From Gemmatimonadota bacterium (lineage in GTDB: Bacteria; JBHIER01; G020348925): DNA of 64,000 nt. Shown one piece after another: positions 1-64,000 of the stretch. The notes below the pieces were generated by a model. The model saw nothing but the letters and a program-made list of their open reading frames with translations, did no database searches and was not told where the DNA came from. The position numbers and the translations under genes were made by a program. The number at the start of each line of letters is the position of its first letter. The stretch's first letter is position 1. Location: positions 3,301,688-3,365,687 of the forward strand of contig CP070758.1 in assembly GCA_020348925.1 (NCBI GenBank). Direction: 5' to 3'.

Positions 1-1
1 G

Positions 2-595
2 GACAGGGGGTTCAGCTACAGCCATGATGGTCCTTTGGATATGCGCCTGAACCGGTCTCAATCGAAAACGGCACGGGATGTCGTAAACTGGTATACGAGG
101 AATGAGTTGACACGTATTTTTCGGGACTACGGGCAAGAGCGGTACGCCAGCACGATCAGCAGGGCTGTCATCAGAGCGCGCGAGGGAAGGCCCATTGAGA
201 GCACGTCCCATTTGGCCCATCTTGTACAATGTGCGATTCCAACGAGAGGTCCTCAGGTGAAGACGCTTTCAAGAATTTTCCAGGCCATTCGAATCGAGGT
301 CAACGATGAATTGTGCCGTCTGAAAAAGGGTCTCTTGAACGCTATAGCTGTTGTGAGGGGTGGGGGGCGCATTGTGACGATTTCATATCATTCTTTGGAG
401 GACAGAATCGTGAAGTCGATCTTCTCCGAAAAGTCGAAGGGATGTATCTGTCCTCCTGATCTGCCGGTCTGCGCCTGTGATCGGGCGGTGGAGTTGAACG
501 TGCTGACGAGAGGTGCCCTGCGACCGGATGATGAAGAGGTGCGAAGAAACAATCGGGCCCGAAGCGCCCGCCTGAGGATCGCTGAGAAAATATAA
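2..595 (+). CDS. rsmH: 16S rRNA m4C1402 methyltransferase RsmH/MraW (5' part outside window)
   Basis: Frame open from window edge (DRGFSYSHDGPLDMR); motifs FQAIRIEVNDEL, ISYHSLEDRIVK, NRARSARLR; head of dcw cluster. Confidence 0.96.
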   Translation, partial: DRGFSYSHDGPLDMRLNRSQSKTARDVVNWYTRNELTRIFRDYGQERYASTISRAVIRAREGRPIESTSHLAHLVQCAIPTRGPQVKTLSRIFQAIRIEVNDELCRLKKGLLNAIAVVRGGGRIVTISYHSLEDRIVKSIFSEKSKGCICPPDLPVCACDRAVELNVLTRGALRPDDEEVRRNNRARSARLRIAEKI

Positions 596-603
596 GGGGG
601 AAC

Positions 604-1011
604 ATGGTCCGACATCACATGGGGCTTGTCAAGCGCCACGCAAAACAGCGCTCTGGCGTTCGGAATGCGGTCCTGTGGAAATATATGGCTATTCTCTTCG
701 CTGTCGTGTTTCTGATGGTGTTCTATCTCTGGGAACAGTATCAGGTCATCTCTTTCGATTCCACGATTCATACCTTGAGGGGCGAGATCCAAGAAGTAGA
801 CGATGAGAACAGCCGGCTTTTCGTGCAGGTGGTCTCCTTGTCTAATGGACAGGAGATCACAGCGCGGGCGCGACATGATTTGAAAATGACGTTTCCTGAA
901 AGAGAGCGCGTTCTTCTCATTGAACGCTCGCCTGCTGATTGGACAAAGATGCATATCGATCTGGGTGCGGATCAAGCGCTTGGTTTCGCTCCCGAAGACT
1001 TTTCCGAATGA
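604..1011 (+). CDS. ftsL: Cell division protein FtsL-like
   Basis: Basic N-terminus, one TM helix, coiled coil, ARHDLKM motif; position between rsmH and ftsI. Confidence 0.7.
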   Translation: MVRHHMGLVKRHAKQRSGVRNAVLWKYMAILFAVVFLMVFYLWEQYQVISFDSTIHTLRGEIQEVDDENSRLFVQVVSLSNGQEITARARHDLKMTFPERERVLLIERSPADWTKMHIDLGADQALGFAPEDFSE

Positions 1012-2807
1012 TGATTGAGAAAACACACATCCGACGGTACCGCCTCATTCTCATGGGTGGACTGTTCTTCTGGCTCCTTTTGGTTGGTCGACTGGTCTAC
1101 ATCCAATTGGAGCGGAGCTCCATTTTTCAGAGCGTCGCCGCGCAGCAGCAGTTGCGCTTCCGGGAGTTGAAGCCGAACCGGGGTACGGTGTACGACCGGC
1201 GGTTGACTCCACTCACGTTAAATCTTGTGTATGATTCTTTCGGCGTCCGTCCGGACTCCTTAAAGGACCGAAGCCGCGCCGCCTCTCTTCTCTCACCCCT
1301 CTTGGGAAAGAGTCGGAAATGTGTGTCGGAGGTTCTGAACAAGTCCGGCGATTTTATCTGGCTGGCCAAAAAAGTTGAGCCCTCAGTCGGCGAACAAATC
1401 AGATCCCTGAACATACCCGGAATTTGTCCTCAAAGAGATGTCTTGCGATACTATCCCTTTGGAAAGCTCGCCGGCCAGGTGATCGGCTTCACCAACACAA
1501 CGAATTGCGGCATCGAGGGGATCGAGATGGATATGAATTCCGCGCTGACGGGGACACCTGGGAAATGCATCATATTGATGGATGCCAATTGCCGACGGTA
1601 TTCCGACGTGACGCTTCCCTATGATCCGCCGCAGGACGGGTGTGATATCGTCTTGACTCTGGACGCCCGCTGTCAATCGATCGTCGAGGAAGAACTCCTG
1701 GCCACTGTGGACCAATACGGGGCCAGAGGGGCCATGGGTGTCGTCATAATCCCCCGGACCGGTGAGATCCTTGCCATGGCCAATATCCCGGAGTTTGATC
1801 CCAATCATGTCAATCGTTACAACAAGGCCCAACGAAAGAATCGGGTTGTCACGGACCTGTTCGAACCCGGCAGTATCTTCAAAGTGGTCACTGCGGCTGC
1901 GGCCCTGCAGGAGGGGATCGTCCAGCCCGAGGATTCGATCTATGCGGAGAACGGCTCTTTCCTCTATGCGGGAACGGTTCTCCACGACTGGAAGAAATTC
2001 GGTTGGGTCACCTTTCGTGAGGCCATTGAACACTCTGTGAACATAGCTGTGGCGAAGATTGCCTTGAAGCTCGGACCCACGACCTTTTACACGTACGCGA
2101 CCAATTTTGGATTCGGTTGTAAAACAGGGGTTCAGTTTCCGGGGGAGGTCAACGGTGTGCTGAGGGATCAAACACAATGGTCGGGGCGATCCTTGATAAC
2201 CATGGCGCTGGGGCAAGAGGTCTCCGTGACGGCTCTCCAGATGGCGTGTGCGTACGGCGCAGTGGCCAATGGTGGCTGCCTCATGCAACCGCAGATTGTG
2301 AAAAGAGTGGTCGACCACAATGGCGATGTGATCAGAGAGATGAATGTGAAACAGATTCGAAGGGTGCTCAGACCGGAGATTGCGGAACTGGTGACCCAGT
2401 TTTTAAAGGGGGTGGTGGATCGCGGCACCGGGGTGAAGGCTCAGGTGGATCACATCACCGTCGCCGGGAAGACCGCCACAGCCCAAAAGGCCGACCGCGA
2501 GGGGTACAGGGAAGGCAAGTATATGGCCTGCTTTGTTGGATTCCTGCCGGCCGAAGACCCTCAGCTTGTGGGAGTTGTCGTCATCGATGAACCTCAACAA
2601 ATCTATTGGGGCGGGGAGGTCGCGGCGCCCACCTTCGGGCGGATTATGAAGCGAATCGTCCACCTCCCTGACGGCCCTGTCGAGAATTTTCTGTTGGCCC
2701 AGGTCGAGAGATTGACCGACGACATGCTCGTCTCAATTCATCGGGAAGCGGGGCTTGCCTCACAGGGAAGAGGGGAGCTGTTGTCCCAGGTTCTCACAGA
2801 TGAATGA
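1008..2807 (+). CDS. ftsI: Class B penicillin-binding protein (FtsI/PBP3)
   Basis: RGTVYDR, RYYP, GIEGIE, TGEILAM, EPGSIFK (SxxK), HSVN (SxN), GKTATAQ; ATG 1008 overlaps ftsL stop (ATGA). Confidence 0.93.
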   Translation: MMIEKTHIRRYRLILMGGLFFWLLLVGRLVYIQLERSSIFQSVAAQQQLRFRELKPNRGTVYDRRLTPLTLNLVYDSFGVRPDSLKDRSRAASLLSPLLGKSRKCVSEVLNKSGDFIWLAKKVEPSVGEQIRSLNIPGICPQRDVLRYYPFGKLAGQVIGFTNTTNCGIEGIEMDMNSALTGTPGKCIILMDANCRRYSDVTLPYDPPQDGCDIVLTLDARCQSIVEEELLATVDQYGARGAMGVVIIPRTGEILAMANIPEFDPNHVNRYNKAQRKNRVVTDLFEPGSIFKVVTAAAALQEGIVQPEDSIYAENGSFLYAGTVLHDWKKFGWVTFREAIEHSVNIAVAKIALKLGPTTFYTYATNFGFGCKTGVQFPGEVNGVLRDQTQWSGRSLITMALGQEVSVTALQMACAYGAVANGGCLMQPQIVKRVVDHNGDVIREMNVKQIRRVLRPEIAELVTQFLKGVVDRGTGVKAQVDHITVAGKTATAQKADREGYREGKYMACFVGFLPAEDPQLVGVVVIDEPQQIYWGGEVAAPTFGRIMKRIVHLPDGPVENFLLAQVERLTDDMLVSIHREAGLASQGRGELLSQVLTDE

Positions 2808-4290
2808 GAAGGATGCGATGGTTTCAAACCTGAAACAGATACTCTCAGTTCTTCCGGATGCCGACGTTATCGGTGAGTCCGATATCGGGTTCCGAAAAAT
2901 TGCCTATGATTCCCGTGCGGTCGAGCCCGGTGATCTGTTCGTCGCGTTGAAGGGGATCGGTCAGGATGGCCATGCATTCATCCCCCAAGCCGTGCAGCAG
3001 GGAGCTGTGGCCGTGGTGGTGGAGGAGGCGTATCGAGCGCATGGGGTCGTTCAGGTGAAGGTTCCAAATACACGACGGGCCTTAGCGCTGTTGGCGGCGG
3101 AATACTACGGAGCCCCGGCCCAAGAGCTGAGTTTGATCGGAATAACCGGAACGAACGGAAAAACGACCATCTCGCGCCTGGTGAAGAGTATTTTGGAGGC
3201 TGCCGGTCACAAGGTCGGCCTTATCGGTACGATCGAATATTGGATGGGCGATGAACGGCTGCCGGCAGGTTTGACGACGCCGGAATCCCTGGATCTCCAC
3301 GGTCTGTTCAAAAAAATGATCGCCAATGGCATCGGTTCTGTGGTCCTGGAAGTCTCGTCCCATTCCTTGAGCTTGGACCGTGTCTTCGGACTAAATTTTG
3401 ACGTGGGCGTCTTCAGCAACCTGTCCAGGGATCATCTCGATTTTCACAAGACCCTCGATGAGTACGAGCGGGCCAAGAGTATGCTCTTCCAATCCCTCGA
3501 TTGGGCCAGAGCCAAGGCAGTCATTAACCGCGACGATCCTTCCGGGCGTCATATGATGGAGGTTTCCAAGGCACCTGTCCTCTCCTACGGTTTTGATAGA
3601 GAGAGTTCCGTCTGGGCGAACGGCTTCTCTCTGACAGCGCAGGCGTCCCATTTCACCGTTCATGCCCCTGACTGCGAGTTTGCGGTCGATTTCAGGCTTC
3701 TGGGAAGGTTCAACGTTTACAACGCCCTGGCGTCGGTTGGGGTCGGGTATGCCTTGGACATAGAACCATCAGTGATCAAAGAAGGATTGGAGCGCATCGG
3801 TACGGTTGAAGGGCGTTTTGAGCGGATCGACCGAGGTCAGCCGTTTACGGTCATCATCGATTACTCGCATACCCCGGATGCACTGGAGCACTGTCTCACC
3901 GCTGCCCGAGAGTTGAGCCGGGGCGAGGTGATCGTAGTCTTCGGGTGCGGGGGGGATCGTGATAGCGGGAAGCGTTCGCTCATGGGGGAGGTGGCCAGCC
4001 GACTGGCCGATCGTATTATTATCACTTCGGACAATCCGAGAAGTGAGGATCCGGAACTGATTTTGCGCGACATTGAGGAGGGTTTCCCCCCTCACAGCGC
4101 TTACGAAAAAATTGCGGATCGGCGGCAGGCCATTGAAAAAGCCCTGGGGTTGGCCCGGCAGGGTGACTGCGTCGTTATTGCCGGCAAGGGGCACGAAGCG
4201 TATCAGATTATTGGCAGGGACAGGATACCGTTCAGTGATCGAGCCGAAGTTGAACGGATTTTGAGAACATACCGCGAGACGGTTTCATGA
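2800..4290 (+). CDS. murE: UDP-MurNAc-tripeptide synthetase, meso-DAP type
   Basis: GITGTNGKTT, LTTPES, EVSSH, DHLDFH, DNPR (DAP specificity), AGKGHE. Confidence 0.96.
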   Translation: MNEKDAMVSNLKQILSVLPDADVIGESDIGFRKIAYDSRAVEPGDLFVALKGIGQDGHAFIPQAVQQGAVAVVVEEAYRAHGVVQVKVPNTRRALALLAAEYYGAPAQELSLIGITGTNGKTTISRLVKSILEAAGHKVGLIGTIEYWMGDERLPAGLTTPESLDLHGLFKKMIANGIGSVVLEVSSHSLSLDRVFGLNFDVGVFSNLSRDHLDFHKTLDEYERAKSMLFQSLDWARAKAVINRDDPSGRHMMEVSKAPVLSYGFDRESSVWANGFSLTAQASHFTVHAPDCEFAVDFRLLGRFNVYNALASVGVGYALDIEPSVIKEGLERIGTVEGRFERIDRGQPFTVIIDYSHTPDALEHCLTAARELSRGEVIVVFGCGGDRDSGKRSLMGEVASRLADRIIITSDNPRSEDPELILRDIEEGFPPHSAYEKIADRRQAIEKALGLARQGDCVVIAGKGHEAYQIIGRDRIPFSDRAEVERILRTYRETVS

Positions 4291-5723
4291 TGGAACACCT
4301 GACGATCGGTGATGTGGTCAAGGCCACGGCCGGGACGCTTCGGGGCGAGGACCTGAAGAGGGCGGGCAAGGTCCGTCCGACGGGGGTGAGCATCGATTCC
4401 CGGACGGTGAACAATGGAGATCTTTTTTTCGCTCTTCAGGGTGAACGGTACGACGGCCATGACTTCACCGAGGAAGCTTGGCACAAGGGGGCCGTCGCAG
4501 CGGTTGTTTCTGAAGATTGGGCCAAGGCCAAGTGTGGGGAGCCAACTCGCGGAGGAAGGTCCATCGTCGTGAAGGATACGCTCGAGGCGTTTGGTGCGTG
4601 CGCCCGATACTATCGCTCCCGATTTTCACTTCCCGTGGTCGCTGTCACGGGGACGAACGGCAAGACGACGACGAAAGATATGGTGGCTGCTGTTCTGTCA
4701 ACGCACGGCGTGTGTCTGAAAACCGAGGGCAACTTGAACAACCACATCGGACTTCCCCTGACGCTTTTTCGCCTCAGATCCGCGCAGAATTTTGCCGTGG
4801 TGGAATTGGGCATGCGGAGCTCCGGGGAGATTGAACGGTTGGCAACGATTTGCGATCCTCAGATCGGTGTTATTACCAACGTGGGTCCGGCACACATCCA
4901 ATTCTTTCCCAGTGTGGAGGAGATTGCGCGGGCCAAGGCCGAACTCCTGGATTGTCTCGGCCCCTCGGGAACGGCCGTCCTCAATGCGGATGACGAACTC
5001 GTGATGGGACAGCGTCGGCGCATGAGGGGTCGGATCGTGACCTTCGGTCTCAAAGGAGAGGCGGATGTCCGCGGGACGGGCGTCCGCATAACGGCCTCCG
5101 GGGGGATCGCCTTTGAAACGGATGACGGTCTGGATATTGCCCTGCACACGCCCGGGCGGTCGATGGTGTATAACGCGCTGGCGGCCATTGCCGTCGGGCG
5201 GGAGTTCGGTATTCCGAGGGAGCGCATGAGGGCTGCTCTCGGGGAATTTCAAGCGCAGCCAATGAGAATGGAAATGCGCGCGATGAATGGCCTTCGAATT
5301 ATCAACGATGCGTACAACGCCAATCCGGTCTCGATGCGAGGCGCGGTGCAAACACTGATGGACATACCCTGCAGCGGGAAAAGAATCGCCGTTTTAGGGG
5401 ATATGCTTGAACTTGGCGATTGGGCCAGGCAAGCCCATCAGGACATTGGGAAGGTCGTCGGCGAATCCGGTGTCGATTACCTTTTCGCCCTGGGGGACCT
5501 CGCGCACTTCGTCGCGCAAGAGGCAGTCGCAGCGGGGATGGCTCAGGAGCGGGTCCAACGGTGTGAGAACAGAGATGAGGTTGTTGACAGACTCAGAGAG
5601 ATCGGACGCAGCGGTGACCTCATATTGGTCAAGGGATCGCGGAAGATGGGCCTGGAGGAGATCGTTGAGGGACTCCTGCGGGGGAGCTCAGAGGTTGCAC
5701 AGACATCGGCGGAGACAGGCTAA
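4287..5723 (+). CDS. murF: UDP-MurNAc-pentapeptide synthetase
   Basis: GTNGKTTTK, NLNNHIGLP, DAYNANP, GDMLELG, VKGSR. Confidence 0.96.
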   Translation: MMEHLTIGDVVKATAGTLRGEDLKRAGKVRPTGVSIDSRTVNNGDLFFALQGERYDGHDFTEEAWHKGAVAAVVSEDWAKAKCGEPTRGGRSIVVKDTLEAFGACARYYRSRFSLPVVAVTGTNGKTTTKDMVAAVLSTHGVCLKTEGNLNNHIGLPLTLFRLRSAQNFAVVELGMRSSGEIERLATICDPQIGVITNVGPAHIQFFPSVEEIARAKAELLDCLGPSGTAVLNADDELVMGQRRRMRGRIVTFGLKGEADVRGTGVRITASGGIAFETDDGLDIALHTPGRSMVYNALAAIAVGREFGIPRERMRAALGEFQAQPMRMEMRAMNGLRIINDAYNANPVSMRGAVQTLMDIPCSGKRIAVLGDMLELGDWARQAHQDIGKVVGESGVDYLFALGDLAHFVAQEAVAAGMAQERVQRCENRDEVVDRLREIGRSGDLILVKGSRKMGLEEIVEGLLRGSSEVAQTSAETG

Positions 5724-5725
5724 CC

Positions 5726-6811
5726 ATGTTCTATCACCTGTTATATCCTTTAAAAGAATTTATGAGCGGTTTCAATCTGTTCCAGTATATAACCTTTCGG
5801 GCAGCATACGCCGCCGTCACCGCGCTTCTCATGAGCTTCTTTTTGGGTCCGTACGTCATCAAAAGACTGAAAAGGACCCAGGTGATCGAGAAGATCAGTC
5901 AGTACGCGCCAAAGACCCATCAGAGAAAAACGGGCACTCCGACCATGGGGGGTATTCTCATTCTTATCTCCGTCTTGGTCCCGACGCTGTTGTGGGCGAA
6001 ACTCACGAATCCGTATACGTGGCTGATCGTTTTTGTGACCGCCTGGATGGGAATTCTGGGTTTCATTGACGACTATCTCAAAGTCGTGAAGGGATTTTCG
6101 AAGGGTCTGGTGTTTAAGTATAAAATATCAGGGCAGATTGTACTGGGTATCATAGTCGGCCTTCTTCTGTACCTCTTTCCCCTGGCACCGGAGGCGGCGA
6201 CCCAGACGAGCGTCCCCTTTCTGAAGGATTATCGAATCGATTTCTTTTGGCTGTATGTTCCCTTTGTCGTCCTCGTCATTACGGGGGCATCCAATGCCGT
6301 CAATCTGTCTGACGGACTCGATGGGTTGGCCGTAGGACTCGTGGCTGTGTCGGCCGCAGCCCTGGCCGGCATGTGCTACGTCACGGGTCACATGAAGTTT
6401 AGTGGGTATCTGAATATCATGTACTTGCCGGGGAGCGGTGAATTGACCGTCTTCTGCGCTGCGCTCCTGGGCGCCTGTCTCGGTTTTTTATGGTTCAACA
6501 CGTATCCGGCCGAGGTGTTCATGGGCGATACCGGAGCCTTGGCCCTGGGCGGAGCTTTGGGGATGCTGGCCATCCTGGTGAAAAAGGAGTTGCTCCTGAT
6601 CATAGTGGGGGGGGTTTTCGTGGCAGAAGCCCTGTCCGTTATTCTCCAGGTGGCGTACTTCAAATGGAGGGGAAAGCGGATCTTTCGTATGTCTCCCCTG
6701 CATCATCATTTTGAGCTGAAGGGGTGGAAAGAGCCGAAAGTGGTGGTGCGATTCTGGATTACGGCAGTCCTTCTGGCTCTTTTAACGTTGAGCACCTTTA
6801 AGATACGGTAG
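5726..6811 (+). CDS. mraY: Phospho-N-acetylmuramoyl-pentapeptide transferase
   Basis: KTGTPTMGG, GFIDDY, NAVNLSDGLDG, FMGDTG, PLHHHFE; multi-TM. Confidence 0.97.
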   Translation: MFYHLLYPLKEFMSGFNLFQYITFRAAYAAVTALLMSFFLGPYVIKRLKRTQVIEKISQYAPKTHQRKTGTPTMGGILILISVLVPTLLWAKLTNPYTWLIVFVTAWMGILGFIDDYLKVVKGFSKGLVFKYKISGQIVLGIIVGLLLYLFPLAPEAATQTSVPFLKDYRIDFFWLYVPFVVLVITGASNAVNLSDGLDGLAVGLVAVSAAALAGMCYVTGHMKFSGYLNIMYLPGSGELTVFCAALLGACLGFLWFNTYPAEVFMGDTGALALGGALGMLAILVKKELLLIIVGGVFVAEALSVILQVAYFKWRGKRIFRMSPLHHHFELKGWKEPKVVVRFWITAVLLALLTLSTFKIR

Positions 6812-8203
6812 GTGCGGAGCAAGAGTGTGTCTCTGGGCAATGTGCGAAAAAAAAAGTGTGTCGTTCTTGGTTTGGCCAGCAGCGGTGTGGCCGTGGCTTC
6901 ACTGCTCGCACGGAAAGGAGCAGAGGTGGTGGGAAGCGACGTGCTGACAAAGGAGCAGTTGCCGGAGACGGCGGAAAAGCTGGAACGTCAGGGCGTTCAC
7001 ATCGAATGGGGCGGGCATCCTGATACTCTTCTGGAGGGTGCGGAGTATGTCGTGATCAGTCCGGGTGTTCCCCAAAATGTTCCGGTTGTACAACGGGCGC
7101 ATGAGAGGGGAATTCCTGTCGTTGGAGAGATTGAGGTTGCCTCCTGGTTCTGTCGCGCCCCCATCATTGCCGTGACGGGTTCAAACGGGAAGACGACGAC
7201 GACCGCGCTCCTGGGAGAGCTCTTCACCGGGGACGGCTGGGTTGTGACCGTAGCAGGAAATATCGGATCGCCCTTTTCAGACAGTGCCGACAGCATTCCG
7301 CCCGAGGGGATCGCCGTTGTGGAAGTGAGCAGTTTTCAATTGGAGACGATCGTTGCCTTTCGGCCCGAGGTGAGCGTTCTGCTCAATCTCTCGCCGGATC
7401 ATCTTGACCGGTACGCCGGCTACGAGGCGTACGTTGCGGCCAAAGCGCGGATCTTTGAAAATCAGGATGAGAGGGATGTGGCTGTCTTGAATGCCGACGA
7501 TTCAGGGGTTATGGGACTGGCCGGGCAGATCTCGGCCAAAATCGTTCCCTTCAGCATTGCGCGAGATCTCGAGGAGGGGGTGTTCGTCTCAGGAGGGGTT
7601 CTCACGGCTCGCCTCTCAGGGCAGGAGGAACAGATGTGTTCGGTGGAGGAGATTCGGGTCCCCGGACCCCACAATCTTTCAAACGTTGCAGCGGCCCTGG
7701 CTGTTTCTAAGACGAAAGGTCTCGGGACCTCCAAACTTCGAAAAGTACTGCGGACCTTTGCAGGTGTTGAGCATCGGCTCGAATGGGTGGCCGATGTCGG
7801 AGGAATAGCGTTTATCAATGATTCGAAGGCGACCAACGTCGTCTCCGTTCAGTGTGCCTTGCAGAGCTTTCAAACACCCATCATCCTGATTGCCGGTGGT
7901 CGGGAGAAAGGGACCGATTTCGGTCCACTCCGTCGGTCTGTGGCTGAAAAGGTGAAACTCTTGATCCTCATGGGAGAAGCGGCCCCGAAATTGAGGCATG
8001 CCCTAAGTGGTGTCGTTGAGACGGTTGAAGCGGGATCGATGGAGGAGGCCGTGGACAAGGCTTTTCAGTCGGCGCGGGAGGGCGACACCGTCCTGCTCTC
8101 ACCGGCCTGCGCCAGCTTCGATATGTACCACAATTATGAGGAGCGCGGGGCTCGCTTCAAGGACGCCGTGCGCCGCATACGTGACCGAGAGCATCATGGT
8201 TGA
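6812..8203 (+). CDS. murD: UDP-MurNAc-L-Ala:D-Glu ligase
   Basis: SPGVP, GSNGKTTT, EVSSFQL, NDSKATN, LSPACASFD. Confidence 0.96.
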   Translation: MRSKSVSLGNVRKKKCVVLGLASSGVAVASLLARKGAEVVGSDVLTKEQLPETAEKLERQGVHIEWGGHPDTLLEGAEYVVISPGVPQNVPVVQRAHERGIPVVGEIEVASWFCRAPIIAVTGSNGKTTTTALLGELFTGDGWVVTVAGNIGSPFSDSADSIPPEGIAVVEVSSFQLETIVAFRPEVSVLLNLSPDHLDRYAGYEAYVAAKARIFENQDERDVAVLNADDSGVMGLAGQISAKIVPFSIARDLEEGVFVSGGVLTARLSGQEEQMCSVEEIRVPGPHNLSNVAAALAVSKTKGLGTSKLRKVLRTFAGVEHRLEWVADVGGIAFINDSKATNVVSVQCALQSFQTPIILIAGGREKGTDFGPLRRSVAEKVKLLILMGEAAPKLRHALSGVVETVEAGSMEEAVDKAFQSAREGDTVLLSPACASFDMYHNYEERGARFKDAVRRIRDREHHG

Positions 8204-9356
8204 AAGAAGATTCCAGCCCGATTTCATACTCTTTGCTGTAACCCTTATTCTCCTGGGCATAGGTACAATTATGATTTACAGCGCGAGTGTTCCCTTTGCT
8301 GAAGAGCGATTCGGGTCCACCCATTTCTTTCTGTTTCGACATGTGGTGCGGGTTCTCCTGGGATTGATGGTCATGTTCGTTTTGATCAGAGTCGACTATC
8401 ATATTTGGGAGAAATTGTCCCTGCCCTTCCTCTTTTTGGCTTTTGCACTTTTGGTCTGGCTGCTCATTCCGAACCTTCCCTTCACTTCGGAAGGCATCAA
8501 GGGGGCGAAGAGCTGGCTCAGATGGGGCCCTTTTACGCTGCAGCCGTCCGAGGTGGCCAAACTGGCCCTGGTGGTGTATCTTGCCGATTCTCTGGCGAGA
8601 CGTCAGCTTCACCTGTACAGTTTTACAAAAGGGTTCCTGCCACCTTTCATAATCCTGGGTGCTGCCTGCGGACTTATTATCAAACAACCCGATCTCGGGA
8701 TGGCGGCCATCGTTGTGATGATCGGCATGATTCTGCTCTTTGTGGGGAGAGCGCGATTGAAACATCTGGCTGTCGTCGGAACGACTCTGGTCTCCATCTT
8801 GGCTCTGTTCGTGTATCGGTCGCCATACTGGTGGGGGAAGATCGTTGCCTTTCTCAATCCGGAATTGGATCCCAGGGGAATATGCTATCACGCCAACCAA
8901 TCCCTGGTGAGCTTGGGGTCAGGAGGATTGTGGGGCCTCGGTTTGGGTCAGGGGCGGCAGAAGCTGTTCTATCTGCCCGAAGCCCACACCGACTTCGTCT
9001 TTTCAGTCATCGGTGAGGAATTGGGATTTATCGGAACAATGATTGTCATGATGCTGTTTCTTGTCTTCCTGTGGCGGGGGTTGAAGATCGCGCGGTCGGC
9101 TCCGGATCTCTTCGGGTTTCTCCTCGGTTTCGGCCTGACCTTCATGATTTTCGGCCAGGCCCTTATTCAGATCGGTGTGGCCTGTGCGGTTCTCCCCACG
9201 ACTGGTTTGCCGCTGCCGCTGGTGAGCTATGGAGGATCGTCGATTTTGGTTTCACTGGCAGGGATCGGGATACTCCTGAACATTTCAACACAGGCGGGTC
9301 ACGTGCGGGTTCATAAAAGAGATATGAGGACACGGCTACAAGTGTTCAATCGGTGA
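8196..9356 (+). CDS. ftsW: SEDS peptidoglycan polymerase FtsW
   Basis: QPSEVAK, QPDLG, LPEAHTDF, GEELG, SYGGSS; ATG 8196 chosen by overlap with murD end. Confidence 0.95.
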   Translation: MVERRFQPDFILFAVTLILLGIGTIMIYSASVPFAEERFGSTHFFLFRHVVRVLLGLMVMFVLIRVDYHIWEKLSLPFLFLAFALLVWLLIPNLPFTSEGIKGAKSWLRWGPFTLQPSEVAKLALVVYLADSLARRQLHLYSFTKGFLPPFIILGAACGLIIKQPDLGMAAIVVMIGMILLFVGRARLKHLAVVGTTLVSILALFVYRSPYWWGKIVAFLNPELDPRGICYHANQSLVSLGSGGLWGLGLGQGRQKLFYLPEAHTDFVFSVIGEELGFIGTMIVMMLFLVFLWRGLKIARSAPDLFGFLLGFGLTFMIFGQALIQIGVACAVLPTTGLPLPLVSYGGSSILVSLAGIGILLNISTQAGHVRVHKRDMRTRLQVFNR

Positions 9357-9363
9357 GGGAGAA

Positions 9364-10506
9364 GTGTCTTTCCCTGGAGACCATCTTGATTGTGAAACGC
9401 TGAAAGTACTCATTGCTGCGGGCGGGACGGGGGGCCATGTGTTTCCCGCCCTGGTCGTTGCACAGGAACTTATGAAGAGAGCGCCCACATCGAAAATGCT
9501 CTTTGTCGGAACTCGGAAGGGGATCGAGGCGTCCCTTGTTCCCAAAGCGGGTTTCGATATCACCTTCATTTCCATTTTTGGATTGAAACGACGGCTGGCT
9601 CTTTCAAATGTTCTTCTGCCTTTCGTGGGAGTGAGAGGTCTTGTTCAGAGTTTTCGTCTCATACGACGCTTTTCACCGGATATTGTTTTCGGGACCGGGG
9701 GATATGTGGCCGGTCCGGTCCTTTTGGCCGCGGTCCTGGGCAGGCTGCCAACGATGCTTCACGAGCAGAACAGTCGTCCGGGTGTCACGACCAAATGGCT
9801 GGCCAGATGGGTTTCGATGATGCTCCTGAGTTACCCCCAATCCCGAGTTTTCTATCGGAGAAAAGACAATCTGCGGGTGACGGGCAATCCGACTCGGATC
9901 GGTTTCCGTTCAAATGATCGCAAACAGTCACGTCTCCTCTTCGGGCTCAGGGAGGATCTCGACACGGTTCTTGTTTTTGGAGGCAGTCTGGGGGCCCGCA
10001 GTATCAACATGGCTCTTCTCGCGGCACTGGAGGGCCTCATGGCTGACGGATCCCTGCAGCTTCTGTGGCAGACGGGGCTGGCCGATTTCGAGGACGTTAA
10101 AAGGAAAGCCTCGAAGTACGGGTTACGGGTCAAGGTTTTGCCCTTCATCGATTCCATGGTTGATGCCTATCGCAGTGCAGATGTGGTGCTGTGCAGGGCC
10201 GGGGCAAGTACGTTGGCTGAGATCACCAGGCTTGGGGTTCCGGCGATTCTCGTCCCCTATCCGTATGCCACAGGAAACCACCAGGAGCTGAACGCGAGAA
10301 TTCTCCTTGACGAGGGAGCGGCCACAATGATCTTGGACCGAGCCTTGACCGGAGAAAGGGTCGTTCACGCCATCCAACATCTTCTCCAGGACAGGGGGAA
10401 AAGAAGGCGCATGATCGAAAGATGTAAAGCCTTGGGATACCCGCAGGCTGCCGCACATATTGTGGGGGCCATGTTTGAACTCGCAGGGGGCCAGGAGAAG
10501 CCATGA
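9364..10506 (+). CDS. murG: Lipid II GlcNAc transferase
   Basis: GGTGGH, HEQN, GGSLGA, RAGAST, HQELNA. Confidence 0.96.
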   Translation: MSFPGDHLDCETLKVLIAAGGTGGHVFPALVVAQELMKRAPTSKMLFVGTRKGIEASLVPKAGFDITFISIFGLKRRLALSNVLLPFVGVRGLVQSFRLIRRFSPDIVFGTGGYVAGPVLLAAVLGRLPTMLHEQNSRPGVTTKWLARWVSMMLLSYPQSRVFYRRKDNLRVTGNPTRIGFRSNDRKQSRLLFGLREDLDTVLVFGGSLGARSINMALLAALEGLMADGSLQLLWQTGLADFEDVKRKASKYGLRVKVLPFIDSMVDAYRSADVVLCRAGASTLAEITRLGVPAILVPYPYATGNHQELNARILLDEGAATMILDRALTGERVVHAIQHLLQDRGKRRRMIERCKALGYPQAAAHIVGAMFELAGGQEKP

Positions 10507-11888
10507 CGCACGAGAGTAACAAAAACAAACATATCCATTTCATCGGCATCGGTGGCGAAGGCATGAGCGGAATTGCAGAGGTGGTGGCCAACGTCGGGTA
10601 TCGGGTTTCCGGATGCGATCTGAGGTGCAGCGAAGTGACCGAACGATTGCAGGAGCTCGGTGTTCATGTCTATCAGGGACACGACTCTTCTCATCTCGGG
10701 GATGTCGATTTCGTCGTTTACTCGGCCGCCGTCAGTCGATCCAATCCGGAGATTGTGGAGGCTCAGAACCAGAACATTCCGATCATTCCCCGGGCGGAGA
10801 TGCTGGCCGATCTGATGCGCATCAAATTCGGCATCGGTGTCGCAGGAACCCACGGCAAGACGACGACCACGTCTCTCATCGGCTCGGTGCTCACACGGGG
10901 GGGGCTCGATCCGACAATTGTCGTGGGGGGAAAGGTGAGGAGCTTTGAGGCGAACGCGAGATTGGGGGAGAGTGAATATTTTGTTGTTGAGGCGGATGAA
11001 TTCGATCGGTCCTTTTTAAGACTGTCACCGTCCATTGCCGTGATCACCACCTTGGAGGCGGAACATCTGGAATGTTATACCGATCTCGACGATCTCAAGT
11101 CGGCCTTTGTGGAGTTTGCCAATAAGGTGCCGTTCTACGGGTCGATCATCCTCTGTATCGATGAGGAAAGCTTGATGAATATCGTACCGAGAATGGAACG
11201 GTCGATTGTCTCGTACGGTCTGTCACCGGAGGCCGATGTGAGAGCCGTGGATATCGAGTTTATCAACTTCGGTTCCCGGTTTACGGTTGTCACAGCCTCG
11301 GGAGCAGCGGGAAGAGTCCAATTGCGTATCCCTGGAATTCACAATGTGAAGAACGCGCTGGCCGCTGTTGCCGTGGGGGGCGAATTGAAGATTCCATTTG
11401 AGACGATCAGGCAGGGGATTGAGGAATTCACCGGTGTTCACCGGAGGTTTGAGATGAAGGGAGTGGAGCGTGGTGTCACGGTGGTGGATGATTACGGACA
11501 CCATCCTACCGAGATTCAGGCCGCCCTGAAAGGTGCACGGCACGGGTGGGACGGTCGCATCATCGCCGTGTTCCAGCCCCATCTCTACACCAGGACGTGG
11601 CATTTTTACCGGGAATTTGGCCGCTCTTTCTTCGATGCCGATGTGCTCGTCGTGACCGATATCTATCCGGCTCGGGAAAAGGAGATGAAGGGGGTCACAG
11701 GGGAGCTGGTGGCGAAAGCGGCCCGGGAGGTCAATCATCCCTCAGTCCTCTATATCCAAAACATGACCGAAGTCCCTGAAACGCTGTTCAAAGGACTGAA
11801 GGAAGGGGATCTTCTGATCACCTTCGGTGCCGGCGATATATGGACGGTGGGAGAGCAGATATTGGAAAAACTGAGAGGCCCCGAATGA
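10503..11888 (+). CDS. murC: UDP-MurNAc:L-Ala ligase
   Basis: HFIGIGGEGMSG, GTHGKTTTT, EADEFD, DDYGHHPTE, FQPH. Confidence 0.96.
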   Translation: MTHESNKNKHIHFIGIGGEGMSGIAEVVANVGYRVSGCDLRCSEVTERLQELGVHVYQGHDSSHLGDVDFVVYSAAVSRSNPEIVEAQNQNIPIIPRAEMLADLMRIKFGIGVAGTHGKTTTTSLIGSVLTRGGLDPTIVVGGKVRSFEANARLGESEYFVVEADEFDRSFLRLSPSIAVITTLEAEHLECYTDLDDLKSAFVEFANKVPFYGSIILCIDEESLMNIVPRMERSIVSYGLSPEADVRAVDIEFINFGSRFTVVTASGAAGRVQLRIPGIHNVKNALAAVAVGGELKIPFETIRQGIEEFTGVHRRFEMKGVERGVTVVDDYGHHPTEIQAALKGARHGWDGRIIAVFQPHLYTRTWHFYREFGRSFFDADVLVVTDIYPAREKEMKGVTGELVAKAAREVNHPSVLYIQNMTEVPETLFKGLKEGDLLITFGAGDIWTVGEQILEKLRGPE

Positions 11889-12811
11889 ATACCTGTGGCC
11901 CGCTGGCATTCATTGAAAAAAAGTGTCAAGGGCGTGTGCTTCACAACGAACCGCTTTCGTCTCACACCTCCTTCGGGATAGGCGGTCCGGCGGATGCCTT
12001 TGTGTGGGCCGACGGCGTGGAGGATGTGGAAATTGTACAGGACGCTGTTTTATCGAACGAGATCCCCTTTCTTGTGATAGGGAACGGAACAAATCTCCTG
12101 TTCCATGATGAGGGATTTCGAGGCGTCGTTCTGCGCCTCGGTCGGCACTTTAAAGGGATCGTAAGTGAAGGGACACGCGTCACAGCAGGAGCTGGGGCAA
12201 ATCTCTCGAAAACGTTGAGCTTTTGTGCCGAACATGATTTGGGAGGTTTCGAATTCGCAGTCGGCATTCCGGGTACTGTGGGTGGTGCGGTGTCGTCCGC
12301 AGCGTGGACGCGATCCGGGGGGATTCGGGATCGACTCTCGCGCGTCACCGCCATGGGGCCCAAGGGAGATGTCGTGACAAAAGATGCACCATCCCTGGGA
12401 AACGAGCATGGAGACCTCGTTCCGGATGGCTGTATTATTACTGAAGTCTCGTTTCAACTTGAGCCTGCGCCTGAAAATGCTATTCGTCTGGAAATGGAAC
12501 GTCTTATGGCCCGTCGCAAACAAACGCAACCGTTGAACAAACGGAGTGCCGGCTGCGTCTTCAGAAATCCGGAACATCAATCTGCCGGTCGGATCATCGA
12601 TGAATGCGGATGTAAGGGGATGAGGGTGGGTGGGGCGGTCGTTTCCGAGAAGCACGCCAATTTCATCATCAACAGCGGTGGGGCGCGATCGGAGGATGTG
12701 CTCGAGTTGATCGAGCGCGTCCGGGAGCGGGTCCACAGCGCGACCGGTGTTCTCCTCGGATTGGAAATCGATGTCGTCGATCCTTGGGGCGGTATGAGGA
12801 GAGATGCGTAG
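11885..12811 (+). CDS. murB: UDP-N-acetylenolpyruvoylglucosamine reductase (divergent)
   Basis: HTSFGIGGPAD, GNGTNLL, GIPGTVGGA, SAGCVFRNP, VSEKHANF; ATG 11885 overlaps murC stop. Confidence 0.9.
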   Translation: MNTCGPLAFIEKKCQGRVLHNEPLSSHTSFGIGGPADAFVWADGVEDVEIVQDAVLSNEIPFLVIGNGTNLLFHDEGFRGVVLRLGRHFKGIVSEGTRVTAGAGANLSKTLSFCAEHDLGGFEFAVGIPGTVGGAVSSAAWTRSGGIRDRLSRVTAMGPKGDVVTKDAPSLGNEHGDLVPDGCIITEVSFQLEPAPENAIRLEMERLMARRKQTQPLNKRSAGCVFRNPEHQSAGRIIDECGCKGMRVGGAVVSEKHANFIINSGGARSEDVLELIERVRERVHSATGVLLGLEIDVVDPWGGMRRDA

Positions 12812-13646
12812 TACGAAAAAAATGTATTTCAATGAGATTGCGGTGAGAGAACCGAGACACGTCCTGCTCGCCCTTATCAAAGCCTTCAACCGGACGACGG
12901 TCGTAGTTACCGTGTTGGGGTTCCTGGCCCTTATGGGCCATCACGTCTACACGTGGGCTCTTCAGACGCCGTTCTTTGAGATCCAAGAGATTCGTGTGCG
13001 GGGACATCATATCATTTCCGAGGAGAGGGCCTTGAGCTTGATTGGGATCGAGGAGGACTGTAATATCTTCCGGTGCGATGTCGATGCGGTGGAGCGGAGG
13101 GTTGCCCAGGATCCTTTTGTGCGAAAGGCGGACGTGAAACGTCGTTTGCCCTCAAAGCTTCTCCTTTCGATCGAGGAGAGAAAGCCCTTGGCCTTTTTGG
13201 CCGATATGATCGGTATGGTCGACGACGAGGGCGTACTGCTTCCACCCATTGCTCCGGAACAGTGGTCCGATCTCCCGCTCTTGACAGGGATTGGGGTAGA
13301 AAAGATCCGCTTTGGGGAGCCGCTTCAGTCTGAGCCGGTAGCGTGGGCCGTCTCTTTTCTCAAGGCCGCGGCCGCATTGAACTCGAACGGAGCTCTTGAA
13401 ATTACCGAGATCGATCTGAGCGATATGGCACATCCGCTTTTGTACGCCGGTGACAGGAGTGTTCCCGTCAGGATTGGGGTGACGGGCTCTCTGTCACAAT
13501 TGACCAGTCTTCCTGTCGTCCTGGCGGATTTAGAGCGGAAGGGGATAGAGGCCGAATATATCGATGTGCGCTTTTCGAATCAGATTCTTGTCAGGCCGAG
13601 AAGATTTACGAACATGGGGCTGGAATCAAAGGCAGTGAAAGGTTGA
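12804..13646 (+). CDS. ftsQ: Cell division protein FtsQ/DivIB
   Basis: Single TM, POTRA-like segment (FEIQEIRVRG...VKRRLPSKL..IEERKP), C-terminal YIDVRF; position before ftsA. Confidence 0.85.
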   Translation: MRSTKKMYFNEIAVREPRHVLLALIKAFNRTTVVVTVLGFLALMGHHVYTWALQTPFFEIQEIRVRGHHIISEERALSLIGIEEDCNIFRCDVDAVERRVAQDPFVRKADVKRRLPSKLLLSIEERKPLAFLADMIGMVDDEGVLLPPIAPEQWSDLPLLTGIGVEKIRFGEPLQSEPVAWAVSFLKAAAALNSNGALEITEIDLSDMAHPLLYAGDRSVPVRIGVTGSLSQLTSLPVVLADLERKGIEAEYIDVRFSNQILVRPRRFTNMGLESKAVKG

Positions 13647-13757
13647 CGCCCAATAATCACACTAAAACTCAAGAAAGGAGAAAATTTCTTTTGATTCCAG
13701 CCCCTGATAAAACGTCTATGGAGAACAGCGAAATGGTTTAAACGTGAACATAAAAAA

Positions 13758-13875
13758 TCTGAGCAGGTGACTGGCCAGGGTTCATTGACAAAACGATAAG
13801 CAAGCCTACCATTCCTGTCACATCACATTCTCTCTCCGTATTTTGTCCCTCTCAAATGGCCATAGCCTGCTCAGA
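13758..13875 (+). ncRNA. Candidate structured RNA motif, copy 1
   Basis: Outer stem TCTGAGCAGG/CCTGCTCAGA, inner TGGCC/GGCCA; shares TGACAAAACGATAAGC and TTGT(T)CCCTCT with the copy at 45800-45903; strand inferred. Confidence 0.6.
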
Positions 13876-13890
13876 GTCCTGACATGCCGT

Positions 13891-13995
13891 TGTTGAGCAG
13901 GTGAGTAGTCGGTGATTGTGACTATTCTACCCGTAACGCTTTGATGTTGAAACAATCGCCATTGTCCCTCTCTCGTGGCGAAAGCCTGCTCAACA
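13891..13995 (+). ncRNA. Candidate structured RNA motif, copy 2
   Basis: Outer stem TGTTGAGCAGG/CCTGCTCAACA, GAGTA/GAAA internal loop, GTC/GGC stem, hairpin GGTGATTGT/ACAATCGCC, TTGTCCCTCT. Confidence 0.6.
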
Positions 13996-14037
13996 CCGCA
14001 TGTTTTCTGCAGTACGGGAGGAGGAACGGTTTCGAGC

Positions 14038-15279
14038 ATGGGGAATGAAAACTCGGTCATTGTGGGTCTCGATATAGGCACGACGAAGATCGGCGTCATT
14101 GTGGCTGAGATCGGTGCCGATGGTGAGGTGCGCATTGTGGGTGTCGGCACGAGCCCTTCGGAAGGGCTCAGGCGCGGTGTCGTGGTCAATGTGGAGAAAA
14201 CGGTCCAGTCGATAAAGACTGCCGTGGCCAGGGCTGAGCGCAGTTCCGGGAAAAAGATTTCGTCCGTCTACGCCGGGATTGCCGGGGACCACATTCGGTC
14301 CATTAACAGCCGGGGTGTTATTGCGGTCTCCAGGGGTGATCATGAGATCACCCCCGGTGATGTGAGACGGGTCATCGACGCTGCCAAGGCCGTGGCCATT
14401 CCCATGGACCGAGAGATTATTCATGTTCTTCCGCAGGGTTACGTCGTGGACGACCAATCCGGTATCAAAGATCCCGTTGGCATGGCCGGAGTGCGATTGG
14501 AAGCGGAGGTCCATATCGTGACAGGGGCGGTCACTTCGGCTCAGAACATATACAACAGTATTAGGAAGGCGGGATTGGAAGTGAAGGATCTCGTGCTCCA
14601 ACCCCTGGCTTCGAGTTACGCTGTCCTGTCTCAAGATGAAATGGAGCTTGGTGTCGGACTGCTGGATATCGGGGGCGGGACGACGGATATCGCTCTCTTC
14701 TTTGAGGGAAGTATCCGACACACGGCCGTCATCGGCTTCGGAGGAAGAAATGTCACCAACGATATTGCCATCGGACTCAGAACGCCGGTGGACAAGGCCG
14801 AGGAGATCAAGATCGAAAAGGGATGCGCCTTACAGACCATGATGGACAAGGATGAGGTCATGGAGGTGGAAAGCACCGGCGGTCGGCCGTCCCGGCAGAT
14901 ATCGCGCAGCGTCCTGTGCAGCGTCATCGAGCCAAGAGTGGAGGAGATCTTCAGTCTGGCGCGCCGAGAGATCAAAAAGTCCGACTACGCGGGCCTTCTG
15001 ACGACCGGTATCGTCATCACCGGAGGATCCTCGTTGATCGAAGGTTCGGTAGAACTGGCCGAGCAGGTCTTCGACCTCCCGGTCAAGCTCGGAGTACCGC
15101 AGGAGATCGGCGAGACAATGGATGAAGTGAAAAGTCCGGTCTTTTCGACGGGAATCGGGCTCATCCATTATGCTCAAAAGCATCGGACGGGCGATAACGG
15201 ATTTTGGGACATCAGTGAGTCGAACCCTTTTGAAAAAATTTTGGAACGTATGAAAGGCTGGTTTCGAGATTTCTTTTAA
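14038..15279 (+). CDS. ftsA: Cell division protein FtsA
   Basis: [38 protein letters not shown] upstream of ATG 14038. Confidence 0.96.
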
Positions 15280-15319
15280 CACGTCACAGGCGTTTTGTGC
15301 AGCGAAGGAGGTGTTGCCA

Positions 15320-16513
15320 GTGGTCAGTTTTACTATTGCTGAGGAGAACATATCCAAGGCGAAAATGAGAGTGGTCGGAGTGGGAGGGGGGGGAGGCAAT
15401 GCAGTGAACCGGATGATTGAGGCACAGCTCAGCGGTGTTGAGTTTATTGCCATCAACACGGATGCCCAGGTTCTGGATCTGTCACGGGCACAGCGAAAGA
15501 TTCAGATTGGGAGGACGGGATTGGGTGTCGGCGGTGATCCGGAAAGAGGGAGACAGGCTATTGAGGAGGATAGGGATAAGGTCGTGTACGTTTTATCAGA
15601 TACGGATATGGTGTTCGTGACGGCAGGGATGGGTGGGGGGACAGGGACAGGAGTGGCGCCAGTCGTGGCCGAGATTGCCAAGGACCTGGGAGCCCTGACG
15701 ATCGCGATTGTGACAAGACCGTTTCTGTTCGAGGGGCGCCAGCGCATGAACCGTGCCAACGAAGGTATCGACGAGCTGAAGGAACGTGTGGATACGCTCA
15801 TCGTGATCCCCAATCAGCGATTGCTGTCCATCGTCTCCGAAAAGACGCCGCTCCGGGAGGCCTTCGGACTTGCTGACGAGGTGCTGCTCCACGCCACGAA
15901 GGGCATCTCCGATTTGATCACCGTTCCCGGGCTCATCAATCTTGATTTTGCGGACGTCAAGACGGTCATGGCGGAGATGGGCGATGCCCTCATGGGGACG
16001 GGATATGGTTCCGGGGAAAATCGGGCCGTTGATGCCGCCAAACAGGCCATCTCCAGCCCGCTTCTGGAGGAGGTTTCAATGGCCGGCGCCCAGGGAGTGT
16101 TGGTCAATATCACCGGAGGATCGGCTCTGACACTGTACGAGGTGAACGATGCCGTATCCATCATTTTGGAGGCGGCTGGGGCCGATGCCAATATTATCTT
16201 TGGCGCTGTTATTGATGAGGACATCGACGATGAGCTGCGGGTCACGGTCATAGCCACGGGATTTAACAAGCAAGAGCGACTCACGAAAAAGATTGAAATG
16301 GCCGAAACAAGATCCATGGATTACATCGGCACAAAACTCGATACATTGGAACGACCGACGTTCCAGAGAAAAGATGAGATACCGGCGTTTAAGCGGAAAG
16401 AGGACATTCAGAAGGAGATGATTTTCGAAGGTGAAGTGGAGACACCGTTTTTCAATACGGCGGATATGGAGGACCTGGAGCGGCCGGCGTTTCTGAGGAA
16501 GCAGATGGATTGA
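15320..16513 (+). CDS. ftsZ: Cell division GTPase FtsZ
   Basis: [10 protein letters not shown], tubulin signature [17 protein letters not shown]-terminal [12 protein letters not shown] 15320 follows AAGGAGG (in-frame GTG 15311 is an alternative). Confidence 0.98.
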
Positions 16514-16713
16514 TGAACTTTGAGGGGTTCTCCGGACCATCGTCCTGAGCGATTGGAGGGTTGATACGTATCGCTGATAAGACTATGATTGTCAAATAAT
16601 CGAGGCAACAGAGCATACGAGACGTATCCCTCCCACTTGGTACCTGTGGATACGTCTCAGACAATCACATATTTTCTTCTTCCTGCTATGCGTTGTTGAA
16701 AGTGCGTATTAGA

Positions 16714-16743
16714 GCGCCCTGGAGCTCACAGGGCGTTTTTTTT
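16714..16743 (+). terminator. Intrinsic terminator ending dcw operon
   Basis: GCGCCCTG-GAGCTCA-CAGGGCGT followed by T run. Confidence 0.75.
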
Positions 16744-17108
16744 CGCTGTCGACCGCAAAGGCCAAGGCACATTTCAATCTCTTCCCATCTCAAATTACCG
16801 ACCGGAGAACTCCTGCACGATCGGAATCTGGGGGCGATTTTTCTCTTTTCAGATGGTCATCGTTGGTCCCGAACCTGGACATGAAAAAGCAGAGAAGCCG
16901 CCCTCATCCCATGACCAGAGCGGTTTCTTATCGCTCCTTCCATAATAAATGCGACGCACTCTGCTATGGAACGCTTGGTCTCTCCTCCGTGTTGAGAGAA
17001 GCCCGTACCTTTACACGGGCACAGAGCAATACTACTTTTTGATTTTTCGATCCCTCGCTTTCGCTCAGGACATGCTTATAGACTCTTCGACCTTTTGACT
17101 CTTTGACT

Positions 17109-20100
17109 CTATTTCATGAGCACCATTCGCTTCGTCGCCGTGAATTGTCCTGCTTCCAGCCGGTAAAAGTAAACCCCACTGGGCAAACCCGCCGCATCCC
17201 AGATAACGCTATAATACCCACTATCCAACTCCTCGTCAACCAGCACCTTCACGACCTCCCCAAGTGTATTGTACACAACCACACTCACGTGGTGCCGTTC
17301 AGGAAGAGCAAGGTCAATTGTGGTCTCAGGATTGAAGGGATTGGGGTAGTTCTCCAACAACACAAACTCCTCGGGAACAACTCCCTCCTTTGTCGCCAAT
17401 GGCCCACGAAAACGCGGCGGTCGCCTCACCTCCATGATCACGTCCACACTGTGTATCACATTCCCGTCATCGCCGGTGATGGTCAAGCCATAGTCATCGA
17501 GTAGAACCACTCGCGTTACTTCGACCGACAACCTCAAGGTCGCATAGCCACTCGACGTGGGCTCTACCACAGGATTTTCGGTATTCGGATAAAAAAAGTA
17601 TCTCCGTGCTCCGGGCGGTAACCCCGATACACTCAATCTCACCGGACGACTGAAACAGCCAAACCACTTGACCGTCACATCGTACGTGGCCGAACCAAGC
17701 AGCCCCATAAGCCACTCCACCCTGTCCACACCCGGAACAGCCACAAGGCAGTCGTCACATGGATCCCCAATCCCATCATTGTCCTCATCGGCCTGATCCT
17801 CGTTTTCATACAGCGGACAGTTGTCGCAGGCATCGCCATGGGTATCGGCGTCCGAATTGGCCTGATCGGCGTTGACATCGTTGGGACAGTTATCCACATC
17901 GCCGCAAACCCCATCCCCGTCAACGTCGTTGTCCGGATCGTTGGGACAGGCGTCGCAGACATCACCGATACCGTCATTGTCAGCATCATCCTGACCGGGG
18001 TTGGCATCATCGGGGCAGTTGTCCTCCGGGCAGGTATTGGCCACGTAGCCTTGATTGCCGTAGCCATCGCCGTCAGTATCGGTACAGGTGTCGCAGACAT
18101 CCCCGGTGCCGTCGCCATCGGCATCCTCTTGGCCGGTGTTAGCATTATTAGGGCAGTTGTCCACATCGCCACACACGCCGTCGCCATCGGCATCGTTGTC
18201 CGGATCGTTGGGGCAAGCGTCGCAGACGTCGCCCACCCCATCCCAGTCGTTATCAAGCTGTTCGGGATTGGCAACGTCGGGGCAGTTGTCGCACTGGGCG
18301 CCCCAGCCGTCGAGATCGTCGTCGTGTCCGTATCCTTCGTCCTTGAGGCCGTCGCAGTTGTTGTCTATGCCATCACACACCTCAAGGAATCCCGGTGGGT
18401 TCTCTATCTTGACCGAGCTTATTCTATCATTGAAATTAAAGTCCCCACTTAGGTCGCTGATATACTTCACTGAACCGCTTCCCTCTTGCGCTGTTTCAAA
18501 CCTCTCAAACTCGCCACTCGGGTAGTACACGTCCACCCGAGACAAATTGGTGAGCTTGAGGCAGTAGCCTTCATAATCTTCATGTTCACACAGCCAGGCC
18601 ACTTGCCCCTCCGCCAAGTTCCATCTGACCGAGCTGGTCCAATCACCAAATCCATCGTCGTAATCGTCCAGCAAACGCCAGTCGTCCTTGTCCCGATCAA
18701 CGAAGTCAAAAATTAAGCTGCGCTTCGTGGTCCACCAGCCCTCGGCTTCGGCGTACAGCTCCACCCAGCCACCGCACCGCGCATTGGGCAGTGAGCCGTC
18801 CTGGCGGACGTCGATGTTCCTGAATTCGCCCATTTCCAGGACCGGGTAGCCGTCCCACCCTGGTGGCCCTTCATTGTCGTGGTCCGCGGTGTACAACATC
18901 AACTGTCCCGACGGACTCACGTAAACGCCAGCCGCCGCGTCAAGATCACCCATCTCTGGGGCACTCAGCCTCAGTTCTTTCTCAGCAATGTACTCAAGGC
19001 TGAACTCATCACCGCTGCGAGTCACCCTGAACAGCCGCGCCAAGTCCTTCCCATCCCCATCAACCACCGGCCAGTCAAAAGTTGCGGGCGTATTGTTGTC
19101 CGTGCCGATGAGATACAGGTCTCCATTGCTGTCGCGCACGAAATTCAGCATCTGCCATTCCAACCTGCACGGGAGCCACGGGAGGTGTGGCTTTCCACAC
19201 GTTGTCCCACAGTTGCCACACCAATCGGACTCATCCGGGAGCTCGTCGCTTGTCCATTCGTCAATGAACTGGAGCTTTGTGTACATATCCAGCCAATCTG
19301 TGGTCGATTCAAGGAACCACACGGTTCTGCTCTTGTTGAAACTGCCGCCGGTGATGGCAAAGAGATACTTGCCGCTCACTGGATCCTTCGTAACAGCGAC
19401 AACGGCAATCTGGAGGTCGTGGTGAGGGGAGGGGGGGTTGAGAACATCAGTGATATAGATCGGTTTGATCAGTCTGGGCGCTTCTGGCTCGCTAACGTCT
19501 ATAAGCATAATGGCGCCATAGTCCATTTTGTCTATGCAACTGGAACTGCCGTCCACCACTTCGAAACCGCCCGTGCATGGCTGCTCCATGGCGACAAATA
19601 GGACGTTGCCAACGAGTTGCATACCGCCCGGATGCATCCATGCGGGCCAATCGCCCCCGTCGAAGTGGATGTGGGCAGCTCCATAATCCACCACTGGCGG
19701 CGTGGTATCCTTCATGTGTACTCCGGTCTCCAGGCGATTCGACCGGAGTCGTTCACCATCCTTATCCCTCGATCCCATCTTCACGATCAGTAGTTCGCCA
19801 GGGTCGTCATCCTCGGAAGGACACGCGTCGGCGTGGTTCCCGCATCTTGTCAGGAAGAAGTACGGCGTGCCGTCGGGGCCCTCACCCCGCACGATGCCCT
19901 GGTAATGCTTGCATTCCCACGGATCGTCGCCGATAGCCTTACAGAAGGCCAGGGGATCACCGTGAGGCGCCAGCTTTTTGAAACTCCACTCCACATTATC
20001 AACGCGGGGGTTCTCCGGTCTGAAGGCCTGGAGTGCGGCGGCCTCCTCCCTCGCCGTAGGTGGATCTGCGGCGTATGCCCCTAACCACAGCGCTGAGACC

Positions 20101-20204
20101 AAAGGCAGCAACAAGAGGGCCAATGCCAGAACAGAGGTCAGGGGTGCCAAGTCCTTCGTGGCCTGCCACCATCTCAACCGTCTCATAATATTCCCGATAT
20201 TCAT
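17109..20204 (-). CDS. Secreted multidomain protein: unknown N-terminal domain, beta/gamma-crystallin-like domain, Cys/Asp metal-binding motif, thrombospondin type 3-like repeats, Ig-like domain, T9SS-type-A/FlgD-like C-terminal domain
   Basis: Hydrophobic signal; SSVRW...LCEHEDYEG...FNDRISSVKI; EVCDGIDNNCDGLKDEG; many DxDxDGxGDxCDxCP repeats; NYPNPFNP...SGVYFYRL...MVLMK. Confidence 0.8.
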   Translation of the reverse strand: MNIGNIMRRLRWWQATKDLAPLTSVLALALLLLPLVSALWLGAYAADPPTAREEAAALQAFRPENPRVDNVEWSFKKLAPHGDPLAFCKAIGDDPWECKHYQGIVRGEGPDGTPYFFLTRCGNHADACPSEDDDPGELLIVKMGSRDKDGERLRSNRLETGVHMKDTTPPVVDYGAAHIHFDGGDWPAWMHPGGMQLVGNVLFVAMEQPCTGGFEVVDGSSSCIDKMDYGAIMLIDVSEPEAPRLIKPIYITDVLNPPSPHHDLQIAVVAVTKDPVSGKYLFAITGGSFNKSRTVWFLESTTDWLDMYTKLQFIDEWTSDELPDESDWCGNCGTTCGKPHLPWLPCRLEWQMLNFVRDSNGDLYLIGTDNNTPATFDWPVVDGDGKDLARLFRVTRSGDEFSLEYIAEKELRLSAPEMGDLDAAAGVYVSPSGQLMLYTADHDNEGPPGWDGYPVLEMGEFRNIDVRQDGSLPNARCGGWVELYAEAEGWWTTKRSLIFDFVDRDKDDWRLLDDYDDGFGDWTSSVRWNLAEGQVAWLCEHEDYEGYCLKLTNLSRVDVYYPSGEFERFETAQEGSGSVKYISDLSGDFNFNDRISSVKIENPPGFLEVCDGIDNNCDGLKDEGYGHDDDLDGWGAQCDNCPDVANPEQLDNDWDGVGDVCDACPNDPDNDADGDGVCGDVDNCPNNANTGQEDADGDGTGDVCDTCTDTDGDGYGNQGYVANTCPEDNCPDDANPGQDDADNDGIGDVCDACPNDPDNDVDGDGVCGDVDNCPNDVNADQANSDADTHGDACDNCPLYENEDQADEDNDGIGDPCDDCLVAVPGVDRVEWLMGLLGSATYDVTVKWFGCFSRPVRLSVSGLPPGARRYFFYPNTENPVVEPTSSGYATLRLSVEVTRVVLLDDYGLTITGDDGNVIHSVDVIMEVRRPPRFRGPLATKEGVVPEEFVLLENYPNPFNPETTIDLALPERHHVSVVVYNTLGEVVKVLVDEELDSGYYSVIWDAAGLPSGVYFYRLEAGQFTATKRMVLMK

Positions 20205-20793
20205 TTGACTAACCTTTTTTTAGGTAGGACGTAGTTCTGTCAAACGTTCTACGCGAATTCGAACACTCGGTGAATTCCCGCTTCCTGAGCCCCGAGAGGC
20301 CCAGCTCGCCTCTTCTGGGGGTCTGGCTTGATTGATATACCACTCCTCCATGTTCAGAGCTCCCACAATGGCATCTAAGCGTCAATGTTCGGCCTCACCT
20401 CCTTTCCTTTGTCCGTTTTGTCCCTTAACGAGTTCCACACACTCTGTGCCGATGGTGCTTCCCTGGTCTCCAAGGTTCACCCCAGGTGAGTCCAGATTGG
20501 CCCAGTCTCGGATGGCAGGAACGAGTTGACAGGAATACCTTAAGCTAAGGTTTTACTGCGCCACTCCTTAGGTGATTTGGTAGGACAATAATATAATTAT
20601 ACGATTGACAGTAGTTGGACGCAAAATAGTTTTTTGGATTGAAGATGAATTTCATGAAACGTGACTGACAACAGACTCTGTCACCGTCCCCTCAAATAAG
20701 GATTTTAAAATAATATTATTAAGTAGTCTTGTCAATTATTTTTTGAATGGTACGAAATTTTCTCAGGATCGGTGTCTGGGGGATACATAATGT

Positions 20794-20826
20794 AGACTCC
20801 CAAAGTCTTAAAGACTTTTGGAGTCT
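20794..20826. repeat. REP-like palindrome copy 1
   Basis: AGACTCCCAAAGTCT-TAA-AGACTTTTGGAGTCT. Confidence 0.75.
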
Positions 20827-20996
20827 TGGTCGGTTTGATTGGTTAATCCTTCGTGTCATCACCCTTCGACTCCGCTCAGGGGGAAGGAATGATTTTACTG
20901 CTCAATAAAGGGATAGGCTATTTTTCGAGAACCAAATGAAACGATATTTTTTCTATACCTTTTCGAAGACTGAAGTCTGTACCACGGTAGGGCCTC

Positions 20997-21029
20997 AGAC
21001 TTCCGAAGTCTTAAAGACTTCGGAAGTCT
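20997..21029. repeat. REP-like palindrome copy 2
   Basis: Perfect AGACTTCCGAAGTCT-TAA-AGACTTCGGAAGTCT. Confidence 0.8.
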
Positions 21030-21042
21030 CGTACTTAGCATG

Positions 21043-21082
21043 AAAAAAACCGCCCTGAAACCACAATGTTCAGAGCGGTTTT
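21043..21082 (-). terminator. Probable intrinsic terminator of the large minus-strand gene
   Basis: A7 run then CCGCCCTGAA...TTCAGAGCGGTTTT stem; related stem at about 16890-16928 below the paralogous gene. Confidence 0.6.
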
Positions 21083-21198
21083 CGCACTTTAGATCCTTCG
21101 CTATAGTTTATTCCTTCACTTCGTTCAGGACAGGCTCTGAGCTAAGTCGAAGGGCTCAGGACATGCTTTTAGACTCTTCGACTTTTGACTCTTTAACT

Positions 21199-24100
21199 CT
21201 ATTTCATCAGCACCATCCGTCTCGTTGCCTTGAAGTCGTTCGCCCTGATCCGATAGAAGTAGATGCCACTGGCCATGTCGGACGCATCCCACATCACCTT
21301 GTGTAGCCGGGCCCCTGATCGCCGTCCACTAGGACATCAACCGCCTGACCCAAGAGGTTAAAGATCTCCACCTTCACGTTCGCCGCCTCAGGCAGCGCAT
21401 ACTCGATCTTCGTGATTGGATTGAAGGGATTGGGGTAGTTCTGGGCCAGGCTGTACTCGGTGGGCATGGGAACGACCTTGACCGTCGAGCTCATGAGCGT
21501 GCTCTCATCGATCCGGGCGGTTACATCGAGCTTGCCCGGCACCAATCTCTCGAAGGTGATGGTGATGACACCCAGCTCGCTTTCACTGGCAGCCGCCAGG
21601 CGCACACCCTTCTCATCCCCGGCCCACTCCGCCAGACCGTCAACCGTCACATCCGTGACCTTCATATCTGCACCGGAGATGACCAGGTCCACGGCACTGG
21701 CCGACCCCAGATCCACAGTCAGCGTGTTACCGGCGATCTCTGCCTCGAGCTCGCCCGACACCACCTTGGCCGGCGGACCGGGCCAGTTCTGGCTGACATC
21801 ACCGATAATGACGCCCTCCCAATTCTCATTGAGATAATCCTGATAGAAATTCCTGTAGCAGACCCACGGCCAGTACCGATACGCCGGTATCGCTCCGTCG
21901 TATTCGAAGACCCAGTCACCGATGTGATGCGACGGAATCAGGTCATTGCCCACGTAGCCGGTCACCACCCACTTGAGAATGACCGAGGCATCGAAGGCGG
22001 TGATGTCGTAACTGAAAGGCCCGCTGCCGCTGCCCGTCACATCGGCGGCGATGGAATCGTTGTGGCTCAGCGTCACGGCTCCACATATGGACCGCAGAAT
22101 GAACGTCGCATCGTAGGAGGTGACGATCTGATCCTGGACTGTCAGTGTGTTCTCCCTGTAAGGTGCAATGCAAAAGCTGTCGCATCCACTCGGCGGTGGC
22201 CAGTGACCCCAAGCAGCAAGAAGACCCTGAGTGGTATCAGAAGCCTCCCCGTCCTCGTTGCTGCAATTTACGAACGTCTCGTATGGACACCAATATATGA
22301 TCACATCCGGCACCGGTACGCCTGTATCGCTGTACCGCACTTCGCCCCCTACCACGAAATCCCGGACATGCAGCCACTGCCGCGGTACCCAGCAGGTCGT
22401 AGGAGAGCCCTCGTTTACTTTCAGATGGTCGACACTCAGCCCGTAGTAGGTGCAGCCCACAGCGTCATCCGGCACCTCGAAGCCGACGTAGAACATCTGG
22501 TACCAGTAGTTCCCGACGTTGGTCGGATGACCGACACCGTAGAAATTCGCGATGGCCGCCACGAGATCATCGTTTAAGGCCAGGGTGACATGAATCTTCC
22601 CGTTCTCCTCATCGAGATTGTAGGTCATCGTCCCCAGATCCTCAGTCACAAGCCCCTCGTTGCCCACCTCGAAGACGGTCAGGGTCGGATCGTAGTCCAC
22701 CTCAAAGGTGAGGGACCAGATGGGAACGGCGTACGACTCAGGATAGTCGAAGTGGATGTCCACCGGGATCTCGAACCGGCCGCAGGCCCACACGTCCTGT
22801 CCCGCCACGTTGTCCGTGCTGTCGTAAGGCACCAGCAGGGTTCCAGGAAGGAGACCGGGATAGGGGATGGTGCCGACATCAGGAACATTGGCCGGCTGAG
22901 GCGGCCAGTTGCCCCAAGCCGCGGCAATGCCGCAGTCCTGGACGATGAAATCGACCCGCAGGGTATCGTACAAGGGCTGCCCTGTCTCAAAGGTGGACAT
23001 GACGACGAAGTCCACGGTCACCGAGTCGCAGTCGTCCCCTTTGGTGGGATGCCACTGGAAATCCCATTCGCCGTCACTTAAGACAGCGTCGCTCCAGGCC
23101 ACCGGGCTCAGCCAGGCGGGTGGTTCCTGACAACCTCCAGGCACATAGACTTCCTCGACCCAGACGTGCATCGAATCGCCGTCCGGATCGTGAGCGTCCA
23201 GAGTGAAACTGTACGTGTGACTCTCACTCAGTTGCACCTTGATGGAATCGAAGGGCACGGCCACCGGTGCACCGTTCCAGGTGAGGTACGGCTGACGGTT
23301 GACACGAAAGAACCCGTTTGTCACTTTAATACAGGGCCATCCTTCATTGAACATCGCCCCACAGAATGTAATGGGCGAACTTTCCCCAGGAGAGGCATAT
23401 CCATTCACGTGAAATTGTAACGCGACCAGGCAACTATCACACTCTACTCCACTCGAGGCTTCACCACCGCCAGTCAACCTCACGTTGATGAGACTGCGGT
23501 CTCCATCAGGATGTTTCCACTTCAAATCCCAGCCTGAAGAATCGAGACACGTATTGTCAAACGTTATCGTGGAGTCAAAGAATATGACTGTCGTATCAAA
23601 CCGGAGGCAGAAATTAAAGGAATTAACGTACTCGTCAGCGAGATTGTGCGGACCTGTCCCTGTAGGACAAATGCAGACCTGAAAGAGTGAGTCCGGCTTG
23701 GCGATGACTCTTTCAGGGCAGATGCCCATTGAAATGACGGGACAGTTCAGCACAGTACCTGTCGGATCGTTACTTGGTATCGTGTCCGGATCATCAGTAT
23801 AGACATCTGGAACTTCGTTGCTTGTCACGACCCCCTGATTCCAAATCTGCGTGACGCCTGTAGGAAATGGATCGTTGATAGTAACCAAGAATGTGATCGT
23901 TACTGAGTTGCCGGGTAACATCGTACCGATGTTGACACCAACAGCCGTATCCCCGGGCCCGTTCCCCTGGGTGACGCTCCCCTGGGACGTCGCCACGCTG
24001 CCCACGATGAGAGGCGTATTCACATCCGGTGTATCGGCGAAGGCTATACCGGTAACCGCGTTCACTCCATTGTTCGTAATTGTCACGAGATAGAAAATAT

Positions 24101-25572
24101 CGTCTCCCGGGCTGAACTGGCCGTCACCGTCTCTGTCAGTAAAGAGCAGATCGGATTTCGTAGCCGACAGCACAACGGGAAACCCTGAAATCACAGTGGC
24201 GTCGTCCGCATCCGGCGGAACTGGATCACCGAACTCGTCAACAGCCTGATCGACGATAGCCCTGTTCGTGGCCGAGGCGCAAGCATGATCAGCGTGGAAA
24301 GTGACGTCAACGACCACACTGTCATTCGGAGCCAACGGTCCCAGGTTGTTCCAGGTAAGCACAGAACCATCGTCCCCATTCCACGGCACTGTCGCGCTCA
24401 CTGGCGATATACACATCTCAGGATAATTGTCAGTCAAAGGAAGGAGGGTGATAGTCGTTGTCCCCTCATTGCGGACAGTGATACGGAAGGTTAGATTGGT
24501 GGACACTTGTGCTATCCCACCTGGAGGATCAATGAGTACCTTTGTTACTTGAAGAAGCGTCTCCACAATGTCAACACTTGCCGTGTCGGAGTCGTCCGGT
24601 ACCGGAAAGCCATATTCATCTTTGGCTCCCTCCACACCCGCCGTATCAATCGTCGCACTGCAGACGCTTGTCGCAACGAAATTGACCGTTATCTCAAAGC
24701 ATGAAGTTGGACAGGGGCTCGGATCTAAGGGGCCAAGGTTGTCCCATGTGATGATTCCCGCTACGTGTGCGTCGGGAGGCGGCTCTGCAGAGATAAAAGA
24801 GAGACATCCCGGATCATATGTGTCCAGGAGAGGAAGGGTTGTAATGATCGACGTGCCTGTATTGACAACCGTAATACCGAAGCTGATTGTGTCACCGACT
24901 TGAGCAAAGCCGAGGGACGGATGAATGATATTTTTGTCAATCTGTATCTTTGTCTCCACGAGATTGACTTGGGTAATCCAGGAATCGTCAGGAACCGGTG
25001 TGCCCAACTCGGTTTCGGCTCCCTCAACAGAGACAGTATCCTCCGTGACACCGCACGCCGCAAGGGCCTGAAAGGTCACCTCCACGGTGTCGAACGCCCC
25101 CACTGCCAGGGGACCTCTATTGCTCCAGGTGATGTGACCGGGTACGGCCACATTCTCCGCCGGATCGGCTGAAACGAAACTGAGACAGGCCGGATCATAG
25201 TAATCGTGCACCGGCAGGAGCGTCACCACCGTCGCACCCGTGTTTTCAACCACGAGCCGGAAGATCACCGAATCGCCCACCAAAGCCACTCCGCCAGCAG
25301 GTATGATCAACTCCTTCAGCACATGTATCCCTGACGAATCAATATCAACGAAGGCTGTATCCTGAATGTCCGGAACCAAAAAACCATGCTCATCAATGGT
25401 ACCGCTGACTGTCGCCGTGTCAATGACCGACGGACATGCAGCAAGAGCGGTGAAATTGACCGTCACCGTCGTACTGTCACCCGCAGCCAAGGGGCCAAGA
25501 TTCGCCCAGTTTATGGTGCCGGCCACCACACCCGTCTGGACAGGACTGGCAGAAACAAACGCCAGGCAGACC
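21199..25572 (-). pseudogene. Large secreted protein (DUF11-like repeats, two cohesin-like domains, dockerin-like domain, T9SS-type-A/FlgD-like CTD); 5' end lost in gap; 1-bp frameshift in CTD
   Basis: Frame open up to the gap; repeats of FxIxVxNxG...LPLxDxYDPxCLSFxSA...WxNLGPL; cohesin-like [15 protein letters not shown] segments; dockerin-like YDATFIL...ADVTG...[10 protein letters not shown]; after GY the shifted frame continues [18 protein letters not shown]...MVLMK* (stop 21199-21201). Confidence 0.75.
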
Positions 25573-25672
25573 NNNNNNNNNNNNNNNNNNNNNNNNNNNN
25601 NNNNNNNNNNNNNNNNNNNNNNNNNNNNNNNNNNNNNNNNNNNNNNNNNNNNNNNNNNNNNNNNNNNNNNNN
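25573..25672. other. Assembly gap (100 N)
   Basis: Run of N. Confidence 1.
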
Positions 25673-25800
25673 ATATCTTCCATTCAGATCGAGGTGTTCA
25701 ATATGCCAGTGCCAAATTCAGAAAGCTTCTCACCGACCATCGGTTCACCCAAAGCATGTCTGGAAAAGGCAATTGCTATGACAATGCTATTATGGAGTCA
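25673..25800 (+). repeat. Exact duplicate of internal IS3 orfB segment 26731-26858
   Basis: 128 nt identical to 26731-26858, abutting the left IR of the intact element. Confidence 0.9.
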
Positions 25801-25869
25801 TGATCCTCCCCCGGTATTGTGGACACACCGAAAAGTTTCTATATTATCAAGAAACAATGGAGGTGTGTC

Positions 25870-26172
25870 ATGGCCCCATACAAGCCGCGACGGAGGTTTG
25901 AGCGGGAGTTCAAGCTTGAGGCCGTTCGACTGGTGAATCAGGATGGTCGAACCCTCAAATCGGTTGCAGAAGATCTCGGTCTTCATCCGAATGTACTGAG
26001 TCGCTGGAGGCGAGAGTTTCTCAGAGAGTCTGAGGATGCGTTTCCAGGAAAAGGTCATCTTACTCCTCAGGAGGAAGAGATTCGGCGTCTGAAGCGGAAG
26101 CTGGCAGACGCAGAGGAGGAGCGTGACATCTTAAAAAAAGCCGTGGCCTTCTTTGCCAAACGCTCCGAGTGA
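25870..26172 (+). CDS. IS3 transposase OrfA (HTH)
   Basis: RRFEREFKLEAV...VAEDLG..W...EERDILKKAVAFF; GGAGG upstream. Confidence 0.92.
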   Translation: MAPYKPRRRFEREFKLEAVRLVNQDGRTLKSVAEDLGLHPNVLSRWRREFLRESEDAFPGKGHLTPQEEEIRRLKRKLADAEEERDILKKAVAFFAKRSE

Positions 26173-27026
26173 AATTCGAGTTCATCGAGACTCACCGCTC
26201 CGCATTCAGAGTGACAAAGATGTGCCACGTGCTTGCTGTATCCCGGAGCGGGTATTACGCCTGGAGGAAGCGGCCCAAGAGCCATCGGGACAAGGAGAAT
26301 GATCAATTGGTGGACAGAATCAAAGAGATCCATAGATCCAGTCGAGGATTGTACGGGTGCCCCAGGGTGACTGCCGAGCTTCATGCTAAAGGCATTCAGT
26401 GCGGTCACAACAGAATTGCCCGTCTGATGCGTCTCAACGGCCTCAGATCGAAGATTCAGCGCAGGTTTAAGGTAACGACTCATTCCCGTCATCATTTGCC
26501 GATAGCTCCCAATATACTCGACAGAACGTTCACGACCGATTCTGCAAATCAGGTTTGGGTATCAGATATCACGTACATTCGAACTCAAGAGGGATGGCTT
26601 TATTTAGCCGCCATACTCGATGTCTATTCCCGACACATTGTTGGATGGTCTATGAGTCGATTCCTTGGCCAGGAGCTGGTCCTGGGTGCCCTGCAGCAAG
26701 CATTAGGAAGACGGAAGTTGACTGAAGGTCATATCTTCCATTCAGATCGAGGTGTTCAATATGCCAGTGCCAAATTCAGAAAGCTTCTCACCGACCATCG
26801 GTTCACCCAAAGCATGTCTGGAAAAGGCAATTGCTATGACAATGCTATTATGGAGTCATTCTTCCACACCTTGAATACAGAGTTGGTTCAATTTCATAGA
26901 TATCAGACAAGAGCCGAAGCCAGGGAGTCTGTCTTTGAATACATTGAAGTCTTCTACAATCGTATACGAAGGCATTCATCTCTCGACTATCGTTCTCCAT
27001 TTGAATTTGAAAGGATACAACAATAA
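26169..27026 (+). CDS. IS3 transposase OrfB (DDE integrase core), fused to OrfA by -1 frameshift
   Basis: [38 protein letters not shown]. Confidence 0.95.
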   Translation: MKFEFIETHRSAFRVTKMCHVLAVSRSGYYAWRKRPKSHRDKENDQLVDRIKEIHRSSRGLYGCPRVTAELHAKGIQCGHNRIARLMRLNGLRSKIQRRFKVTTHSRHHLPIAPNILDRTFTTDSANQVWVSDITYIRTQEGWLYLAAILDVYSRHIVGWSMSRFLGQELVLGALQQALGRRKLTEGHIFHSDRGVQYASAKFRKLLTDHRFTQSMSGKGNCYDNAIMESFFHTLNTELVQFHRYQTRAEARESVFEYIEVFYNRIRRHSSLDYRSPFEFERIQQ

Positions 27027-27469
27027 CCTAATTACGTGTCCACTTTTTCGGGGAAAGTTCAGGATATCTTCTAACAATTTGGCACAAGTTGTTAGTACTA
27101 TATACTCAACTAAGCTAATACAAAGAACAAATAGAAGATATACATGCTGCTATGTTGGTCTATCCATTTGCCTAATTATTTCAATGTTTGTGCAGACTTT
27201 CATTAACTAAATATATTTCTTTCCTGAGAGCTAATCCCTAATAAAAATAGGGACACATTCTATTTTTAAAATAGATAAAAAAGAAAATTGAAGATCTTGA
27301 AGGCAAGTAAGCTAAGGGACACCTTTTGTTGGTCTCTATTTCGCAAGGCATAGGAAGTTTATTTTGCTTTTAAACGGATACTATGTTCTCACAAAATTTT
27401 CATTGACTTTCCATAATAAAAGTATTACCTTTTTGTCAAATAGGTATTACAAACAAGGTTGATAAAAAA

Positions 27470-27706
27470 ATGAAGACAATCACTCTGAAACTTCCTGAAA
27501 TTCTTGAGGTGCGGTTGAATACCATTGCCCGCCAAAACGGAATGAGCAGGTCTGAAATTGTTCGTCGTGCGCTCACGGAATACTTATCGCACGATGGTAT
27601 CAAGCCGGGTTCCTTCCTGGATCTATCGAGAGATCTTGCAGGCAGTATTGAGGGTCCATCCGACCTATCAACAAACAAAGCACGCCTCAAAAGATACGGC
27701 GCATGA
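27470..27706 (+). CDS. CopG/RHH-family antitoxin
   Basis: MKTITLKLP...SRSEIVRRAL ribbon-helix-helix pattern; overlaps PIN gene; GTATTAC direct repeats (27422, 27444) in the promoter. Confidence 0.85.
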   Translation: MKTITLKLPEILEVRLNTIARQNGMSRSEIVRRALTEYLSHDGIKPGSFLDLSRDLAGSIEGPSDLSTNKARLKRYGA

Positions 27707-28128
27707 TGCCTCAAAAAGTATTACTGGATACCGGGCCGCTTGTCGCTTTCCTCAATAAAAAAGATCGATACCATAAGTGGGCCATCACACATTTTGGGGC
27801 AATGAGTCCACCCATTCTAACGTGTGAAGCAGTGGTATCCGAATCGTGTTTTTTATTGAGACAGTATGAAAATGGTGCTTCACATGTATTGAGTCTTCTC
27901 GAGCGAGAATTGCTCACCATCCCTTTTTGTCTGAAAGATGAATTGCGTGCCGTAAAAACATTGTTGAATAAGTATAAAGACATCCCAATGTCATTGGCCG
28001 ATGGCTGTCTCGTTCGAATGGCAGAGCAAATAACGGACAGTGTTATTTTCACATTGGACTGTGATTTTAAAGTGTATCGAAAGAGCAGGAGAAAGGTCAT
28101 TCCTCTCATTATACCTGATGACATATAG
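27703..28128 (+). CDS. PIN-domain (VapC-like) toxin
   Basis: LLDTGPL, VVSES, SLADGCL, FTLDCDF acidic PIN residues. Confidence 0.88.
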   Translation: MMPQKVLLDTGPLVAFLNKKDRYHKWAITHFGAMSPPILTCEAVVSESCFLLRQYENGASHVLSLLERELLTIPFCLKDELRAVKTLLNKYKDIPMSLADGCLVRMAEQITDSVIFTLDCDFKVYRKSRRKVIPLIIPDDI

Positions 28129-28387
28129 CTTATATCAAAGGGGTCAAGTCTCCGTTTGACTCTTTCTCTCGATGCGGGGGATAGATTTAAAAAATAGAAA
28201 TATTCATAGAAGGCATGAGAGGGCGTGACAAGGTATGAGAGGCTTGATAAGGCTTTGAGGGAAGATTTCAGTAGCATAATTGAGTCCAAATGTTGTTTCG
28301 TAGTATCACTGACATCTCAAAATCCAGCAATTCACTCCTTGAAATATTACTTGCATTTTTCACTCAAGCGGTTATATTATTACCAGC

Positions 28388-28654
28388 ATGAAATATAAGG
28401 TCAGAATTAAGAAGAGGGTTGCTGGTGGATTGGGAAAACTACCCAAAGATGTGCAGAAGCTTCTGTTTCTATTAATTACTGATCTTCAAGCAGACGGGCC
28501 AATCCAGAAGAGTTGGCAGAACTTCTCGCAACTTGGAAAGGATAGCTATCATTGCCACCTGACATACCACTACGTGGCCTGTTGGACGTGTCGAAAAGGA
28601 GAAATTGAAATCGAGGTATACTATGTTGGCTCTCGTGAAAAAGCCCCATATTGA
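28388..28654 (+). CDS. RelE/ParE-superfamily toxin-like protein
   Basis: 88 aa, basic; MKYKVRIKK...LGKLP...IEVYYVGSRE; precedes HTH gene; TTGCAT/TATATT promoter directly upstream with no SD (likely leaderless). Confidence 0.7.
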   Translation: MKYKVRIKKRVAGGLGKLPKDVQKLLFLLITDLQADGPIQKSWQNFSQLGKDSYHCHLTYHYVACWTCRKGEIEIEVYYVGSREKAPY

Positions 28655-28994
28655 GCTATCGATCCACGGCGAACATGTAGACGAATTCCTCGCTTGGATC
28701 AAGAAAAAGTATGATGTCGCCGTGTTGTCTCTTGACGAGGCGGAAGAATCTGTGCCTGTCGAGGAGATCGATTTCTGGAAAGAGATGGAGAAAAACCGGA
28801 TTGGAAATCTCCTCGCCGGTGCCCGGCTCAAAGCCGGCCTCAAGCAGGCAGATGTGGCCAGGAAACTCGGGATCCGGCAGAATATGGTCAGCGACTACGA
28901 GCGCGGGAAACGCCCACTTTCGCCTACCATGGCCAAGCGGTTCAGCAGGGTTCTGAAGGTCAAGGAGGAGCGCTTGCTCTTCGGGGGTAAGTAG
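28623..28994 (+). CDS. XRE-family HTH antitoxin (HigA-like)
   Basis: LAGARLKAGLKQADVARKLGIRQNMVSDYERGKR. Confidence 0.85.
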   Translation: MLALVKKPHIELSIHGEHVDEFLAWIKKKYDVAVLSLDEAEESVPVEEIDFWKEMEKNRIGNLLAGARLKAGLKQADVARKLGIRQNMVSDYERGKRPLSPTMAKRFSRVLKVKEERLLFGGK

Positions 28995-29520
28995 TCCTGT
29001 GATCTTAGCGCCTGTCATTTAGAATCAGGCATGAGAAATTGAGAATTCGCTTTGAAATCCGGTTCGGCACAGAATGTGTGAGATCATTTGTTAGCTTTCA
29101 TCTTGGGGATTCAGCGGATTCACGAATAGAATGTATGACGTGAATGTTAAAGAGAGAAGTAATCGACCCTGAAATATCTTTTATATCGACCCCAAAAAGT
29201 TATGATTTTTTCTTCTTCTTAGCTGGCCAAAGAAAATAGAGACAAAACGAAAGGCCAGCCAAAAGCCTTCGCCGAGACTGTCAACAGCTCACTGCGCTGG
29301 TTTTTTCCAAATTCATCACGCTGTACAGGATTCAGACACGGAAAAAGCGTTGCTCTGTTCGCCTGTCGGTCTTGGGGAGAAGGCTTCAGGGTATTCCTGA
29401 GCTAAAACAATTTTTAAAACTGGAATAAGAGTGCCAGGAACCTTTCATACCCGGAATCTACTTTGAGCAAGCAATGGATTCCCACAGAAAGCATGCGGAC
29501 ATGATACAATCGGAAAGATG

Positions 29521-31548
29521 CTACTTAAGATACTCAGCGAACCACTCGTGGACCGTCTTCCACCACAGCTCGGCGTTCTGGGGCTTGCGGACGAAGTGGT
29601 CCTCGTCCGGAAAGTAGAGTAGTTTTGAAGGAACACCATGGCGCTGCAGGGCAGTGAAGACCTGAAAGCCTTGTGTGTTGGGGACCCTGAAGTCGTTCTC
29701 ACCATGAACAACAAGCATGGGCGTTTTGAAATTCTTGGCATAGGTGCTGGGCGACCACCTCTCGTACTCCTCAGGGTTGTCCCAGGGTGTGCCGCCGAAC
29801 TCCCACTCCAGAAACCACAGCTCCTCAGTACCACCATACATGCTCACCTGATCGTATACCCCGTCGTGGTTGACGAAGCACTTGAAAGGATGATTATGCC
29901 CGGCGAGCCAGTTGATCATGAAGCCGCCGTACGATGCCCCGGCAGCGCCCATGCGGTCGACATCGATGAAATCGTAGGTCGATGTGAGGTAGTCGATGCC
30001 CTTCATGAGATCCTCATACGGCGCACCGCCCCAGTCGCGGCTCACGGCATCGGTAAACTCCTGACCGTAGCCGGTGGAAGCATGGAAGTTGACGGCGGCA
30101 ACAACGTAACCGGGGGAAGCGAACATCTGATAGTTCCAGCGATAGTGGAACTCGTCCTCCCAGGCTCCCTGTGGCCCGCCGTGGATGAGGTAGATCAAGG
30201 GCCATCTCCTGCCGGGATCGAAATCCGGTGGCCTGAGCAGAAGCCCGTGGACCGAATCACCTTTGGCTCCGATGAACCAGAACTCCTCGAGAGCGTTCAT
30301 CTCCAATTGACTTAACCGCTCTTCGTTTGTACGGGTCAACTGTGTCAGTTTCTTCCCTGTGATATCCGCCTTGAAGATTTCAGACGGCAGATCGGCCTCC
30401 TGATGTCGGAAGACGAAGTTCCTGCCGTCAGGAGTGAGACGAAGCTGATCGTTCAAGCTCTTGGTGACGATCTTTCTTATTGTACCGCCTGTAACAGGGA
30501 CTGAGCAGATGGAGGTGTACGCCCGATCCGGGACGGTGAAATAGATCGTCTTGCTGTCCGGCGACCAGACAATATCCTCGACCGTGTAGTCGAAATCTTT
30601 GGAGAGGCTTTTCATCTCGCCTGTGTGTCGGTCGTATAACATCAACTGATACCGATCGGCCTCAAATCCCGGCCGCTCCATGGCGTGGTAGGCTATGTAG
30701 CGGCCGTCCGGGGAGTATTGGGGCTGGTTGTCGTTGGCCTTGCTCGTGGTGATCCGCTTCGGTTGACCTCCGGTGGTGGGGATGGTGAAAAGGTCGTTGT
30801 TCGTGCTGATGGCCACCATGGGGTCGGGGTTCATGACAAAGCAGATCTCCTTTCCCTGGGGGGAGAAAGTGTAGTCGTGGTCGCTGCCCAATGAGATGGG
30901 CGGGACATCGCGCTCACCCGGTGTGAGATCTGTGCCCACACCGCCTGAATCCGGAACGATGAAGAGGTGGCTGACCTTGCCCTCCCGCCAGACGTTCCAG
31001 TGGCGATAGAGAAGCTTGTCGATGAGCCTGGCTTGAACCTTGCTCTCCTCTTTCTCTTCGTCCCGGGCCTTGTTGCAGGGATCGTCCGGGCAGTCGGGGT
31101 AGACCTCGGAGGTGAAGAGGAGGTGCTTACCGTCCGGCGACCACTCGACGCCGGAGGCACCGGTGGAGATGGTTGTCATCTGCTTCGCCTCGCCGCCATC
31201 GGCCGGGATCATCCACACCTGTGATGTGCCAGTCCTTGAAGAGATGAAGGCGATGGATTTCCCGTCGGGCGACCAGCGCGGGTGGGAGTCGCCCTCGGGG
31301 CTGGTGGTCAATTGGATGGGTTCGCCGCTGTCGATGGGGACGAGCCAGATGTCGCTGTTCCCCTTGTTCTCCTCATAATCATACCAGGTAACGGTGTAAG
31401 CGATCCGTTCACCGTCGGGAGAGATCTGTGGGTCACTCACCCGCCCCATACCGAAAAGGTCGTCGAAAGTGATGGGGTTTTTGTCCTGGGCGAAAAGTGA
31501 AAAGGCTAGGGCTAAAAACAAGGCTGAGATACATAGGACCCGTTTCAT
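29521..31548 (-). CDS. S9-family peptidase (dipeptidyl peptidase/acylaminoacyl peptidase) with WD40-like propeller
   Basis: Signal peptide; repeated P.WSPDG; IHGGP, GASYGG nucleophile, DFRV, DEDH. Confidence 0.93.
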   Translation of the reverse strand: MKRVLCISALFLALAFSLFAQDKNPITFDDLFGMGRVSDPQISPDGERIAYTVTWYDYEENKGNSDIWLVPIDSGEPIQLTTSPEGDSHPRWSPDGKSIAFISSRTGTSQVWMIPADGGEAKQMTTISTGASGVEWSPDGKHLLFTSEVYPDCPDDPCNKARDEEKEESKVQARLIDKLLYRHWNVWREGKVSHLFIVPDSGGVGTDLTPGERDVPPISLGSDHDYTFSPQGKEICFVMNPDPMVAISTNNDLFTIPTTGGQPKRITTSKANDNQPQYSPDGRYIAYHAMERPGFEADRYQLMLYDRHTGEMKSLSKDFDYTVEDIVWSPDSKTIYFTVPDRAYTSICSVPVTGGTIRKIVTKSLNDQLRLTPDGRNFVFRHQEADLPSEIFKADITGKKLTQLTRTNEERLSQLEMNALEEFWFIGAKGDSVHGLLLRPPDFDPGRRWPLIYLIHGGPQGAWEDEFHYRWNYQMFASPGYVVAAVNFHASTGYGQEFTDAVSRDWGGAPYEDLMKGIDYLTSTYDFIDVDRMGAAGASYGGFMINWLAGHNHPFKCFVNHDGVYDQVSMYGGTEELWFLEWEFGGTPWDNPEEYERWSPSTYAKNFKTPMLVVHGENDFRVPNTQGFQVFTALQRHGVPSKLLYFPDEDHFVRKPQNAELWWKTVHEWFAEYLK

Positions 31549-31876
31549 GAATAACCTCCTGTTTGAATGAGTGTAATGATATTCTTAGAAGCGGCGAGTA
31601 AATTATAGTCAATGAAATAAAAATGCAAAAGATTTCTTTGTCTCTGTTCGTTCTTCGATTCTCCTTGAGATGGGATAAAGAGGTTTCTACACCGGGAGGG
31701 ATCCGAGGCTGAGGGATTAGGAGAATCGTTTATGACTCTTGGAGTGTGGAATGATTCGGGTAATCTGACAAAGTACTTGGCTGATATGTCTCAAGTGATC
31801 AATAACGCTCAGTTTCACTTTGAAAAAGAGGGATAATAATATGCTGGCGCATGTGGAGCCTGAGACGCATTCAAAG

Positions 31877-31906
31877 AAAAAGGGGCAGGAGGGGGAATCC
31901 TGCCCC
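31877..31906 (-). terminator. Probable terminator after pepF
   Basis: A5 run plus GGGGCAGGA/TCCTGCCCC stem. Confidence 0.6.
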
Positions 31907-31968
31907 GGTTTTGAGGGGGAAGCTCTGTCGTCCCTCAAACCATCCGGTTCAACCGGAATGGATTTTAT

Positions 31969-33882
31969 CTATTCCTGCAGTAACGTGTCCATTTCGTCAA
32001 CCAGGCGGCCCATGAGTTTGGCCACCGCTTCAACAGGTTCGGGTGAAGTCATGTCGACGCCGGCGTCCTTCAGGACGTTAATGGAATAGTCCGAGCTGCC
32101 GCTGGCGAGGAAGCTGAGATACCGGTCCAGGGTTTCGGTGTCCCCGGCCAGGATTTTTTGGGCCAAGGCCTCCCCTGCAGAAAGCCCTGTGGCGTATTGG
32201 TAGACATAAAAAGTGCGATAAAAATGGGGTATCCGCGCCCAGTTGAGTTCATACATCTCGTCCATGACGAAATCGGGTCCGTAGTATTTCTGGTAGAGAT
32301 CCTTCATAATGGCATTGAACTCTCTCGTCGTCAATGCCTCGCCGGCTTCGACCCTTTCGTGAACCGTCTTCTCAAACTCCGCGAAAAGGACCTGGATGTA
32401 GACCGTACCGCGGATGTTGTCGATATATTGGTTGAGCAGATAGAGCTTTTCGTCTCGATCCACCGTCGTTTTCAGCAGGTAATCCATGAGAAGGGCCTCG
32501 TTGACGGTCGAGGCCACCTCTGCCACAAAGATGCTGTAATCCCCGTAGATATACGGCTGCGTGTTCCCGGTGTAGTAGGAGTGGAGGGCGTGCCCCATCT
32601 CGTGGGCCAGAGTGAACACATCGTCCAGCTCATTGTCGTAGTTCATGAGGATGACCGGGTGCGCGCCGTAGACATAGGAGGAGTAAGCGCCGGAACGCTT
32701 GCCCTGGTTTTCGTAGACATCGACCCAACCGGATTTGAACCCCGTCTTCAGATCCCTGATGTATTGCGGCCCCAGGGGTTGAAGCCCTTTCTCCAGTAGG
32801 TTCATGGCCTCCTCGTACGGTATCTCTTTTTTCAGTTTCGGAAGAAGCGGCACGTAGAGGTCATAAGAATGGAGCTCGTCGAGCTTCATCATGCGCTTTC
32901 GCAAACTCATGAACTTGTGCATCGGTTCGAGATAGTCGTTGATGGTGCTGATCAAATTGTTGTAAACGGCCACCGGTATATTTCCTGCATCCAGAGAAGA
33001 TTCAAGGGATGAATCGTATTTTCGTGTTTTGGCGTAGAAGATGTCGCGCTTGATCTGGGAGCCGAGGAGTGCCGCCAGAGTATTGGACCATTTGTTGTAC
33101 TCGGTATAGAGGGCGTCGAATGCGTCCTGTCGAACCCTGCGGTCAGAAGATCTCATGAAGCTGAAAAAGCGACCCTTCGTCACCTCAACTTCATTTCCAT
33201 CTTCGTCAACGATACTGGGGAACTTGATATCGGCGTTGTTGAACATGTTAAAGATCTGATACGGACCGCGAGTGACTTCCCCGGCCATGGCCAGGATTTC
33301 CTCCTGTTCGGGTGGCAGGATATGGGCCTTGGAGCGGACGAGGTCCTCGAAGTAGTGGCGATATACCTCTAACTTTTCGTTGCGCTCGACAAAATCCCAG
33401 AGTTTGGCTTCAGGGATGGCTGTTATCTCCGGGTCGATAAAGGCGGTCGCCTGGCCGACCTCAGAATATAAACTGGCAATACGATCGCGCATGGCCTGAT
33501 AAGTTTGATCGGCCATGTTCTCATCGTTCCGTCGGGCGGCATACCAGTATAATTTCCCCAGAATCTCGCCGACCTGGTTGTCCAGTTCCAAACACTCAAG
33601 CAAGTTTTGGGCCGTCTCGTCAAGAGTCCCTTCGTAACGTTTAAACTGATCCAAAATGTTTTTTGCTTTTAAAAAATCCTTCTCCCAGAATTCATCGGTC
33701 GCGTAGACGTCGTCCAGACGCCATTTATATTTCTTGTCGATCTCATCACGCGCAGGGAGTTTCTTCACCTCTTGGGCACTTGCGGTTGAGACGAGAAAAG
33801 CAAAGAGAAGAATGACTGTCAAAGTGAAACCGATGACTTTTCGTACACGAAACAACGACTTGGTTGTGTTGAACTTCATCAT
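31969..33882 (-). CDS. pepF: Oligoendopeptidase F (M3B) with signal peptide
   Basis: W.LDDVY, GKRSGAY, TLAHEMGH (HExxH), FVAEVAS..NE, WARIPHFY, YVYQYATG. Confidence 0.93.
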   Translation of the reverse strand: MMKFNTTKSLFRVRKVIGFTLTVILLFAFLVSTASAQEVKKLPARDEIDKKYKWRLDDVYATDEFWEKDFLKAKNILDQFKRYEGTLDETAQNLLECLELDNQVGEILGKLYWYAARRNDENMADQTYQAMRDRIASLYSEVGQATAFIDPEITAIPEAKLWDFVERNEKLEVYRHYFEDLVRSKAHILPPEQEEILAMAGEVTRGPYQIFNMFNNADIKFPSIVDEDGNEVEVTKGRFFSFMRSSDRRVRQDAFDALYTEYNKWSNTLAALLGSQIKRDIFYAKTRKYDSSLESSLDAGNIPVAVYNNLISTINDYLEPMHKFMSLRKRMMKLDELHSYDLYVPLLPKLKKEIPYEEAMNLLEKGLQPLGPQYIRDLKTGFKSGWVDVYENQGKRSGAYSSYVYGAHPVILMNYDNELDDVFTLAHEMGHALHSYYTGNTQPYIYGDYSIFVAEVASTVNEALLMDYLLKTTVDRDEKLYLLNQYIDNIRGTVYIQVLFAEFEKTVHERVEAGEALTTREFNAIMKDLYQKYYGPDFVMDEMYELNWARIPHFYRTFYVYQYATGLSAGEALAQKILAGDTETLDRYLSFLASGSSDYSINVLKDAGVDMTSPEPVEAVAKLMGRLVDEMDTLLQE

Positions 33883-34027
33883 GCCTCCTTGTGTGAAGTT
33901 TTACGAAAGGACGACGGACCTCTGATACTGTAACCGTATTTGACAGCGTTACTGCTGATTTTGATTCAGATGTGAGAAAAATGTATCGAAAATATGTCGC
34001 ATGTGCATATGTTTTTTGTTCGTAGTC

Positions 34028-34056
34028 TTGACAATCTCACAAAAGGTATGTATATT
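34028..34056 (+). promoter_or_regulatory. Sigma70-type promoter of tRNA-His
   Basis: TTGACA-N17-TATATT. Confidence 0.75.
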
Positions 34057-34078
34057 CCATTTTGTACGATAACGATGT

Positions 34079-34156
34079 GGTGAGTGTAGCTCAGGTGGCC
34101 AGAGCACCAGGTTGTGGCCCTGGGGGTCGGGGGTTCAAGTCCCCTCACTCACCCCA
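34079..34156 (+). tRNA. tRNA-His(GUG)
   Basis: G-1, acceptor GTGAGTG/CACTCAC, anticodon arm CCAGG-TTGTGGC-CCTGG, GGTTCAAGTCC T-arm, C73, encoded CCA. Confidence 0.97.
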
Positions 34157-34394
34157 TTCCTTATTGGCTTATCACGTCCTCCCCAAGATCATGCCGGAGA
34201 TCGAGAGATGTAATGATTTTTGTGCCAAAGAGCTTCAAGAATGCGAGAACATTGAATCATGTGATCCTGAAGGAAGCCGTGGAGTTTCATCGAGGCTGAG
34301 GATTGTTTTCGATAGAATTCGAAGTGGTCATCTGCGGTTCTTCGGTTTAACAGACCAAAGATCTATGTAACAGGGGTACGGTAAAAAGGTTCCA

Positions 34395-35945
34395 GTGTGT
34401 ACGAAAGGTGCATATGGTCAGCATGGGATTCGAGAGGAGCTCGACACTCTGAATCAGCGTGTCAAAGAATTGGAAGCCCTGAACAAGGTGGCCGTCCTCA
34501 TCAGCTCGACAATGGAGGTGGAGGACATTTTGAAAATCATTCTGGACGAGGCGATCTCTCTCACCGGTAGTGCCCAGGGCTCCATTTCGATCATCAATCC
34601 TGAAGCCCCAAATGGTATGACGACCGTTGTCCGGTGCGAACATTGCGAACTTCAAGATGCCACATACACGGTCGATCAAAATCTCACGGGATGGGTTTTG
34701 CAGAATAAGAAACCGCTGATGGTCAAGGATTTGTCCAATGACGACCGGTTTCCGGGATTTCGTCGTAAGAATCATGGAATTCAGAGTGCGCTGAGCCTGC
34801 CGCTCGTCTCAAAAGGCACAATGGTTGGAGCGATCAACCTGTGCAATAAAAAGGGAGGCACAGCGTTCACCGAGGATGATGTGAGACTTGTGTCCATTCT
34901 CTCCTCCCAATCCGCACAGGTGATCGAAAGTGCGCGATTGTTTGAGAAGGTTTCCAGGGAAAATATGTCTTTGAAGAAAGAGGTCAGAGGAAAATATCAA
35001 TTCAGGAACATTATCGGTCGAAGTTCGGCAATGCAGTCGGTTTTTAAAATGTTGGAGCAGATTGTTCAGAGCGAGGCAAGTGTTGTTCTTCAGGGTGAGA
35101 GCGGTACGGGGAAGGAACTCGTAGCCTGTGCCGTTCACGTCAATGGTCCCAGAGGAGAAAAGCCTTTCGTCCCGGTGGACTGTGGAGCCATTCCGGAAAA
35201 TTTATTGGAAAGCGAGCTTTTTGGGTATGTGAAAGGTGCCTTTACAGGTGCGGTGAAGGATAAAATCGGGCTCTTTCAGGAGGCAAATGGTGGTACCCTC
35301 TTTTTGGATGAGATCAGTACTATGAGTCTTCATCTCCAGGCGAAACTCCTGAGAGCTTTACAGGAGAGAGAAATCCGTCCCCTGGGAGCGACTGTTGCAA
35401 AAAAGATTGATGTCCGGATCATCAGCGCCAGTAGCAGTGACTTGAGAGAACTCGTAGCCCAGGGCTCATTCAGGGAAGATCTCTACTATCGGCTCAACGT
35501 CGTTGTAGTGAACTTACCTCCACTTCGTCAGCGGAAGGAAGATATTTCTTTACTGGCCAATCACTTCTTAGCGAACTTTCAAAAGTCCACGGGGACGAAA
35601 CTCAAGAGGTTCAGTTCAGAAGCGATGAGTTTGATGGAGGTGTATGACTGGCCGGGAAATATTCGGGAGCTGGAAAATGTCGTGGAACGCGCTGTTACAA
35701 TGGCTTCAGCAAGTGACGAAAATATACAACCCAAGCATCTGCCCGATGAGATCCTTCAAAGCTGTGGCTCCATTCCCAGACAGATCGAAGGTCAGAAGCT
35801 CAGGGATATTCTGCGGGACATAAAACGAAAAGCCATTGTCGGTGCACTGGAAAAGTATCAGAATAATAAAACAAAGGCTGCAGAAGATTTAGGGATTAGT
35901 CGACAGGGCATGATTAAGATGATGAAGGAATTGGGCCTCTCTTGA
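34395..35945 (+). CDS. GAF-domain sigma54-dependent activator (NifA/FhlA-like architecture)
   Basis: GAF segment, GESGTGKE, ESELFG, GAFTGA, FLDEI, FREDLYYRL, WPGNIREL, Fis HTH; start uncertain. Confidence 0.92.
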   Translation: MCTKGAYGQHGIREELDTLNQRVKELEALNKVAVLISSTMEVEDILKIILDEAISLTGSAQGSISIINPEAPNGMTTVVRCEHCELQDATYTVDQNLTGWVLQNKKPLMVKDLSNDDRFPGFRRKNHGIQSALSLPLVSKGTMVGAINLCNKKGGTAFTEDDVRLVSILSSQSAQVIESARLFEKVSRENMSLKKEVRGKYQFRNIIGRSSAMQSVFKMLEQIVQSEASVVLQGESGTGKELVACAVHVNGPRGEKPFVPVDCGAIPENLLESELFGYVKGAFTGAVKDKIGLFQEANGGTLFLDEISTMSLHLQAKLLRALQEREIRPLGATVAKKIDVRIISASSSDLRELVAQGSFREDLYYRLNVVVVNLPPLRQRKEDISLLANHFLANFQKSTGTKLKRFSSEAMSLMEVYDWPGNIRELENVVERAVTMASASDENIQPKHLPDEILQSCGSIPRQIEGQKLRDILRDIKRKAIVGALEKYQNNKTKAAEDLGISRQGMIKMMKELGLS

Positions 35946-37329
35946 AGGAATGTCAAGAGAGTTTTCAATTGCTATGCCAAGAGCGTCCACATTGTAGACA
36001 ATTATTACTTACTTATTTTTATAGTTTTATACAAAGAGTAGAATAGAAGAGATTTAGTCGTTAACTGAGTTGACACCATCCCTGTTGCGTTTCATTTCAT
36101 CTCTCACCACACATCTTCGGATTTTATTCATTTAATGTTATAATTTTATTGAACTTAGTTGAAACACTCGACTTTTTTACATCTCTTTTTCTCCACCGGT
36201 ATACTTTTCTCTATTTCAATTAGTCAAAGAAAGAGGAAAATGTTGTTCTGCTGGCAGTGGTGTGAAGGGAGGAGAGTCAGAGCGATCAAGAAATGAACCG
36301 AGTGAGGAAGAATCTCCTTGTAATGGAAGATATGTCCGGGTGGGGAAAGCATAATCTTTATGAAATGAAACCGCTCGATGAAAAGTCTCCTCTGACAGGG
36401 GTGAGTGCCTGTCTCTCTGTCCGCTCGAAGGAATGGGATGTATGAGGTGAGATTTGCAGAATGACACTTTAGTCTTTGTCTCAGATGGGCCTGAGGAGTA
36501 TCATGTAAAAAAATAGATTTTTTGGAAATCTATAATGCAGATGAATTACGCGTTTCAAGTTTCGGAGTCAAGGGCACTTTCGTAGGTATGAATAAGGGGA
36601 ATGCGCATGCATGAAGCGATCGTCGATTAACCGATATGCTCCCCTACCTGGGCGAGCTGACGGATGTGGATGGATTAAAATGGAGGAAGTTGCCACAGTA
36701 ATTGTGCATCCGATACTCGCAACCATCTCTCCCAACTGTCAATGCTCGCCCAGGATATTATCCCTCCACTATGAAACGGCCTTTCCTCGAGGCCCTCGTA
36801 ATTTTTTCAGAATCGGCACGCTTTTTTTCAAAAAAAGAGACTGAAGGAAAACGGTCAAATATATCTTCGAAAACGTAATGTCTGAGCCCTGTGTGGCAAT
36901 TTTCCTCTGATTGAAAGGATCGGCTGGTGCCCCTGTCAGGTGTGGGGAAAATTCCTGCCTCGCTGTAAATTGCAACGGCGCTCGCCGTTCGATAAAAACT
37001 TTCATATGAAATGTGCTTCTCGGTTTCTATGGCCACAAAATTCAACAAAATAACACAGACTACTTGACCTCGAAACGATACGGGCTTCGTAATCCCACCG
37101 TGATTCATAAACTCTCATCTTCACCGGTTGACTTTCGCTCGAAACACGATGGCCCTGCACTGCAGGCGGCATAAGGGTCATTGAAAATAGGATCATATCC
37201 TGTGAATAGAAAATATGCGATTTCGGGGGTCGGTTATGAATGCTGTGGACAACGAAAAAATTGTAGGAGCATATTATTTATGAGGGGATCAATGAAAAAA
37301 TTCAGTCTTAAAAAAATTAAAAATTTTGC

Positions 37330-37359
37330 TTGACAAAGGTGAGACTCTATATTTATATT
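37330..37359 (+). promoter_or_regulatory. Sigma70-type promoter of HU/IHF gene
   Basis: TTGACA-N18-TATATT with AT-rich upstream tract. Confidence 0.55.
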
Positions 37360-37420
37360 AGTTCTAACTTAAAAATAATAAGTTATTTAATCTTGTTTGA
37401 ACCTTAGTCAGGGGGGAGTC

Positions 37421-37726
37421 ATGACCATAACCAAGAAGGATTTGGCTTTAAAGGTCAGCGAGGTTACGAAGTTCAAAAAAAATATGTCCGCAAAAATGGT
37501 CGATGCCCTGTTTACTGCCATGCGAGATACGTTGATTGCAGGTAACCGTATAGAAATAAGGGGTTTTGGTGTTTTTGAAGTTAAGGATACCAAGCCGAAG
37601 CCTGCCGCTCGTAATCCGCGGACCGGTGAGATCATTTACGTGCCCGCTCGGCGGAAGACGCATTTCAAACCGGGTAAGCTGCTGAAAGAAGAGCTTCATA
37701 AACCTATCAAAAAAAAACGCAAATGA
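37421..37726 (+). CDS. HU/IHF-family DNA-binding protein
   Basis: TKKDL...RIEIRGFGVF...ARNPRTGE...FKPGK; GGGGAG SD. Confidence 0.93.
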   Translation: MTITKKDLALKVSEVTKFKKNMSAKMVDALFTAMRDTLIAGNRIEIRGFGVFEVKDTKPKPAARNPRTGEIIYVPARRKTHFKPGKLLKEELHKPIKKKRK

Positions 37727-38046
37727 GGTGATGGAGCCGCAATTGTAAAACACCCGCGTTTTTTCCATTGCGCGATTGAAGAAATGGAAAGTTAATCCTT
37801 GATGCTGTCTGATTTCTTCATTATATTGTGTGTAATGAATAGCAAACCACAACATATTGGGGAAATTGAGTGAAAAACAATCTTCATAACCTTGGCCACA
37901 TTGTGGAACTGGAAGAATCACAAGAGACGATAAAATACAGGTCGAGGATGACAGGTCTGAGATAGATTTAAAAAAAGAGAAAATGTGTGAAGGTTTCTTT
38001 GATACCTGTTGTTTCTGAATTCTCGAGGTGAGATAAAGTAAAGGTT

Positions 38047-38967
38047 ATGATTAAGAAAGTATTCACTATTATGGTCATTCCAGATCATAATAGCTCAAAG
38101 GTTCGGGTGATGAAACTGCCCGTTTTTTTTATATGTGTTGTCGGTTTTCTGTGTGCCGTATGGATTGGGATCTTCTGCTTTTATATGTGGGGATATTATA
38201 ATGAGGCTGTGGAAAGGTCGGCGTATGACCAGTTGATTGAAGAGAAGGGACTCTATATTCGACAGCTTGGCCAATTGGATTCACAAATTGATAGTTTGAA
38301 ATCGGAAATTGATTTTCTGGCTCAGCAAGATAGGTTGTTGAGGCTGTTGGCTGAATTACCGGAGATCGACGAAGAGACCAGGAAAGTCGGCGTGGGAGGC
38401 GCCGCGCTCGCTTTTGATGAATTCGATTCAAATACCAGTATCTCAGGTCTTCCTCCCTCCATGGAAGTGAACATCGATCAATTGTTGCGCGAAACGGCTC
38501 TGCTTAAAACCAGTTTTGATGAAATTGAGAGCACATTCAAAGAGCAGAAGGATCTCCTCGATCATACGCCGACAATCATGCCCACGCAAGGATGGTTCAG
38601 TTCGTATTTCGGACGACGTCGCGATCCATTTACCGGAAGACGCCAATTCCACCGCGGTGTTGATATCGCTGGCAGGAAAGGGACACCTATATATGTTACT
38701 GCGGATGGTACGGTTAAAAATTGCATCCACGATAAAAACTTGGGTCGTCTTCTGATAATCGATCACGGATATGGCTTAGAGACGCGCTACGGTCACCTTC
38801 AGAAGAGTCTGGTTAAAAAAGGGCAGGAGGTGAAGCGAGGTCAAAAAATCGCCTTAATGGGCAGTACCGGTCGATCGACAAGCTCCCACCTCCATTATGA
38901 AGTGAAATTGAATGGGCGACATCAGAATCCTTTGAATTATTTTTATGCCGATGAGGTCGTCGATTAA
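38047..38967 (+). CDS. M23-family metallopeptidase with TM anchor and coiled coil
   Basis: HRGVD (HxxxD), TRYGHL, STSSHLHYEV. Confidence 0.92.
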   Translation: MIKKVFTIMVIPDHNSSKVRVMKLPVFFICVVGFLCAVWIGIFCFYMWGYYNEAVERSAYDQLIEEKGLYIRQLGQLDSQIDSLKSEIDFLAQQDRLLRLLAELPEIDEETRKVGVGGAALAFDEFDSNTSISGLPPSMEVNIDQLLRETALLKTSFDEIESTFKEQKDLLDHTPTIMPTQGWFSSYFGRRRDPFTGRRQFHRGVDIAGRKGTPIYVTADGTVKNCIHDKNLGRLLIIDHGYGLETRYGHLQKSLVKKGQEVKRGQKIALMGSTGRSTSSHLHYEVKLNGRHQNPLNYFYADEVVD

Positions 38968-38996
38968 AATAGACGACGACTGTGACTGATTCTGAG

Positions 38997-39023
38997 GACC
39001 TCACTCTTAGGTGGGGTTTTTTT
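38997..39023 (+). terminator. Probable terminator
   Basis: GACCTCAC-TCTTAG-GTGGGGTT followed by T run. Confidence 0.6.
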
Positions 39024-39406
39024 ATTGTCCCGATCAGAATGTGAAATATTTTTTCGGTGACGACATGAAGTGTGAGAAACAGGAAAACCGAATTCTTCGA
39101 TAGCATTCAGGGCAGGTATCGAGAATCAAAGCAAAGACCAAATACAGATGTCCGAGATCCTCCTGATATTTAAGAGGCATTGTTCCGGTTCTTCACTCTT
39201 TGGACTTGGAATTTATTTTTCGTCCTTTGTGCTTTGAGCGTATTGGGTTCAGTAAGTTTGCGGTCAAGTGACAGTGTCGAGCCTTGAGGCCTTTGGGGTG
39301 TCCAGGCAAGAAACAGAATAGTCTTGGGAGGGAGACCTCTCGTTAGCCCGTTGGATGGAATGATCGGACGCATATTTTCGCTCAGTTTCCCTGGATTTCT
39401 GCTTCT

Positions 39407-39874
39407 ATGGAATATATTGTTAGCGCTTGTTTCGTTGGAGTGAATTGTACATATGATGGGACACACAACTTTGTTCCTGAGATAGCCGAATTGGTTACCT
39501 CCGGCAATGCCCTTCCCCTATGTCCTGAGCAACTGGGAGGTCTTTCGACACCTCGGACACCTGCTGAGATCAAAGGCGGCGACGGAGACGATGTGCTCAG
39601 GGGAAAAGCCTTCGTTCTAACAGAAGGAGGGATCGATGTGACCGCCGCGTATCTCCGCGGTGCTCGGGAAGCTCTGAGGCTGGCCCGTATCGTTGGGGCG
39701 AAAAGGGCAATAACAAAAGATCGGAGTCCCTCCTGTGGATGTGAATATGTATGGCGTGACCATAAACTTGTCAATGGAAAAGGAGTCATGGCGGCCCTTT
39801 TTAGGAGAGAGGGCATTGAAGTCATCGCGATGCGATGTCCATCCTCATGGGATGGTCACGAATTTTTGCCTTGA
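39407..39874 (+). CDS. DUF523-family protein (2-thiouracil desulfurase-like)
   Basis: VSAC..G.NC.YDG, CPEQLGGL.TPR, K.RSPSCG. Confidence 0.88.
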   Translation: MEYIVSACFVGVNCTYDGTHNFVPEIAELVTSGNALPLCPEQLGGLSTPRTPAEIKGGDGDDVLRGKAFVLTEGGIDVTAAYLRGAREALRLARIVGAKRAITKDRSPSCGCEYVWRDHKLVNGKGVMAALFRREGIEVIAMRCPSSWDGHEFLP

Positions 39875-40196
39875 AACGATCAGAATCATAGTGGGTGGGA
39901 GGAGAACAATTCTGAGCCCTATGTGATGAACACACTAACCCGGCATGATGCCTGAAATGTGTCAGGGGGTGAGCGGAGACGGGAGCTTTGTTGATGCACG
40001 TTGATCGATAAGGTACACTTGTACCAGAAGTTGGTTTCCTTTGACCGGTCACTTCTCGAGAGGGCTTGACCGATCCTATGGCGCTTCGCGGTCCCCCGCC
40101 TGCACGGATCGCTCCGCTGTTACTCTTGAGGGCACGTTCGAGAAGAATATGGTCACATTCGTTTCAAAAATTCAGATGATACCGGTTGCCTAAGTT

Positions 40197-42497
40197 ATGA
40201 AAAGGAGTATGGTGCAGCGGAGACTCGTTCTCGCCTGGATTTGTCTGGGATTTACCTCCATGGTCGGGCAAGTGGTCCTGATGCGTGAGCTGTTGGTGGT
40301 CTTTTACGGAAACGAGATGTCCCTGGGGATTATTCTGGCCTGCTGGCTTTTTTGGGTAGGGGTGGGGAGTCTTGTTTTGGGAAGATTGGTGACAGAAAAT
40401 GGGCGCGGAATAAAGGCTTTTGTCCTGTGTCAGATGCTCTTGGCATTATTTCTCCCTCTGTCCCTTGTCATGACCCGGATCTCAAAACTGGTCATTGGTG
40501 TTTCGCCGGGCGAGATTATGGGACTCTTCACCATGGCAGGTATCTCCTTCGTTCTGTTGGCCCCATTGTGTAGTGTGCTGGGTTTTCTTTTTGCATTAAG
40601 CTGTCGTCTTTTCACTGCTGAAACCAACCGGGCAGCTACACATATCGGACGGATTTACGTTTTCGAAGCCGTGGGGGCGACCCTGGGCGGTGTACTATTC
40701 AGCTATATTTTTATCCATGTTCTGCACCCTTTTCAGATCGCGTGGCTGGTCAGTACGTTCAACCTCCTTTTGGCATTCATAATCACTCTTTCGAAATCGT
40801 ATTTTGAAAGAAAAATACTGGCTCTTGCTGTCTTCGGTATTCTCGTTGCCGATCTTGCTCTCGGTGTGTGGGGTCTTGATACATTACATTGGTCCTCACT
40901 CCGCTGGCAGTGGCCAGGGTTTGAATTGATCTCCTCGGAGGATTCTGTCTATGGGAACGTTACCGTGAACGAGAGAGGTGAACAGCGAAATGTCTTCGGG
41001 AACGGACTGCTTCTGTGTGCCCATCCGGATCGCTTCGTGGCAGAGGAGTCGGCTCATTTTGCCCTTTTGGAGCATCCACATCCCCATCGTGTTTTGCTCA
41101 TCGGGGGGGGTGTGAGTGGTGCTCTTGAGGAAATCCTGAAGCATCCGGTTGACGAAGTGACATATGTAGAGCTCGATCCTCTTGTTATTCAAGTGGCCCA
41201 GCGCGTGTTATCCAAAGAGCAGTTGATGCTGGATAATCCGAAAGTGATCCTGCACCATCTCGACGGGCGACTCTACGTGAAACGCGCGACAGTCAAGTAT
41301 GATGTTATCATTATCAATCTTCCCGAGCCCTTCACGGCCCAGCTCAACAGGTTTTATACTCTTGAGTTCTATCGGGAGACGAAGCGAATTTTAAATGATG
41401 ACGGGATCGTCTCCTTTCGAATAACGTCCGCGGAAAATTACATCAGCAATGATCTTCAAATACTTTTGGCCAGTTACGATCGTACCCTTCGACAGGTTTT
41501 TGCCGAGGTGAAGATCCTCCCCGGCAACACGAACATCTTTTTAGCCTGTCAACAAAGTGGTGTGCTCACATATGACACGCACACTCTTGTCGAACGTCTC
41601 AAGGAACGACGGATTGAAACGCACTATGTGAGTGAGTATTATCTCCCCTTTCGACTTGCAAGCGAACGGATCGACTACCTGCATGATCGCATTCGTAGGG
41701 CAGACCACACGACGTCGAATACGGACTTTCATCCCATCACTGCTTTTTACAATATGGTTCAGTGGACGACCCAATTTCAGTCCCCTTTGTCCTCGGTCCT
41801 GCGCAGTTTCGGTCGAGTGACCCTGGCGTGGATCCTTCTTCCTCTGGGGGCGGTTTCTCTTCTTCTTTTTGGGTGGGGCTTTCGCTCCGTCGGTCTGCGA
41901 CGATCCACTCTGCTTGTGGTCCTTGGGATCACTGGGGCTCTGGAAATTATTTTTGAGGTGGTTCTTCTCATCGGTTTTCAGATTCTGTATGGATTCGTAT
42001 ACTCAAAGATTGGCATTCTTCTCACGGGATTTATGGTGGGACTGACGAGCGGAGGCTGGTGGATGACGAGGCGCCTCGGCAGGAAAAATGTGACGCACGG
42101 TAGTATTATAAAAATACAGGGTGCTCTTTGCGTGTATCCCCTTGCGATAATTGGTGCTTTCAAGGGCCTTACGGTTTTGAGCGGGAACACAATTGTGTTT
42201 CTCTCGACAGAAATTCTTTTTCCAGTTCTTATCGCTTTCGGTGGATTCTTGGGTGGAGCGCAGTTTCCTTTGGCCAACAAGCTCTACATTGAAGGAGGGG
42301 GGAGAGCCGAACATGCCGGAGCCAAGGGCTATGGTGTCGATGTTTTGGGATCAAGTCTCGGAGCCCTTATCGGCGGTTCCCTTTTGATTCCGATTCTCGG
42401 GATCTGGAACACTTGTATATTTCTGTCGTGTCTGAGCCTCTTCGCACTTCTTCTCCTCCTTCCCGAGACTCTCGCTCCCAAAACAGCTTTTTCCTGA
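40197..42497 (+). CDS. Membrane-embedded spermidine synthase-like / SAM-dependent fold protein
   Basis: N- and C-terminal TM blocks around VLLIGGG, YVELDP, DGRLYV, YTLEFY. Confidence 0.82.
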   Translation: MKRSMVQRRLVLAWICLGFTSMVGQVVLMRELLVVFYGNEMSLGIILACWLFWVGVGSLVLGRLVTENGRGIKAFVLCQMLLALFLPLSLVMTRISKLVIGVSPGEIMGLFTMAGISFVLLAPLCSVLGFLFALSCRLFTAETNRAATHIGRIYVFEAVGATLGGVLFSYIFIHVLHPFQIAWLVSTFNLLLAFIITLSKSYFERKILALAVFGILVADLALGVWGLDTLHWSSLRWQWPGFELISSEDSVYGNVTVNERGEQRNVFGNGLLLCAHPDRFVAEESAHFALLEHPHPHRVLLIGGGVSGALEEILKHPVDEVTYVELDPLVIQVAQRVLSKEQLMLDNPKVILHHLDGRLYVKRATVKYDVIIINLPEPFTAQLNRFYTLEFYRETKRILNDDGIVSFRITSAENYISNDLQILLASYDRTLRQVFAEVKILPGNTNIFLACQQSGVLTYDTHTLVERLKERRIETHYVSEYYLPFRLASERIDYLHDRIRRADHTTSNTDFHPITAFYNMVQWTTQFQSPLSSVLRSFGRVTLAWILLPLGAVSLLLFGWGFRSVGLRRSTLLVVLGITGALEIIFEVVLLIGFQILYGFVYSKIGILLTGFMVGLTSGGWWMTRRLGRKNVTHGSIIKIQGALCVYPLAIIGAFKGLTVLSGNTIVFLSTEILFPVLIAFGGFLGGAQFPLANKLYIEGGGRAEHAGAKGYGVDVLGSSLGALIGGSLLIPILGIWNTCIFLSCLSLFALLLLLPETLAPKTAFS

Positions 42498-42631
42498 GAA
42501 ATTTCGGAGAGTTCTTGACTTTGATGAATAAAAACAGTATGTTCATACGCTATTTCCATAGAGAATGTGGTCTCTCTTGGAAAACCTGAAGCAAGAATAA
42601 TTAAAATGAGCAGGAGGAGAGGACATCACCG

Positions 42632-43786
42632 ATGAAATTGAACATCGAAGGGAAGAGAATTTTTGCGATTACCCTCTTGGTCGTCATCATTTCGTTTCTT
42701 CATTATGTTACCAGCATTCAATCCCCTCATCTCCACGCCATATACGCCCGGGCTTATTATATCCCCATTATCCTGGCAGCCTTCTGGTATAGCTTGAGAG
42801 GCGGGATTGTCGTGTCCGCGGTCGTCGGTCTCATTTATCTGCCCCACGTCATCTTTCAGTGGGGTGGTGGCTTGGGAAATCTGAGTCGGTTTCTGGAGAT
42901 CGTGATGTTCATCGTGGGGGGATTGCTGACAGGTCTTATGGTTGAGCTAGTGGTGGAGCAGAGGAACAAGTATCAAAAGAATGCCCAGGAGCTGGTACGA
43001 TCGTACGAAAAACTGAGGGGGCAGACCGAAAAACTCCTGGAAATGGAGGATCATCTCCGGACTTCTGACCGATTGGCCGTTATGGGGGAACTGAGCGCCA
43101 GTTTGGCCCACGAGGTGAGAAATCCTCTCGGATCGATCAGAGGTACCGTCGATATTCTGAGGAAAGAATTCCCGGCCGGTGGCAAGCACATGGAATTCTT
43201 TAAAATATTGGTGCAGGAGGTCAATCGTCTGAATGAGGTTGTCGAGCGCTATCTCGGACTGGCGAAGCAAAAGCGGCAGAAAATGGTTGAAAAAAACTTA
43301 TGTGATATCGTTCAATCCGTGGTCGATCTCGTCTCCGCAAAGGCTCGCAAGGAAAAGATCGATCTTATTGTTGTGAAACCTGCGGAGACAATTACAGTAT
43401 TCACCGATGAGACGCTTCTGCAACAGGTCTTACTCAATATTCTTCTGAATGCCATGGCCTCAATGGAAGAGGGTGGGCGCATCCTCATCTCCCCTTCACT
43501 CAAGAGAGAAGCCCCGAAGGCAGGAACCTCCCCTCACCCCTACGCTTCAGTGACCGTTTCCGATACGGGCAAGGGGATAAAGGAGGCGGAGATCGATAAC
43601 GTTTTCAAACCTTTCTATACGACGAAGGCCGAGGGAACGGGTCTGGGCTTGGCCATTGCCAAGCGCTCTCTCCAACAGCTCGGTGGAGAAATCGGGCTGG
43701 AGAGTAAGGAGGGAGCCGGAACCTTAGTCACAATTACTCTTCCTTCAGCGGAGGGAAAGCGGAAGAATCTATGGGATCAATCTTAG
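42632..43786 (+). CDS. Membrane sensor histidine kinase
   Basis: N-terminal TMs; AHEVRNPL, NILLNA, DTGKG, PFYTTK.EGTGLGL. Confidence 0.94.
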   Translation: MKLNIEGKRIFAITLLVVIISFLHYVTSIQSPHLHAIYARAYYIPIILAAFWYSLRGGIVVSAVVGLIYLPHVIFQWGGGLGNLSRFLEIVMFIVGGLLTGLMVELVVEQRNKYQKNAQELVRSYEKLRGQTEKLLEMEDHLRTSDRLAVMGELSASLAHEVRNPLGSIRGTVDILRKEFPAGGKHMEFFKILVQEVNRLNEVVERYLGLAKQKRQKMVEKNLCDIVQSVVDLVSAKARKEKIDLIVVKPAETITVFTDETLLQQVLLNILLNAMASMEEGGRILISPSLKREAPKAGTSPHPYASVTVSDTGKGIKEAEIDNVFKPFYTTKAEGTGLGLAIAKRSLQQLGGEIGLESKEGAGTLVTITLPSAEGKRKNLWDQS

Positions 43787-45114
43787 TCATTGACGACGAC
43801 GAAAGTTTCATCCGGGTTCTGGAGCATATGTTGATTGAAGACGGCCATCGGGTGGCGACGGCCAGTGACGGTGAACGCGGACTCAAGATCTTCAAGGGCG
43901 GTTCTTTCGACATTGTACTCACGGATCTGATGATGCCCAAGCTCGACGGCATGGCGGTCCTCAAGGAGGTGAGACGAATCGATCGAGAGGCGATCGTCAT
44001 TTTCATCACTGCCCATGGGACCGTGGAGAATGCAGTTGAAGCCTGTCGCCTCGGAGCTACCGATTATATCACGAAACCATTCAGCCATGAGCAGTTGAGT
44101 TTCGTCGTGGAGAAGGCGATCAAGGTGCGGGAATTGCTCTCGGAGAATATTCGCCTGCAAACTGAATTGTCTGAGAAGTATCAATTCAAGAATATTGTGG
44201 GGCGAAGCGCCCGGATGGAAGAGGTCTTTCGGCTGGCAGGCCAGGTAGCAGGGAGCGATGCCACAGTTCTTCTACTGGGAGAAAGCGGCACCGGAAAAGA
44301 ACTCATTGCACGGGCGATCCATTTTAACAGTCCGAGGGAGAAAAGACGTTTTATGGCCATCAACTGTGCGTCCATTCCGGACAATCTGATGGAGAGTGAA
44401 CTCTTCGGCCATGTGAAAGGTGCTTTCACCGGAGCGATGAAGGATAAAAAAGGTAAGTTTGAGTTGGCTGATGGCGGGACCATCTTCCTCGATGAAGTGG
44501 CCGATTTAAAGAGCGACCTCCAGGCGAAACTTCTCCGTTTTTTACAGGAGCGAGAGTTTGAACCTGTCGGTGCTACCGAGCCGATACGAGTCGATGTCCG
44601 TATCATCGCAGCAACCAACAAGGATCTTGAAAAATTAATCCGCGAGGAGAAGTTTCGCGAGGATCTCTATTACAGGCTGAGCGTTGTACCCGTCGTGCTC
44701 CCACCTTTGAGAGCGAGGAAGGACGATATTCCCCTGCTCGTCGATCATTTCCTGAGGAAATACGGAGGGGAAAAATCCTTCACCGTCGCTGACGATGCCA
44801 TGAAGATTCTTTACGAGTTCGACTGGCCGGGCAACGTCCGGGAACTGGAAAACGTGGTGGAACGGGCCGTCGTGTTGGCCGGAGGCGGGGTGATAACGTC
44901 CGATTTACTCCCCTCATCACTTCGGACAGGGCGTTTCGAGGGAAAAGAATTCGAGGTCACCACAGAGGGTCTCTCCATGGCCGAAGTTGAAAGGCAGACT
45001 CTTCTTGCAGCCTTGGAGCGCACGGGCTGGAACAAGACCAAAGCGGCGGAGTCACTGGAGATTCCGCGACATGTTTTGATGTATAAAATGAAGAAATTGG
45101 GACTCCAAGGCTAA
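43771..45114 (+). CDS. Sigma54-dependent NtrC-family response regulator
   Basis: Receiver (VIDDD, TDLMMP, KPF), GESGTGKE, GAFTGA, Fis HTH. Confidence 0.95.
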   Translation: MGSILVIDDDESFIRVLEHMLIEDGHRVATASDGERGLKIFKGGSFDIVLTDLMMPKLDGMAVLKEVRRIDREAIVIFITAHGTVENAVEACRLGATDYITKPFSHEQLSFVVEKAIKVRELLSENIRLQTELSEKYQFKNIVGRSARMEEVFRLAGQVAGSDATVLLLGESGTGKELIARAIHFNSPREKRRFMAINCASIPDNLMESELFGHVKGAFTGAMKDKKGKFELADGGTIFLDEVADLKSDLQAKLLRFLQEREFEPVGATEPIRVDVRIIAATNKDLEKLIREEKFREDLYYRLSVVPVVLPPLRARKDDIPLLVDHFLRKYGGEKSFTVADDAMKILYEFDWPGNVRELENVVERAVVLAGGGVITSDLLPSSLRTGRFEGKEFEVTTEGLSMAEVERQTLLAALERTGWNKTKAAESLEIPRHVLMYKMKKLGLQG

Positions 45115-45564
45115 ATGCTATGGTTCGAAAGTTCGTTGCCGTCTTTTCGCGTTTGTTTCAAAAATAGGGCCATCGAGAAAAACCTGATCAGTGGCAGTCA
45201 TTGCCAGCCTTCCGATGCCTCGGAACCTTGTCTGGGAGCAGCCGAAGGGACAAACGTCAGCCCGCGATCTCTTTTCTTAAGCTGTCTCTGCGGGCACCGG
45301 GCAGAGCCCGGGACAAAGTACGCATGCGATATTTGCCTCACACCTGATAATGTGAGGGAAGCGGAGCAATCTTTCTCGAACACAGAGAGCGCTTCTTCCT
45401 GCCCTGCTCCGCACGACATTCCTCGCAGTGACGACTTGAGACGAGACAATTGCTCTGTCCTGCCCAGTGCAGAAGTTCCCCCTTCTGAGGAACGCTCCCT
45501 CCGAGGTGCGTTCCTAATAATGAGACAAACGAACTCGCATGAAGCGGTTGGTTTCAAGCAATTC

Positions 45565-45609
45565 GTGCACAAAAGTGCATGAATTGCACCTCTCCCTGTG
45601 CACGTGCAT
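45565..45609. promoter_or_regulatory. Putative enhancer (UAS) for the adjacent NtrC-family regulator
   Basis: Cluster of TGCAC/GTGCA half-sites: GTGCACAAAAGTGCATGAATTGCAC and GTGCACGTGCAT, about 100 bp upstream of a sigma54-like promoter. Confidence 0.55.
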
Positions 45610-45689
45610 TTGTATTGAATTCTGACTCTTTAATTGTATCCCCTTGTATTACATTACTATAGTAATCTTTTTATATTTTTTTGTTGTTC

Positions 45690-45704
45690 TGGCACGAAAT
45701 TTGT
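45690..45704 (+). promoter_or_regulatory. Sigma54-like promoter 1
   Basis: TGGCACG-AAAT-TTGT (one mismatch to TGGCACG-N4-TTGC). Confidence 0.6.
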
Positions 45705-45799
45705 TTATTAAAGGGGCAGTTGTATGACGAACTCATTTATGCTCCTTTCCTTTCAGTCGATTTGTTTGAAAGGGAAGCCGAAAGATAGATTGAAAGACA

Positions 45800-45903
45800 A
45801 CCGCAGGCGAGTAGCCGGGTTATGACAAAACGATAAGCTAACCTACCTATTCGTCCTACCAAATTTTCCGCTATTGTTCCCTCTTTTGGTGAAAGCCTGC
45901 GGT
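45800..45903 (+). ncRNA. Candidate structured RNA motif, copy 3
   Basis: ACCGCAGGC/GCCTGCGGT, GAGTA/GAAA loop, GCC/GGT, GGGTTA/TAACCT hairpin with loop TGACAAAACGATAAGC, TTGTTCCCTCT. Confidence 0.65.
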
Positions 45904-45942
45904 GTTTTTCAAACCTTCAGGTTAAAACCTGGTTCTTCCTCC

Positions 45943-45986
45943 TGCAGAATAATCGACACCGAATGAAGATTATTCTGCATTTTTTT
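45943..45986 (+). terminator. Intrinsic terminator
   Basis: Perfect 12-bp stem TGCAGAATAATC/GATTATTCTGCA followed by T7. Confidence 0.75.
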
Positions 45987-46095
45987 GCTCTTCAATATAC
46001 GACAGAAAGAAACGTCACCTTCGAGAGGTTTGTAACCCTTTGGGAATAAGCCGTTAGCGAGAAACGCGAACGGCTTATTTTTTTGGTACCGAAAA

Positions 46096-46110
46096 TGGCA
46101 CGGAACTTGC
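46096..46110 (+). promoter_or_regulatory. Sigma54 promoter 2, upstream of heavy-metal operon
   Basis: TGGCACG-GAAC-TTGC, perfect -24/-12 consensus. Confidence 0.8.
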
Positions 46111-46181
46111 GATAGGGTCTATTGAAAGTTGCCCAAAGGATGTTTGCCTGAGAATTGTGTGAATCGAAAGAGGAGTTGAAT

Positions 46182-46523
46182 GTGACCGGGATAATGAAAG
46201 TGAATAAGATAGGACTCATGTTGGTTCTGGTGGGAGTCGTTGGGACTGTGCTCTTCTTTCCATGGAAGTTAGAGAACGGAAGAACGTGCATGGCCCAACG
46301 TTACATCCATGGTGAAGGCCTTCAGGCCGAAGGAAATTCCATGATGGAACATGGTCATTCCCTCGCTCGATATTACGTTTTTCACTACGGATTGTTTTGG
46401 TGGGTGAGCATGGGATTGATAATAACCGGATTCTGTCTCGTTCGAAAGAAAAAACCGATAGAAGAAGATGTCAGAATGAGCCGGGAAATGAAGAGAGTGG
46501 AAGCAGCAAAAATGACGGAATGA
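46182..46523 (+). CDS. Small two-TM hypothetical protein with Met/His/Cys loop
   Basis: AGGAG SD plus GTG; two hydrophobic segments around TCMAQRYIHG...MMEHGH. Confidence 0.6.
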   Translation: MTGIMKVNKIGLMLVLVGVVGTVLFFPWKLENGRTCMAQRYIHGEGLQAEGNSMMEHGHSLARYYVFHYGLFWWVSMGLIITGFCLVRKKKPIEEDVRMSREMKRVEAAKMTE

Positions 46524-46618
46524 GGAAAGGAGGAAGTCATGTAGAATGTCGAAAGCTCTTGGCGAGAGAATATTGTTTTTCGTTGTAAATTGAGTTCCAT
46601 TTTAAGGAGGCTTATAAG

Positions 46619-47329
46619 ATGAAAAGGACATTTCTTGTATTGAGTATGATAGCAATGGGTGCGCTGGTATTTGGATCTTCTGGTGAAGCTCAGATGCAGC
46701 ATGAGCACCCTCGTGGCGAGAAGATTGAAAAGACGCAGGGGGATGAGGTCGTTTGTCCTGTGACGGACAGGGTCATGAAGCGGGCGGAAGCCCCGGCGTC
46801 CTATACATTGTACTTCGCATCCGAGGCAGCCATGGATGCTTTTCTTAAAAATCCTGCCAAATTTCTTACGGCTGCGTGTCCGGTGATGGGTGGTGAAGCC
46901 AACAAGCTTACGGCGACCTACAGCAATTACGACGGTGTTGCTTATCATTTCTGCTGCGCCGGGTGCAAGGAGATATTTGAAAAAGAGCCGAAGAAATATA
47001 TCGGGAAAGCACAGAAGAAGTCGGAGATCCATGGCCATTCTGAAATGAATTTTGGGGCAGCGACTGGAAGCGATGTGATGGGTAACACTGGCTATATGGG
47101 GTGTAGCAGTACCGGTTCTGAGAAGGATCAAAAAGGACACTCTTGCGGAATGTCTCACAAATCTGATGCCACGAAAGGTTCTGCGGGCATGGCTGATCCG
47201 GTGTGCGGGATGAAGGTTTCCTCGAAGGACGGTGTTCACTCAGAATTTCACGGTAAGGAGTACTATTTCTGTTCGACTCAGTGTCAGGAGAAGTTCGAGA
47301 AGGCGCCGGAGGATTATATCAAGAGGTAA
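46619..47329 (+). CDS. Exported multi-YHS-domain heavy-metal-binding protein
   Basis: Signal peptide; CPV...YFASE, CPVMG...YHFCC.GC...P.KY, DPVCGM...YYFCS..C...PEDY. Confidence 0.88.
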   Translation: MKRTFLVLSMIAMGALVFGSSGEAQMQHEHPRGEKIEKTQGDEVVCPVTDRVMKRAEAPASYTLYFASEAAMDAFLKNPAKFLTAACPVMGGEANKLTATYSNYDGVAYHFCCAGCKEIFEKEPKKYIGKAQKKSEIHGHSEMNFGAATGSDVMGNTGYMGCSSTGSEKDQKGHSCGMSHKSDATKGSAGMADPVCGMKVSSKDGVHSEFHGKEYYFCSTQCQEKFEKAPEDYIKR

Positions 47330-47359
47330 GCGGAGTGGAGAGAAGTATGTGGGGAAAAA

Positions 47360-47390
47360 GGGCAGGGGTTCAATCCCCTGCCCCCATTTT
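47360..47390 (+). terminator. Hairpin after YHS gene (weak terminator or stabiliser)
   Basis: GGGCAGGGG-TTCAAT-CCCCTGCCC followed by short T run. Confidence 0.45.
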
Positions 47391-47425
47391 TCAAGCGGAG
47401 ATAAGATAGAAAGGATTGAGGAACT

Positions 47426-49195
47426 ATGAGAAAGGTACTGTCATTCGGTTTGGCCGGATTGGTGTTGTCCGCATGTGGGGCTTTTGCCTATCAGAACATC
47501 ACTCCGTCTGAGGTGTATGAGAAAATGGCGAGCGGCGATGAGATGGTGATTGTGGATGTCCGGGAGCCGTGGGAATATGAATCCGGACATATTTCCGGAG
47601 CAATCAATATGCCGTGGAACAGCGGTGTGCTCCAGGCACGATACGAAGAGCTGCCCTCAGATAAGGAGATAATTGTCGTCTGCCGGAGCGGGAACCGGAG
47701 TGTCTCTGCCAGTCTTTTTCTCGATGGTCAGGGTTTCGACCGAGTCTTTAACATGCTCGGCGGTATGCTCGCCTGGAAATGGGATGTTGCTACGCCCGGT
47801 TCTGGGACGCATCATCACGGTCCCGGTTGGATATACAGGGATAGTGAGGATTCGACATTCATCCATTGCCCGACGGATTCTCTGGACTGGCTGGAGTTTC
47901 CACCGGGAGGCATGATGCACCACCATTTCCCCGATTCGATCTACTGCAATTTTGTGGAGATGCACCCGGACAGTGTGCCTTGGCCCAACGATTCGACAAT
48001 GATCGGAGGGTATCACGTTGACATCTCGGATCCGATGGGGCACGGGATGATGGGTGGTGGTCAGATGGGATTCGGGCAGGGCATCGGGCTCCATCTCCAC
48101 TACGATGATCAAATGTTGATCGGCGTGTTGGAGGATGGGATGATGCTGAGGTACTGGGATGAGGGGAGCGGGCAGTGGATCGATGTCCCTGCGGCAATGC
48201 AGGATATGGATCAGAATATATTCTTGGTCTCACAAGCTTCAATCCGGTCTTACTACGGACTTTTTGCCACCCCAATGGGACCGAAAAAGGGAGACTTGAA
48301 CAGCGATGGTCTGGTGGATATTACGGATACCATTGTGCTGGTGCAGATCATTCTCGGCGGCCAGGACACGACCCCGGAACAAATTGAGGTCGCTGATCTG
48401 AATACGGATGGGGCGATCGATATTCTCGATGTCTTACAAGTTGTGAACATCATTCTCGGAGTCAGCCCCAAAGGAGGTGAGACGGGGTGGCGTTCGCAGG
48501 CATTTTTACGAGTTCCCTCGAGCGTTGTTGTTCGTGACCGTTGTGTGACGATTCCGATTTCATTGGAGACGGAGACCCCGGTGTCCGGTCTTCAGTTGGC
48601 AGTGACGTATGACGGGCGAAAATTGCGCCCTGGAATCCCGAAAGGAACGGACAAGACGGAGCATATGACGTTTGAATGGACTCAAAGAGATTCGGAGATT
48701 CTCATGCTCTTTTACAGTACTCAGGGAAAACAGATTCCGGCAGGACCGGCTGTTCTTGTTGAGATACCTTTTGAGCCCGTTGCAGGGGCCGCCGGGGAGT
48801 GTGCGTTGTGTATCGGGGAGGCCATTGTGGCCGGATCGAACGGAGAATCAATCGAGGCCATGACTTCGGTCTCAGCCATTACGCTTGGTGCAGTCGATCT
48901 CGAATCTTATCGGCTTTTCCAGAACTACCCGAATCCCTTCAATCCTGAGACTGAAATCGCATTCCAGATACCTGGGGCAAGTGGCGATGGGGAGCATCGT
49001 GTCGCGTTGAAGATTTATAATGTCCTCGGCCAGGAGATCCGGACTCTCCTTGAAGAACAGAAGAGACCGGGATTCTATTCTGTGCGCTGGGATGGTCGTG
49101 ACAACAACGGTACTGAGGCCGTCAGCGGCTTCTACTTCTACCGATTGTCCGCCAAGAATTTCACAGCAACGAAGACTATGGTTCTTATGAAGTAG
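47426..49195 (+). CDS. Secreted rhodanese + Met/His-rich domain + dockerin + cohesin + T9SS-type-A/FlgD-like CTD protein
   Basis: DVREPWEY.SGHI.GA, VCRSGNRS; GMMHHH, MGHGMMGGGQMG; GDLNSDGLVDITD...ADLNTDGAIDILD; IPISL...[18 protein letters not shown]...WDGRD...MVLMK. Confidence 0.85.
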   Translation: MRKVLSFGLAGLVLSACGAFAYQNITPSEVYEKMASGDEMVIVDVREPWEYESGHISGAINMPWNSGVLQARYEELPSDKEIIVVCRSGNRSVSASLFLDGQGFDRVFNMLGGMLAWKWDVATPGSGTHHHGPGWIYRDSEDSTFIHCPTDSLDWLEFPPGGMMHHHFPDSIYCNFVEMHPDSVPWPNDSTMIGGYHVDISDPMGHGMMGGGQMGFGQGIGLHLHYDDQMLIGVLEDGMMLRYWDEGSGQWIDVPAAMQDMDQNIFLVSQASIRSYYGLFATPMGPKKGDLNSDGLVDITDTIVLVQIILGGQDTTPEQIEVADLNTDGAIDILDVLQVVNIILGVSPKGGETGWRSQAFLRVPSSVVVRDRCVTIPISLETETPVSGLQLAVTYDGRKLRPGIPKGTDKTEHMTFEWTQRDSEILMLFYSTQGKQIPAGPAVLVEIPFEPVAGAAGECALCIGEAIVAGSNGESIEAMTSVSAITLGAVDLESYRLFQNYPNPFNPETEIAFQIPGASGDGEHRVALKIYNVLGQEIRTLLEEQKRPGFYSVRWDGRDNNGTEAVSGFYFYRLSAKNFTATKTMVLMK

Positions 49196-49462
49196 GAGGT
49201 ATGTGTTGATCCGGTATTGAGGCATGGCTTCGTGTAGCAGAGATGCACTCTGAAGTTCTCAGAAAGGCGAAGATTTTTCCCTTGCGGAGATCTGAACAAT
49301 GTTTATTTTTAAGCACAGACACATGAACATGAACGGCAATGACTCGGCTTGGCCCGGATCGGTCTTCATCGATACGTGAAGATGATATTTTGAACCGGAA
49401 ATGTTGCGGACTATGGTCGGTCAATACGTCTCCGCAAAGAACAGGAGCAAAGGAGTGGATTC

Positions 49463-50725
49463 ATGAAGGGGAGAATTCAGAAAGTCTTGTTGCTGATATG
49501 CGTGATTATGATTGTCGGAAGCGCGCTTCACCAGGTTTCATCCGAAACACTTGACTCACTCATTGGAGAAGCCTTGGAGAAGAATCCGGAAATCCTGGCA
49601 GCGAATGAGAGGTGGCAAGCCACACAGGCCAGGGTACCACAAGTGAGCGCATTACCGAACCCTCAGCTCATGTTCGGTATCCGAAATGCGGGGTTTGATG
49701 AATTTACCCTTGGCGAAGATCCAATGAGCATGGTGGGTGTAACAGCGGCCCAGATGATCCCGTTCCCGGGCAAGTTGTCGCTCCGAGGGAAGATTGTGGG
49801 TGTGGAAACCGAACGGCAGAAAGAACTGCTCAATGCAGCACGATTCGGTGTCATTTCCAGTTTAAAAGTGGCGTACTTTGGTCTCTTCTTCGTGCACAAA
49901 TCAATTGAGGTCATTGGTAAAGATAAAGACATCCTGGAAAAATTTGCGCAGATTGCCGAGGCCAAATATGCGGTGGGGGAAGGTATTCAGCAAGATGTTT
50001 TAAAGGCTCAGGTTGAGGTCTCGAGGCTGATTGAGAGGTCGACCGATCTGGAGCAGGAAAAGGGGCGACTTGAGGCGGAGATAAACGCACTCCTCAACCG
50101 TCCCCCTTACGAACCTTTGGGGAAACCGGACGAACTGAAGCAATCCATTTTTCAAAAGGGGCTGGGAGAATTAAACGCGATGGCCCTCGAGAGTTCACCC
50201 CGTCTGCTGGCCGCCCAACTGGCCATAGACAGGAACAGTTCCGCCCTCTCCCTGGCCAGACGAGAGTACTATCCTGATTTCACTCTGAAGGCAGGATGGT
50301 TCAATCGTCAGGACGGGTTCAGAGATATCTGGGATTTCAACATCGGGGTGGAAGTACCTCTTTACTTTGGCAGGAAAGAACGGTACGGGATCAAGGAGGC
50401 GGAACTCAATCTCAATTCGGCTCGCCAGAATTATGAGGCGACAAAGCAGGATGTTCTATTCAAGGTGAGAGATCATTATATCGTCGCCCAGACGGCCGAC
50501 AAGCTTATAAAACTTTACAGTACCGGCATTATCCCCCAGGCCAGTCTATCGCTGGAATCGGCAATTGCCGGCTATGAGGTGGGGAAAGTGGATTTCCTGA
50601 CGCTGCTCAATAATCTCATCACGCTGCTCAATTATGAATTGAAATATTACGAGGAACTGGTTCGTTTTGAAAAGGCTCTTGCACGGCTGGAGGAAGTCGT
50701 GGGTGCGAGTATTATAGAATATTAG
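49463..50725 (+). CDS. TolC-family outer membrane efflux protein (CusC-like)
   Basis: ALEKNPEI, IPFPGKL, D.LKAQVE, YEVGK.DFL.LL; precedes RND adaptor. Confidence 0.9.
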   Translation: MKGRIQKVLLLICVIMIVGSALHQVSSETLDSLIGEALEKNPEILAANERWQATQARVPQVSALPNPQLMFGIRNAGFDEFTLGEDPMSMVGVTAAQMIPFPGKLSLRGKIVGVETERQKELLNAARFGVISSLKVAYFGLFFVHKSIEVIGKDKDILEKFAQIAEAKYAVGEGIQQDVLKAQVEVSRLIERSTDLEQEKGRLEAEINALLNRPPYEPLGKPDELKQSIFQKGLGELNAMALESSPRLLAAQLAIDRNSSALSLARREYYPDFTLKAGWFNRQDGFRDIWDFNIGVEVPLYFGRKERYGIKEAELNLNSARQNYEATKQDVLFKVRDHYIVAQTADKLIKLYSTGIIPQASLSLESAIAGYEVGKVDFLTLLNNLITLLNYELKYYEELVRFEKALARLEEVVGASIIEY

Positions 50726-50751
50726 ACAGAGAAAAACATGGAGGTGAAAGA

Positions 50752-52614
50752 GTGAGAAAAATTCTGGGCACGAAGGGGAGGAAAAGAGGATACGTCAAGA
50801 TCATACTGGTCTTTACAATCGCCTTTGTGCTGGGGTACATACTCAGATCATCACCACCACATCCTCCCGGAGAGCATGGAAACACTATGGTTGGAGAGAC
50901 TGAAGCCAAGGCTCGGATGTGGACGTGCTCCATGCATCCTCAAATCAAACTGCCAAACCCCGGCCAATGTCCCATCTGCTTCATGGATCTTGTGCCGTTC
51001 GAGGGGGATGAAGGAGATACTGATCATCCCAGGCAGCTTACGATGTCTGAGACGGCCAAGGCTCTGGCCGAAATCCAGACAGCTCCGGTGGTGCGTGAAC
51101 GGGTCATGAGCGCGGTCCAGATGGTCGGGAAGGTGGAATATGATGAGACGCGACTGGCCAACATCACTGCTTGGGTACCCGGACGCATTGACAGTTTGTA
51201 TGTGGACTACACCGGTATCTCTGTTGAAGTTGGTGATCCCATGGTCTCCATATACAGCCCGGATTTGGTATCCACGCAGAAAGAGCTTCTTCAAGCAATT
51301 GACGGCGAGAAGAAGGTGAGTGGGAGTACTATAGAGGAGATTCAAAAGATGGCCACCTCCCTTCGACTGGCTGCTGAGGAGAGACTCAGGCTGTGGGGGC
51401 TCAGTACCGAGCAGATTGACGAGATCAAGGGGAGGGGAAAGGTTGTTGACCATACCACCATCAGGGCGCCTGTCGGTGGTGTCGTCATCGAAAAGCAGGG
51501 TTTTGAGGGGATGTATGTCCAAACGGGCACCCCTCTATACACAATCGCCGATCTCTCGCAGGTCTGGGTTTCTCTCGATGCATACGAATCTGATATGATG
51601 TGGCTTCACAGCGGACAGGATGTGGAATTTACGGCAGAGGCGTATCCGGGAGAAACTTTTCTGGGCCAGGTCGCTTTCATCGATCCCTTCCTGAATGAGA
51701 AGACGCGGACCGTCAGGCTTCGGGTGAATGTCCCCAATCCGGACGGACGTCTTAAACCCGGCATGTTCGTTCGATCACGAATACGGGCCAACATAAATGA
51801 CGGAGGGCAAGCCGTCGCTCAGGAAAAGCCGGGTGGAACTGTAGATCCCCTGGTGATACCGGCCAGTGCGCCTCTGATTACCGGCAAACGAGCGATCGTC
51901 TACGTCGAAGTTCAGGGTACGGACCGCCCGACATATGAAGGTCGGGTTGTCGAACTCGGTCCCCGGACCGACGATACCTATATCGTCAAGTCCGGTCTTC
52001 AGGAGGGCGAAATGGTTGTGGTTCGAGGTAACTTTAAAATTGATAGCGCCCTTCAGATAAAGGCAAAGCCAAGTATGATGAATCCCGAGGGGGGTGGTCC
52101 TCCTCCAATCCACAGTCACGGCACGCATACCTCGGAAAAACCAGAAGCATCCCGGCAAACCCCTGGTGCTGATGAATTCAGAAATTCCCTCTCGTCGGTA
52201 TTGTCAACATATCTTGAGACCCAGAAGGCCTTGGCTTCCGACGATCTTGCCAAGGCGAAAGGCTCACTGAAACATATCGGCCATGCTCTGGAAGCGGCAA
52301 AAATGGGCGTTCTCGAAGACGAGGCACACGTAAAATGGATGAAACTTTCAAGGAGAATCGAGTCCGCCTCGGAAGAAGCGTTTGGCACCGATGACATCGA
52401 TGTCGCTCGTCGTGCCTTTGCCACACTGTCACATGCGATTCTGGAGGTTATTCGAACTTTCGGCCGCCCCGATTCGATCGTTCTGTATGAGATCTACTGT
52501 TCGATGGCTTTTGATGGAGAGGGTGCATCCTGGGTCCAGGACAGCAAGGAAATCGCCAATCCCTATTACGGAGCCATGATGCTCAGATGCGGTGAGGTAA
52601 AGGGAGAATTTTAA
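50752..52614 (+). CDS. cusB: Heavy-metal RND periplasmic adaptor (CusB-like) with heavy-metal-binding domain and DUF3347-like C-terminus
   Basis: WTCSMHPQI...CPICFMDL, YSPDL...Q.E, TRTVR.R, LKPGMF; YC.MA...W.Q...NPYYG..ML.CG. Confidence 0.88.
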   Translation: MRKILGTKGRKRGYVKIILVFTIAFVLGYILRSSPPHPPGEHGNTMVGETEAKARMWTCSMHPQIKLPNPGQCPICFMDLVPFEGDEGDTDHPRQLTMSETAKALAEIQTAPVVRERVMSAVQMVGKVEYDETRLANITAWVPGRIDSLYVDYTGISVEVGDPMVSIYSPDLVSTQKELLQAIDGEKKVSGSTIEEIQKMATSLRLAAEERLRLWGLSTEQIDEIKGRGKVVDHTTIRAPVGGVVIEKQGFEGMYVQTGTPLYTIADLSQVWVSLDAYESDMMWLHSGQDVEFTAEAYPGETFLGQVAFIDPFLNEKTRTVRLRVNVPNPDGRLKPGMFVRSRIRANINDGGQAVAQEKPGGTVDPLVIPASAPLITGKRAIVYVEVQGTDRPTYEGRVVELGPRTDDTYIVKSGLQEGEMVVVRGNFKIDSALQIKAKPSMMNPEGGGPPPIHSHGTHTSEKPEASRQTPGADEFRNSLSSVLSTYLETQKALASDDLAKAKGSLKHIGHALEAAKMGVLEDEAHVKWMKLSRRIESASEEAFGTDDIDVARRAFATLSHAILEVIRTFGRPDSIVLYEIYCSMAFDGEGASWVQDSKEIANPYYGAMMLRCGEVKGEF

Positions 52615-52617
52615 ATC

Positions 52618-54894
52618 ATGGCGCAAAAAAACACCGGCTGGGAAAATAAGAAAATGGGACCGCTTGACCGTCTCATTGGTTTTTGCCTTGAGAACAAGAT
52701 CGTCGTGGCCCTTGTCATTCTCTTTGTGGTTACCTGGGGGATCATGGTGGCGCCATTCGACTGGAATTTCTGGGGGCTTCAGCGCAGCCCGGTGCCGGTG
52801 GATGCCATTCCTGATATCGGAGAAAATCAGCAGATCGTCTTCACCGAATGGATGGGTCGCTCCCCTCAGGATGTGGAGGATCAGATCACCTATCCCCTCA
52901 CCGTCTCGCTTCTTGGTATCCCGGGTGTGAAGACGGTGCGAAGTTTCTCCTTCTTCGGCTTCTCGAGCATCTACATCATCTTCAAGGATGACGTCGATTT
53001 CTACTGGTCCCGTTCCCGCGTTCTGGAAAAGCTTGGCAGCTTACCCGCGGGCACCCTTCCGGAGGGTGTCCAACCCACCATGGGACCGGACGCCACGGCC
53101 CTGGGACAGGTTTTCTGGTACACGCTGGAAGGGCGGGACGAGGACGGCAAGCCGACAGGAGGCTGGGATCTCAATGAGTTGAGGAGCATCCAGGACTGGT
53201 ATGTCCGCTATGCTCTCCTTTCTGCCGAGGGGGTCAGCGAGGTGGCCTCGGTCGGCGGATTTGTCCAGGAGTACCAGATCGATGTGAATCCCGATGCCAT
53301 GAGGGCAAACCGGGTGACACTGGGCGAGATCTTTAATGCGGTGCGCATGTCCAATGTTGATGTCGGAGCCCGCACCATCGAGGTCAATAATGTCGAATAC
53401 GTCATCCGGGGCTTGGGCTTTATAGAAAACATCGGTGATATTGAAAAGACGGTCGTCAAAGTAAACGCCAATATCCCGATTTCTATCAAGGATGTGGCCA
53501 CGGTGAGCCTGGGGCCGGCCTTGAGGCGGGGTGCCCTGGACAAGGAGGGAACCGAGGTCGTCGGAGGTGTTGTGGTCACCCGGTACGGCGAAAATCCCCT
53601 GGCCACCATCGGCAATGTCAAAAAGAAGATTGAGGAGATCTCCCCCGGACTGCCGAGGAGAGTGCTGCCTGACGGAAGAATATCCCAGGTCAGGATTGTA
53701 CCCTTTTACGACCGCACCGGTCTTATCTATGAAACCCTCGGCACGCTCAACACCGCCCTGACGGATGAGATCCTGGTGACGATCATCGTGGTCATCATTA
53801 TGGTCATGCATCTCGGGAGTTCTTTTCTCATCTCAGGTATTCTTCCCCTGGCCGTTCTCATGTGTTTCATCGGCATGAAGCTTTTCGGGGTGGACGCCAA
53901 TATCGTCGCCCTTTCCGGAATAGCCATCGCCATCGGGACGATCGTGGATATGGGTGTTGTCGTCAGTGAAAACATCATGAAACACCTCAAGGCGGCATTC
54001 CCGGAGGAAAACCGTCTTGAGGTCGTCCGCCGCGGCGCCTCGGAGGTCGGGGGTGCCGTGGTAACGGCAATTTCAACGACGGTGGTCAGCTTCCTGCCCG
54101 TTTTCACTATGGAAGCTGCGGAAGGGAAACTATTCAAACCACTGGCCTATACCAAGACCTTCGCCCTCATTGCTTCGGTTATTGTAGCCCTGACAATCAT
54201 TCCGTCCTTTGCTCACATCATATTCGCCGGCAGGGTCAACGGTAAAAAGCTCCGGTCAATCCTGTCCGGATTGTTGGTAGTCGCCGGGATCATCATAAGC
54301 ATCTTTCTCTCGTGGTGGGTGGGTTTTATTGTCATCCTGGTGGGAGGCTATCCCTTCTTTAAACAGAATCTGTCGGGGAAGATTCTCAAAGTTATTCCAT
54401 ACGGCGTGAATGGACTGGCTGTCATTGTTGTGGGGATTCTCCTTGCCAGGCATTGGGTGCCAATCGGTCCGGAAAAAGGACTGTTGCTGAATCTCATATT
54501 CGTGGCCCTCTTCATAGGTGGTCTCCTTATCTTTCTTCAGGTCTTTAAGCGGTTCTATGAAAGGATTCTGCGCTGGTGCCTTGTGCATAAGGTGCTCTTT
54601 CTCTCGATACCTACACTGCTGGTCATTCTGGGGGGGACCATCTGGCTGGGTTTTGACCGGGTGTTTGGATTCTTACCCGAGCGGATCAGATCAATTCCTC
54701 TGGTAACGACCGTCAGTCATACATTTCCCGGATTGGGTAAGGAGTTTATGCCTCCCCTGGATGAGGGTTCGTATCTGTTGATGCCGACGACCATGCCCCA
54801 TGCCTCCATTGGCGAATGTCTGGACGTGCTTCAGAAGCAGGATATGGCGATTCGGGCTATTCCTGAAGTGGAGAGTGTCGTGGGGAAGATAGGA
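52618..54894 (+). CDS. cusA: CusA/CzcA-family heavy-metal RND transporter (truncated by gap)
   Basis: DAIPDIGENQ, VEDQITYP, GPDATALG, GIAIAIG..VD, EGKLFKPLAYTKT, EFMPPLDEG. Confidence 0.92.
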
Positions 54895-54994
54895 NNNNNN
54901 NNNNNNNNNNNNNNNNNNNNNNNNNNNNNNNNNNNNNNNNNNNNNNNNNNNNNNNNNNNNNNNNNNNNNNNNNNNNNNNNNNNNNNNNNNNNNN
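54895..54994. other. Assembly gap (100 N placeholder)
   Basis: Run of N; both flanking genes lack hundreds of codons. Confidence 1.
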
Positions 54995-56542
54995 ATCCCT
55001 GAGCATTTTGAGGATCCGTATCATCCTGTCCGTATCCCTCGGATGAAGGCCTATCGTCGGCTCATCCAGGATGTAGAGAGTGCCCACCAGGTGGGCTCCA
55101 AGTGAGTTCGCCAGGTTGATGCGCTGCGCCTCCCCACCGGAGAGGGTTCGGGTCATCCGGTCCAAGGTGACATAATCGAGACCTATATCAATGAGGTATT
55201 CCAAACGGTTCCCGATCTCCTTGAGAAGCTGCTCCGCAATCGTCCCCTCATACTCCGTCAGTTTCAAAGTACCGAACCATTCTCGTGCTTGCGGGACTGT
55301 CATGCGGTTTATGTCAGCAATAGTTTTGTCCGCAATTTTAACGTGCAATGCCTCCTGCCGCAGCTTCGCTCCGTGGCACATCGGGCAGTCCCGCAACCCC
55401 ATATACCGTCTGGCCAGAAACCGGGCAAATTTTTTGTATCTCTTTTTCTCCAGATAATCGAAGAACTCAAAAACGCCATCGAAATCGTCGGTCCCGTGCA
55501 AGACCATATCCCTGTGCTTTTTCTTCAGTTTCTCGAAGGGCACCTCGAGGGGCACGCCGTGATTTTTGGAAAGCGTCTCCAGCTCATCCTTGAAATAGTA
55601 CCACCATTTCGATTTGGACCAGGGCTCGACGGCTCCGCCGGCCAGTGTTTTGCTTTTATCCGGGATGATGAGATCGAGATCGAAATGGAGCTTGTTGCCG
55701 AAACCGCGGCACTCGGGACAGGCTCCGTAGGGATTGTTGAAGGAGAACAGCTGCGGCGTCGGCTTTTTGTATTCGATGTGGCAATCCAGACAGACGAAGC
55801 GCTCGCTGTATCCGCGCAATTCGCCACCCTGGGCGTATACATAGGCCTGCCCGTCGCCGTTCAGAAAGGCCGTCTGGATCGAGTCGGCCAGGCGCTGTTC
55901 AATCTCCGGGCTGATGACGAGCCGATCCACCACGACAAAGAGTGTATCACATGAAGATGAATCGATGGGCGGAACCGGATCCAGGGGAAGGACCTCACCG
56001 TTGACCATGATACGGATGAATCCCTGGGACATCAAATCCTTCGCCACCTCTCTCATTGAGAGAGTCGTATCGATTTTCAAGGGGAAGAGAATCAGACATT
56101 TCGTCCCGGCTTGTAACTCCATGGTTTTATCCACCACACCCTGTACCGTCTCAGCCTTGACCTCTTTTCCACAGTTACTGCAGAACGTCCTCCCGATCCG
56201 GGCCCACAGCAGGCGCAAGTAGTCGTAAACTTCCGTCGCCGTCCCGACGGTGGAGCGGGACGTCTTGACCGGGTTCTTCTGCTCGATGGCGATGGCCGGA
56301 TTGATCCCTTCGATGGCGTCGACGTCCGGCTTGTCCATCCGCTCCAAGAACTGTTTGGCGTACGTCGACAGCGACTCCACGTATCGCCGTTGTCCCTCGG
56401 CGTAGAGCGTGTCAAAGGCCAGTGAAGACTTCCCCGATCCGCTCACCCCGGTGATCACCGTCAGGGTATTGCGCGGAATCTCGATATCCAGATTCTTCAG
56501 ATTATGCTGCCTGGCCCCTTTTATGCGGATGGCGTTCGTCAT
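54995..56542 (-). CDS. uvrA: Excinuclease ABC subunit A (3' half lost in gap)
   Basis: GARQHNLKN, GVSGSGKSSLAFDT, FSFNNP.GAC..C.G, TLSGGEAQRI, LDEPTIGLH. Confidence 0.95.
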
Positions 56543-56711
56543 CTTTTCTGCGACATCCTGTCTCAATAAGAGTTCACTTGAAATTCGTAACTCATCGAAT
56601 GTTAATTGTACCACAAGAATTTGTCATTCTGGGGAGCTCCGTGCCGTTGCACAGGGTACATATCCTGTGCGATCAATACCTATGTAATCAAATGGAATAA
56701 AACCGACCGTA

Positions 56712-57620
56712 TTACGCTCTTTTTGCAATCGGCTCCGGCTCTCTGCCCTGTATCACCCTTGTATACGGTTCCACATCATGGTCCAGCCACACGTTACCGC
56801 CGATAATCGATCCCTTCCCGATGCGGACACGACCCAAGATTGTCGTGCCGGAGTAAATGATGACGTCTTCCTCGATGATGGGATGGCGGGGGATGCCTTT
56901 GACCAATCTACCGTTCTTATCTTTGGGAAAACTTTTTGCCCCGAGAGTGACCTGTTGATACAGCCGCACATTTTTTCCAATGACACATGTCTCGCCGATA
57001 ACTGTGCCCGTTCCATGATCGATAAAGAACCGCTCCCCGATCTCCGCCCCCGGGTGAATGTCGATCCCTGTCTGGGAGTGGGCCATCTCCGTAATAATCC
57101 TGGGGATGATCTCCATATCTTGAAGATGAAGCTCGTGGGCGATGCGATAATTGGTCACGGCCCGAATGCTCGGATAACAGAAAATCGTCTCCCCTGGACT
57201 CTTGGCAGCCGGATCTCCCTCATAGGCCGCCACCACATCGGTCGCCACCAAGCTTCGAATCTTCGGCAGTGTTTGGAGAAAGGCTTGAGTCTGTCCTTGA
57301 GCTTTGGTTTCACAATCCAGACATTTCTCCGGATCTTCAGCAGTGCACATGAAACAGTAGCCCCTCTTTATCTGCTCGGCCAGGAGCCTCTGCACCTTAC
57401 CCAGATTTGAGCCTGTCGAAAACGGCATCGTCTCCGGCATAATCTCAGAATCATGAAAGAATCCGGGAAAGAGCACCGCTCTCAAACGCTCCACGATCTC
57501 CGACAAGAGTTCAATGGACGGCATGGAGGCCCCGTGCGACGGCCGATGATAGACCGTCTCGTACGATTCAGGACGGCACAGTTCATCGACGACTTTCTTC
57601 AGAATGTTTTCATCTCTCAT
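56712..57620 (-). CDS. cysE: Serine O-acetyltransferase (long EpsC-type CysE)
   Basis: DPAA, YRIAH, GIDIHPGA.IG..FFIDHGTG.VIGET, RHP. Confidence 0.92.
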   Translation of the reverse strand: MRDENILKKVVDELCRPESYETVYHRPSHGASMPSIELLSEIVERLRAVLFPGFFHDSEIMPETMPFSTGSNLGKVQRLLAEQIKRGYCFMCTAEDPEKCLDCETKAQGQTQAFLQTLPKIRSLVATDVVAAYEGDPAAKSPGETIFCYPSIRAVTNYRIAHELHLQDMEIIPRIITEMAHSQTGIDIHPGAEIGERFFIDHGTGTVIGETCVIGKNVRLYQQVTLGAKSFPKDKNGRLVKGIPRHPIIEEDVIIYSGTTILGRVRIGKGSIIGGNVWLDHDVEPYTRVIQGREPEPIAKRA

Positions 57621-57650
57621 ACCTGCTCCTGTGTTCTTGATTTTGTCTAC

Positions 57651-57826
57651 ACAACCCCCTCAATCCCCCTTTGATAAGTGGGACTTCTTCGTGAGAAGCT
57701 CCTTTTACAATTGGGACTTGTTCGCGGGAAATCCCTTTCAGATGGGGGACTTTTAGTGCGATTGCCCATTTCATAAGCGTGACTCCAAATGTCCCCCCTA
57801 TCAAGGGGGGGACGACAGGGGGGTGT
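57651..57826. repeat. Cluster of REP-like hairpin units, left flank of DUF559 gene
   Basis: ACAACCCCCTCAATCCCCCTTTGATAAGTGGGACTT, two degenerate units ending GGGACTT, inverted unit GTCCCCCCTATCAAGGGGGGGACGACAGGGGGGTGT. Confidence 0.85.
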
Positions 57827-57830
57827 CAAA

Positions 57831-58220
57831 TTATTCACTATTCAAATTCTTACCTTTCTGTCTTTCATTCCTCTCTATCCAGTGCTCGATCATTGCAATA
57901 ACGCCTGGAAGATTATGCCTGACGTCACTTTCAAGAAAGCGTAAAAACCGAAAACCTTGTTTCTCAATTTCAGTCTGTCGAATCTTATCGCGCTCAAGCC
58001 GCTCATCATGGCTAACCCCATCAACCTCAACAGCAAGACTGAGGCGCGGACAGTAAAAATCTACAATATAGTCACCGATCGGCTTCTGACGAGTGAATTG
58101 ATACCCTTTGATCTTTCTGCCTTTCAATTCCTGCCAGAGTATTGCTTCAGCCAGTGTTCCACTCTTCCGCAATTTTCGGGCGAAATGCTTAAGTTTAGGA
58201 TTGTAGTGTGTTCGAACCAT
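57831..58220 (-). CDS. DUF559 / Vsr-like (PD-(D/E)xK) endonuclease domain protein
   Basis: ARKLRK..T.AE..LW..L...F.RQ.PI..YIVDFYC...VEVDG..H...D..R...G.RFLRF. Confidence 0.9.
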   Translation of the reverse strand: MVRTHYNPKLKHFARKLRKSGTLAEAILWQELKGRKIKGYQFTRQKPIGDYIVDFYCPRLSLAVEVDGVSHDERLERDKIRQTEIEKQGFRFLRFLESDVRHNLPGVIAMIEHWIERNERQKGKNLNSE

Positions 58221-58225
58221 TTTTT

Positions 58226-58335
58226 ACAACCCCCTCAATCCCCCTGTTATAAGGGGGACTTGTGGTGTGGTCGCATTTTTCATAGGTCTAACATCCAATT
58301 GTCCCCCCTATCAAGGGGGGACGACAGGGGGGTGT
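58226..58335. repeat. Cluster of REP-like hairpin units, right flank of DUF559 gene
   Basis: ACAACCCCCTCAATCCCCCTGTTATAAGGGGGACTT ... GTCCCCCCTATCAAGGGGGGACGACAGGGGGGTGT; direct repeat of the left flank. Confidence 0.85.
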
Positions 58336-58391
58336 TGCGTACAGCTTTTTCTTCTCAGGTAAGTTCCACCTTGTCCTTCTGAAATTCAACC

Positions 58392-59003
58392 TCAAGCTTC
58401 ACAGAAGTGCTTCTCCTTGTACTCCTCCAGAAGCTCTCTCGCCTCCTCTTTACATCCCCCGCAGCCGGTCCCAATCTTGGTCATCTCCTGAAGCTCGTAA
58501 AAGGTCCGCGCGCCCTCGAGCACGGCGTGCTCGATATCCTGGTCGGTCACTCCCATGCACTGACACACGACCCGCGCCTCCTCCTGACGCACCTTCTCCT
58601 CCATCCCGTGGCGCCGATAATAGTCGTTGATGGCCAAACGCAGAGCCTTGTCGCCCAGAACGGAACAGTGAATCTTGTGGTCCGGTAAGCCGCCCAGCTC
58701 CTTGTTGATCTCCTTGGCCGAGAGATTGTACGCATCATCCAGTTTCATACCCTTGACCATCTCGGACATGACGGAGGTACTGGCAATGGCGCTGGCGCAG
58801 CCGAAGGTTTTCCACTTGCAGTCGGTGATGACGCCACGCTCCGCATCGACCTTGATGACGACCATCATCTCATCGCCGCATTTGACGTTGCCCGTCACAC
58901 CTTTTCCGTCATGCTCGTATTCGTCCTCATTCACGAGGATGTTCTTGGGGTTCATGAAATGTTCTTTGACTTTTTCGGTATATGCCCACTCCGGTCCGGC
59001 CAT
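58392..59003 (-). CDS. iscU: IscU/NifU-type Fe-S scaffold fused to BFD-like [2Fe-2S] domain
   Basis: Y.EKV.EHF.NP.N, CGD, FGCASA, KIHCS; C-terminal VCQC...TGCGGC; AAGGAG SD before ATG 59003. Confidence 0.88.
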   Translation of the reverse strand: MAGPEWAYTEKVKEHFMNPKNILVNEDEYEHDGKGVTGNVKCGDEMMVVIKVDAERGVITDCKWKTFGCASAIASTSVMSEMVKGMKLDDAYNLSAKEINKELGGLPDHKIHCSVLGDKALRLAINDYYRRHGMEEKVRQEEARVVCQCMGVTDQDIEHAVLEGARTFYELQEMTKIGTGCGGCKEEARELLEEYKEKHFCEA

Positions 59004-59005
59004 GC

Positions 59006-60190
59006 TCAACTCCTTGTATAGACAGTTGACATCTCTCTGATTCTTTCAATCACACGAGGCAGGACCTCCAGCACGTACTCCACGTCCTCCATCGTGTTTT
59101 CGCGCCCCATACTGATGCGTATCGACCCGTGCGCCCACTCCATAGGGAGTCCTGTGGCCAGTATCACGTGCGAGGGATCCAGCGATCCCGTAGCGCAGGC
59201 GGAGCCTGTCGAGACGGCAATTCCTTCCAGATCGAGATAGAGGAGAATGGCCTCCCCCTCAGCCCCTTCAAAGGAGACATTGAGTGTGCCCGGCAGACAG
59301 TCCGTCGGGTGCCCGACGAAGTGCACATCCGGTATCTTCTCCTCGATGCCCTTTCTTAAAAGTGCCTTCAACTCCAGGAGTCGCTTCTCCTCAGGCTCCA
59401 TCTCCACGGATCGCATTTCCAGCGCCTTGCCAAAACCGACGATCCCCAGCGTATTCTCCGTCCCGGCCCTTCTGCCCCGCTCCTGATGTCCCCCCCGTAT
59501 CAAGGGACAGAAGGGTGCTCCAGTCCTGATATAGAGTGCCCCGACACCTTTCGGCCCGTAAATCTTATGGCCTGACAGGGTCAGGAAATCCACGTCCAGC
59601 TCCCGAACATCCACCGGTATCTTCCCCACGGCCTGGACGGCGTCAGTATGAAACAGGGCCCCGTGCTTATGGACAAGCCTCGCCATCGCCTCAATATCCT
59701 GTATGGTACCAATTTCATTATTGGCCATCATGACCGACACGAGTCTCGTCCGTTCCGAAATCATACCTTCCAATTGCCCGATATCGATCTTGCCATGCTC
59801 ATCCACGTCGAGATAGAGGACATCGACACCGCGTTCGTTCAGACATTTTGATGTCTCAAGAATGCAGGGATGCTCGATCTTCGTCGTAATAATCTCATTG
59901 GCACCCTGATATTTGTGTTCGCACGCTTTCGACTGGCAGGAAATAATCGACAACACGGCGTTGTTGGCCTCCGACCCGCTCCCGACAAACACGATCTCCT
60001 CCGGTTTCGCGCCGATAAAGGAGGCGACGCGGTCCCGCGCCGACTCGACAAGCTGCCTCGCCCCTCTGCCGAAGTCGTGAAGACTGGAAGGGTTCCCATA
60101 AACATCCATGGCCTCGCTCATCGCTTTTCTTACCTCAGGATGCAGGGGCGTTGTCGCATTGTTATCCATATAGATCTTTCTCACAGCCAT
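59006..60190 (-). CDS. iscS: Cysteine desulfurase (IscS/NifS group I)
   Basis: YMDNNATT, NNEIG, HTDAVQ, SGHKIYGPKG, STGSAC. Confidence 0.94.
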   Translation of the reverse strand: MAVRKIYMDNNATTPLHPEVRKAMSEAMDVYGNPSSLHDFGRGARQLVESARDRVASFIGAKPEEIVFVGSGSEANNAVLSIISCQSKACEHKYQGANEIITTKIEHPCILETSKCLNERGVDVLYLDVDEHGKIDIGQLEGMISERTRLVSVMMANNEIGTIQDIEAMARLVHKHGALFHTDAVQAVGKIPVDVRELDVDFLTLSGHKIYGPKGVGALYIRTGAPFCPLIRGGHQERGRRAGTENTLGIVGFGKALEMRSVEMEPEEKRLLELKALLRKGIEEKIPDVHFVGHPTDCLPGTLNVSFEGAEGEAILLYLDLEGIAVSTGSACATGSLDPSHVILATGLPMEWAHGSIRISMGRENTMEDVEYVLEVLPRVIERIREMSTVYTRS

Positions 60191-60626
60191 AGTCCTCTCC
60201 TTCGTACAATGTCCGATCCGCGTCTTTGTGTCAAGCTCCCCTCACGGTATTCCCTCTAAAATTTTCCCACACAAAATCGTCAGTACACTAATTTAATGTT
60301 TAAATTCATCAATTCAATCCCATTCTTGTCGCCGATGACCCACAGGCTGGTTCGATCGTACCGACTCTTTCGAGTCAATTTATACCTTGCATTCAAAGTA
60401 AAGGCGGGCTATTTTCAAAACGACAACCTGTCGCGGTAGGGCGCAATGGAAAAGGCGCAGCGCATAAGGAGATCAGGGCATCGGGGGGAAGCAGAGCATC
60501 AGCGGATCGGAGGGAACACATGTGCGATCAGGGTTGCGGAGCCTGCCCCGTCGGATACTCAATCCCGCGCGACAAAATATTATCGCTCCGCTGATAGGGT
60601 GATCTGTTCCACATTTTTCCGAGACG

Positions 60627-63323
60627 ATGAGACGATTCACGTACCTTTTCATCCTCCTGTTCATACCCGGGATTCTTCTCGGTCAATCCGAGGTCGTTCG
60701 TAGAATAGAGCTGAAACTCGAACCGGCAGCTCGAGAGCGGGCCAATTTTCTCCCGTACCGCCAGATCAAACGGCCCAAGGTGGGGCTGGCTCTGAGCGGC
60801 GGTGGGGCGCGCGGCTTGGCCCACATCGGTGTGCTCAAGGCGCTGGAGGAGGCCGGTATCCAGGTTGATATGATCGCCGGTACCAGCATGGGCTCCATTG
60901 TCGGCGGTCTCTATGCGGCCGGATATTCCGCCGAGGAGCTGGAACGCCTGGCCTTAAACATCGATTGGGCCGATCTGTTCGTGGACACACCGGCCCGCAC
61001 CGACCTCTTTTTAGGTCAGAAACAGGAGAAGGCCAAACACTTTCTCCAGATCCGATTTGCCGGGTTTCAGCCCTACATCCCGCCCGCATATACCGCCGGT
61101 CAGAAGCTGAGCAACCTTCTCACCAGTCTGACGCTTGAGGCCAATTACAGATCCGGCGGCGACTTTGACCGATTAAACATCCCCTTTCGAACGGTCACGA
61201 CCGATCTCGTCTCAGGCGACAAGGTCGTCTTGTCCCGGGGCGATCTCGGCGAAGCTCTGCGCGCCAGTTTAACCGTTCCTCTCCTTTTTACCCCGGTCGA
61301 GCGGGGCGACTGGCTCCTGGCGGACGGGGGTATCGTCGACTACCTGCCCATCGACGTCGTTCGTGCTATGGGAGCCAATATCGTCATAGCCGTGAATATC
61401 CTCAACAGCCTCCGCTCCAAAGAGAACCTTCAATCCCCCTGGGAAGTTGCGGATCAGGTGATCAGCATCATTATGATGATCTCCAACGAAAGACAGATGC
61501 CGGAAGCCGATGTCATCATCGATCCCAACCTCCGAGACCATTCCTCCCTCGACTTCAGCGGCATCGACCGGCTCATCAGCTGGGGCGAGGAGGCCGCCCG
61601 GGGCAAGCTCGACCGGATACATCAATTGCTCCATGAAAAAGCGGTGCACATCGACAACGACGTCACGTTTTCCGTTTCGACGGTTTCGGTCGAACCGTTG
61701 AACACTCTTGAGGATAAGGTCTTATCGGATAAGATCTCGACCGGACCGGGGGACATTGCCGATCTCACGCAAGTCCACCAAGACCTGGAGCACATCTACG
61801 ACCTCGGGTACTTTCAATCGGTGACGGCCACAGTTGAGATGGACACAACCACCCCTGACCCCCCTGTGGCACACGTGCGCTTCGACCCGCACGAGAATCC
61901 ACCCTTCCGCAGGATTATTCTGATGAACAACACGATGTTCCCCACGGATTCTATCCTGGCCAAAACCGTCTCGGAGCCGGGGAAGCCACTAAACTTCAGG
62001 ACCGGCGCGCAGGATGTCTTCAACATTTTAAACCTCTACCACAGAAACGGATATGTCTTAGCGAAAATCGACGACATCGATTTCGACGAAGGGACCGGAA
62101 TCGTAACCGTCGTCATCGAGGAGGGTCGAATTTCCAATTTCGACATCTCCGGCAACCGTCGCACCAGAGAGCACGTCATCCTGCGGGAGTTCCCCCTTCA
62201 ATCCGGACAGGTGTTTAATCTCAATAGGGCCAACAGGGGTATCAATAACATCTACAGCACCGGATTATTCGACAGAGTCCACCTGAATATTGAAAAATCG
62301 GGGGATTCAACGAGCGTCTGTCTCGATGTGGTAGAGAAAAAGTTCGACCTCTTGAGGCTCGGAACCCGATACGATCGCGAATATGAGACCGAGGGGTTCA
62401 TTGAGTTTCATGACGACAATCTTTTCGGATACGGCGGCAAGTTCAATCTTCACCTCCAGTACGGGCAGCGGCGGCAGCGGTATGAGATCAATCTCAGGGC
62501 CGACCGGTTCTTCAGGACATATCTCACCTACCGTGGCTCGGCATACCACAGAAGACGCGAACAATATTACTACGGCTCAGACAATGTTCGACGCACCGAG
62601 TACAGGGAACGGCGATGGGGCACACGATTTGCCATCGGGCAACAGATTTTTCGACTCGGCACGGTCTCTGTGGAGGGGCGAGCGGAGGAGGTGAAACTGA
62701 GGACGAATTCGGAGAAAGGCCCTCAAGAAAACATCCAGATCAGGAGCCTCATATTCCGATCCGCCGTCGATAACCTGGACAGATATCCTTTCCCGGTTTC
62801 TGGAAATTACTCCCATCTTTTCCTCGAGCTCGCCGACGACATCCTGGGAGGAACGGCGTCCTACGTCAAGTTTTTCGGCACCCTCGAGTCGTACGCCACC
62901 TTCTTTTCAAGACACACGCTCCACCCTAAATTCAGCTTCGGCTCCATGGACCTCATCACACCCTTTTCGGAACGCTTCAAGGTCGGCGGCAACCGTATTT
63001 ACAACGAATATCCCGGCGAAGAGTACACGGTCAGGTTGTACGGATTTCACGATGAAGAGTTCGTAGGGCGCCAGCTGTTGTGGGCAAATATCGAATACCG
63101 CTACAAAACGCCTTGGTTCTCCTGGCTTGATCTGTACCTCTCAGGCCGATACGATGTGGGTTACCTGTGGCAGGAGGCCGAAACCTTCCGGAGCGACAGG
63201 ATCAAGGAGGCCTGGGGCGTAGGACTGGCCGTCGAGACACCTGTCGGGCCGGCGGAGGTCAACTACGGTCGCTCCAAGAAGGGCGAGGACCGGGTCTATT
63301 TCTCCTTCGGCTACTGGTACTGA
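60627..63323 (+). CDS. Patatin-like phospholipase with POTRA repeats and Omp85 beta-barrel (PlpD/type Vd-like)
   Basis: Signal peptide; GGGARG, GTSMG, DGG; POTRA (ISGNRRTREHVILRE...IYSTGLF); terminal TPVGP...YFSFGYWY. Confidence 0.9.
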   Translation: MRRFTYLFILLFIPGILLGQSEVVRRIELKLEPAARERANFLPYRQIKRPKVGLALSGGGARGLAHIGVLKALEEAGIQVDMIAGTSMGSIVGGLYAAGYSAEELERLALNIDWADLFVDTPARTDLFLGQKQEKAKHFLQIRFAGFQPYIPPAYTAGQKLSNLLTSLTLEANYRSGGDFDRLNIPFRTVTTDLVSGDKVVLSRGDLGEALRASLTVPLLFTPVERGDWLLADGGIVDYLPIDVVRAMGANIVIAVNILNSLRSKENLQSPWEVADQVISIIMMISNERQMPEADVIIDPNLRDHSSLDFSGIDRLISWGEEAARGKLDRIHQLLHEKAVHIDNDVTFSVSTVSVEPLNTLEDKVLSDKISTGPGDIADLTQVHQDLEHIYDLGYFQSVTATVEMDTTTPDPPVAHVRFDPHENPPFRRIILMNNTMFPTDSILAKTVSEPGKPLNFRTGAQDVFNILNLYHRNGYVLAKIDDIDFDEGTGIVTVVIEEGRISNFDISGNRRTREHVILREFPLQSGQVFNLNRANRGINNIYSTGLFDRVHLNIEKSGDSTSVCLDVVEKKFDLLRLGTRYDREYETEGFIEFHDDNLFGYGGKFNLHLQYGQRRQRYEINLRADRFFRTYLTYRGSAYHRRREQYYYGSDNVRRTEYRERRWGTRFAIGQQIFRLGTVSVEGRAEEVKLRTNSEKGPQENIQIRSLIFRSAVDNLDRYPFPVSGNYSHLFLELADDILGGTASYVKFFGTLESYATFFSRHTLHPKFSFGSMDLITPFSERFKVGGNRIYNEYPGEEYTVRLYGFHDEEFVGRQLLWANIEYRYKTPWFSWLDLYLSGRYDVGYLWQEAETFRSDRIKEAWGVGLAVETPVGPAEVNYGRSKKGEDRVYFSFGYWY

Positions 63324-63433
63324 GTTCCCCCCCTGCCTTTTCCGCACAATTCCTTCGACTCACAGCGCAACGCTATTCACCCAGTCTCATTGGAGCCGGA
63401 CGGACGAAGTCAACGTTCATATCCTTTTTGTAG

Positions 63434-63462
63434 TTGCCTTTCCCGGAGTGATTGTGTATATT
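63434..63462 (+). promoter_or_regulatory. Sigma70-type promoter upstream of tyrS
   Basis: TTGCCT-N17-TATATT. Confidence 0.5.
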
Positions 63463-63523
63463 CGAAAGCTCTTATGGACGCAGGAGATATGTCACAGAGT
63501 GAAGCACAGGAAAGGGATCAAGG

Positions 63524-64000
63524 ATGAAATCGGTCGAAGAACAATTTAAAGTCCTCATGCGCGGTGTGGACTACGGCGATGATGTCACCAAGCGCAACAT
63601 GGAGGAAGAATTACGGGACAGACTGAAGGCGGACCGGCCTCTGAAGGTTTACCTGGGTGTCGATCCCACCAGCCCGGATCTCCACCTGGGCCACATCGTG
63701 CCCATTCAGAAGCTGAAGCAGTTTCAGGATCTGGGGCACGAGATCACTTTTCTCATCGGGGATTTCACCGGCAGGGTCGGCGATCCCTCGGGTCAATCCA
63801 AGACACGCCCGATGCTCACCGATGAGGAGCTGAAGGTCAACGCCAAGACGTATACCGACCAGGTCTTCAGGATTCTCGACGAGAGGAGAACCCGGGTCGA
63901 ATTCAACAGTACCTGGCTCAGCAAGCTCACCTTTGAGGATGTTATCAAGCTGGCCTCCAGCTTCACTGTGGCCCAATTCCTGGAGCGGGATTACTTCAGG
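63524..64000 (+). CDS. tyrS: Tyrosine--tRNA ligase (runs off window; absent from ORF track)
   Basis: Own translation: MKSVEEQ...YLGVDPTSPDLHLGH (HIGH-type)...IGDFTGRVGDPSG.SKTRP...FNSTWL. Confidence 0.95.
   Translation, partial: MKSVEEQFKVLMRGVDYGDDVTKRNMEEELRDRLKADRPLKVYLGVDPTSPDLHLGHIVPIQKLKQFQDLGHEITFLIGDFTGRVGDPSGQSKTRPMLTDEELKVNAKTYTDQVFRILDERRTRVEFNSTWLSKLTFEDVIKLASSFTVAQFLERDYFR

Follow-up and report, generated by a model that had tools for sequence, protein, structure and literature searches.

The division operon in the window, the whole 64,000-nt stretch of DNA analyzed here, carries two similar noncoding segments in tandem between ftsQ and ftsA, and a third copy lies 32 kb away. 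The question raised by this locus is what these segments are, whether RNA genes, control elements of the operon, or a mobile repeat, and what they might do there. The lineage, that of an FCB-related, uncultured sediment bacterium, is represented by two species-level genomes among those searched. Comparison with these and other sequences confirmed, at the sequence level, that the segments are members of a lineage-specific family of structured small RNAs, with at least 11 paralogues and cores of about 85-130 nt.

From three segments to an RNA family

The sequence-only reading had proposed three segments built on one architecture, and this description held: each lies at the coordinates of Table 1 with its stalk present, and a MAFFT alignment of copies 1-3 has a mean column identity of 71% and 44 invariant columns. 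The GAGTA/GAAA internal loop assigned to copies 2 and 3 occurs in both, with GACTG/CATA in its place in copy 1; the loop said to be identical in copies 1 and 3 is TGACAAAACGATAAGC in each of them; and TTGT(T)CCCTCT was found in all three segments. Copy 1 consists of the stalk P1, a 6-bp P2 (UGGCCA/UGGCCA), a P3 hairpin with the loop UGACAAAACGAUAAGC, a CU-rich linker, and UUGUCCCUCU. In copy 2 the stalk and AUUGUCCCUCUCU are conserved, and the interior differs among species. The stalk of copy 3 extends to about 45790-45910 by means of A-rich and U-rich flanks. DNA contigs of a second study match positions 13665-14046 with zero differences, so the tandem pair is not an assembly artefact; no natural variants were seen among the DNA contigs from four runs, which are all identical in sequence.

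Table 1. Positions of the RNA copies and associated features in the window (R1, score with the covariance model R1; z, folding z score)
Feature	Position	Strand	Remarks
ftsQ	12804..13646	+	Upstream of the tandem pair; Pfam POTRA_1 (FtsQ-type), E = 1.4e-13
Copy 1	13758..13875	+	GACU/AUA internal-loop subtype; R1 = 105.5 bits; z = -2.31
Stalk of copy 1	13758-13767, 13866-13875		TCTGAGCAGG pairs with CCTGCTCAGA
Copy 2	13891..13995	+	Loop-E subtype; R1 = 65.6 bits; z = -2.95
Stalk of copy 2	13891-13901, 13985-13995		TGTTGAGCAGG pairs with CCTGCTCAACA
ftsA	14038..15279	+	Downstream of the tandem pair; Pfam FtsA, SHS2_FTSA; homologues align from residue 1
NtrC-type sigma-54 activator	43771..45114	+	Two genes upstream of copy 3, same strand; receiver, AAA+, and HTH_8 domains (Pfam Response_reg; Sigma54_activat, E = 8e-73; HTH_8)
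Sigma-54-type -24/-12 promoter-like site	45690..45704	+	TGGCACGAAATTTGT; about 110 nt upstream of copy 3
Leader hairpin of predicted copy-3 transcript	45745..45777	+	CUUUCCUUUC/GAAAGGGAAG; from the fold of 45712-45990
Copy 3	45800..45903	+	Loop-E subtype with P3; R1 = 102.6 bits; z = -3.34
Stalk of copy 3	45800-45807, 45896-45903		ACCGCAGG pairs with CCTGCGGT
Small hairpin and CU-rich single strand	45917..45942	+	Hairpin 45917-45932, then UUCUUCCUCC at 45933-45942
Intrinsic terminator of predicted copy-3 transcript	45943..45986	+	12-bp stem, then U7

The motif is multicopy, as had been claimed, but three is an undercount, since the genome has at least 11 copies. An iterated nhmmer profile detected 11 at E <= 3.2e-16 (next match, E = 2.1), and R1 returned the same 11 at 65.6-112.6 bits, with the next match at 22.9 bits. 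Nine copies are present in G001, the sole family-level relative, in keeping with the original proposal of a multicopy structured noncoding RNA that is kept in relatives, and four metagenome contigs provided 6 further copies. Among 59 other genomes R1 gave two weak single matches (26-28 bits), which were taken as chance, and in 79 other ftsA loci it gave none (best E = 0.94). Exact-pattern scans of genome contigs returned only the G001 assembly and two look-alikes without the remaining features.

Further support for the family was provided by its orthologues. Copy 1 has orthologues in G001, L127, and L131 with core identities of 83-91%, each followed by an orthologue of copy 2, and the core of copy 3 is 97-98% identical to those in the metagenome contigs L128 and L129. 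Over the family, orthologous cores are 83-98% identical in 9 of the 11 pairs and 64-66% in the other two, versus 47-76% for the flanks, suggesting that the unpaired loop is under selection as well as the stems. The proteins encoded next to orthologous copies are 50-83% identical.

Regarding known RNA families, the sequence-only reading had proposed a likeness to Flavo-1, an orphan structured RNA of the FCB group with E-loop-like internal loops. This likeness is unsupported: over the whole window, Rfam 15, which includes Chlorobi-1 and other FCB motifs, has no family at its gathering score except one tRNA, and three permissive scans (E <= 10, 12 copies) yielded neither Flavo-1 nor any family recurring across copies. 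The matches were scattered and attributable to chance, among them those to DUF3268 RNA (RF02966; 19.4 bits vs 65.3 needed, E = 0.18), found for copy 2 alone and on its minus strand, and to BTncRNA_FopS (RF04319; 20.1 bits vs a gathering score of 56, E = 0.69), at 45902-45989, outside the motif. The RNA family, which no Rfam family matches, appears to be undescribed.

The shared fold

In the consensus, the 5' and 3' ends form P1, a GC-rich stalk of 9-14 bp (sometimes about 20 bp), which is followed by the asymmetric internal loop and a short P2. The stalk thereby encloses a loop of 70-90 nt with little G and much C and U. This loop usually opens with P3, an optional small hairpin bearing the conserved loop UGACAAAACGAUAAGC; a CU-rich stretch comes next, and a UCCCUCU-type sequence, adjoining P2, always closes the CU-rich part. 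The single hairpin described earlier exists, with its inner pairing now corrected to the P3 hairpin GGGUU/AACCU.

The covariation claimed for the stems was upheld in an alignment of 26 homologues, in which 94.2% of the stem pair cells are paired, compared with 30.5-43.2% after the 3' partners have been shifted by 1-3 columns. In 500 column shuffles, neither the observed pairing nor the observed covariation score was ever reached, and no shuffle had as many double-change cells (26 observed vs 8.0 +/- 2.4 in shuffles). When the stalk is extended to 14 pairs, double changes occur at 9 of them, and its arms covary among paralogues, as in GAGCAGG/CCTGCTC, CCGCAGG/CCTGCGG, and GCGGG/CCCGC. The plus strand is the RNA strand, because the G-U pairs (U-G in 14/26 at pair 16/182; G-U in 8/26 at 22/177 and in 15/22 at 30/116) would become C-A mismatches on the opposite one; model scores are 16.5 bits in reverse vs 104-113 bits forward.

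The internal loop between P1 and P2 had been read as a bulged-G (loop E/sarcin-ricin) motif. By sequence this reading fits 18 of the 26 copies, which have the same AGUA opposite GAA between the two helices, and the U/C-G pair flanking it (pair 16/182) covaries. The motif is not universal, however: 7 copies, copy 1 among them, have GACU/AUA, which turns two non-canonical pairs into Watson-Crick pairs, and one has neither version. Thus, the putative three-dimensional loop-E motif is not essential to the family. A pseudoknot between GACAA of the P3 loop and UUGUC was considered and rejected, as it is 83.7% paired with zero double changes and its central C-G pair is broken in 8 of 21 sequences.

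Genomic setting and transcription signals

Several copies are probably independent genes with their own transcription signals, as indicated by copies antisense to their neighbors, conserved promoters, covarying terminators, and the fold of the copy-3 transcript. The sigma-54-type site upstream of copy 3 has T, not C, at its -12 position, and its orthologue in L128 is a perfect TGGCACGGGGTTTGCA at -112; strict TGGCAC-N5-TTGC sites number 16 in the whole genome, 7 of which are intergenic. Both arms of the leader hairpin are kept in L128, and GAUUCUUCCUCCUGC after copy 3 is conserved in L128 and L129. The terminator is also kept in these two contigs, with a compensatory change in L129 (AUAAUC/GAUUAU to AUAGUC/GACUAU), and the predicted 279-nt transcript has a fold z of -6.13.

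Other paralogue groups carry signals of their own. Group C has TGGCAC-N5-TTG(C/T) and a covarying terminator, terminators that covary between orthologues being found in two paralogue groups; group F has (A/C)GGCAC-N5-TTGC(A/G) in both genera, placed 19-20 nt ahead of P1, and P1 is immediately followed by a U-run; and group E has TTGCAT-17-TATATT, a sigma-70 type, conserved across a diverged spacer. RpoN is present in the genome, which has only 24 strong sigma-54 activator genes; such genes adjoin copy 3, the copy at genome position 1403k, and the G001 copy L115, where a promoter-like site lies between the activator gene and the motif. By sequence, the combination of a -24/-12 site, RpoN, and a nearby activator, by which a sigma-54 sRNA gene of the CrcZ or Qrr type can be recognized, is found for groups C and F and for L115, and not for the ftsQ-ftsA pair and the remaining copies.

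The placing of the tandem pair is indeed unusual, as first noted: the ftsQ-ftsA spacer measures 391 nt in this genome and 392 nt in that of G001, versus a median of 31 nt over 64 ftsA loci, 58 of which have 81 nt or less. Two other candidate features of this spacer were discarded. One is a sigma-70 promoter inside copy 1 (TTGACA-16-TACCAT, 10 of 12 consensus positions), whose -10 part is not kept elsewhere; the other is a small ORF between ftsQ and copy 1, for which neither reading frames nor start codons are shared by the four organisms.

Possible functions of the RNAs

The reading that we favor, with a probability of roughly 0.5, is that these RNAs, at least 11 in number, act as trans-acting anti-Shine-Dalgarno riboregulators in the style of LhrC or CrcZ. 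Translation initiation would be blocked when their exposed CU-rich sequences base-pair with ribosome-binding sites rich in purines. Target preference would come from the portion of the loop that is specific to each paralogue, and the stalk would serve to protect the RNA. Different paralogues would answer different signals, given the several sigma-54 promoters beside activator genes and the one sigma-70 promoter. The sequence comparisons establish the family with its fold, strand, conservation, and synteny, as well as the sequences of promoters and terminators; transcription, processing, the pairing mechanism, and its targets are what we infer. The trait of this class, UCCC/CCUC exposed in a G-poor single strand, is present: the stretch from P3 to P2, unpaired in the consensus, contains 8.7% G, 36% C, and 37% U, with TCCCTC in 18 of the 26 copies.

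UCCC loops are known from the sRNAs RsaE and RNAIII. The closest likeness is to LhrC1-5 of Listeria monocytogenes, which are several G-poor, CU-rich paralogues that depend on a two-component system, have no need of Hfq, and bind the Shine-Dalgarno region through UCCC-type motifs in loops or single strands (PMC4132741). The two families are unrelated in sequence and in Rfam. LhrC is built of two stem-loops and a terminator, whereas the RNAs here have a single very large loop, closed by a long stalk that joins their 5' and 3' ends and contains the loop-E-like internal loop; furthermore, some copies have sigma-54 promoters, two are inside the dcw operon, and the targets are only hypothetical.

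A search for targets computed the duplex energies of six conserved loop segments against 4148 rough start regions. Duplexes of the conserved 3' loop segments are more stable at start regions than inside coding sequences, but shuffled versions of the segments do at least as well (for the copy 3 segment, 0.377 of the real and 0.435 of the shuffled duplexes reach <= -12 kcal/mol), so the start-region signal reflects composition only. In this ranking the ftsA, ftsZ, and ftsQ start regions are no outliers. The assembly consists of about 205 pieces joined by 100-N spacers and holds only a fragment of the 16S rRNA (model positions 54-354), from which the 3' end is absent.

To our knowledge, hardly any riboregulation has been described beyond a small number of cultured phyla. 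What sets the present family apart is a fold made of a stalk, a loop-E-like motif, and a very large CU-rich loop, combined with apparent sigma-54 control and a conserved tandem insertion at ftsQ-ftsA. If the RNAs are either anti-Shine-Dalgarno regulators or a protein sponge, the multicopy "sibling sRNA" strategy would have arisen independently here, the cell-division operon might be tied to translation control through RNA, and Rfam would gain a new family.

The second of these functions, in which the RNAs would be sponges or scaffolds, is rather unlikely. They would titrate a protein that binds RNA, for which ribosomal protein S1 and the one RRM protein are examples, and the binding parts would be the stalk and its loop-E-like motif, the repeated tracts of CCU/UCC, and the invariant loop of P3. 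Proteins often bind RNA at loop-E motifs, and the 16-nt P3 loop is nearly invariant across paralogue groups A, C, D, and E; a genome-wide search for its complements with up to 3 mismatches returned only the copies themselves and scattered matches with 2-3 mismatches, and a common protein partner would explain this loop better. P3 is dispensable, however, being absent from L113 and replaced in the four copy-2 orthologues, none of the 26 copies repeats a short motif three times or more (UCCCUC occurs about once, ACCUA in 12/26), and no candidate protein gene is linked to any copy. In Pseudomonas, CrcZ titrates Hfq/Crc. CrcZ and CrcY are sigma-54- and CbrB-dependent sponges; the RNA gene has its own RpoN promoter directly 3' of a sigma-54 activator gene, and the RNA is also producible by processing of read-through mRNA (PMC5113210). 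The order of activator gene, sigma-54 promoter, and RNA, which is that of crcZ downstream of cbrB, recurs here at copy 3 and L115. There is no homology to CrcZ, which has repeated A-rich Hfq-binding motifs, unlike the CU-rich loops found here, which have no strongly repeated motif. Neither Hfq nor CsrA was detected in this genome, which has one RRM_1 protein (encoded at genome positions 1272647-1272856). This recalls Bacteroides thetaiotaomicron, an Hfq-less bacterium of the FCB group in which the 14 members of the FopS/GibS sRNA family repress translation near start codons and are bound in their single-stranded regions by an RRM-1 protein (PMC11697453); FopS has a single-stranded seed at its 5' end and a terminator hairpin after it, an architecture that differs from the one described here.

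Transcription termination, with P1 and a U-run as bidirectional intrinsic terminators or the loop as a Rho-loading (rut) site, is very unlikely. The A-rich 5' and U-rich 3' flanks do lengthen the stalk, 11 of the 26 copies have at least 6 U within 8 nt directly after P1, several copies sit at the ends of convergent genes, and a loop with so much C and so little G resembles a rut site. Nevertheless, P1 encloses about 100 nt, not the 3-8 nt of a normal terminator hairpin, copies 3 and 675k have a separate canonical terminator downstream, three copies have no same-strand upstream gene to terminate, and termination needs neither 83-98% conservation over about 100 nt nor a P3 hairpin nor a loop-E-like motif. 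Still more improbable, to the point of being barely credible, is a miniature mobile element (MITE/Correia-like) whose terminal inverted repeats would be the stems. The copies are multicopy and intergenic with inverted ends, and the promoter-like sequence inside copy 1 would be the outward promoter, Correia elements of Neisseria being known to carry promoters. Target-site duplications, named earlier as the mark of such an element, are absent from all 11 copies, whose flanks are complementary A-rich and U-rich tracts rather than direct repeats; five loci are syntenic between this genome and G001, that is, in two genera; paralogues have a mean column identity of 60%, far from most orthologous cores; the repeat arms change together among paralogues and their G-U pairs are strand-specific; the -10-like hexamer is not kept in other copies; and the family pattern was not found in a scan of viral contigs. 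Of the earlier wording "ncRNA or cis-regulator", the first half stands and a purely cis reading fits poorly, as three copies are antisense to both neighboring genes. We regard it as unlikely that the copies are cis-acting mRNA elements (a processing or stability stalk, an attenuator, or an anti-Shine-Dalgarno clamp in their own transcript), and equally so that the ftsQ-ftsA pair, for which this applies foremost, would set the ratio of FtsQ to FtsA/FtsZ. This pair lies inside the tightly packed dcw operon, is conserved at ftsQ-ftsA in four organisms, and has no recognizable promoter or terminator (a terminator scan of 13300-14300 was empty), and the upstream gene is on the same strand at 6 of 10 loci of this genome. 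Furthermore, the copy 2 stalk can reach a length of about 20 bp in this genome (about 13881-14002), with UUUUCU after it, and the copy 2 loop is predicted to pair with the ftsA Shine-Dalgarno region at -18.5 kcal/mol. Against this, the U-tract is missing from G001, L127, and L131, the pairing places ftsA only in the best 8.5% of all start regions (ftsZ, 44%), the Shine-Dalgarno sequences differ among the four organisms, the genes downstream of the copies are unrelated in function, and other copies have their own promoters and terminators.

For trans-acting anti-Shine-Dalgarno riboregulators, the tandem pair would probably be co-transcribed with the dcw operon and then freed by cleavage of the stalk, or be active within the mRNA. 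A broader version, which we regard as doubtful, makes the family the central post-transcriptional hub of a lineage without Hfq and CsrA. Every paralogue would take its input from a sensor of its own (several sigma-54 activators, the sigma-70 promoter, or the dcw operon), and the shared anti-Shine-Dalgarno loop would sit on a loop-E stalk to which a common partner docks, be it an RRM protein or the 30S subunit. The ftsQ-ftsA copies, cut from the division-operon mRNA, would then couple division-gene transcription to the global control of translation initiation.

Copies and their distribution

The three intergenic segments described in the sequence-only reading occur at the coordinates it gave and show the outer and inner stems and the conserved strings it listed, and their three-way alignment has a mean column identity of 71%. 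An iterated nhmmer profile found 11 copies in the genome of the window (E <= 3.2e-16; next match, E = 2.1), from which a covariance model, R1, was built with a closing stalk (P1), a short inner stem (P2) and an optional hairpin (P3). The search of this genome and its relatives with such a model, as that reading had proposed, gave these 11 copies (65.6-112.6 bits; next match in the genome, 22.9 bits) and nine in G001; among 60 other genomes searched, this sole member of the same family was the only one with clear copies. Single matches of 26-28 bits in two further genomes were taken as chance. The number 11 is a lower bound, because the genome is 96.3% complete and its "single contig" consists of about 205 pieces linked via 100-N spacers. 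The 16S rRNA gene is present only as a fragment (model positions 54-354), beside such a spacer, and its 3' end is missing from the assembly.

In a collection of species genomes, an exact gapped pattern occurred only in the G001 assembly and in two look-alikes without the other features, and a second pattern occurred in G001 alone. One metagenome scan returned five contigs, four of them with true copies (two each on L127 and L131, one each on L128 and L129), and none was found in the viral contigs scanned. FtsA is 86% identical to that of G001 and at most 68% identical to anything else, the next-best matches coming from KSB1, Zixibacteria, Gemmatimonadota and similar assemblies; therefore, the host belongs to an FCB-related lineage.

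Orthologous cores share 83-98% identity in nine of 11 pairs (the exceptions, copy 2 and paralogue group G, share 64-66%), and the 120-nt flanks share 47-76%, save where the flank is the tandem neighbour; this pattern indicates that the unpaired loop itself is under sequence constraint. Flanking proteins match those of G001 at five loci (50-83% identity), and the target-site duplications that would have marked the copies as a MITE were not seen at them. Together, conserved cores, syntenic flanks and the lack of duplications rule out a recently mobile element.

Features of the window and of related loci (window positions unless stated)
Feature	Position	Strand	Sequence
Copy 1	13758-13875	plus	
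Copy 2	13891-13995	plus	
Copy 3	45800-45903	plus	
Sigma-54-type promoter-like site of copy 3	45690-45704		TGGCACGAAATTTGT
Second, perfect sigma-54 promoter-like site	46096-46110	plus	TGGCACGGAACTTGC
YHS-domain protein	46619-47329		
Stretch before the 12-mer	about 13676-13682		AAAGGAG
12-mer in the spacer from the ftsQ stop to copy 1	13693-13704		GATTCCAGCCCC
ftsA Shine-Dalgarno region	14016-14040		
ftsA Shine-Dalgarno region, G001	L020 about 2985-3003		
tRNA gene	34080-34153		
100-N spacers	about 25572-25671; about 54894-54993		
Copy 2973k	L019 about 2625-2700; G000:C1 about 2973825		
16S rRNA fragment	G000:C1:1988162-1988584		

Fold and covariation

Folded singly, copies 1, 2 and 3 have z = -2.31, -2.95 and -3.34 relative to dinucleotide shuffles. 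When 26 sequences were aligned to R1, standard pairs occupied 94.2% of the pair cells; sliding the 3' partners by 1-3 columns lowered this to 30.5-43.2%, and column shuffles gave 85.9 +/- 1.0%, none of 500 reaching the observed value. Double changes numbered 26 cells versus 8.0 +/- 2.4 in the shuffles. Within P1, 19 copies have A-U and six have G-C at pair 13/185, and pairs 8-10 alternate among U-A, A-U, G-C and C-G. Lengthening the stalk outward by five pairs, with an A-rich 5' flank facing a U-rich 3' flank, gave five further pairs with double changes and 54-69% pairing, so in many copies the stalk is 12-14 bp long with bulges. P2 is complementary throughout despite its varying length and sequence (UGGCCA/UGGCCA, UAGCCG/CGGCUA, GCGG/CCGC, GCCUGAAG/CUUCAGGU). 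P3 (GGGUU/AACCU) is 90% paired, alternating between U-A and U-G and among G-C, G-U and A-U; it is absent from copy L113, and the copy-2 orthologues have a replacement for it. Testing gave no support for a pseudoknot of the P3 loop with UUGUC.

The internal loop is AGUA/GAA (loop-E type) in 18 of the 26 copies, GACU/AUA in seven and neither in one; the GAGUA/GAAA reported earlier holds for copies 2 and 3, and copy 1 has GACUG/CAUA instead. Between P3 and P2 the sequence is CU-rich (8.7% G, 36% C, 37% U, 18% A) and contains UCCCUC in 18 of 26 copies. G-U pairs, which on the opposite strand would read as C-A mismatches, are abundant, and R1 scores 16.5 bits on the reverse strand versus 104-113; hence the RNA strand is the plus strand in the window.

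Genomic settings and transcription signals

Pfam confirmed the identities of FtsQ and FtsA. After the FtsQ stop comes copy 1, of the GACU/AUA type, then a gap of about 15 nt, copy 2, of the loop-E type, and the ftsA start. The same tandem order occurs in G001, L127 and L131, with FtsQ identity of just 37-57%. At 64 ftsA loci of other lineages for which 3 kb upstream was available, a median of 31 nt separates ftsA from the long ORF before it, and at 58 of them the distance is at most 81 nt; a 392-nt gap was met in that survey only in G001, and R1 found no motif over 79 ftsA loci of other lineages. No sigma-70 promoter, sigma-54 promoter or terminator was recognised at the tandem pair, which is probably part of the transcript of the dcw (cell-division) operon. 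The 12-mer upstream of copy 1 is nearly invariant in four organisms (GATTCCGGCCCC in G001, GATTCCAGTCCC in L131) within a diverged spacer, and it matches no reading frame or start codon that is conserved. The ftsA Shine-Dalgarno sequence is unusually far, 13 nt, from the ATG in the window, G001 and L131.

Outside the pair, promoters, terminators and the antisense placement of three copies relative to both neighbouring genes suggest, at the level of sequence, independent RNA genes. Group F (the copy at genome position 915k and its G001 orthologue) has a promoter-like (A/C)GGCAC-N5-TTGC(A/G) 19-20 nt upstream of P1 and a U-run immediately 3' of it. The promoter-like site of copy 3 is a perfect TGGCACGGGGTTTGCA in L128, and the predicted 279-nt transcript (leader hairpin, motif, small hairpin, UUCUUCCUCC, terminator) folds with z = -6.13, its terminator carrying a compensatory change in L129. 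Group E keeps TTGCAT-17-TATATT although the spacer diverged, and the group D terminator covaries (AGCCGCUG...CAGCGGCU versus GGCCGCUG...CAGCGGCC).

The genome has RpoN and 24 strong sigma-54 activator genes, but its strict TGGCAC-N5-TTGC sites number only 16. Copy 3, copy 1403k and L115 of G001 each have an activator gene next to them; at L115 a GAF-type activator is followed by TGGCACGCTTTTCGCA at -86 and then the motif. This placement beside sigma-54 activators is like that of crcZ (PMC5113210). Response-regulator or cNMP-binding genes lie beside two further loci, and the remaining neighbours are functionally unrelated. Just 3' of the copy-3 terminator, the second promoter-like site precedes ORFs leading to the YHS-domain protein, whose gene likewise adjoins the motif in L128; copy-3 RNA and the YHS operon may share the neighbouring activator. 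Copy 2973k, closely paralogous to copy 3, has in place of the latter's hairpin, CU-tract and terminator module a GAGGAGG and an ATG that starts a small hydrophobic ORF (MKARLILNILILLVV...); therefore, the paralogues differ in 3' context.

Possible modes of action and analogues

Neither Hfq nor CsrA was detected in the genome, which has one RRM_1 protein. The predicted fold exposes UCCCUCU and CCUACC tracts, complementary to purine-rich ribosome-binding sites, and AGAGGGA-type sequences lie at many predicted starts; these tracts would base-pair with such sites in trans. LhrC of Listeria, which PMC4132741 describes as multicopy, G-poor, dependent on a two-component system and binding the Shine-Dalgarno region through UCCC motifs, is the closest working analogue. 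In Bacteroides, which lacks Hfq, FopS with RbpB offers a multicopy precedent (PMC11697453). Action by trans base-pairing is given a probability of about 0.5, held there because the specificity tests came out negative or neutral. Against start regions, whose gene starts were called by a rough in-house method, real loop segments paired no better than shuffled ones; ftsA ranked in the best 8.5% and ftsZ at 44%. No complement of the invariant P3 loop was found in the genome.

That the RNAs serve as a protein sponge or scaffold is unlikely. Action in cis, which would concern mainly the dcw pair and its probable place within an operon transcript, is rather doubtful for a family with candidate RNA genes of its own elsewhere. 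Least probable are the terminator and mobile-element readings, the latter facing the fixed, syntenic positions of the copies.

The suggested likeness to Flavo-1 was not borne out: the Rfam scan it called for gave no strong family match, no Rfam 15 family reaching threshold on the motif or recurring below it. A DUF3268 match (19.4 bits) lies opposite to the RNA strand, and a FopS match (20.1 bits) falls outside the motif. An earlier description of the family seems unlikely, because only two genomes of the lineage are in the collection; the literature was searched for functional analogues only. The window's sole Rfam match above threshold is the tRNA gene, at 61.6 bits.

What the first reader, a model, noticed from the sequence alone, without database searches (positions are those of the whole stretch)
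45565..45986. Apparent stand-alone sigma54-controlled small RNA gene inside the heavy-metal locus
Seen, in order after the NtrC-type regulator: a TGCAC/GTGCA cluster, an AT-rich spacer, TGGCACG-N4-TTGT (45690), a hairpin TTCCTTTCA/TGAAAGGGAA, RNA motif copy 3, then a 12-bp stem plus T7 terminator. A second, perfect sigma54 promoter (46096) then serves the YHS/Cus genes. Inference: the two-component system may drive an approximately 270-nt transcript with no substantial ORF, that is a metal-responsive sRNA. Because the same motif precedes ftsA-ftsZ, a trans link between metal stress and cell division (for example titrating a shared RNA-binding protein) is conceivable but speculative.
Basis: partly seen in the sequence, partly recalled or inferred. 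Interest (0 to 1): 0.75.

Follow-up and report, generated by a model that had tools for sequence, protein, structure and literature searches.

The report
Sigma-54 member of new sRNA family
This stretch is most likely a real stand-alone small-RNA gene, one of about eleven related, uncatalogued RNAs in a barely sampled bacterial phylum; its tie to the neighbouring metal-resistance genes is weak and its job, probably controlling translation, is only inferred.

Summary
Enhancer-like site, sigma54 box, 5' hairpin, module and terminator recur in order in two metagenomic orthologues, both with canonical -12 boxes and the same 101-102 bp enhancer distance. The module is one of 11 copies in this genome and 10 in the only other genome of the phylum. 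It has no Rfam match, a covarying closing stem with a bulged-G-type internal loop, and a ~45-nt C/U-rich strand. The adjacent two-component system flanks no orthologue; the YHS gene follows 1 of 3. The same enhancer precedes five other sigma54 promoters of secreted-protein genes, not metal genes. Best reading: a sibling sRNA family under different promoters, probably pairing with Shine-Dalgarno-like sequences (about 40%); protein decoy is the main rival (30%). Hfq, CsrA, ProQ, Ro60 and 6S RNA were not found. No target is shown. Scan notes on two archaeal genomes describe a similar architecture on other DNA (unchecked).

The parts
45566..45608 (+). Upstream activator (enhancer-like) site for a sigma54 activator; core TGCR-N6-YGCA-N5-TGCA at 45566-45588
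   Evidence: Same spacing in L065 and L066, 101-102 bp before the sigma54 box in all three; found 89-101 bp before 6 of 279 sigma54-like boxes in the genome, 0.16 expected
45609..45689 (+). AT-rich spacer between enhancer and promoter (possible DNA-bending site; inferred)
   Evidence: Sequence; length conserved, sequence only loosely
45690..45704 (+). sigma54 -24/-12 box, -12 variant TTGT
   Evidence: Aligned position holds TGGCACG-N4-TTGC in L065 and TGGTACG-N4-TTGC in L066
45716..45986 (+). Predicted small RNA, about 270 nt (281 and 318 nt in the orthologues)
   Evidence: Promoter and terminator geometry; folding z = -5.3; short RNA-library contigs of relatives cover 45727-45986 in 4 of 4 runs laid (weak)
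45741..45776 (+). 5' hairpin whose 5' arm carries a conserved anti-Shine-Dalgarno-like word (45741-45750)
   Evidence: Word invariant in 3 of 3 orthologues while the 3' arm varies; complementarity to translation-initiation windows above shuffles; partly buried in the hairpin
45791..45912 (+). Family module: long closing stem with AGUA/GAA bulged-G-type internal loop, hairpin with ACAAAA loop (45817-45843), about 45-nt C/U-rich strand (45844-45889)
   Evidence: 99 bits with model R1; 107 of 112 and 107 of 110 aligned columns identical to L065 and L066 against about 46% upstream; covariation
45917..45942 (+). Small hairpin and single-stranded anti-Shine-Dalgarno-like linker (45933-45942)
   Evidence: Linker invariant in 4 of 4 orthologues, hairpin variable; complementarity above shuffles; mostly unpaired
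45943..45986 (+). Intrinsic terminator: 12-bp stem and U7
   Evidence: Kept in 4 of 4 orthologues with two-sided stem changes in L066 and G001; U-run weaker in L066
46020..46084 (+). Second conserved element and second terminator-like hairpin, insulating the next promoter or ending a longer RNA form
   Evidence: Conserved in L065, not in L066
46096..46110 (+). Second sigma54 box, serving the 122-aa membrane gene, the YHS gene and the Cus-like efflux genes
   Evidence: Sequence; a matching box and both first genes are kept in L065
13751..13882 (+). Paralogous module, first of a tandem pair between ftsQ and ftsA
   Evidence: 112 bits; same place in G001, L064, L067, L068
13885..14001 (+). Paralogous module, second of the tandem pair; lacks the ACAAAA hairpin
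   Evidence: 68 bits; same place in G001, L064, L068
42632..45114 (+). Neighbouring sensor kinase and sigma54 response regulator; link to the RNA not supported
   Evidence: Pfam; below the AtoS/ZraS and AtoC/ZraR cut-offs; orthologue in G001 has no module downstream

Best explanation
Shown by sequence comparison (about 88% likely): 45716-45986 is an independent sigma54-dependent small-RNA gene and one member of a phylum-restricted family of sibling RNAs that share a scaffold (closing stem with bulged-G-type loop, ACAAAA hairpin, open C/U-rich strand) but sit behind different promoters. Inferred: an unidentified sigma54 activator binds the triple-TGCA enhancer and switches on this RNA together with several secreted-protein genes. 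Inferred, and the least secure step: the RNA acts in trans by pairing its pyrimidine-rich single strands, above all the two invariant anti-Shine-Dalgarno-like words outside the module, with ribosome-binding or SD-like sites of mRNAs and so lowers their translation, without Hfq, with the shared scaffold serving for stability or for binding one common protein. The confidence given is for the whole statement including the pairing mechanism.
For: Order and spacing of enhancer, box, hairpin, module and terminator conserved in L065 and L066. Three G000 copies face a convergent gene and so cannot be leaders (L001, L004, L006), and each is at the same locus in G001. Covariation: 14 of 23 pairs change on both sides, 0 of 500 shuffles reach it, slid controls pair 26-45% against 89%; on the unfitted alignment 9 of 15 predicted pairs. 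Loops differ between paralogues but are near-identical between orthologues, as expected for sequence-specific partners. The 5' word has an 8-nt or longer perfect complement in 244 of 3559 initiation windows (54 mid-gene; shuffles 89 +/- 27, max 145 of 20), the linker in 145 (55 mid-gene; shuffles 43 +/- 20, max 95). The five other enhancer-bearing promoters have long leaders with 11 extra SD-like words against 0.12 per background window. Precedents: FopS siblings repress translation near start codons in an RRM-protein-bearing, FCB-group bacterium (PMC11697453); NfeR1 pairs with an initiation region (PMC10746234).
Against: The central loop of this copy is no more complementary to initiation windows than its shuffles (153 against 207 +/- 70), and of the 11 G000 loops only L006 exceeded all 20 shuffles. 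Duplex energies with the five co-regulated leaders are not clearly better than background (percentiles 6-35, 10-63 and 2-67 for the three segments). The 5' word is half buried in a hairpin. Anti-SD words are generic, start codons were picked by SD strength, the SD-like leader word was defined after seeing those leaders, and two of the five leaders are paralogues. Three copies lie in leader-like positions (ftsA pair, L002), which fits a protein-binding site better. The -12 box of this genome is a variant not enriched genome-wide. The enhancer pattern was not found in G001 (87% complete). No transcript of this organism was seen.
Confidence: 0.42

Rival explanations
1. Protein decoy (Csr/Rsm- or CrcZ-like logic). 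The module is the binding site of one protein; the copies before ftsA and before the L002 secreted-protein gene are cis targets, and the stand-alone copies, each under its own promoter, titrate that protein. Candidates: the single RRM protein, Rho, or ribosomal protein S1.
For: Shared scaffold with conserved base composition (73% pyrimidine, 7% G in 26 loops); a minimal copy keeps only stem and C/U strand (L053); leader-like copies conserved before ftsA in 4 further sources; one RRM gene in 2 of 2 genomes; central loop shows no excess complementarity to initiation regions.
Against: Known decoys carry several sites per RNA (PMC13501541, passages on CsrB/C and CrcZ); here there is one module per RNA. 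CsrA, Hfq, ProQ and Ro60 were not found. Near-identity of each loop between orthologues and the invariant anti-SD-like words outside the module are not explained.
Confidence: 0.3
2. Metal-responsive sRNA driven by the adjacent two-component system.
For: Position between the regulator and the YHS/Cus genes; RNA, second promoter, 122-aa gene and YHS gene are in the same order in L065; the kinase's best family matches include ZraS, below cut-off.
Against: Two-component genes flank neither L065 (divergent papain-family peptidase) nor L066; G001's orthologous system has no module in the 1,437 nt to its contig end; L066 and G001 C213 have unrelated downstream genes. The enhancer is shared with five promoters of secreted-protein genes. 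The genome has many sigma54 activators (43 tblastn matches to the regulator, including receiver-only ones).
Confidence: 0.15
3. 6S-like RNA polymerase decoys: closing stem, open bubble and terminal hairpin mimic an open promoter.
For: No Rfam 6S RNA in 2 of 2 genomes; overall stem-bubble-hairpin shape; a -35-like hexamer lies in the hairpin.
Against: The bubble is one-sided (0-5 nt against about 45 nt), the terminal hairpin is short and missing in some copies, no conserved -10-like hexamer follows, two copies lie inside the dcw operon, and 10-11 copies are unlike 6S (recalled: one to three).
Confidence: 0.08
4. The unit is the leader or attenuator of the YHS/Cus operon rather than a free RNA.
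For: Same strand as the downstream genes; one RNA-library contig of a relative runs 48 letters past the terminator; an alternative fold of the closing stem is possible in this subfamily.
Against: Two terminator-like hairpins and a separate sigma54 box lie before the next gene; downstream genes differ in 2 of 3 orthologous loci; no conserved structure competing with the terminator was seen.
Confidence: 0.07
5. A dispersed DNA repeat (MITE or REP) with no RNA role.
For: Multi-copy, intergenic, with inverted ends; one recent-looking near-duplicate (L002, 87% identical).
Against: Six copies sit at the same loci in two genera with much higher conservation than their flanks; the stem tolerates G-U and keeps an internal loop that is asymmetric by strand; promoters and terminators are conserved around the copies.
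Confidence: 0.03

Closest known systems
FopS paralogous sRNAs with RRM protein RbpB, Bacteroides thetaiotaomicron (Rfam RF04319; PMC11697453, passages read)
   Same: A dispersed family of a dozen or so sibling sRNAs under different promoters in an FCB-side bacterium with an RRM protein; many candidate target leaders here also precede exported proteins
   Different: FopS is a single-stranded 5' seed plus terminator; this family closes its ends in a long stem with an internal-loop motif. Rfam score 20 bits against a cut-off of 56. No target or RRM binding shown here
Qrr1-5 of Vibrio (LuxO-P with sigma54; PMC13501541, passages read)
   Same: sigma54 promoter with an activator site driving a stand-alone sRNA; several siblings; proposed pairing at ribosome-binding sites
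   Different: No Rfam match; no Hfq in the host (Hfq dependence of Qrr recalled; also in a reference title seen); here siblings use different sigma factors and a shared closed scaffold
CrcZ, CsrB/C and GlmY protein decoys (PMC13501541, passages read; sigma54 control of CrcZ and GlmY recalled)
   Same: Two-component/sigma54-driven non-coding RNA; GlmY shows that a single structural mimic can be a decoy
   Different: No repeated binding words; Hfq and CsrA not found; no Rfam match; RapZ not searched
Cuckoo RNAs of Alphaproteobacteria (PMC4615179, abstract read) and NfeR1 (PMC10746234, abstract read)
   Same: Pyrimidine-rich anti-SD-like words; paralogy (cuckoo); control by an NtrC-type regulator and pairing at an initiation region (NfeR1)
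   Different: Cuckoo RNAs are 2-4 hairpins each with a CCUCCUCCC loop; NfeR1 is repressed by NtrC; neither has the closing stem with bulged-G-type loop
Y RNA / 6S RNA (architecture only; recalled)
   Same: 5' and 3' ends pair and hold open a loop
   Different: No Ro60 (TROVE) gene and no Rfam match to either

Membership tests
sigma54-dependent transcription unit | -24/-12 box, GG-N10-GC | tested here: met
   GC at -12 in 2 of 2 orthologues; GT variant in this genome
sigma54-dependent transcription unit | Upstream activator site about 80-150 bp from the box | tested here: met
   Conserved motif at 101-102 bp in 3 of 3; 6 of 279 boxes in G000, 0.16 expected
sigma54-dependent transcription unit | Activation by the adjacent regulator | tested here: inconclusive
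   Adjacency not conserved; binding not testable
Stand-alone sRNA | Own promoter and terminator, no conserved ORF | tested here: met
   longest + strand ORF 33 codons, not kept in the orthologues
Stand-alone sRNA | Discrete transcript with mapped ends | tested here: inconclusive
   Only contigs of relatives from RNA libraries; they cannot show strand or ends
FopS (RF04319) | Rfam gathering score; 5' single-stranded seed plus terminator | tested here: not met
   20.1 bits against 56; different fold
FopS (RF04319) | RRM protein in the host | tested here: met
   One in each of 2 genomes; binding not testable
Qrr / Hfq-dependent sRNAs | Hfq in the host; Rfam match | tested here: not met
   PF17209 in 0 of 2 genomes, 96% and 87% complete
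CsrB/RsmZ decoys | CsrA in the host; repeated GGA hairpin loops | tested here: not met
   PF02599 in 0 of 2; loops are G-poor
Cuckoo RNAs | 2-4 hairpins each with CCUCCUCCC | tested here: not met
   Sequence and fold; no Rfam match
Y RNA | Ro60/TROVE partner gene | tested here: not met
   PF05731 in 0 of 2
6S RNA | Rfam RF00013 match; two-sided central bubble | tested here: not met
   fold
6S RNA | Binding to RNA polymerase | not testable with these tools
   Needs biochemistry
Base-pairing anti-SD sRNA | Conserved pairing with specific mRNA targets | tested here: inconclusive
   Two words above shuffles, central loop not; no target checked for conservation
Bulged-G (loop E / sarcin-ricin) motif | AGUA opposite GAA between two helices (motif definition recalled) | tested here: inconclusive
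   Letters and flanking helices present in most of 26 copies; a variant in the ftsA-a, L001 and L005 groups; geometry needs probing

The most novel reading that the evidence does not exclude
A bacterial phylum without Hfq, CsrA, ProQ or recognisable 6S RNA runs its post-transcriptional control through one modular RNA scaffold: a stem-closed ring with a bulged-G handle that loads a common protein and displays a locus-specific C/U-rich strand as a guide or 16S-tail mimic. About ten such RNAs, each wired to a different sigma70 or sigma54 input, would act on multi-SD leaders of secreted-protein genes and, through embedded copies, on the ftsQ-ftsA junction. Similar stem-closed pyrimidine-loop RNAs noted by the scan in two archaeal lineages would then be a recurring, unrecognised class.
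Probability: 0.15. Interest if true: 0.85.

Novelty: new variant of a known kind. Interest (0 to 1): 0.6.

Why it matters
It defines an uncatalogued, covariation-supported RNA family with 10-11 members per genome in a phylum known from two genomes, with promoters, an enhancer and terminators resolved well enough for direct tests. It shows sibling sRNAs split across sigma70 and sigma54 control on one scaffold in a host lacking the usual sRNA chaperones, which bears on how Hfq-less bacteria do RNA regulation. The enhancer also outlines a six-promoter sigma54 regulon with unusual multi-SD leaders. The organism is uncultured and no target is shown, which limits the impact for now.

Tried and rejected
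Rfam: whole window at gathering cut-offs gave one tRNA only; low-threshold scans of 45100-46200 and 13600-14100 gave 8 and 3 matches, all far below their cut-offs. Wider spread: 1 of 148 other genomes had one weak match (25 bits, E 0.003; taken as chance, not examined); 0 of 5 genomes with the closest FtsA; of 9 pattern matches in the species collection, the 6 outside this lineage did not score with the model; 0 in viral contigs. No KSB1, Zixibacteria or Latescibacterota genome was searched knowingly with the model, so absence there rests on the exact-match pattern only. A second model added only two matches at E about 0.2. Pseudoknot between the ACAAAA loop and the 3' U-rich word: 5-7 bp in some copies, broken in L003/L013, and the 3' word persists where the hairpin is missing (inspection): not supported. 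Alternative pairing of the 5' stem strand with the loop: minimum-energy fold in this subfamily but not family-wide. The ACAAAA hairpin was not predicted on the unfitted alignment; it rests on the model-fitted count. Short peptide: 33-codon ORF at 45724, not kept in L065 or L066. Internal sigma70 promoter from the -35-like hexamer: no conserved -10. boxA-like reading of the 5' word: other genomic copies are mostly reverse-strand ribosome-binding sites; rRNA marker motifs were not found in the assembly, so it could not be compared with rRNA leaders. DNA-guide idea: no second genomic match to this loop beyond paralogues. RNA-library contigs did not cover the neighbouring genes; that gap says nothing, as the runs hold relatives and were chosen for holding the module; the small word shares are not used for habitat. 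The short cusA and uvrA frames end at an assembly gap, not a biological break. One full-text look-up in PMC10746234 timed out, so only its abstract was seen.

Full report
Observation. The TGCA cluster is the only place in the 5.04-Mb genome with five TGCA within 45 nt. The predicted 45716-45990 RNA folds at -84.6 kcal/mol, z = -5.3, with 0 of 200 shuffles as stable. The mechanical terminator scan missed the 12-bp stem because of its long loop, but the fold shows it. Rfam has no match above cut-off. The host belongs to a phylum represented by only two genomes in the held set, G000 and G001, of different genera; their FtsA proteins are 86% identical, and the nearest named FtsA proteins, 64-66% identical, come from KSB1, Zixibacteria, Edwardsbacteria, TA06 and Latescibacterota.

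The module is a family. BLAST and iterated nhmmer found 11 copies in G000; a covariance model built from 15 copies finds 11 in G000 and 10 in G001, and 8 of 8 metagenome loci from an exact-pattern scan score 94-105 bits (L061-L063 are near-identical to each other). All share a long stem joining the ends, interrupted by AGUA opposite GAA (the letters of a bulged-G or loop E motif; the motif definition is recalled), usually a hairpin with an ACAAAA loop, and a 33-53-nt strand with 73% pyrimidine and 7% G. On 26 model-aligned copies 89% of cells pair and 14 of 23 pairs change on both sides; 0 of 500 shuffles reach this and slid controls pair 26-45%. That alignment leans to the model; on the unfitted alignment RNAalifold recovers the closing stem (9 of 15 pairs with two-sided changes) but not the inner hairpin. 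Six copies lie at the same loci in both genera (ftsA pair, L001/L017, L003/L013, L004/L047, L006/L049). Three of these face a convergent gene and so are free RNAs; several have sigma70-like promoters by eye, and two G001-only copies have sigma54-like boxes (L055, L059). The ftsA pair and L002 sit in leader-like positions. Outside the lineage 1 of 148 genomes gave one weak match and 0 of 5 FtsA-nearest genomes matched.

This copy is a conserved sigma54 unit. L065 and L066 keep enhancer, box, 5' word, module, linker and terminator in order. The module is identical in 107 of 112 and 107 of 110 aligned columns, the DNA further upstream in about 46%. Both orthologues have TTGC at -12, and the enhancer core ends 101, 101 and 102 bp before the box. 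G001 contig C213 begins inside the module and keeps linker and terminator; the terminator stem shows two-sided changes in L066 and G001. Against: TTGT is not enriched in this genome (9 of 166 sites against 31 for TTGC) and an identical box lies inside a coding sequence, so this genome's promoter may be weak. In 4 of 4 RNA-library runs laid (four studies, chosen because they held words of the stretch), contigs of 156-277 nt from relatives cover 45727-45986; one begins at 45727, one runs 48 letters past the terminator. Contigs show neither strand nor ends and may come from DNA, so this is weak.

Regulation is probably not metal-specific. The adjacent kinase and regulator fall below all named-family cut-offs. 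Their G001 orthologues (75% and 79%) keep the upstream gene order but have no module in the 1,437 nt left on the contig, nor does a second regulator fragment. Upstream of L065 lies a divergent papain-family peptidase, and L066 shows no such genes. Downstream, L065 keeps the second promoter, the 122-aa gene and the YHS gene; L066 has a gene without Pfam match (acetyltransferase-like by eye) and G001 a sugar transferase: 1 of 3. The enhancer core, with at most one mismatch, precedes 6 of 279 sigma54-like boxes in G000, always at 89-101 bp, against 0.16 expected; a reversed-pattern control gave 0 and G001 gave 0. The other five promoters lead to genes for proteins with signal-peptide-like starts (by eye), none a metal gene. 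Their leaders are 250-380 nt and carry 11 extra SD-like words against 0.12 per background window (n = 1125; 0 of 20,000 draws reached 11) and 0.63 after 27 other sigma54 boxes; the word was defined after seeing these leaders and two leaders are paralogues.

Mechanism. Hfq, CsrA, ProQ, Ro60 and Rfam 6S were found in 0 of 2 genomes, each search ringing in control genomes; one RRM protein is in each, Jag_N in G001 only. Two words outside the module are invariant in all orthologues and read as anti-SD: the 5' word complements 244 of 3559 initiation windows at 8 nt or more (shuffles 89 +/- 27; mid-gene 54), the linker 145 (43 +/- 20; 55). The central loop does not (153 against 207 +/- 70), and only 1 of 11 G000 loops beat all 20 shuffles. 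Duplex energies with the five co-regulated leaders are not clearly better than background, and the 5' word is half buried. Loops are locus-specific yet nearly fixed between genera, which favours sequence-specific partners on a shared scaffold. I put trans pairing with SD-like sites at about 0.4, a protein decoy with the ftsA and L002 copies as cis sites at 0.3, 6S-like at 0.08 and a leader role at 0.07. Metal control by the neighbour, a separate question, is about 0.15. Shown: structure, family, promoter anatomy. Inferred: transcription in this organism, the regulator, the partner.

Comparison. It works most like sibling sRNA families: FopS (14 paralogues, RRM protein, repression near start codons; PMC11697453, passages read), Qrr (LuxO-P and sigma54; PMC13501541, passages read), and for anti-SD words cuckoo RNAs and NfeR1 (abstracts read). 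It fails the membership tests for all of them. Six library searches returned no description of this RNA, aimed at structured motifs in candidate phyla, returned 0 papers. The library lacks most subscription papers and I read no supplements, so a motif table elsewhere is not excluded. The scan had no look-alike by sequence; two notes on archaeal genomes describe stem-closed C/U-loop RNAs on other DNA (unchecked, homology untested).

Verdict. A real and uncatalogued RNA family; this copy is very likely a stand-alone sigma54 sRNA; the metal and cell-division story is not supported. New variant of a known kind; interest 0.6.

Noticed in passing
window about 13600-13690 (end of ftsQ), also L015, L064, L067, L068: A 12-bp stem pairs the last codons of ftsQ with downstream non-coding DNA, enclosing the stop codon and a conserved SD-like word, directly before the tandem modules; could couple ftsQ translation to ftsA expression.
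   Followed up: partly
G000 C1:579448(-), 1191181(-), 2726240(+), 4272589(-), 4297355(+): Five further sigma54 promoters with the same enhancer and long leaders holding repeated SD-like words; genome-wide, 13 non-coding clusters of three or more such words mostly precede exported proteins.
   Followed up: partly
window 46020-46084: Conserved 16-nt element plus a second terminator-like hairpin between the RNA and the second sigma54 box; kept in L065 only.
   Followed up: partly
window 45340-45435: Degenerate copy of a dispersed palindromic intergenic repeat with several genomic relatives; probably the REP-like family of scan note e1-909452.
   Followed up: no
L002 (G000 C1:2973671-2973800): A near-duplicate of the finding's module (87%) ends a few bases before the ribosome-binding site of a large secreted protein with carboxypeptidase-regulatory-like repeats; looks like a captured copy.
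   Followed up: partly
L055 (G001 C64:8599-8709) versus window 35946-37400: G001 has a sigma54-box-led module between the GAF sigma54 activator and the HU gene; the same locus in the window has none, so members are gained or lost between genera.
   Followed up: yes
window 54895-54999: The cusA-like and uvrA frames both end at a run of N (assembly gap); a 91%-identical cusA piece and a second YHS gene lie near G000 C1:4.99 Mb.
   Followed up: partly
window 25673-25801 and 26731-26859: Two identical 129-nt repeats around an IS3-type transposase frame (26169-27026).
   Followed up: no
G000 C1:2971548(+) and 3444071(-): Two identical 50-nt stretches holding a perfect sigma54 box at distant loci.
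   Followed up: no
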